Shown here: piece by piece, positions 1 through 64,000 of the stretch
How positions within the stretch are numbered: position 1 is the first letter of the stretch
How the letters are laid out: each line of letters begins with the position of its first letter
Origin: Podarcis pityusensis
Taxonomy: Eukaryota
DNA length: 64,000 nt
NCBI GenBank assembly: GCA_964106645.2
Contig: OZ067054.1
Direction: 5' to 3' (one strand)
The notes under the pieces: model-generated
Seen by the model: the letters and a program-made list of their open reading frames with translations, nothing else
Told to the model about the DNA's origin: nothing
Database searches by the model: none
Position numbers and translations under genes: made by a program

Positions 1-14251
<14,251 letters not shown>

Positions 14252-14278
14252 TGAACTTGAGTGACATGGAAGGATTAA

Positions 14279-14286
14279 AGTTCTCA
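14279..14286 (+). promoter_or_regulatory. miR-146 family 8mer target site (AGTTCTCA) in IRAK1 3'UTR
   Basis: Exact complement of miR-146 seed nt 2-8 plus A1, 28 nt after the stop. Confidence 0.75.
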
Positions 14287-14587
14287 CAGCGCTGACGGCA
14301 CTTTGCGTTTTACAGGGTCCCACCATCCTTGGGGGGGGTGCACATTCCTTAGCTGGTACTGCCAACCCTGTGGCACCCAGGGGTCCTGGTGGAATACGGC
14401 ATCAAGTTAACAACACAGCTCAAGCGGGGGGTGGCAGGGGCAATGGAGTCTATTTGAGTAGAAGATTAAAGTTTCTACCCCAAAACTGGAAGGGCAGTAG
14501 GAGGAGGGGATTTGTGTAGATTTTTACCCCTATGACCCTCCCTGCAAACGTCTCCGCACTACGTACTCCTTTTTCTTGAAGACAGTA

Positions 14588-14593
14588 AATAAA
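14588..14593 (+). terminator. IRAK1 polyadenylation signal AATAAA
   Basis: Canonical hexamer followed by T/GT-rich sequence. Confidence 0.65.
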
Positions 14594-15840
14594 ACATTTT
14601 ATATATTTGTAACCTGTCTGTATCCTTTTGGCTTACAAATTTGTACTTGGTACTGACAGAGGTCTGTTTTTTGTTTTGCTAGATTCATGTGGTATTAGGC
14701 TGAACAGCCAGCCTCTTAGGATATGGCAGTTTGTGACAAGGGAGAAGGAGAAAAACCATTTTATTTTCCATGTTCCCAGTATGCTGTGAATTCTGCCTGC
14801 CTTCCTCTTCCTCCTTTTCCAGGATGAGAAGATGAGACAGTCACAAAGGAAGAAGATGGAAGCCAAAGTCCCAAATAGGATGGTCAGACAGTTGCTTATT
14901 CGCTCTTTCTGACCCTTTTCAAGTGTGTCAAAGCAAGGGTAAAGAGGTGTCTGTAGGTGCTGCAGGTGGCCAGAGTCATGATTAAGAGTTGCTTGTATTT
15001 CCCCTGGTCTCTCTGCATGCAGAGCTGGCACTGGAGCAGTCAGTTGTAGCACCAGCAAGCTGCCCAACTGAATCTGCATGGTGGGCTGGCATGCTGAAAC
15101 ATTTTGCTGCCTGAATCAGAAAAGCCAAAACAGTATTGTTTATGGAGAAGCTCAAGTGAGAGAAAAATAATGTGGAGCAGTGATCTTTTAATCCCCCCCC
15201 CCCCTCGTTCACCTGTGTGAAAGCAGGCTGAGGGTGGCACAAACTTAGGCCAGAGGTTAAATTCTGGTGCCTGGCAGCCCTTTGAGACCATCACCTCCCT
15301 GATACTCCATCACAGCTTTTCAAATCAACAGCACACCTTCCTGATGGTACTATGTGTGTATGTACGTACACACACACATTATCTCTCTGTGTGTATATGT
15401 AGAGAGAGGTGTGAAGTTGGGTGTTTTAATAAGTGCCTCATTGCCTGCCCTGACACTCTGTGGAGGTTGGTCCATGGGGGCAAATAGGGCTCTGGCCCAG
15501 CAACTTCAGCCTTCGATTCCTCCAAGCCCACCTGCCTTTACTTGCAATCAGTCTAGAGGGTGTTTCTGGCTGCCACCTTCCTCCTTGGTCTCAGTGCTGC
15601 CCTTGTAGAACTAGCAGGCTGGCGCTAGAATCAATGGACTCTGTTTCTACCTACTGCTTACTTATCTCCCTGTCTTCTGCCCTGCCAGTCCCAGTGGACA
15701 CCAGCCTCCGCAGCTGAGACCTTTCTACTTGGGCAGGAAATAAACAGAACAAGCAACACTGTAGAAAGAAGTCCTTACCAACACCCCTGCCGGCCCTCTT
15801 GCACATGAAGAGAGGCTGGAGAAGTTTCTGTGTGCAGCTT

Positions 15841-15846
15841 TTTATT
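15841..15846 (-). terminator. TMEM187 polyadenylation signal AATAAA
   Basis: TTTATT on + strand about 110 nt past the stop. Confidence 0.6.
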
Positions 15847-15954
15847 TCAGATCCAGCAATTTAAAACCCCTCTGCCATTGCAGCCATGGCTAATGTTATG
15901 TACTTTGACTGTTAAGTTTATTTTAAAATTGGCATGTGACGATTGTGGACTAAT

Positions 15955-16800
15955 TCACTGAGACCAGAGCTGGCGCCTGCTCAGCTGGGTAAAAAAGCAG
16001 AAGGCAAAATGGAACTGCAGCACATCGCAGATCTTGGACCAAAAGTGACCAGTAAGCCGGCGGAAAGGTGCCCATTGTGCCAGCTCCTGGTCCCACAGCT
16101 TGAGGCTTACAAAGCCCAGGCAAGAGACCAATCCTAGCACCAGGATCCAAGCCGACCGGGCATTACCCAAATGTCTCTGCGCCTTCAGTGCTCTCCAAAC
16201 AATTATAAATATATGTCCACTCAATGCCAGCTCAAAGCCTTGGGGGTGAAGCAATGCCAGAACATAGCTCGTCAGTGAAGCTGCTTCCATGGCCAGGAAA
16301 GTGCCTGGCTGCCACCCGTGCTCCAGAAAGTGACACCAGACAACACCCCAAGCAAAAATTGGCAATGTCAACCACTGATCTAAGACAGCTGCCCAGTGAT
16401 GCTGTGTCCAGAGTCTCACCCATTGTACAGGCCCATATGCAAGCGCCATAAGGGCAAAGACCTCCTGGAGGTAGCATGCCTGACCTCTCTCATCACCTGA
16501 AGGCAGCCAGTGCCAGCCCAGAAAGATGTAGGCCAAGTTGACTAAACAATTGGCAGGCATAGCCAGTACGGGAGGCAATCCTGACACAGTTGGTTCAGCA
16601 TAGTACTCGTACCCAACTTCCGTGTGAACACCGTCAAAGACTCCTGAAGCCACAAGTCCCACACACAGCAGGAGGCCTCCAGACACCAGCAAGAGTGGTT
16701 CTCTGCCTCCTGGTTTCCTCACAGTCCTTTCCAAAGTTCTGGAGGGTTCTTCCTGAATGACGGCCGAACTGCTCCTGCAGCAACTGTTCTGCCGTAACAT
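15955..16800 (-). CDS. TMEM187: Transmembrane protein 187, single coding exon, 281 aa from first in-frame ATG
   Basis: GVFD...VGYEYYAE, YGPVQWVRLWTQ, AVLDQWLTLPIFAW and TGHFWSKICDVLQFHFAF match TMEM187; lies between IRAK1 and HCFC1 as in human; acceptor with pyrimidine tract near 16909-16930. Confidence 0.93.
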   Translation of the reverse strand: MLRQNSCCRSSSAVIQEEPSRTLERTVRKPGGREPLLLVSGGLLLCVGLVASGVFDGVHTEVGYEYYAEPTVSGLPPVLAMPANCLVNLAYIFLGWHWLPSGDERGQACYLQEVFALMALAYGPVQWVRLWTQHHWAAVLDQWLTLPIFAWGVVWCHFLEHGWQPGTFLAMEAASLTSYVLALLHPQGFELALSGHIFIIVWRALKAQRHLGNARSAWILVLGLVSCLGFVSLKLWDQELAQWAPFRRLTGHFWSKICDVLQFHFAFCFFTQLSRRQLWSQ

Positions 16801-18431
16801 GTTGCTTGCTTTGGCAAAAGCCTCCCAAATGCAATTCACAGGTGGTGCGAGGCAGGCTTCCGAGCCTGGTGTTTTCCTATCCCAGTGTGGACTTTGATTC
16901 TCCTTCCCCTACTAACAGCACAAAAAAGGCGGAGTGAATGGGCATTCATGACCAAGAGGGACAGCTGTGCTCTTATCTGGCACGTTTAATGTATTATTGG
17001 CCTTTTCTCTTCTTCACTCCACCCCTCCCCTTTCCCCCCAGAGCAGAGATTGGTGCCTGTGTAGAACTACTTACATGCATAGGCCCTGTCGGTTTCCTTG
17101 GCAGCCGCTCCAGTCACGCTGCTTCCAGTGAATGTGGTTATGAAACAGCTGCAGCGGCAGGATTGGCTGCTGGTGACATCACGGCACAGCGGGGGTGAGG
17201 TTGCTTCCTTCCCAAGGTCTTGTGTTTTGTAACCATGGGGACAGCAGCTGCCAGCCTCTAGGTGGTCCCTTGGGTTAGGCCTGCAAGACATCCTGTAGCT
17301 GGATCTTTACTGCAGAGGCTTTGCTCCCAGTGCCTTTAAAAGAACCTCTACAGGACCCGTGTCAGTTCTTCAAAAATGACATAATACAAAACAACCCACC
17401 ACAGAAGAAGTACCGAGTCTAAATATCATTCAGGAAGTGTTTGGTTATCAAGTTTCTTTGGATATGAGGGCAGTATTAATGAGGAATGTTATTTATTATA
17501 TTTATAGCTTACCTTTCCGCTAAGAAGCTAAAGGCAGTTTGCATTTTATCCTTGCAACAGCCCCATGAAGCAGGTTAGGTACAGGAAGAAGGTGGCTGGC
17601 CTAGAGTCGCCCAGGCAGCTTCAGGGCTGAGAGCAGCAATTTGAACCAGGGCAAGTGGCTCCCTAACATTTTCTCCCCTGGACCTCTGAAAAACTGCTGA
17701 GGGTCTTAATGATTTTTCTGTAGCAACAGTAATGCGCTTTGCTAGATGCTGCATGGTTTTTAATTCTGTTTTCGTTGCTTCTTTTACTTCTTATGTACAG
17801 TGTTCTATTTATTCTATTCCACAGAAGTCAAATTGTAGTGCAATAAAATAAGAAATAAAAGCAATAAAAATGCAATTTAAACTCATTATGAATATTTAAC
17901 ACAATGGATGTGTGGTCTTCCATTTTCAGTCACAAATCTAGACACATGCAGTGGACCACCTGAATGAAGCTTGCGGGTAACAGTTTGGAAACCTCTGAAC
18001 TAGAGTCTTTCTAGCCCCAGTGTGTGACACACTGGCTCTCTTAGTTTAGGACATGTCCCTTTAAATGTGCAGTTTAAAGGGTGCTTTAAATGAGAGAAGG
18101 AATGAATTTTTAAGTCTTTTAAACAAATATATTCATATTTTAATTCATCATTAACAAAAAGGGAAGGGAAAACAAGAAGCATCAGACTCTGGCTGAAATC
18201 CTGTACCCAGTTTCCTGGAAGTAAGCCCTATGCAACTAAATGGGACATAGTTACATCTATAAGATGATGATCTTAAAACTATTATAACATATTCTTCAAC
18301 ATCTGTCATGACTCTTTTAACCGATGAACATGTCCAAAATATCACCAAAATCTGTTTCTCACCAGCCCTAGTTTTAAGATAGCCAGCCTTTCCCCCCATT
18401 AAATCTACATCCCAACCAGCTCTGGAGTATG

Positions 18432-18624
18432 CAGTGGTACCTCGAGTTAAGAATTTGTTCTGGAGGTCCATTCTTAACCTGATGTACCACTTTAGTTAAT
18501 GCGGCCTCCCGCTGCTGGTGCGCGATTTCTGTTCTCATCCTGAAGCAAAGTTCTTAACCCGAGGTACTATTCCTGGGTTAGCGAAGTCTGTAACCTGAAG
18601 CGTCTGCAACCTGAGGTACCATTG
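18432..18624. mobile_element. Tc1/mariner (Tigger-like) MITE
   Basis: TIRs CAGTGGTACCTC / GAGGTACCATTG, TA on right flank; homologous to 25684-25917. Confidence 0.85.
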
Positions 18625-19274
18625 TAGTCACAACTTTCCCCATGCTTTTGTTAGGCATATCTTTGTTGCTAATTAGAAAAGCATGTTGTTCACAAGTTAT
18701 ATATTTTGAAAGGTGTCCTTTGGCTGCAGAAGTCAAGCCCATGCACCACAAAACCATTGTCAATGCGCTTTCGGGGGAGGGGCACCTTGCGTGAAAGGGA
18801 TGCAATAGAACTGGAAAGTATTGCACTGTGTGTGGAGCACACGACAAAAGTGTGTTCACACCATGACAAATATGAATAAAATACTACATGTGTATAAACC
18901 CCCAAGGATGGTAACATACAGACATTTGTGACTTTCTGATTCATGTTCATTATTCAGCCCCAAACATCTTGAATGTTTACTTTAAAAATGAAAGACTGTT
19001 GGGGGACTTTAGTGTTGTGCTATTATAATTGTTTTGTCAGTGCAAGCATTTCTGTTTGTCAGATGGAATAATCCCCCTCTCCTCCCCGACTTGCTCTTCT
19101 GGGGGTTCTTCTTGACCCTCCAGAGCAGATCTGTGGGAGGCCGGGAAAGTCTACTTGCATTAGCCAATGTTATTGCACTGGTTTCCACTAGTGAGCCGGG
19201 TATAAGCCCCAGGTTTTTTCAACTTTGTTGAAAATGATTTTACTTTCCCTATAAAATAGAATGGGGACTCTGTA

Positions 19275-21465
19275 ATTTTTTTTAAATGATATTTATTAAG
19301 AATTTTAGAATTACAAAAAAAAAAAACAAAAAAGAAAAGGAAAAAGAAAAAACAGGAAAACAAACAAACCACAGTACAAATTGATAAAAATCAAAATCAA
19401 AAAATAAGAACAAAGCACGTAACACAACACAATCAAAAAGCAAAAATAAGCCACAAACATTTTAAAACAAATCCAATATTCTCAAATCCTTAACTGTCAT
19501 TACCTTCTTTCTTTGACCTCCTCACTCCTCCCTTTTTTTGTATCCTAGTTAATTGTCACAGCAAATCCTTTCAATTTTTCATAATATTCTGTCATTACAT
19601 TACCTTAATCTATTTTAACCTTATCTTATTATAAAAGACCCTAAAACTTGAAACTTAGATCTTATTTATACCAATTTCTCATAACCATAACATATTCTTA
19701 CATAATTCTTTTAACATTTTTGCTAAAGCCAGATGATTTCGTTCCAACATTTTTCTAACATTCATCAATTTTATAAAGCAATCCTAATAAAAAAAAAATT
19801 CTTCCAATCTTCATCTAGCGTCTCTTCCTCCTGGTCCCGGGTTTTGTCAGTCCTTTCTATCCCATCAATCTAGCGCATTAACCTGGTAATCTTATGTCCG
19901 AGGCCCTTAAGTCTCTTCCATGTCCCTTCCGCGGCTCTTCTTCATATTTATACCTGTAGTTTACTTTGTCTCCTGCTCCTTTCACTCGTGGGAACTCCAA
20001 CTTGACAGTGTTTTTGACCCTTCTCGACAAATCAGTCCCTTTTCCATATTCCACACTAAACTCCATGTTGTATTTAAAAACATGTTTCAAAGTCCCTCCA
20101 GAATTAAGAGCCTCCACAACCCCAAACATCTCACGGCCCATTGCCAGACTTGAAAAGTCCAAACATCCCTGCATAGAGGGGTCTATCCAACCCCCCATTT
20201 CCAAACCAAACCAAACTTTATCTTTCCAAATCTGGCTTTTTCCAAGTTCATTTGTCAGATCCAAGAACTCATGTTCCTGCTGGGCCACAGCTCCCTCCAT
20301 CTCTGGTGCCCGAGGTTCAGCAACATCCTCTTCCCTCATCTGATCTGTCAGAGCACACTCCTGATTTGATTCCTGGGTGGGCTCTATATAGTTTCCCACT
20401 ACCTGTCCAAAATTTCTGATCGCAGCAGTCATCAAGTCCGTCTTCTCATGTAGCTGTTCCAGTAGGGCACTTGTTTTGCAGAGAGCACGCAGCAGAGCTT
20501 CTGAATACATTGTTCTGCAAGGTCAGAAGACTATTCCCACGATCGTAATCTGTTGCAGCTGCAGAGCTCCCCGATTCAGATTTAGTAACAGTTTCACAGG
20601 CTCCCTCTAGGGGAAGAACTTCTATTTGTTCTTTTATTTTAAAGGCAGATCTAGCAACAAAGTTTCCTTTTTCAGATATTTTGTCAATATTTGTTCCTTT
20701 AAAATGCGAAGGAGAACAATGGAATCACTATGTTTCTCTTCTTTTAACTATCTGTCAAAGACGTTTGTCTCTGGTCAATGAGCTTCCCAATGAACGTCAG
20801 TCCTAACACCCCGCTCCCAGGATCAAGACGGTGGAAAATTACTTTGCTTTACACTCTCTTCTGCAGGTTTAAACAGTCGGAAAAAATCCCCCCTCTTCTC
20901 CTGCTTCCGAAGGGGGTTCAACAATTTTAAATGATGAAAGTTAATCCTTTACAAGCAATTTTCTGAACTCTAGTTTGTCATGTCTTTGCTTTAATCTATC
21001 TACAAGAAAAGGAAGGCTGACTTCCTGTTTAGACCTTCCCGTTTCAGTGCCAAATTGAGATGAATTTCTTAGTCCAATTTTCCTTTCTACTCGCAGATCA
21101 TTATTTAAAGTCCAATTGTCCGAAATTAAAGTACTCACGGGTAATTGTTTTAAAAGCCAAATTGTCCCAGGAAAAAGGCAGCGCTCTCCGGCAATGGCTG
21201 TGTGGCTTCGCTCCACGGAAGAAGCAGCTGACTCTCAGCACTGCGCCACTTCCCCCCTTCGCTCCAGAGCCCGTAAGTGGGTTCCTTTACGGGTTGGGGG
21301 GGCGCTAAAGGTGCCCGCCGAGTCCCATGGTCACAGGCTTCATCCGCCTGTGATTTTTGAAAGGGTCCCCACTTCGCCGTAGCGGGAAAGACCCATTTTC
21401 CGTGGAGCTGGTCCCTCTGGATCAGAGGGAATCCGCCATTACCGATGGCGCCACCCCGGAAGTCC
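19275..21465 (-). mobile_element. Non-autonomous L1-derived (HAL1-like) retroelement, full length, with 18-bp TSD
   Basis: TSD tagaatggggactctgta at 19257-19274 and 21466-21483; poly(A) tail 19276-19283; AATAAA 19292-19297; CpG-rich 5' end GGACTTCCGG; no RT domain visible. Confidence 0.85.
19878..20510 (-). CDS. 210-aa ORF inside the TSD-flanked retroelement, unknown function
   Basis: ATG-initiated uninterrupted ORF with a heptad-like N-terminus and acidic middle; no recognisable domain. Confidence 0.5.
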   Translation of the reverse strand: MYSEALLRALCKTSALLEQLHEKTDLMTAAIRNFGQVVGNYIEPTQESNQECALTDQMREEDVAEPRAPEMEGAVAQQEHEFLDLTNELGKSQIWKDKVWFGLEMGGWIDPSMQGCLDFSSLAMGREMFGVVEALNSGGTLKHVFKYNMEFSVEYGKGTDLSRRVKNTVKLEFPRVKGAGDKVNYRYKYEEEPRKGHGRDLRASDIRLPG

Positions 21466-21744
21466 TAGAATGGGGACTCTGTAGCCCCCCAGATCCTCTT
21501 GGACCCCAACTTCCATCACCCCAGATAGCATGGCCAGCACTCAAAGATGATGGGAATTGTAGTCCAGCAATGCCTGGAAAGTTGCAGGCTCCCCATCCCT
21601 GCTATAAAAAATAATTCAAGGGACTGGCCCATGACATTTAAGAAAATTCCAATTAACACTTGCTCCCCTCCCAGCAAGTGGAAAGATCAACCTAGAAAGT
21701 GTCTTCTGCAATCCCCACTGAAATGAGTAGCATAGAGCAGTGCA

Positions 21745-22310
21745 CAACCTCTTGAAGGAGGCTGTTCCTCTTACAGAAAGTTTTTCCTGATATTTACCAG
21801 TAGTTGGAATCTCCTTTCTTGTAACTTGAATCCATTGGTTCATGTTGTACCCTCCAGAGCAGGTAAAAACAAGCTTGCTCCATCTTCCATGTGACAGCTC
21901 TTGAGATATTTGAAGATGCCTACCATATCTCCTATTTGCCAGGTTAAACCTACCCAGCTCTTTCAACCATTCCTCAACAGGCTTGGTTTCCAGACCCTTG
22001 ATCATCTTGGTCGCCCTCATCTGCACACATTCCAAGTTGTCAATATCCTTCTTAAATTGTGGCATCCAGGTGTGGTCTGACCAAGGCAGAATAGAGGAGG
22101 ACTATTACTTCCCTTGATCGGGACACTAGACTTTTTTTGCTGTTGCATCACACTGTTGACTCATGTTCAGCTTGTGGTCCACTAAGACCCCTAGATCCCT
22201 TTCACATGTATTACTGACAAGCCAGGTGTCCCCCATCTTGTATTGGTACAGCAGCTTCTTCCTACCTAAGTGCAGAACCTTGCATTTGTCCCTCTTGAAA
22301 TTTATTTAGT
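21745..22310 (-). mobile_element. CR1 LINE fragment
   Basis: [25 protein letters not shown]; closely similar to 9990-10560. Confidence 0.9.
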
Positions 22311-22974
22311 TAGTGGACCTCTGGGGAGGAACCATGGTGGATTAAATGTATCCTGTTGAAACTCCATCGACAGAGATAGTTATGTAGTGACTGATGACAG
22401 CCAAGCCATAAATCTAGGTTATTGAATTATCTCCAAAGAATAGACACAACAGGGATTAACTTCCAGTGCTCTGAAAAGGCTGCTTTCTCACTGAGGGACA
22501 AAGAAACTTTCAAGAGACTCAGATGGGGTGAGTGACTGAGAACAGAAGAACCGTAATCTTGCCCAAACACCGCATAATAGCCCTAAGGGTCAATCCTTAG
22601 GGCAAAGATTGACTAAACCTCTATTTCTTCAATTAATTCTGAATCTGCTATAAATTATCACTGAGACTATCTCTCTGCCAGTTAAAATGTACATCTGAAA
22701 TATGACCCAACTGCTGTCTTAAGATGAGATGGCACTAAGGGGATGAAAACAAAACAAAAATTATGGTTTAATCATACATATCTAAGAAAGATTCTAAACA
22801 GCTAAGAGGCGATCCAAGTTTCAGGAATTTTCATTTAATTTTGTTCTATTTTTAATCCTCCACTTCACTGGTGAATGTGCTGATTATAACATGAAACTAC
22901 ATGTTCTAATCATGTGTTGCTGTGAGAGAGGAATGCTAGAAATGTATTTCTGATAAGCAAGGACTGTGTGGATC

Positions 22975-23780
22975 TTAGAGAAAGCACTCAGTATGATGAA
23001 ATACTGGAAAAAAACCTCCACTGACTGTTGGTTTCATGCAGCAACTACTGAATGAGCAATTGAAAGAGCTCAGAGCGGAGATGAATAAAAATGGAATGGA
23101 CAAAGCTGAGGCTGAAGAAGCCACAGAGTGTTTTGGGGGGGAAATACCGATGGAGGATTGCCAGAACAAGAGAATGGAATGGCAAAGCTGGAGTTAGTAG
23201 ATGATGAAATGGAGAGGACCTCCACACAGGTGCCTGGATGAGTGAAACAGCCAAATGATGAAGTTATGATGTTGGAGGAGGAGAATGAAACCATGGACAG
23301 AGAGATTAAGAAATACCCAGAGCTGGCAGAGACATTGATGAGAAAGAAAAGACTCTGCATATAATTTGGAGTGAAATTAAGAGGGGAAAGCTCCTAAGCC
23401 TCTGGCAACACTTTTGGAAAAAGAATGGAAGAAGAGGAAATGGAAGCCATTAAAAAAGAAGAAGATGGAAAACCTAAGCCAACAGGAAATGGGATTGGAA
23501 GATATGGATCTGGGTGTGAATTGGGGAATATACAATAAGTAAATAACTATGGATTACTGTCTCAATATATGAATGCAGAGAAGAGACTTCTGGGGGAATA
23601 AAAATCAAGGATTTATTGTTTCTCAATATTGGATGTAAAGTCGTTATGTTGGATTGGGGAAACAATATTGTTGACTTTTACCGATAATAGTAATTGGAAA
23701 ACCTCTTTTAGACTTTTTGTGTGGAAGGGAAAATGAATGAGCTTGCAATACCTGGACTTGAAAACTGGAAAAACATTGCC
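22975..23780 (+). mobile_element. Degraded L1-related remnant
   Basis: Purine-rich broken ORF, and a WKTSFRLF/DFLC-like L1 ORF2 terminal stretch near 23695-23730. Confidence 0.35.
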
Positions 23781-24039
23781 TAGCAGAAGGAGAAACAGCT
23801 GAACAGTTTGTTTTTTTTATGTTCTCTGATCTGGGTTAATGAGGGGACTGCACACAGGTGGAGGTGATGGGTGTTTGGTGAAGGACCCTGTGTGAGAGGC
23901 AGGGAAAGGAAGATTTCCCAAGATGGGAGGCCGGGAGAAGAAACAGAAGCTCCCAGGTAACAGCTGGGAGGGTTCACCTCTTTCTGTGTGGGACAAGAGC
24001 TAAGATCTACCTGTGAGAAATGAGATTCATCTGGCATGA

Positions 24040-24770
24040 CTTGCTGTAGGATGCAGTGCCATGAGTAGAATTTCCCCAGATGAGCAAAGTGATCTTGCAG
24101 TCTTCCAGGCAACCTGGTCCCAAGTTGTACAGGGTTTTATTTGTTAACAAGACCCCGAATGTAGCCCGGTAGCTGATCAGCAACCAGTGCAGTTCCCTCA
24201 GTGCACATGTATGTGTGTGCAGGTATTCCACTCAACCTCACTGCAGCATTGTGCACCAATAGCACAGAAAGACTGAAAGAGAGTGCATTACAGTAGTCCA
24301 GTTGTGAGGACTATTACATGAATCACAGTGACTAAGCTATCCCTGTTGAAGAAATGGTACAACTGGCATACCAGCCTAAGGTGATAATAGGCATTCCATG
24401 TCACAGAGGTCACCTGAGCATGGCAGGAGATCAATTTAGTAACACCATCGTATTATGGGCCTGTTCCTCCAGAGCGCATGCAACCCCATCCAAAACAGGT
24501 GAACTCCTTGGGCATGGGAACCGCTTACCCCCCGTGTCTCCATCTCACCAGGATTCAGCCTCAATTTGTTGGTCCTCACAGTGTCTCACTGCATCCAGGC
24601 ACTGGTTTAAAACAGTCACAGCCTCTCCCGATTCAGATGTTATGGAGAACAGAGGTGGGTGTCATCAGCATACAGATGACACTGCACCCCAAATCTCCTA
24701 ATGACTGCTTCCAACAGCTTCAAATCAATATTAAACAGAACAGGGCTTTGCCTTTGTGCATCAAGCATGT
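24040..24770 (-). mobile_element. L2-type LINE RT fragment
   Basis: SPVLFNIDLKLLEAVIRRFGVQCHLYADDTHL (YADD motif); downstream LHWLLISYR-like peptide. Confidence 0.8.
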
Positions 24771-25683
24771 TCAGATGGGGGACAAGAGATAATCTCTCAC
24801 TGCTACTGGGGTGCTTCTCCCTGTATCTGTTCTCATGCCCAATTGCCACCTGCTACCCAGGAAACTGCCACAGCTGCAGGGTTTGATATGCCTCAGCATC
24901 CACTTCCCACCCCACAAACTAGGGCAGGAAACCCACAGCTGCAGAGATGGGTTAGCAAAACTGGAGGTAGGTCAAGGAGGCCTCACCTCACCACTACCTG
25001 AGGCTCAGCTTAACCTTTTCTCTAGCCTTGCTCCTGTGTTTGTAACTGCTGTCTGACATTTAAAAGATGAGACTTTTTTCTAGCATGTATAGAGATAACT
25101 AGGGAGGAAAGCTTTGCCTACTGAAGCACTGTGTACCAGGTGCAGTAAAACAAAAATACAAAATTTAGCAACCTTTGAGGGCAATATGGCAATTCAGAAA
25201 TGCTGTGTGGGTATGCACTAGGCAGCTGCACATGGATTCCTAATCTCTCTGTAAGACTCAGTGCCCAGCATTCTGTCACAGCATGACTATGAACCCTGAA
25301 CCTCCACATGGGCCTATGCAGACACAAGAACCCCAGTGGCATTCTCCAGTGTGCCTTTTAGCTTTCTCCTATATAAAGGAACAATTGCCAATTTCTGCTA
25401 TGAGGAAAGAGCAAGACACCCAAGGATACGATTGTTGTGAGAGCAAATACCTGCCCTCCAGCCCTGGCTCTCGGTGGCTTTGCCCTCATTTACAGAGACC
25501 TGCAGGAGGGACTGCACCCTCTCATGACTTTGCAGCAAACAAGCTCTTGGACCATCCTCACTCTTAACGCTCATTTTGCTAAGGACTGTGGTTTTTTAGC
25601 ATCTGAAACTAGCAGGTGTTGAAACTGATTGAACTCCCCTTCTGCCTTTCTTGCTATTTCTTTTGTAATGGTTTTTAAACATA

Positions 25684-25917
25684 CACTGGTACCTCGGGTT
25701 AAGTACTTAATTCGTTCCGGAGGTCCGTACTTAACCTGAAACTGTTCTTAATCTGAAGCACAACTTTAGCTAATGGGGCCTCCTGCTGCTGCCGGAGCAC
25801 GATTTCTGTTCTCATCCTGAAGCAAAGTTCTTAACCTGAAGCACTAATTCTGGGTTAGTGGAGTCTGTAACCTGAAGCGTATGTAACCTAAAGCGTATGT
25901 AACCTGAGGTACCACTG
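25684..25917. mobile_element. Tc1/mariner (Tigger-like) MITE
   Basis: TA|CACTGGTACCTC ... GAGGTACCACTG|TA. Confidence 0.88.
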
Positions 25918-26649
25918 TATATATATATATCAGCAACTTTCCCCCCAGTTCAGGGCGAGCATTTAGTTTTAAACACAGGATTGACTGTTAATGTATTTGT
26001 TGTTGTTCTAGATTAGGAAGAACACCACAGAACCCATTGTGTATCACATTGGTTTTGCTTTATTCGTAGCAATGATTGGATTTGGGTTGCATTCCTATGT
26101 CTGCTGAGAGTAAGCGCAACTGCCCTCAAAGGGACCGATTTCTGAGCAGACATATATCGACCTGTGCTATGAATCAGATGCAGCTTCTTGTCATGCACTT
26201 TCAGTCTTCAAAATGCTCTGATGCCCACTTGCTCAACGATATATCCAAATCTACATTTATTTGGGGGGGGGAAGCAAGTGCTGCTTATTTGCATGAAATG
26301 CTCCTCCCACTGCTACCTTCCTAAAATAGCATACTATGGCCACAAAACATATATGTACTCCCCCCCCCCCAATATACTGCGCGTCGTGTTTGCTACAGAA
26401 ACAAGCAAACCAGGCGGCTCCCCGCCTGAGCAAGCAAATGTAGGAGGGGAGGATAGTCACAAATGCAGCTAATTGTGGATACAACATTTCCCGCTCCACA
26501 TCCCCCCCCCAAAAAAAACCCCTGCCGGCGACTTTTCGTAAGGGAGACAGCATGGAGGGACCCTTTATCAGTACTGTACAGTAGTATTATTTAAACCGAA
26601 ACACGCCGCTTGCAGTCCTGGCCACCCCTACCTGGGCTTAAGCTTCATT

Positions 26650-52623
<25,974 letters not shown>

Positions 52624-54035
52624 AGGGCATCCCCTGCTGTCCCCTCTTCCTGTCTGCTCCACAGCCTCCACCTGAACCCCCAGCCAGTCAGCCGCCCCTT
52701 TGTGTGGAGGAAGATGGAACCGCTGAAAGCACATTTCATACACCACGGGGCTGGACTCTTGGGGCGGAGGACGCAGAGGCTCAAGTGAGGGAGCCCCAAG
52801 CAGGGGCCATCGCTGTGCCATGCCATGCTATGCCATGCCATGCCCCAGCCTAGGGAGGGGGAAGAAGGACTGGAGTTCCTCCCCTGCCCCCTGCTGCTGC
52901 CCCGTTTAACATGGACGCTGATGTTAGGGGTGGGTTTGGAGGGGGCAATTGTTATGGGGGGAGGGGGGCTGTTGGGTTTTTTACAAGTTGCAGTTACAGG
53001 AATGAAGTTCTTTTTGTATACCCCAGCATCCTGTGTCTTGGGGGTGGGAGGGTTATTCTCCCTGCCTCCATTTCTTGCCTCTGTACAGACCCTCTCCCTC
53101 AGTTTAGTTTTTAGTGTCTGCGTTGGTAATGGAGAGAGAGGAGTCTCTGCTGTTTGGGGAGGGAGGGGCGGGAGGTGGTTGGACCACCAATGCAGCTACT
53201 TTTGGGGGTGGGGGGGGGGGATGCAGCTCATTCTACAACAGCTGTTCAAATGCTCAGCCCAGGGCGCTTGTGGCTTCAACCCACCCCCTCTTCTCTACAC
53301 ATGCAGCAATTCCTCTAACAGCACAAGCTGATTTTTCCCTCTGCTCTTCCCTCTCCAGACCACAAGGCGGCATGTCTAGGCAAAAATGCCTTGCCATTCC
53401 TCTCCATCGTTTTATATAAAACCTTTTTTAGGGGGGAGGGGGAGACGTTTTGGAGGTATGGAGCCTGACCCCACAAGGTCAGGGTGATAAGCTAGGAACA
53501 AGACTGCGGGACAATACTGTTGCCTGTTGAAGTACAGCTTTCCCTCTGGTTGGGGCAGGGATCTAGGTTCCCTCCCACTCCAAAGGACTATGTACACCCC
53601 CTCCACTCGCTGCCTCTCTGGACATTCCACAGAGGGGAAGGGAGAAGAGCAGTCAGGGCTTATTCTTCAGAGATGGTGGGGAATAGGCTATAAAATGAAA
53701 AGCAAACAGCTGCATTGACTGCTATGTCCTACCTCTCCATTGTCAGAGAGATTTGGCAGGTAAAGCAGGCCCCCTCCAAAAAATAGCAAACAAACCCAGG
53801 AGCAGACCCCCTTCCCCACCAACTTGCTCTGTGCCCTGGTCTTTTGTATTATAATGTATTTCGCTGTGTCCCCTTCCTGTTCAGACCCTAAGCTCCTTCC
53901 CACCCTACTCTCCTGCCCCATTTATTTTCCTTTGAGACAGGAACAGTCCTCCTAGGAGTTCCCCATGGCTGTCCACCCCTCCGCTCCCCCTCACCCTAGT
54001 GCTGCGTATCTGTCGTTTTTGTGCTATTTTGAACA

Positions 54036-54041
54036 ATTAAA
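54036..54041 (+). terminator. HCFC1 polyadenylation signal ATTAAA
   Basis: Variant hexamer followed by a T-run and GT-rich element. Confidence 0.55.
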
Positions 54042-54213
54042 GACCTCTTTTTTTGGAAACCAGGTTCTGTCTGTGAAACTAGATCTTTCCCTCATCCTCT
54101 TCTAGTACTAGGGCGTTTCTGGCTACCTTTTGGGAGAAGAGCCCTCTTACCCTTGTGGGAGGACTGGGACACAAGTGTTTTCACCATTGAAAAGCACAAT
54201 ATTGGCATTCAGC

Positions 54214-54219
54214 TTTATT
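54214..54219 (-). terminator. Rab7-like polyadenylation signal AATAAA (candidate)
   Basis: TTTATT on + strand about 225 nt past the stop. Confidence 0.5.
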
Positions 54220-54443
54220 TCCATGTGCTTGGGAAGAGTAGCCTGGGATATGATCCAGCTCTCCCAAGTGCTAGGCTGTGTCATCCAGAGAACAAAGGTC
54301 TACCTTGGGATCCAGCTCCAGAAGCCTTGCCAAATGTCCTTGGGGCTGTTCTGTGGGGTTGCACTTTCACCCTTCGGGATTGCAGAGCATGAAGAGCCCA
54401 GCCCCTTAGACAGAAGGAATCTTCCCATCTGTATTTGGTCAGA

Positions 54444-54533
54444 TCAGCAGCTACACTTCTCTCTGGCTGCCCCTTCGGGTGGCCTGGTCTCCAGGTGAAC
54501 TGAGTCCAGTTGTGGCTCTTCAGGTACCCTCCG
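54444..54533 (-). CDS. Rab7-like exon 5, [10 protein letters not shown]...REKCSC*
   Basis: CXC geranylgeranylation motif then TGA. Confidence 0.9.
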   Translation of the reverse strand, partial: RRVPEEPQLDSVHLETRPPEGAAREKCSC

Positions 54534-57500
54534 CTGAGGTGAAACAGAAAGAAAAGTGGTGAGGGGGCAAGTGGTTGATGCAGATGGGCAGAGGGCATGA
54601 GGTGCAGGCTGTTGGGAAGGACTTTGTCTTATAAGAAAGTTGAAAGCTGGGAGAGGTGTTTTTGTTTTTAGGGATAAAAGCCATCTCAAAGGTATGTGGT
54701 CTGTCCGGGGCCTTATAAGGGCAGAGCTGAAAATGAGGTTTCTTACATTCTTTAGTACGGCCCGTATGGCCCACTCAAACACCTCCTGCACGTTGGTGGC
54801 TTCCTTGGCGCTGGTTTCAAAGTATTTGGCTTCATGAAGCTTGCTCCACATTTCTGCTTCCTCAGAAGACACCTGGACAAAAACAGGGCTTGGGCATACT
54901 CTGCTCTCTTCCCAATTCCATCTGCAGCTCTTAATCAAAAAGTTTGTCGTCTTTTTAGTGTACATAATGAGACCAAATCTTTAAGATAATATAATTTTTC
55001 CACAGATACCAAATTCTACACCTCTGCTCGACAATTATGCCAAAGTCCTCTGGTGAAGCTGTTCATTAGGATACAATATTCCCTGAACTTTCTGTCCACT
55101 CCCCGTCTCCTTGAGTCGTTGCAAAGAGTTCTTACAGCCCCCTAACAGAACCCCTAAAGAGTTCTGACCCCTAACTACTCCAACCCAATATGTCTGAGAG
55201 CCATGCAGGATGTGGACTTGTGCCCTGCACCTGGCTCCATATGTAGCCCTACCTAGTGGCAGACTTTGGGCTTTAAAATTTCAGCAGTAAACTCTGCAAT
55301 GCCAAACTTTGGGGGGGGGGTGCCTCTCGCCTTTCGCTGTTTGCTATTGTTGCCGGGCCCCCTTAGCTCGGCAGCCAGTGGCACTCCCCTAAATCCACCT
55401 CTGCCCCACCTCACGGTTCTCCAGGTCCATCTTGTTCCCAATGACAGCAGTGGGGAAAGTGGGCTCTTCCTCTGGCTCAATCTGCAACAGGAGCTGCTTG
55501 TGCCACTTATCCAGGGCTTGGAAAGAGCTGACAGATGTGACATCGAAGACGAGAAGGCAGCAGTCTGACCCCCGGTAGAGGGCAGTCCCCAGTGCTTGGA
55601 ACCTTTCTGTACCAGCTGTGTCCCAAATCTAGGTGCAAGAAGGGATAGAAGCTGAGACCTTGATTTCAAGACATCCCTGGGTCCTTGGTGACTTACCTCC
55701 ATTAATCTTGGTTCTCACAAAGTTAGCAAGCATAGGTTTTGTCTGGGGGCATCAGGGGATACCATGCCAAATGATGGTGTGGACTAGAGTCTCCCGTTTC
55801 TTTATTCAATTGATGTTCTGGATTCTTCCACCATGTTTGACCAGGGTTGAGTGGCTGCCACAATTCTGCCAACAGCGAACTAATCTACACATCAGAATGT
55901 ATATAATACCAAATTGCTATAAAGAGATGGAGAGCTGAAGGGGAGCAGCTTTCTTGAACCCCATCTGCCCAGCTACGTTGCTGGGAGTGCAGAAGAATGA
56001 TCCATACTTCTACATTTCAGGTGCCAGCTGTCCATTGTGACTGGCGCCCAGAAAACGAGTGCGGTTATGTACTGTTTTGCCATAAAAGTTGGCAATCTTG
56101 GATTAAACCAGCAGCCAGAAAAAGTACTGAATTAGATGGGGACTGCAGCCCTGTCATGTTGAATGTTGCTTCCTATGATTAGTGGAAACTGACAGTTGTG
56201 CAAAATGAGAAACCACAGGAATATGCTTACCACAAGCTGCTGAATTCAGCTTTGTCACGGAACTTGGGTGTGTGTGGTGCAGTACTGTACACGGACACAA
56301 CCAGTTTGCTATATGGGTTAGAAGCCTTTCCTCAAGCCAAATTGGCTGCTAGCATTGTAAAGGATCTTTGGGGTGGGGTGGGGGCTATCTTGGTACATGC
56401 ACTTTGATCAGGAGTGTTTGCTGTAAAGGTGCCTTTTCTGCCATGCTCTTGATTTTTTTTTTCTTTTGCTTTTTTGAATGGATGGTGTTTAATTTTGCCC
56501 TGTTGGTATGGCACTGGCCATCATTATTGTCTATGAATTGATAAAACTTTGCATGGAACAATTGATAACATGATCCCAAAGAATGATCTGACCACATGTG
56601 GGGTAAATTCTGCTCAGCTTGAGGCTAACCTGGTCTAGCTTTGTAAGTTTTTGCATAGATAGAAGATCACTTTGGAAGCCATATGGTAAGCTCCTTACAG
56701 GAAGGGCCAAGTGTAGGTGCGTTTCGTTGATCTTGCAGCCCAAGGGAGAATTGTGTTAGTTCATGAGAGTTGGGCCATTGCATATTTGGGACTGCAGCAA
56801 TATTGAAATTTCAGTTTTTTAGTTGTGCATATTGCTTCTGTACAAATTGGGGAACAAGAAATGGAAATAAGAATTCAGCATTGTCATTAACATTAATTCT
56901 AGAAGGGAAAGGGTGTTTGCTTTAACTAAGAACCGATTTTTAGCAAATAGCTAGAGTCCACATTGTAATATGCTCGTGGCACCCCACCCGGGGCCTGTCT
57001 CATGGTGATAGGCTTTAGTCCACAAATGCCTGTATCTTATTGACTCTCTTAAGGCTGCCACAATAAAGCTAAAACAAGGCACTTGTAGCAAAACATAGCA
57101 GATTTGGGGTGCTCATATTGAGGGGGCCAGAGGACCCCTTTTCTAGAACATTCTGTTCCATTTTCCTGTATTTTATTTGCCACCACAATTGTCACTGAGC
57201 ACAACCGTCAATTCACTTGCCCATTTTAGATTCTCTTCCTTACACACAAACCTTTAAATATTTTCCTGAAATAGGTGCTTGTACAGAAATTGGATCCCTG
57301 CTACTGCTCCCTCCATCTTGTGCACGAAGGGTGCCATTCTGGCTACATAAGGCACATATAGGATAATTTTAGACCTGGCGTGGGGAACTTGTGGCCTCCA
57401 GGTGGTGTTAAGGCTCCCTCCAGTCTTAGCCAGCATGGCCAATGGCTTAGGGATTATAGGAGCTGGAAATGAAGTATGTTGCTAAAATTGCCCTAGGCTG

Positions 57501-59785
57501 GAGCACAGGGTTTTTTTAATGGGTAACTCTGCTGAGCCTACCTGCACGGTCAGTTTGCGTCCATCAATGTTTACTTCCTTGCTGAGGAAATCTGCTCCAA
57601 TGGTGGCTCTGTAGCGACTGCTGAAGCGGTTGTTAACATACTGGTTCATCAGGGCAGATTTGCCCGCCCTGCGGGGAACGGAGAAGGGTTGACATTTTAA
57701 ATCTGGAGGTCTAGTCAGTAACCTCCCCCCCCACCCCGCCGCCTCATCAACCAGCACAGGGCTGCAGAGGTGGAGCTGGTTCTCTGCTCCTGAACTGCCT
57801 CTTGCACACATGCACGCAGCCTTGTGATAAAGCCTTTTTGGTGGCAGCAGTGGGGAATCCCACGGTAAGATGGCGAAGGCCTTTTGAGCAGCAGTCACTG
57901 GGGCACAGCAGCAGGACGGGAAGGTCTGATGATTTGCTTGTCCCCTTCCGAGGAATATCTAGTTGGCTACTGTAGGAAACGCACTGCGTGAGGCTCAATT
58001 GGCCTTTTGAGTACAAAGGTTTGAAAAAGGCATAAGGAATGCCTGATGCAACTCCAAAGGCAGAATAAGTCATCTTGGTAAAACATGCTTAAAATCAAAC
58101 AATGGCAAAAGCATATCTTGCATCAAAATGCTTTGGCATTGCATGTACAAAGTCTCCAGAAGCCTTTTCTGATGGTGCCCTTTTTTTACTTGGGTCACTT
58201 TTGTACAAAGCTTTGTGTTTGACTGATTTTTGTCTTAATCATTTCAAACAACTGACATGGTTTCAAAATGATATTCAGTGCTTTGCATGCACTGTGTTTG
58301 GCAGCGTTTGAGCCCTACTCTTCTTGTGTGTTTTTCTTCACATTTGGTGGATAAAGGTTAATCCTAACTATTTTACTTTTTGGCATAAAAGGTAAATGAG
58401 AAATCTTAAATCCTCATCGAATTGGACAGTTGTATGCATTCATAATATCTTAAACACATACTAAGGCCCCTTTTGAGTTTAGATACAGATAATGGAAATA
58501 ACCAAATTATTTTACTCAATACATAAAAACTACACTATGTTTAAATAATGGTTATAAAAAGTTGAAGGTGAGTGTTAATTATAATTATACAGTAAGGATT
58601 ATTACTACACTGCCATAAAGCTGTGGTTACTTAATAAATTAGTTGCAACAACAGCTGCTACCAGGCTCTTCAGAGTCAGGTTGATGGGGGAAGGTTAAGC
58701 AAGCACATTTTTCTGAGTATTTTGATGTACATGTGTTTTTGTTAACACTTGTGAAGTTATGCTAATTTTCCAAGCATGCTCGACTAGAGGGGCAGCTGAA
58801 TAAAAATGCAGTAAGTTCTCATGTTCCATTTAGCTCCCCATGACTAGCAAATGCAGACTTGCAGCCTGACCCTGCACCTGTCTACTCAGAGGTAAATCCC
58901 ACTGAGTTCAAGAGGGTTGTATTCCTGCAGTCTAAAGTATGCAACATATTTAAAATGGCAAAATAATGTGAAGAGAACAAATCACAGTTGTGCATAAAAC
59001 ATACAGGCTGCAGGTTTTTCTTTTCTTAAAAAGCACCTTTTTATTGCATCGATGCTCTCTGGGTTCTGGCAATGGTAATACCACTGTGTCCATAGGATAA
59101 TAGTCACTTGACTTGGCCTCTAGTTATTTGGTGTTGCCTCTTCCATCTGCTTTAATTCTGGGAACAAACAGCTGGTCTAATTCAGCTGCACCCCACAAAA
59201 CTGTCCTGTTATCAGCTGCCTGTGGTATACACACGGAGCCCGGGCAGCTGCAACGTGGTCCCACTTGTTGCAGGTACTTTCAAGGACTTTGAAGGAGGTG
59301 GGACAGGAGAGCAGCGTGGAGCGCACCGGGATCTCGCTGCCCGTGTGAAGCAAAGACTAAGGCGCTCGCGGAGCGAATCAAGACGACTTCTTCAAGCGGG
59401 CGCCTCGCCCCAGGCCGCGGGGGCCGAACGCTTCCCAGCCTGGGCTGCAGAGAATACCGGGCGGGTGGTTGTGGAGGCAGCAGAGCCTCGCGGAAGTTTC
59501 TCCCTGCGCGCGTTTACCGGGCTGCCCCGGACGGGCTGCCCCTGCCCCTGCGCGGCGCCGCCCCTTCCACCTGCCGCCTTAACCCCTTGGCTGCCGAACG
59601 GGGACAGGATCCCGGGAAGCCTTCCTCTTCCCGCCAGCCTGGAGCCCCGACACCCGCTTAGCCGTCGGAGCCCGGCCGGGGGGCCAGGAGGGGCCAGCTC
59701 TCCCGGCGCCTTCCCGATCCAGGCGCCCCTTTGCTTACCCGGAATTGCCGATCAGCAGGATCTTGAGGTGGGAACGTCTGAACAT
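54444..59785 (-). CDS. Ras-related protein Rab7-like paralog, 202 aa; coding exons 59739-59785, 57542-57668, 55410-55628, 54747-54872, 54444-54533
   Basis: G1 GNSGAGKS, G2 [10 protein letters not shown]3 WDTAGTE, G4 GNKMD, G5 ETSAK and C-terminal CSC; canonical splice sites; 609 nt in one frame. Confidence 0.92.
54747..54872 (-). CDS. Rab7-like exon 4, VSSEEAEMW...[12 protein letters not shown]...LKN
   Basis: G5 motif; AG/GT ends. Confidence 0.92.
55410..55628 (-). CDS. Rab7-like exon 3, [14 protein letters not shown]...[10 protein letters not shown]
   Basis: Switch II, YRGSDCC and G4; 219 nt; absent from the ORF track, translated by hand. Confidence 0.92.
57542..57668 (-). CDS. Rab7-like exon 2, [11 protein letters not shown]...KLTVQ
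   Basis: P-loop and switch I; AG/GT ends; 127 nt. Confidence 0.92.
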
Positions 59786-60220
59786 GGGGCGTCTGCGCCA
59801 GAACCTGCGGAGAGACGGGCGGGTGAGGGCGGCGGCGGCGGCGGCGGCGGAGCAGCCCTACGGGCAGTCGGGTCAGCTCGGGACCCCCCCGCGGCCAGGC
59901 GTGGATTCCCGCGACCTTTGTGGGGTCCCCTGCTCAGTCCGCGGGGCGGGCGCCCGGACCTCGGCCCCCAAGCCCCTCCCCGGCCGTGCGCCCCCCCGAG
60001 CCACCTCGGCGCGGCACAGCCTCCCGCAAACTCCCTCCGGAGAAGGGAGGGCGCTGCTTGGAGCTCCGGGCAGCTGCTCGCTCTCGCCTTCCTGCCGGGC
60101 TGCTCGGCGCCAGGGAGGAGGAAGGGCGAGGGGCTGCGCCTTCCGGACACGCTTTCAGGCGAGGCCGGTGGGATCCGGCTTGTGCCAAGGCGAAGCAAGG
60201 ATCGCGATGGAGAATCTCAT
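59300..60220 (-). promoter_or_regulatory. CpG island over promoter, exon 1 and intron 1 of the Rab7-like gene
   Basis: Very high GC/CpG, GC boxes, short (GGC)n run at about 59828-59850. Confidence 0.8.
59739..59785 (-). CDS. Rab7-like exon 1, [16 protein letters not shown]
   Basis: ATG in CpG island; GG|GTAAGC donor. Confidence 0.88.
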
Positions 60221-60898
60221 GTCATAGTTAAGTCAATCTTAATGCTTATTAAGATCTACAGAGATAAACCATAGAAATCAGATCAGATTCACACACCTGT
60301 TCACAGGTGCTACTATCCTCACAACAGTTCTGCGGAGACTGGTGCTGGGCGCTTCCAGGAAACGTTGCCCTTGACCCTTAACCTAGTCTTGGAACCATGG
60401 GGGTGGGACGGGCATCCAGGGTCCGCATCGTGGGGCATCTGCTGAGGCCCACAGCCCTCCCTGCAGGGCCCTCCCACCCCACTGCAACCCTCTGCTTTGC
60501 TGCCCCTCTTTGCCACCCCTTCACCTACTCCCTCTGGTTGCTCAGAGGGAGTGGCAGCCTGGCCCGGGTCCAGAAGGGAAGGCTAAGTGAGCAGGCGGCA
60601 GCTGCACAGGAGGGGGGAAAGGAAGCCCGAGGCCCCCCCAGCTGTGCTCATCCAAGTGGTGGGAGAAATAAAAGGCACCCTGCACATGCTCAGATACAAG
60701 CACCTACGTGTTTTAACAAATCATTCCGCAAGTGCCACAATCAGCCTCTGGTGCTGGCACAAACTAAGTCTTCTTAAGCCCTTGGCGAGTGCCTGCTAAC
60801 TCTCTTGCTGGGCAGCCCTTTCCCTTCCTGTCTGATTCTGAAACTGCATTCGTATATTCTGTCATTTTCATTTCATATAATAAACCAAGCTTACTTTA

Positions 60899-61278
60899 TC
60901 ATAGAATCATAGAGTTGGAAGAGACCACAAGGGCCATCGAGTCCAACCCCCTGCCAAGCAGGAAACACCATCAGAGCACTCCTGACATATGGTTGTCAAG
61001 CCTCTGCTTAAAGACCTCCAAAGAAGGAGACTCCACCACACTCCTTGGCAGCAAATTCCACTGTCGAACAGCTCTTACTGTCAGGAAGTTCTTCCTAATG
61101 TTTAGGTGGAATCTTCTTTCTTGTAGTTTGGATCCATTGCTCCGTGTCCGCTTCTCTGGAGCAGCAGAAAACAACCTTTCTCCCTCCTCTATGTGACATC
61201 CTTTTATATACTGGAACATGGCTATCATATCACCCCTTAACCTCCTCTTCTCCAGGCTAAACATGCCCAGCTCCCTTT
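60899..61278 (-). mobile_element. CR1 LINE 3' end, little diverged
   Basis: Intact ORF2 C-terminus FSLEKRRLRGDMIAMFQYIKG...SPSLEVFKQRLD plus CR1 3' tail. Confidence 0.93.
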
Positions 61279-63179
61279 GTTAATGTGTGTCTCAAGACTT
61301 TTAATGTACAGCTATTTGTTTGCCTCTAAAAATTACTGGGTTGCCCATCTGGCATTTAAGAGGTCTTTAGGATCGCCAGCTCAGGACAAAGTTAAATATT
61401 AGGTGTCAGGAGTTTTATTTAAGCAGGGATAGAGGCAAACACATATTCGTAAATGGGTACACATTATAACTCTAGCAAAAGATTCCAAATCTCTTGGTGT
61501 GTGTGTATGAATACATGTGAGTGCTGGACATGCATGTGAATTCAGACATATACTGTAACACAGTCTGGAATGCCGTATTAATACCTGTTTTTGATGTGTG
61601 AGGAATGCCTTGAGAAGCACTGACCCTGGAAACCTAGCTTGGCTCAGTTCTGGAACAATCCGAGGTTGTACCACCCCCACCCCCACCCCACAACCTTCTG
61701 CCAATGCTGTGTATGCTCCTCACTACTAGGCAGCTAAATGTGCTTCTGTACATCTGGAATGTGGGGAAAGGTTGAATCTTAGAAGAACAATATGTGCATT
61801 GTTACATAATTAAGGTTAAGTGTAGAAAGGCCATGGAGCAAGCATTACATATGGGAAAACCCAGGGACCAGGCAGGCCCTGCCTCACAGAATTTGCAAAC
61901 TACATTTTGATTGTAGGGGAGACCACAGAGGAACAGTCAAGGATGCGCTCACTACTTTCAATGTGTCCTACACACATGAAATTCCCAGATAATTTTGCAC
62001 CATATCAGTTAGTGTGTGATGGTTATTTGGTGCTGTTTAAGGCACACAAGTGTGTCTCGTGTGCACCATCATGTGTGACAAATGCGCATGGATCTATTTT
62101 GCCACATGTGCACATTCATCCAGTGAACGGGGCAGAGGATAGTGAGTGACCTCCCTTGCACCACAGCACATGTACAAGCCTGCATTGGAATATAGATAGG
62201 GAGGGGATCTCTTGGTAGACCACCTGCCTTTCCTTGGATGTCCAAATGCAAAGGAAGTAGGGTGAACAGAAAGAAGAGGAGGACGGCTATTCCTTCACCT
62301 TTAACTGCTGTGCAGGTAATTTCAGCCAGAGTAGCTTGTTGTGTAAGCTACATCTGCTGCATTTCCCTTTTCTGCACCACTGTTAAAAGAAGCTGGAGCC
62401 ACAGACACCGGTTCCACCCAACTTGGGGGGGGGGCAGAGCAAGCACATGACATCATGTGCACAACATGCACATGTGATGTCACACGACGGGAGGAGGCCA
62501 CAAGGCCCAGTGCAGCTACAGACAGGCTGGGCGAGGCCCTTCGCAGGCCACAGAATATTGAGGGAGTCTGGCCCCTCTGAAAATTGGGGGGGGGAGGGCT
62601 TCAGCCCCCACAGATGGTGCCCCTGGCAGGAACCCAGTTCTCTTTTTACCCAGCCTCCTCAAGTGAAGACAAGTCTCTTACATCTTTAAAAGTTGCATAA
62701 AGGGGGGGGGGAGCGCAGCAGTTTGTCCTGCTGTGGGGCTGAGAAAAGCTCAATCTGCATTCTTTTTAGTTGCATAATTGCCTTACCTGACACATGTCCA
62801 GTAGACCACTTTGATTTGTAGAACTGGCACTGTGGCAGGTGCTACATAATACTCATTCCACAGTTGACAGAAAAATCAGTATTTTAGTGCGGCAGCAACT
62901 ACACTTTGGAACTCCCTGCCTGTTGCCTATTGATAGCAGGCAGCCGCCTTTACTGTACTTTTTTCAGTACCTGCAACATTTTTGCTTTGGGAAAGCCTAT
63001 CTAGACATGTAGAAGTTACATGTTTTGATATTTTGTTGCTGTTATTTTAATCACCTGCTTATCCTTCTTTGTTTTTATTGATACTTTTAATGTTTTTAAA
63101 ACTGCTTAGAGGTTTGACTGCAATCAAGTGTTATATAAATGCTGTTAAATAAAATAACAACTAAATTCCTGCTTTCACC

Positions 63180-64000
63180 CAATTGTTAAAAGACACGCCC
63201 CCCAGCTGTGAAACGCGGCTCTGAAGTAAGTAGGAGAGAGCAGGGGGTCCCTCCCCGCCTCCCCCAGATTGGCAGCAAGATTATTCGGATGCCTTGGCAC
63301 CTTGCTATGGTATATATTTGAAACGAACCATGTGGTCCTAGAGGGAAAGCACACGCACCGCCATCTCTCTCTCCAGAGTTCACCTGGGACGGGGGCGGCA
63401 GCTGCTGGCTTTTTGCTGCCAAGGGGGATTCCTCCCCTGACGTACGAGCGGGGCATCCCACTAGCGGTGACATCACGCAGCCGCGTTTGGGGTCGTCCCT
63501 GCTCCCAGTCGCCCCTAGGCCCTTCCGCTCAGCAGTCCCTCAGGACCAGCGGGGAGCCACCCGAGTTAGGAAGGCTGACTGGGGGCGTTTAAATGCTTTG
63601 TGCCTTTTGTTGCCCTTTTGTCGTCACGATCACTGTTCTGGGATTCCTGCTGCCGATCTCTGGGCCGGATCACGGCAGTTGTAGGGTTAACAAATGGAAA
63701 CAGAGGAAAAGGAACAAATCAGGGTCTTCGCCCCCCCACGTGGGGGAAAGGGTGGGGCTAGTGTCAGGTGACTTGGGGAAATCATATGACCAGCAGTTCC
63801 CTACTTCTGTAAATTTTTAAGTTTTGGGGGGTGGGCGTTGTACGTGGTTTTATGCTAGTTTCCCGCGGAGAGCGGCAGCGCGTTTCGGGACTCTCCCCTC
63901 CCCTCTCGGGGTCGGATCCTGGGACGGGCTGACTCTGCTGATCCAGGAGCACCTTCGCGCCCCTACAGGGATCGCCGCTGGAGAAAGCAGCGAGGATGGA
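63180..64000 (+). promoter_or_regulatory. CpG-rich promoter / 5' end of the next gene (RENBP expected by synteny); candidate ATG at 63996
   Basis: CpG enrichment, E-boxes at 63737 and 63763, possible acceptor at 63968, AGGATGG Kozak at the window edge. Confidence 0.45.

What the first reader, a model, noticed from the sequence alone, without database searches (positions are those of the whole stretch)
54444..59785. Intact third Rab7 paralog beside HCFC1, a candidate ohnolog lost in mammals
Seen: a five-exon, 202-aa Rab with all G-boxes, a CSC prenylation tail, clean splice sites and its own CpG island. The coding exons are 47/127/219/126/90 nt. Known (from memory): RAB7A has the same intron positions and a CSC end. 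RAB7B has WDTGGQE and a different tail, and RAB9 coding regions are intronless. Human HCFC1 is followed by RENBP with no Rab in between. Inference: retained introns exclude a retrocopy. Xq28 belongs to the paralogon that includes 3q21 (RAB7A) and 1q32 (RAB7B), so this may be an ancient whole-genome-duplication copy kept in reptiles and essentially uncharacterised.
Basis: partly seen in the sequence, partly recalled or inferred. Interest (0 to 1): 0.85.

Follow-up and report, generated by a model that had tools for sequence, protein, structure and literature searches.

The report
Lizard Rab7c gene beside HCFC1
This is a real, expressed and conserved gene for a third Rab7-type membrane-traffic switch ("Rab7c", named in 2009 and already auto-annotated), found from sharks to lizards and monotremes but not in other mammals or birds, and notable because its catalytic glutamine is always a threonine and nobody has studied its function.

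Summary
On the minus strand, 54444-59785, lies a five-exon gene (47/127/219/126/90 nt, all GT-AG) for a 202-aa Rab ending in CSC, behind a CpG island. All four introns are spliced out in transcript contigs from four studies. dN/dS among lizards is about 0.1.

The gene is not new. It equals the RefSeq "Rab-7a-like" protein of Podarcis lilfordi. It belongs to the "Rab7c" clade named in 2009 from zebrafish and Xenopus, which was then assumed lost in amniotes.

In my tree the clade has 100/100 support and follows the species tree: sharks, ray-finned fishes, amphibians, then monotremes plus squamates. It lies tail-to-tail with HCFC1 in lizards, platypus, frog, bichir, gar and grouper. Its intron positions match those of rab7a.

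- Monotremes keep the gene, so the loss is in therians, not all mammals.
- No turtle, crocodilian or bird ortholog was found.
- The G3 box reads DTAGTE, not DTAGQE, in all 35 clade members.

A 1R/2R origin is plausible but unresolved. The likely mechanism (inferred) is a prenylated endolysosomal Rab with very slow intrinsic GTP hydrolysis that depends on GAPs.

The parts
59739..59785 (-). Coding exon 1 (47 nt): start codon, strand beta-1 and the first half of the P-loop, including the His at the Rab7 position-8 equivalent
   Evidence: ATG, GT donor, upstream in-frame stop. Joint 57667/8 to 59738/9 in four runs.
57542..57668 (-). Coding exon 2 (127 nt, phase 2): rest of the P-loop (GKS), helix alpha-1 and switch I (YRATIGADF)
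   Evidence: best solved match Rab7a, 51 bits. Joints on both sides.
55410..55628 (-). Coding exon 3 (219 nt): G3 box DTAGTE, switch II, the CC pair and G4 NKMD
   Evidence: (Rab7a 96 bits, Ypt7 81, Rab9 75). Joints.
54747..54872 (-). Coding exon 4 (126 nt): G5 box (ETSAK) and helix alpha-5
   Evidence: Joints.
54444..54533 (-). Coding exon 5 (87 nt plus stop): hypervariable tail and the CSC prenylation motif
   Evidence: Joint 54533 to 54747 in three runs.
54214..54443 (-). Likely 3' UTR, down to an AATAAA signal (read on the minus strand) at 54214-54219. It lies next to, or overlaps, the 3' end of HCFC1.
   Evidence: signal position. Contigs run on past 54300. The exact transcript end is not mapped.
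59250..60200 (.). CpG-island promoter region, including a (GGC)7 run at 59828-59848
   Evidence: GC 0.71, CpG o/e 0.83; repeat.
54873..54929 (-). Optional 57-nt 5' extension of exon 4 (upstream acceptor), which gives the 19-aa insertion of P. lilfordi RefSeq isoform X1
   Evidence: (P0163 sequence) compared. Not seen in the contigs.
59038..59335 (-). Minor alternative first exon inside intron 1. Its product would lack strand beta-1 and the start of the P-loop.
   Evidence: Joint 57667 to 59036 in run X2 only, at depth about 10 against 67-111 for the main form.. The boundary is uncertain by 1-3 nt.
34705..35175 (+). An exon of the neighbouring gene HCFC1 (Kelch_HCF). HCFC1 runs on the + strand from about 28.5 kb to about 54.06 kb, tail-to-tail with the Rab gene.
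   Evidence: PF13854, 117 bits, cut-off 113. (its 3' exons match the convergent flank in Pogona, platypus, gar and grouper).
15958..16839 (-). TMEM187, the other neighbour of HCFC1, which fixes the region as the counterpart of human Xq28
   Evidence: PF15100, 345 bits.

Best explanation
This is the lizard ortholog of Rab7c, an old jawed-vertebrate paralog of Rab7a. It is a functional, transcribed gene lying tail-to-tail with HCFC1. In Pogona and platypus its 5' neighbour is RENBP, head-to-head. Shown here: it arose by DNA-level duplication of a Rab7 gene, has existed since before sharks and bony vertebrates split, has been inherited vertically in that position, and is under strong purifying selection. 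Inferred: the protein is doubly geranylgeranylated at its CXC tail and works as a membrane-bound switch in the endolysosomal system, like Rab7a. Its catalytic Gln (Rab7a Q67) is Thr in every member, the same G3 motif as Rap GTPases. It therefore probably has very low intrinsic GTPase activity, stays GTP-bound longer, and is switched off only by a GAP that supplies the catalytic residue in trans. TBC RabGAPs bring their own Gln finger. Changes at L8H, K38R and F77L and in the tail suggest an effector and regulation set that only partly overlaps Rab7a's. My odds: identity and functionality about 0.9; slow, GAP-dependent switch about 0.5; 1R/2R origin about 0.6.
For: Gene model and splicing. Identity: the model matches P. 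lilfordi 'Rab-7a-like isoform X1' at all 202 residues (91.4% over 221 columns because of that isoform's 19-aa insertion) and is 96% identical to Zootoca. Clade: 35 sequences are monophyletic at 100/100, the internal topology follows the species tree, and the window is sister to Zootoca. Link to the published Rab7c: X. tropicalis NP_989167.1 is in the same 90% cluster as the X. laevis clade member P0267, and the diagnostic His at position 8 is present. Synteny with HCFC1: window, Xenopus (36), grouper (38), bichir with TMEM187, an IRAK1-like and an MBD gene (39), platypus and Pogona with RENBP (41, 42), HCFC1 identity of the flanks (54). Same introns as rab7a. Constraint: dN/dS 0.085-0.12 for unsaturated squamate pairs. 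G3 motif: WDTAGTE in 35/35 clade members and WDTAGQE in 20/20 Rab7a, invertebrate and plant Rab7. Other diagnostic sites. Fold: small-GTPase topology with Rab7a as the best structural match. Literature: Rap has Thr instead of Gln61, and RapGAP supplies the catalytic residue (PMC2265111). TBC GAPs supply the Gln finger in trans, and Rab1 Q70 mutants remain substrates of a TBC-like GAP (PMC3674391).
Against: No biochemical or localisation data exist for any Rab7c, so the mechanism is inference from sequence. RAB7B and RAB9 sequences could not be obtained by reference and are absent from the tree. The relationship of Rab7c to vertebrate Rab7a and invertebrate Rab7 is weakly resolved (66/70), and the long stem (0.52) invites long-branch artefacts. 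The runs used for splicing are only guessed to be RNA, though spliced joints and the exon-to-intron depth contrast argue for it. Two shark predictions end CGCR and CACS instead of CXC. Squamates in the window's group have Ala where Rab7a has the regulatory Ser72, so regulation may differ even within the clade.
Confidence: 0.85

Rival explanations
1. It is a recent, squamate-specific duplicate of RAB7A.
For: Automatic names such as 'Rab-7a-like'. Best solved-structure matches are Rab7a.
Against: It is only 49% identical to canonical Rab7a. It groups at 100/100 with shark, fish, amphibian and monotreme genes that share the HCFC1 position.
Confidence: 0.01
2. It is simply the ortholog of mammalian RAB7B or of RAB9.
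For: UniRef labels many clade members 'Rab-7b'. Exon 4 alone scores slightly better against Rab9A than Rab7a (30 against 22 bits).
Against: X. tropicalis has a separate Rab7b (NP_001096381.1) besides Rab7c (NP_989167.1). The 2009 paper gives Rab7b an Asp and Rab7c a His at position 8, and the window has His. Exons 2 and 3 score far higher against Rab7a than Rab9. RAB7B and RAB9 were not placed in my tree.
Confidence: 0.03
3. It is a real and conserved protein but works as a pseudo-GTPase. It would bind nucleotide as a permanently 'on' adaptor or decoy, for example by titrating Rab7 effectors or regulators, with no GAP-driven cycle.
For: The catalytic Gln is replaced in all 35 members. The protein evolves several-fold faster than Rab7a (branch lengths; identities).
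Against: The P-loop, Mg-binding Ser/Thr, G4 and G5 are all intact and invariant, as expected for a nucleotide-dependent switch. TBC GAPs do not need the Rab's own Gln (PMC3674391). Rap, with the same motif, cycles normally (PMC2265111).
Confidence: 0.15
4. The duplication that made Rab7c is not a 1R/2R whole-genome event. It would be an older or an independent small-scale duplication that happened to land beside HCFC1.
For: The base of the tree is unresolved: the Rab7a, Rab7c and invertebrate polytomy, and only 66/70 for Rab7c plus vertebrate Rab7a. No cyclostome Rab7c was seen; the one hagfish hit is Rab7a-type.
Against: No invertebrate sequence carries the clade's motif. Intron positions are shared with rab7a. 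The locus lies in the Xq28-type block, whose PNCK, PLXNA3, L1CAM and ATP2B3 genes are published 1R/2R quartet members (PMC8851675). The 2009 paper reached the same WGD suggestion.
Confidence: 0.3

Closest known systems
Rab7c clade of Mackiewicz & Wyroba 2009 (Danio NP_001013496.1, X. tropicalis NP_989167.1)
   Same: Same clade: the X. tropicalis protein clusters with a member of my 100/100 clade. It shares the His at Rab7 position 8, the fast evolution, the conserved local synteny and the suggested 1R/2R origin.
   Different: The paper knew only two species and assumed loss in amniotes. Here the gene is intact and constrained in squamates and present in monotremes, sharks, rays, gar, paddlefish, bichir, salamanders and caecilians. 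The paper's main text does not mention the Gln-to-Thr change in G3 or name HCFC1.
Rab7a (RAB7A), the canonical late-endosome/lysosome Rab
   Same: It is the best sequence and structure match (about 49-53% identity). It shares all four intron positions and phases, the CXC tail, the switch I core, the CC pair in beta-3 and the overall fold.
   Different: Rab7a has the catalytic Gln67 and is almost invariant across animals (86-87% between frog and sea star or hagfish). Rab7c has Thr there, plus I13L, T22S, K32R, K38R and F77L, a His at position 8 and a different tail. It also evolves much faster.
Rab7b (RAB7B)
   Same: Another divergent vertebrate Rab7 paralog.
   Different: It is a separate gene in Xenopus. 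The 2009 paper gives it Asp at position 8, where the window has His. It could not be put in my tree.
Rap1/Rap2 GTPases (G3 motif DTAGTE)
   Same: Identical G3 motif, with Thr in place of the catalytic Gln. This is the precedent for a small GTPase that relies wholly on its GAP for hydrolysis.
   Different: Rap belongs to the Ras family, not the Rab family, and its GAPs (Asn thumb) are unrelated to TBC RabGAPs. This is an analogy of mechanism, not membership.

Membership tests
Rab / small GTPase superfamily | G1-G5 nucleotide-binding boxes | tested here: met
   G1 GNSGAGKS, G2 Thr38, G3 DTAGTE (variant), G4 NKMD and G5 SAK. Pfam Ras on exons 2-4.
Rab / small GTPase superfamily | C-terminal double-cysteine prenylation motif | tested here: met
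   Ends in CSC. A CXC tail in 33 of 35 clade members.
Rab / small GTPase superfamily | Small-GTPase alpha/beta fold | tested here: met
   Model of the Pogona ortholog (90% identical): six strands and five helices, mean pLDDT 67. The top Foldseek hits are all Rab7a, then Rab9.
Rab / small GTPase superfamily | Catalytic Gln in G3 (DTAGQE) | tested here: not met
   Thr at this position in the window and in all 35 clade members. This does not exclude membership, since some accepted small GTPases lack the Gln, but it changes the expected enzymology.
Rab7 subfamily | Closest similarity to Rab7/Ypt7 rather than to other Rabs | tested here: met
   Exon 3: Rab7a 96 bits, Ypt7 81, Rab9 75, other Rabs 51 or less. 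Exon 2: 51 against 37 or less. Exon 4 is the weak exception.
Rab7 subfamily | Gene structure shared with rab7a | tested here: met
   Medaka rab7a has exons of 53/127/219/129/96 nt, with introns at the same alignment columns and phases.
Rab7 subfamily | Monophyly with Rab7a to the exclusion of Rab9 and Rab7b | not tested
   No Rab9 or Rab7b sequence could be obtained by reference, so the tree holds only Rab7a-type, Rab7c and invertebrate/plant Rab7.
Rab7c clade (2009) | Groups with the X. tropicalis and Danio Rab7c proteins | tested here: met
   NP_989167.1 is P0349, in the 90% cluster of P0267. P0267 lies inside the 100/100 clade with the window. The Danio protein itself was not retrieved, but cypriniform members are in the clade.
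Rab7c clade (2009) | His at Rab7 position 8 | tested here: met
   Paper statement. The window begins MFRRSHLK. His is invariant in amniote members, though some salamanders and sharks differ.
Rab7c clade (2009) | Conserved local synteny among members | tested here: met
   Convergent HCFC1 in the window, Pogona, Varanus, platypus, Xenopus, bichir, gar and grouper.
RAB7B | Asp at position 8, and one and the same gene as Rab7b in species that have it | tested here: not met
The window has His. Xenopus has separate Rab7b and Rab7c accessions.
   Similarity favours Rab7a and the gene has four coding introns. The intronless state of RAB9 was not checked here.
1R/2R ohnolog of RAB7A | Present across jawed vertebrates and absent outside vertebrates | tested here: met
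   Sharks and rays through monotremes. No invertebrate hit carries the clade motif. Cyclostomes are unresolved.
1R/2R ohnolog of RAB7A | Sister to vertebrate Rab7a in a rooted tree | tested here: inconclusive
   The best tree has Rab7c plus vertebrate Rab7a together, but at only 66/70.
1R/2R ohnolog of RAB7A | Paralogs lie in sister regions of one paralogon | tested here: inconclusive
   The window and the bichir locus are Xq28-type (TMEM187, HCFC1, IRAK1-like, MBD gene). Xq28 genes PNCK, PLXNA3 and L1CAM are published quartet members. The positions of RAB7A and RAB7B come from memory only. The kinase next to the gar and bichir gene could not be identified.

The most novel reading that the evidence does not exclude
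Rab7c is a 1R/2R ohnolog of RAB7A and RAB7B that has kept a Rap-like Thr in place of the catalytic Gln since before sharks and bony vertebrates split. That would make it a naturally slow-hydrolysing, strictly GAP-dependent (or near GTP-locked) endolysosomal Rab with its own effector set. It was then lost independently on the therian and the turtle-crocodile-bird stems. If so, 'complete' Rab7 knock-outs in zebrafish and frog are not complete.
Probability: 0.35. Interest if true: 0.6.

Novelty: new member of a known kind. Interest (0 to 1): 0.4.

Why it matters
Rab7 is a central regulator of late endosomes, lysosomes and autophagy, and its vertebrate gene family is usually described as RAB7A plus RAB7B. 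This finding matters in four ways:

- **Family size.** A third, widely conserved member exists in most jawed-vertebrate lineages, including amniotes. The only paper on it had assumed amniotes lost it.
- **Natural experiment.** Its catalytic residue is naturally replaced, which offers a test of how far a Rab cycle can rely on the GAP alone.
- **Model organisms.** A zebrafish study that removed 'all three rab7 genes' did not include it (10.1101/2023.03.09.531857), so residual Rab7-like activity may affect how such knock-outs are read.
- **Gene loss.** The pattern of loss (therians, and apparently turtles, crocodilians and birds) is a neat case of differential paralog loss at a fixed, easily recognised locus between RENBP and HCFC1.

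None of this changes basic understanding, and the gene is already in the databases under generic names.

Tried and rejected
- **Earlier notes.** The search of earlier findings by place and by words returned nothing for this genome.
- **Exon-level searches.** Exon 3 alone against the 50%-identity representative library gave mostly fragments and mis-spliced predictions. These were useful only as seeds.
- **RAB7B and RAB9.** I could not obtain these sequences by reference, because each search lists only the best 120-150 hits and those were filled by Rab7c and Rab7a. They are missing from the tree, and the case against RAB7B or RAB9 orthology rests on the 2009 paper's accessions, diagnostic residues and per-exon scores.
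- **Look-ups with no record.** Echidna isoform X2 and the Hemicordylus protein were 'not on record' for contig look-up. The catshark locus had no DNA and no neighbours listed.
- **Kinase neighbour.** I tried to show that the 344-aa kinase beside the gar and bichir gene is a CaMK1-family (PNCK-like) gene by Pfam scans of 20 minus-strand ORFs in the gar flank. There were no hits, so its identity is untested.
- **RENBP.** I looked for it in the window beyond the CpG island. Only a short conserved piece at 63714-63800 matched the Pogona intergenic region, so RENBP probably starts at or beyond the window's end.
- **ESM Atlas.** The look-up gave only generic Rab clusters.
- **Literature.** Searches for the paralogon by cytoband terms found little, and Klöpper et al. 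2012 does not discuss this paralog.
- **Saturation.** dN/dS for distant pairs is saturated (dS above 1.5 or undefined) and was not used.
- **Rejected readings.** Retrocopy (four introns shared with rab7a), pseudogene (open frame, splicing, dN/dS about 0.1) and recent duplicate (tree).

Full report
**How the spliced model was handled.** The model has no stored reference. All database searches therefore used single exons by window reference, or stored ids of orthologs found that way. The joined 202-aa protein and its CDS were never sent to a search tool. They were assembled only inside local scripts from window.fa, for comparison with sequences already fetched, for the tree and for dN/dS.

**1. 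The observation.**
- The gene is on the minus strand. Anchored on splice signals, the coding exons are 59739-59785, 57542-57668, 55410-55628, 54747-54872 and 54444-54533. Every intron is GT..AG and the acceptors follow pyrimidine-rich tracts. The CDS is 609 nt for 202 aa ending in KCSC, and an in-frame stop lies 21 codons upstream of the ATG.
- Exons 2, 3 and 4 each match Pfam Ras.
- The promoter region 59250-60200 has GC 0.71 and CpG o/e 0.83, against about 0.22 in the introns.

**2. Expression.** Sixteen runs guessed to be RNA hold 13-24% of the 5.6-kb stretch, and the best eight (0.20-0.24) match the size of a spliced mRNA. Contigs of four runs from four studies and two closely related organisms were laid on the gene.
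- All four runs show joints at 54869/72 to 55407/10, 55628 to 57542 and 57667/8 to 59738/9.
- Three runs show the joint 54533 to 54747.
- Exon depth is 100-320 in the two deepest runs (X2, X9), against about 0-16 in most intron bins.
- The runs are contigs and their RNA status is a guess. However, a form with all four introns removed is what a transcript looks like.
- Run X2 also shows a minor alternative first exon inside intron 1 (about 59038-59335), which would remove strand beta-1 and the start of the P-loop.

**3. What it is.**
- *Per-exon similarity.* Exon 3 scores 96 bits against Rab7a, 81 against Ypt7 and 75 against Rab9A. Exon 2 scores 51 against 37. Only the short exon 4 slightly prefers Rab9A.
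- *Seeds.* Exon 3 against 1.84 billion cluster representatives found cobra fragments at 92% identity, plus frog, teleost and platypus proteins at 64-68%, all with DTAGTERF.
- *Profile searches.* Profiles seeded with these found full-length relatives in many squamates, frogs, salamanders, caecilians, bichir, sturgeon and paddlefish, gar, many teleosts, sharks and rays, echidna and platypus. Their names are generic: 'Rab-7a-like', 'rab7', or UniRef's misleading 'Rab-7b'.
- *Species.* The window protein matches P. lilfordi 'Rab-7a-like isoform X1' at all 202 residues, apart from a 19-aa insertion in that isoform. The insertion comes from an upstream acceptor of exon 4. The protein is 96% identical to Zootoca, 80-90% to other squamates, 57-63% to amphibians and about 51-54% to teleosts. 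The window is therefore from a lacertid lizard, and the gene is already a RefSeq prediction.

**4. [quoted passage not shown]
- They knew it only from Danio (NP_001013496.1) and X. tropicalis (NP_989167.1).
- They reported shared local synteny and a His at Rab7 position 8.
- They assumed it was lost in amniotes and suggested a link to 1R/2R.
- NP_989167.1 lies in the same 90% cluster as the X. laevis protein P0267, which sits inside my clade. The window protein has the His (MFRRSHLK). So the window gene is a Rab7c.
- The same paper lists a separate X. tropicalis Rab7b (NP_001096381.1), so Rab7c is not the RAB7B ortholog.

**5. Phylogeny.** The tree is IQ-TREE, LG+C20 PMSF, 55 rows and 207 columns.
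- The 35 candidate Rab7c sequences form one clade at 100/100 on a long stem (0.52).
- Inside it the order is sharks and rays, then ray-finned fishes (bichir, paddlefish, gar, teleosts), then amphibians (not resolved as one group), then monotremes plus squamates. This broadly follows the species tree.
- The window is sister to Zootoca (100/98).
- Vertebrate Rab7a forms its own group (93/79).
- The base is poorly resolved. The best tree joins Rab7c to vertebrate Rab7a, but at only 66/70.
- RAB7B and RAB9 could not be included.
- Rab7c evolves much faster than Rab7a. Shark and lizard Rab7c are 56% identical, whereas hagfish and frog Rab7a are 87% identical.

**6. Synteny.**
- In the window the order is TMEM187 (15958-16839, minus, 345 bits), HCFC1 (plus strand; Kelch_HCF at 34705-35175, 117 bits), then the Rab (minus strand). 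This is the human Xq28 arrangement with the Rab added.
- The Rab is convergent with a Kelch_HCF gene in X. laevis, where a LEM-domain gene lies upstream, and in grouper.
- In bichir, a TMEM187 gene, a Death+kinase gene (IRAK1-like) and an MBD gene (MECP2-like) follow HCFC1.
- In platypus and Pogona the gene lies between a GlcNAc 2-epimerase gene (RENBP, head-to-head) and a protein of 2,236-2,363 aa.
- The window's HCFC1 3' exons match those convergent flanks in Pogona, platypus, gar and grouper at 84-98% identity for the best-conserved exons.
- This fixed position across bony vertebrates, together with the tree, establishes orthology.

**7. Gene structure and selection.**
- The x/127/219/126/y exon pattern holds in seven other species.
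- Medaka rab7a has 53/127/219/129/96 nt, with introns at the same columns and phases. The paralogs therefore arose by DNA-level duplication, not retroposition.
- dN/dS for unsaturated squamate pairs is 0.085-0.12, with dS 0.58-1.25.

**8. Distribution.** With tetrapod and amniote-only profiles, every hit above the canonical Rab7a level came from squamates, monotremes, amphibians, ray-finned fishes or cartilaginous fishes.
- No turtle, crocodilian, bird, tuatara, marsupial or placental protein appeared.
- This is absence from predicted proteomes, not proof of gene loss.
- It suggests at least two losses in amniotes.

**9. Mechanism.** *Shown:*
- WDTAGTE occurs in 35/35 Rab7c sequences and WDTAGQE in 20/20 Rab7a, invertebrate and plant Rab7 sequences.
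- Other sites that separate the groups at 90% or more are I13L, T22S, K32R, K38R and F77L.
- The P-loop, G4, G5, the CC pair and the CXC tail are conserved.
- The fold model is a standard small GTPase, and its nearest solved relatives are Rab7a complexes.

*Inferred:*
- Prenylation at CXC and membrane attachment.
- An endolysosomal role, by homology with Rab7a.
- Very low intrinsic GTP hydrolysis, because the catalytic Gln is missing. Rap GTPases carry the same Thr and depend on RapGAP for catalysis (PMC2265111).
- Inactivation should still be possible, because TBC RabGAPs insert their own Gln finger, and Rab1 Q70 mutants remain substrates of a TBC-like GAP (PMC3674391).
- The changes at position 8, in switch II (F77L) and in the tail suggest a partly different effector set.

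The main text of the 2009 paper has no mention of glutamine, Q67 or hydrolysis. A search for the motif found only Rap papers. As far as this library shows, the G3 substitution in Rab7c is unremarked.

**10. Origin.** *For a 1R/2R origin:*
- The gene is found across jawed vertebrates.
- No invertebrate member was seen.
- Introns are shared with rab7a.
- The topology is weakly favourable (66/70).
- The locus lies in an Xq28-type block whose PNCK, PLXNA3, L1CAM and ATP2B3 relatives are published 1R/2R quartets (PMC8851675).

*Open points:*
- The human positions of RAB7A and RAB7B are from memory.
- The kinase beside the gar and bichir gene could not be identified.
- Cyclostomes are unresolved.

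I put the ohnolog reading at about 0.6.

**11. Verdict.** This is a real, ordinary-looking but functionally unstudied gene. It is the squamate member of the known Rab7c clade and is already predicted by RefSeq. What this analysis adds:
- its presence and constraint in amniotes (squamates and monotremes);
- the fixed position between RENBP and HCFC1;
- the invariant Gln-to-Thr change;
- the fact that a zebrafish study of 'all three rab7 genes' left it out (10.1101/2023.03.09.531857).

Novelty: new member of a known kind. Interest: moderate.

Noticed in passing
window 15958-16839 (-): An intact single-exon TMEM187 gene (Pfam PF15100, 345 bits). Together with HCFC1, it shows that the window is the counterpart of human Xq28.
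   Followed up: partly
window about 54040-54440: HCFC1 (+) and the Rab gene (-) end within a few hundred bases of each other. One contig of run X1 runs from the Rab's last exon more than 1 kb further into the HCFC1 3' region, so the two 3' UTRs may overlap as convergent transcripts.
   Followed up: no
window 59038-59335 (-): A minor alternative first exon inside intron 1, joined to exon 2 in one run only. Its product would lack strand beta-1 and the start of the P-loop, so it is probably non-functional or regulatory.
   Followed up: partly
window 54873-54929 (-): An upstream acceptor of exon 4 explains the 19-aa insertion in P. lilfordi RefSeq isoform X1. The insertion would sit just after the NKxD box, and it was not seen in the four runs examined.
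   Followed up: partly
window 59828-59848: A (GGC)7 triplet repeat lies just upstream of the start codon, within the CpG island. It reads (GCC)7 on the gene's strand.
   Followed up: no
window 58877-58911 and 57413-57445: Short stretches in introns 1 and 2 where many unrelated contigs begin or end and depth spikes. These are most likely fragments of an interspersed repeat that is transcribed elsewhere in the genome.
   Followed up: no
window 63714-63800: A short piece is conserved with the Pogona RENBP-Rab intergenic region (63-72% at the peptide level, in several frames). It may be a shared regulatory element or the RENBP 5' end. RENBP itself seems to lie beyond the window.
   Followed up: partly
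P0298 (Mustelus), P0308 (Scyliorhinus): Two shark Rab7c predictions end in CGCR and CACS instead of CXC. This may be a mis-predicted last exon or a different prenylation signal.
   Followed up: no
L005 10501-10675 (platypus); P0337, P0279: The 217-aa monotreme isoforms carry a 16-aa insertion in the middle of the P-loop, from a longer exon 2 (175 instead of 127 nt). Echidna isoform X3 (201 aa) has the canonical form. Which isoform is actually made is unknown.
   Followed up: partly
L009 (medaka rab7a locus): Medaka rab7a lies beside an ARPC4 gene. From memory, human ARPC4 sits next to CAMK1 on 3p25, the paralog of Xq28 PNCK. This would fit a paralogous-region relationship with the Rab7c locus, but it was not tested.
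   Followed up: no
database names: UniRef propagates the name 'Ras-related protein Rab-7b' to most Rab7c-clade proteins, and NCBI calls them 'Rab-7a', 'Rab-7a-like' or 'rab7'. These names hide a distinct paralog.
   Followed up: partly

Follow-up and report, generated by a model that had tools for sequence, protein, structure and literature searches.

Does a Rab7-like GTPase with threonine in place of its catalytic glutamine represent a damaged copy, a relative of another GTPase family or a working protein of its own kind? The question is raised by a gene in the window, the whole 64,000-nucleotide stretch of Podarcis pityusensis contig OZ067054.1 that was analyzed here. The Rab gene is intact and lies on the minus strand (59785-54444), with five coding exons and a product of 202 amino acids. 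Its parts, and the codons outside switch II on which the argument draws, are as follows.

59739-59785, minus strand: coding exon 1, 47 nt, ending with the first 2 nt of a Gly codon; the ATG and the GT donor were both read
59768-59770, minus strand: His codon in exon 1, at the position of L8 in RAB7A (the window reads SHLKI)
59744-59746, minus strand: Asn codon in exon 1, in the P-loop, at the D16 position
59036-59335, minus strand: possible alternative 5' exon in intron 1; one low-depth contig of run X17 joins 57667 to 59036, seen once
57542-57668, minus strand: coding exon 2, 127 nt, with the remaining P-loop (AGKS) and switch I (YRATIGADF)
57656-57658, minus strand: Ser codon in exon 2, at the T22 position
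55410-55628, minus strand: coding exon 3, 219 nt, from the switch II region through the NKMD motif
55425-55436, minus strand: NKMD guanine-specificity motif in exon 3
54873-54929, minus strand: optional extension of exon 4, 57 nt, with an upstream AG acceptor, adding 19 residues
54747-54872, minus strand: coding exon 4, 126 nt, with the SAK (G5) motif, 100% identical to the Podarcis lilfordi protein
54444-54533, minus strand: coding exon 5, 87 nt plus the stop codon, encoding the hypervariable tail
54000-54443, minus strand: 3' untranslated region, its far end lying beyond 54000; exon 5 contigs of runs X15 and X17 run on through 54000-54533 at equally high word depth

The frame is open across all five coding exons, the introns are GT-AG throughout, and the P-loop is split across the first intron. 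Splice joints 57668/59739, 55628/57542 and 54872/55410 are present in contigs from X15 and X17, and joint 54533/54747 is present in an X17 contig, so that all four are covered by these two runs, which are presumed to be RNA and were made from a close relative of the window's organism. The contigs use the 54872 acceptor without the 57-nt extension; RefSeq isoform X1 uses the extension, as seen on aligning the model to that protein (P0002). Motifs G1–G5 are all present, including GNSGAGKS and SAK, and the last three residues before the stop codon are CSC, a CXC double-prenylation motif.

Assignment to the Rab family followed from several searches. Exon 3 alone matched the Pfam Ras family (1.7e-18), and its best PDB matches were Rab7 and Rab7a (5e-24); the full-length protein matched Rab7 in the PDB at 3.5e-63. 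The best 60 PDB sequence matches listed were all Rab or Ypt. The Varanus ortholog was matched by TIGR00231 (small_GTP, 2.5e-28), and NCBIfam otherwise gave no more specific match. The AlphaFold model superimposed on Rab7 structures with a TM-score of about 0.9. In both switch regions its pLDDT was below 50–70 and it contains no nucleotide; the fold is thus confirmed, while the model is uninformative on catalysis.

The substitutions that set the protein apart in switch II are listed below. Residue numbers are those of RAB7A, taken from a phmmer search against the PDB in which query residues 1–68 aligned to Rab7a 61–128.

55569-55628, minus strand: switch II stretch in exon 3, 20 codons
55608-55610, minus strand: Thr (ACA) at the Q67 position
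55593-55595, minus strand: Ala (GCA) at the S72 position
55584-55586, minus strand: Thr at the V75 position (V75T)
55578-55580, minus strand: Leu (CTC) at the F77 position

A sequence-only reading had described this switch II as rewired. The residues are exactly as it had quoted them, and the interval that it gave, 55575-55628, covers 18 of the 20 codons. Its replacement of Q67 by Thr was confirmed by translation of the minus strand, by the PDB alignment to Rab7a and by DNA run X2: the catalytic Gln of the G3 motif DTAGQE is absent from the window protein, and Thr stands in its place.

Two features would favor an error in the assembly, a variant private to this genome or a duplicate of RAB7A in decay: identity to ordinary Rab7 is only about 51%, and a nearly universal catalytic motif is broken. 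Error and private variant were rejected on three grounds. Run X2, an independent DNA run from the same organism, supplied a 3658-base contig spanning exon 3 that agrees with the assembly at 55575-55628, all 10 of its differences lying outside that interval. The same residues occur in more than 100 species, and a Podarcis lilfordi RefSeq protein labeled 'Rab-7a-like' is identical to the window model at 202 of 202 positions. A pseudogene was rejected in view of the open frame, the GT-AG introns, the spliced contigs and a dN/dS of about 0.09 (0.085–0.10 among squamates); the gene is under strong purifying selection. A retrocopy was set aside as well, intron positions and exon sizes being conserved. 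The probability of any of these explanations is negligible.

The distribution of the threonine was assessed with a full-length search. In the clade that contains the window protein (113 sequences), the Q67 position is occupied by Thr in 112, by Ser in one shark and by Gln in none; the Gln-type matches of the same search were all ordinary Rab7. The threonine spans sharks and rays, ray-finned fishes, amphibians, squamates and monotremes, and it is encoded by ACA in tetrapods and by ACC in gar. Searching exon 3 against 1.8 billion representative sequences with phmmer likewise returned Thr-type relatives in frogs, teleosts and platypus, and the squamate orthologs all have WDTAGTERF. As judged from these sequences, the switch II threonine is no error: it is a trait that the family has conserved.

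The other switch II changes behaved differently from one another. Leu at the F77 position, also claimed earlier, is present in 99% of the clade. At the S72 position, Ser is commonest and is found in fishes, amphibians, monotremes, Gekko and Pogona. On this pattern Ser is ancestral, and Ala was gained later and occurs in squamates alone, Gekko and Pogona excepted. Thr and Leu are fixed in the clade, and Ala is not: the alanine is present in the window as reported, and it is restricted to squamates. Insensitivity to phosphorylation, proposed earlier for this protein, could apply to part of one order at most, since Ser is ancestral at S72.

Five sites were diagnostic of the clade (I13L, D16N, T22S, Q67T and F77L) when judged against eight Gln-type sequences, a small set of which several are unnamed. 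Three of the five cluster in the nucleotide pocket, and the P-loop of the clade reads GNSG(V/A)GKS as compared with GDSGVGKT. Position 8 is His in tetrapods, bichir, gar and some sharks and teleosts; in many teleosts it is Thr, Ser or Cys. The CXC tail is conserved across the clade.

These features led to a group that already has a name. Mackiewicz and Wyroba (2009; BMC Evol Biol 9:101, PMC2693434) named Rab7c from zebrafish and Xenopus, with D. rerio NP_001013496.1 and X. tropicalis NP_989167.1 as founding members. They knew these two and assumed that the gene had been lost in amniotes, and they gave His as the Rab7c consensus at position 8, where other Rab7 and Rab9 groups have Leu (PMC2693434). 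In our maximum-likelihood tree the Thr clade has support of 100/100 and a topology that matches the species tree, and X. tropicalis NP_989167.1 (P0281), the founder with which placement was tested, groups with the window protein within that clade. Placement relative to Rab7a, Rab7b and Rab9 rests on the 2009 paper and on the ranking of PDB scores (Rab7a 216 bits, Rab9A 192 bits). Judged by sequence, the window gene is the Podarcis ortholog of Rab7c, a Rab7 paralog of vertebrates that is ancient and has hardly been studied. The clade has thus been known since 2009, and the window protein is a further member. Intact copies of Rab7c now come from both monotremes and at least 18 species of squamates. 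Bichir, gar and cartilaginous fishes have the gene as well.

The text of the 2009 paper is silent on glutamine and on hydrolysis and thus leaves the change at the catalytic site undescribed, and none of its syntenic genes is named in the text consulted (PMC2693434). The literature search found no paper describing this change in Rab7c. Queries with the motif WDTAGTE or DTAGTERF returned work on Rap2 only and nothing on Rabs, and for 'rab7c' the 2009 paper was the sole relevant match.

Many members of the clade are named 'Ras-related protein Rab-7b' in UniRef, and both Rab7b and the window protein are divergent Rab7 paralogs. The gene might on these grounds be taken for the lizard ortholog of mammalian RAB7B, with a switch II that reflects the known divergence of Rab7b. 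Against this, the 2009 phylogeny separates Rab7b from Rab7c (PMC2693434), and X. tropicalis has both, NP_001096381.1 (Rab7b) and NP_989167.1 (Rab7c, in the Thr clade). The split between Rab7b and Rab7c rests on the published phylogeny and the accession lists. Gene order speaks against RAB7B too. In the window the Rab gene lies tail-to-tail with a large neighbor:

29754-49646, plus strand: HCFC1, in which the frame 49146-49646 matches 'HCF C-terminal chain 1' (1.6e-60)

The Kelch-region open frame at 29754-30047 is presumably the N-terminus of HCFC1. In platypus, Pogona and Varanus the order is an RENBP-type gene, the Rab gene and a gene of about 2200 aa. Gar has this neighbor of about 2200 aa in common, and its counterpart in the window is HCFC1. 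The Rab gene sits between an RENBP-type gene and HCFC1 in lizards and platypus. In human, RENBP and HCFC1 are neighbors on Xq28, no Rab gene being known in the interval, and RAB7B is a gene of chromosome 1. The 219-nt size of exon 3 is common to gar, platypus, Pogona and Varanus, and exon sizes and intron positions are conserved from gar to lizard; the X. tropicalis and catshark loci contributed neither synteny nor codon data. Orthology with RAB7B is accordingly very improbable.

The reading that we prefer, at a probability of roughly 0.7 for the whole, is that Rab7c arose before the jawed vertebrates diverged, was then inherited vertically and, as its residues suggest, is set apart by Thr67, a changed nucleotide pocket and an altered effector surface. 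Such a protein is predicted to bind GTP and Mg normally, because G1–G5 are all present, and would putatively be geranylgeranylated at the CXC tail. By homology, its intrinsic GTP hydrolysis should be slower than that of Rab7a, and only GAPs that contribute a water-positioning residue in trans would be able to switch it off. TBC-domain proteins, with their Arg and Gln fingers, would be the most plausible of these. That TBC GAPs supply their own Gln had been pointed out in the sequence-only reading, and it agrees with the published dual-finger mechanism, in which Arg and Gln are both supplied in trans and the Rab's own Gln takes no part (PMC5902221). Cellular Rab inactivation is already GAP-driven, and a lower intrinsic rate may therefore matter little physiologically.

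The effector set is also predicted, by homology, to differ from that of Rab7a. RILP-type binding would be the likeliest loss, because positions 8 and 77 and the RabSF4 stretch, which aligns weakly to Rab7a, are all changed. The RAB7A-L8A mutant loses RILP binding and keeps VPS35 and FYCO1 (PMC12697282). Ala at S72 would be a later change of squamates, outside the core design. By homology, a separate late-endosomal branch seems a reasonable expectation.

The threonine might instead be functionally near-neutral. The gene would still be Rab7c; the early loss of the cis-Gln would have been free of cost and since held by co-adapted neighbors, with divergence only in effector surfaces or expression. 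Under the dual-finger mechanism, GAP-stimulated hydrolysis can do without the cis-Gln, and intrinsic hydrolysis by Rabs is slow in any case, with half-lives of 30 min to hours (PMC5902221). The shark with Ser indicates that the position tolerates at least a conservative change. Nevertheless, all 113 sequences still have Thr or Ser here after more than 400 million years in which neighboring codons changed synonymously, a pattern of constraint on the residue and not of drift. Three of the five diagnostic changes also cluster in the nucleotide pocket, as though the catalytic site had been altered in concert. Near-neutrality is hence considered unlikely, though not far-fetched.

A bolder version of the preferred reading is put forward tentatively, as a possibility. 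Rab7c may be a third, mechanistically distinct late-endosomal switch, nearly GTP-locked without a GAP that supplies Gln in trans, blind to RILP-type effectors and serving its own trafficking branch, one retained by most vertebrates and lost from therian mammals and possibly from birds, crocodilians and turtles. If this were true, the zebrafish triple mutant and the Xenopus Rab7 knock-downs would still contain an overlooked Rab7-family protein. The zebrafish study had three rab7 genes and termed its triple mutant a complete loss of Rab7, and the Xenopus study named only rab7a and rab7b as paralogs; both leave Rab7c out of account.

Late endosomes and lysosomes have Rab7 as their master switch, and to our knowledge nearly everything known of it comes from mammals that lack Rab7c. 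The paralog is no oddity of fishes and frogs: across a range that runs from sharks to lizards and monotremes the gene is intact and constrained, and its whole nucleotide pocket is fixed in a form that departs from the canonical one (Thr in place of the catalytic Gln and two P-loop changes). It offers a natural experiment on how far a Rab manages without its own catalytic residue, and is directly testable in zebrafish and Xenopus.

Among known systems, RAB7A (PDB 1T91, 1VG8, 1YHN) is the best match in sequence and fold. Shared features are the intact G1–G5 motifs, switch I (YxATIGADF), F45, W62 and the CXC tail. The RAB7A gene presumably also has five exons and a P-loop split across its first intron. 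In contrast to RAB7A, the clade is fixed at N16, S22, T67 and L77 (also I13L) and has L8 replaced in most lineages, the RabSF4 region around V180/L182/Y183 is not alignable, and the chromosomal neighborhood differs. Orthology with RAB7A was rejected, as GDSGVGKT, Gln67 and Phe77 are missing and identity is about 51%, where vertebrate RAB7A orthologs would be expected to be nearly identical; the RefSeq name 'Rab-7a-like' is a similarity label. Rab7c as defined in 2009 is a clade divergent from Rab7a, with weaker expression by EST counts and its own conserved synteny. The window protein likewise has its His at position 8, and the range of Rab7c now differs from that of 2009 in including squamates, monotremes, cartilaginous fishes, bichir and gar. 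Identity with zebrafish rab7bb (zgc:100918) was rejected: the three zebrafish genes that have been studied are 88% identical to one another and of the Rab7a type. The 2009 paper lists zebrafish Rab7c under a fourth accession (PMC2693434).

Rap1 and Rap2 have the identical DTAGTE motif, with Thr replacing the water-positioning Gln. In Rap, Thr61 serves GAP binding and not the chemistry, and the GAP inserts a catalytic Asn in trans (PMC2265111). Rap has a CAAX tail, whereas the tail here is CXC, and the likely GAPs are TBC proteins and not RapGAPs. Membership of the Rap family was rejected, Thr being all that the two have in common, every other feature being Rab7-like and the best 60 PDB matches listed all being Rab or Ypt; the resemblance arose by convergence and extends to a single residue. 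Some accepted Rabs are also without the catalytic Gln: Rab24 has Ser, Rab25 Leu and Rab20 Arg, and they are thought to be mostly GTP-bound or GAP-dependent. They differ from Rab7c in belonging to other subfamilies and in their replacement residues, and none is a Rab7 paralog. Their existence means that a missing Gln does not exclude a protein from the Rab family.

The Rab gene occupies 59785-54444 on the minus strand and consists of five coding exons.

Coding exons of the Rab gene
59785-59739, minus strand, coding exon E1
57668-57542, minus strand, coding exon E2
55628-55410, minus strand, coding exon E3
54872-54747, minus strand, coding exon E4
54533-54444, minus strand, coding exon E5

All introns are GT-AG, and the 609-nt CDS encodes 202 residues terminating in CSC and a stop codon. 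Intron 1 splits the P-loop between GNSG and AGKS; switch I (YRATIGADF), NKMD and SAK are all found. Public contigs were aligned over 54000-59900. Joints 54533/54747, 54872/55410, 55628/57542 and 57668/59739, found in contigs of two runs, match the four modelled introns exactly. These are contigs of a close relative (sister taxon), and "RNA" is the tool's guess for the runs. Word depth over the exons and 3' UTR was several times that of the introns. The four matched joints thus show the modelled gene structure to be transcribed and spliced, as seen in the relative's contigs from runs guessed to be RNA.

Other features were noted in the introns. A single low-depth contig of X17, one of the runs guessed to be RNA, links exon 2 (57667) to 59036 rather than to exon 1, which suggests an alternative 5' exon within intron 1 (59036-59335, minus strand). 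Three short stretches in introns 3, 2 and 1 (55182-55378, 57349-57545 and 58728-58924) resemble interspersed, SINE-like repeats: in the two DNA runs their word depth exceeds that of the surroundings 10- to 50-fold, and numerous loose ends mark their edges.

On the minus strand, 55425-55628 translates as coding ([31 protein letters not shown]...), and the 20 codons quoted in the sequence-only reading correspond to 55628-55569. A phmmer search of PDB sequences gave an ungapped, one-to-one alignment of exon 3 with Rab7a 61-128 ([20 protein letters not shown]); the numbering of that reading is therefore correct. It had placed Thr, Ala and Leu at Q67, S72 and F77 of RAB7A, as the codons and this alignment bear out.

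Substituted codons in switch II
55608-55610, minus strand, Thr (ACA) at RAB7A Q67
55593-55595, minus strand, Ala (GCA) at RAB7A S72
55578-55580, minus strand, Leu (CTC) at RAB7A F77

Besides these three, switch II carries V75T. Thr codons (ACN) differ from Gln codons (CAA/CAG) at two bases, which rules out a one-step slip. Assembly error had been named as a possible source; in an independent DNA run of the same organism (X2), a 3658-base contig spans the exon, and all 10 of its differences fall outside 55575-55628. Elsewhere in exon 3, position 55533 is A in the window and G in all four runs compared, including one from the same organism, a synonymous third-position change in a Ser codon. At 55509, three runs, all of related organisms, carry a C that replaces Asp by Glu, the residue also seen in Zootoca.

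Database searches were run exon by exon and with orthologue sequences, the joined 202-aa model built from the window being reserved for alignment, dN/dS and the tree. Exon 4, scored within its open frame, matched squamate proteins only. The best named match was Podarcis lilfordi "Rab-7a-like isoform X1" (100% identity), to which the joined model is identical at 202/202 residues, save for a 19-residue alternative-acceptor insert. The window accordingly belongs to a Podarcis-type lacertid, and its Rab gene is already annotated, under a similarity name. The insert ([19 protein letters not shown]) lies in frame within the GTPase domain and comes from an upstream AG acceptor that extends exon 4 by 57 nt (54873-54929, minus strand); RefSeq isoform X1 of P. 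lilfordi uses it, and the spliced contigs here use the 54872 acceptor.

Among the best 150 matches to exon 3 in 1.8 billion cluster representatives, 20 proteins carry WDTAGT, the named ones belonging to frogs, teleosts, platypus and squamates. Querying with the full-length Varanus orthologue and counting motifs gave Thr at the Q67 position in 112 clade members, Ser in one (Heterodontus) and Gln in none, so that conservation of the Thr among orthologues was upheld and the residue is effectively invariant. The clade takes in sharks, rays, bichir, gar, many teleosts, frogs, salamanders and caecilians and, among amniotes, at least 18 squamate species with echidna and platypus. Gln-type matches lower in the ranking, such as those of horseshoe crab and a tunicate, belong to ordinary Rab7. 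The best 120 matches to the Varanus query included no protein of a bird, turtle, crocodilian or therian; such orthologues would be expected to outscore fishes, and their absence is read as "not detected", not as proof of loss. In the platypus and echidna annotations exon 2 is 175 nt rather than 127 nt (platypus locus L001, 10500-10675), inserting 16 residues mid-P-loop (GNSG...VGKS), which probably reflects a wrongly annotated acceptor rather than a genuine isoform.

Thr67 is encoded by ACA in all four sampled tetrapods and by ACC in gar, with flanking codons varying synonymously. The Leu at F77 was likewise confirmed, in 99% of the clade. The S72A change did not hold as a conserved trait: position 72 is Ser (TCN) in fishes, amphibians, monotremes, Gekko and Pogona, and Ala (GCA), one base from a Ser codon, is confined to squamates other than the last two. 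Purifying selection on the gene is strong: pairwise Nei-Gojobori dN/dS was 0.085-0.10 across three squamate families, and deeper comparisons, with dS at saturation, gave 0.17-0.24. From the clade's sequences, it seems that Q67 must be replaced by a small hydroxyl residue, and that absence of Gln is not enough. The sole member with Ser there is a Heterodontus francisci protein, P0255 (VWDTAGSERF).

In a maximum-likelihood tree of 38 Thr-type and seven Gln-type sequences, which did not include named Rab7a, Rab7b or Rab9, the Thr clade had 100/100 support. Its internal order follows the species tree: cartilaginous fishes; bichir, gar and teleosts; amphibians, then the monotreme with squamates. 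This topology suggests a single copy passed down vertically since the jawed-vertebrate ancestor.

The downstream neighbor in the window is HCFC1 (29754-49646, plus strand), called from a match of its C-terminal Fn3 region (49146-49646, plus strand) to HCF C-terminal chain 1 (1.6e-60). A Kelch open frame at 29754-30047 (plus strand) is presumably its N-terminus, and 42375-44408 (plus strand) holds a very long open exon.

Neighbors of the Rab gene
Platypus, Pogona, Varanus: upstream, head-to-head, a GlcNAc-2-epimerase (RENBP-type) gene; downstream, tail-to-tail, a 2200-2360 aa gene
Gar: upstream, head-to-head, a protein-kinase gene; downstream, tail-to-tail, a 2179 aa gene
This window: downstream, tail-to-tail, HCFC1

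Between gar and lizard the exon sizes (47 or 53, 127, 219, 126 and 81-93 nt) do not differ, the longer annotated platypus exon 2 being the sole exception. Immediately upstream of the Rab start codon, 59800-60100 is G+C-rich and CpG-island-like, with a (GCC)n run. It may be a bidirectional promoter common to the Rab and RENBP-type genes, since in Pogona, Varanus and platypus roughly 1-4.5 kb separates the two, which lie head-to-head.

Mackiewicz & Wyroba (2009, PMC2693434) described "Rab7c" as a divergent clade of zebrafish and Xenopus, with His at position 8 and its own synteny, placed basal to vertebrate Rab7a and tied to early whole-genome duplications; loss in amniotes was assumed. Because their X. 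tropicalis sequence (NP_989167.1) nests in the Thr clade and the window's Rab has His aligned to RAB7A L8, the gene is, judged by sequence, Rab7c, and not all amniotes lost it. It belongs to the Rab family and, within it, to the published Rab7c clade. Orthology to RAB7A, despite the RefSeq name, and membership in Rap were rejected, as was RAB7B identity on published phylogeny.

Sites at least 85% conserved within each group and differing between them were sought in 99 Thr-type and eight Gln-type full-length sequences. Five were diagnostic (I13L, D16N, T22S, Q67T and F77L); the nucleotide pocket holds three of them, the aromatic triad one. Most tallied Gln-type sequences have Leu at position 8, a residue rare there in the clade; the RabSF4 stretch (RAB7A 176-183) does not align. 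Kept in Rab7c are the P-loop Mg/phosphate Lys-Ser, the switch I Thr, F45, W62, guanine-binding NKxD and SAK, and the CXC tail. For the Varanus orthologue, AlphaFold gives a Rab fold that best matches GTP-bound Rab7 (TM ~0.9), with low confidence in the switches and tail only.

The G3 Gln of Ras-like GTPases holds the attacking water in position. Rap naturally has a non-catalytic Thr there, and hydrolysis needs an Asn inserted by RapGAP (PMC2265111). TBC-family Rab GAPs insert Arg and Gln, the Rab's own Gln being displaced and uninvolved (PMC5902221). Given Thr for Gln, the Rap precedent and the Gln supplied by TBC GAPs, Rab7c would be expected to bind GTP normally, hydrolyze it very slowly unaided and still be switchable by TBC GAPs. 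Slower, GAP-dependent hydrolysis is given a probability of about 0.6-0.7. The Thr could instead be physiologically near-neutral, as inactivation in cells is always GAP-driven; this is considered unlikely. Alongside slower hydrolysis, altered partner binding is predicted. RAB7A-L8A loses RILP binding and keeps VPS35 and FYCO1 (PMC12697282). Since Rab7c differs at position 8, at F77 and across RabSF4, its likeliest loss would be RILP-type binding; partners contacting switch I and the interswitch may still bind.

The 2009 paper (PMC2693434) does not mention the glutamine or hydrolysis, zebrafish and Xenopus Rab7 studies did not consider the Rab7c gene, and no paper on the catalytic-site motif in a Rab context was found in the literature searched. 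Relative to that literature, the retention of Rab7c in squamates and monotremes is new, as are its presence in cartilaginous fishes, bichir and gar, an adjacency to HCFC1 that appears stable since the bony-fish ancestor, and a non-canonical catalytic pocket that defines the clade. Rabs without the catalytic Gln are known from other subfamilies, so the principle is not new; compared with Rab7a, Rab7c would be a more strictly GAP-gated switch.
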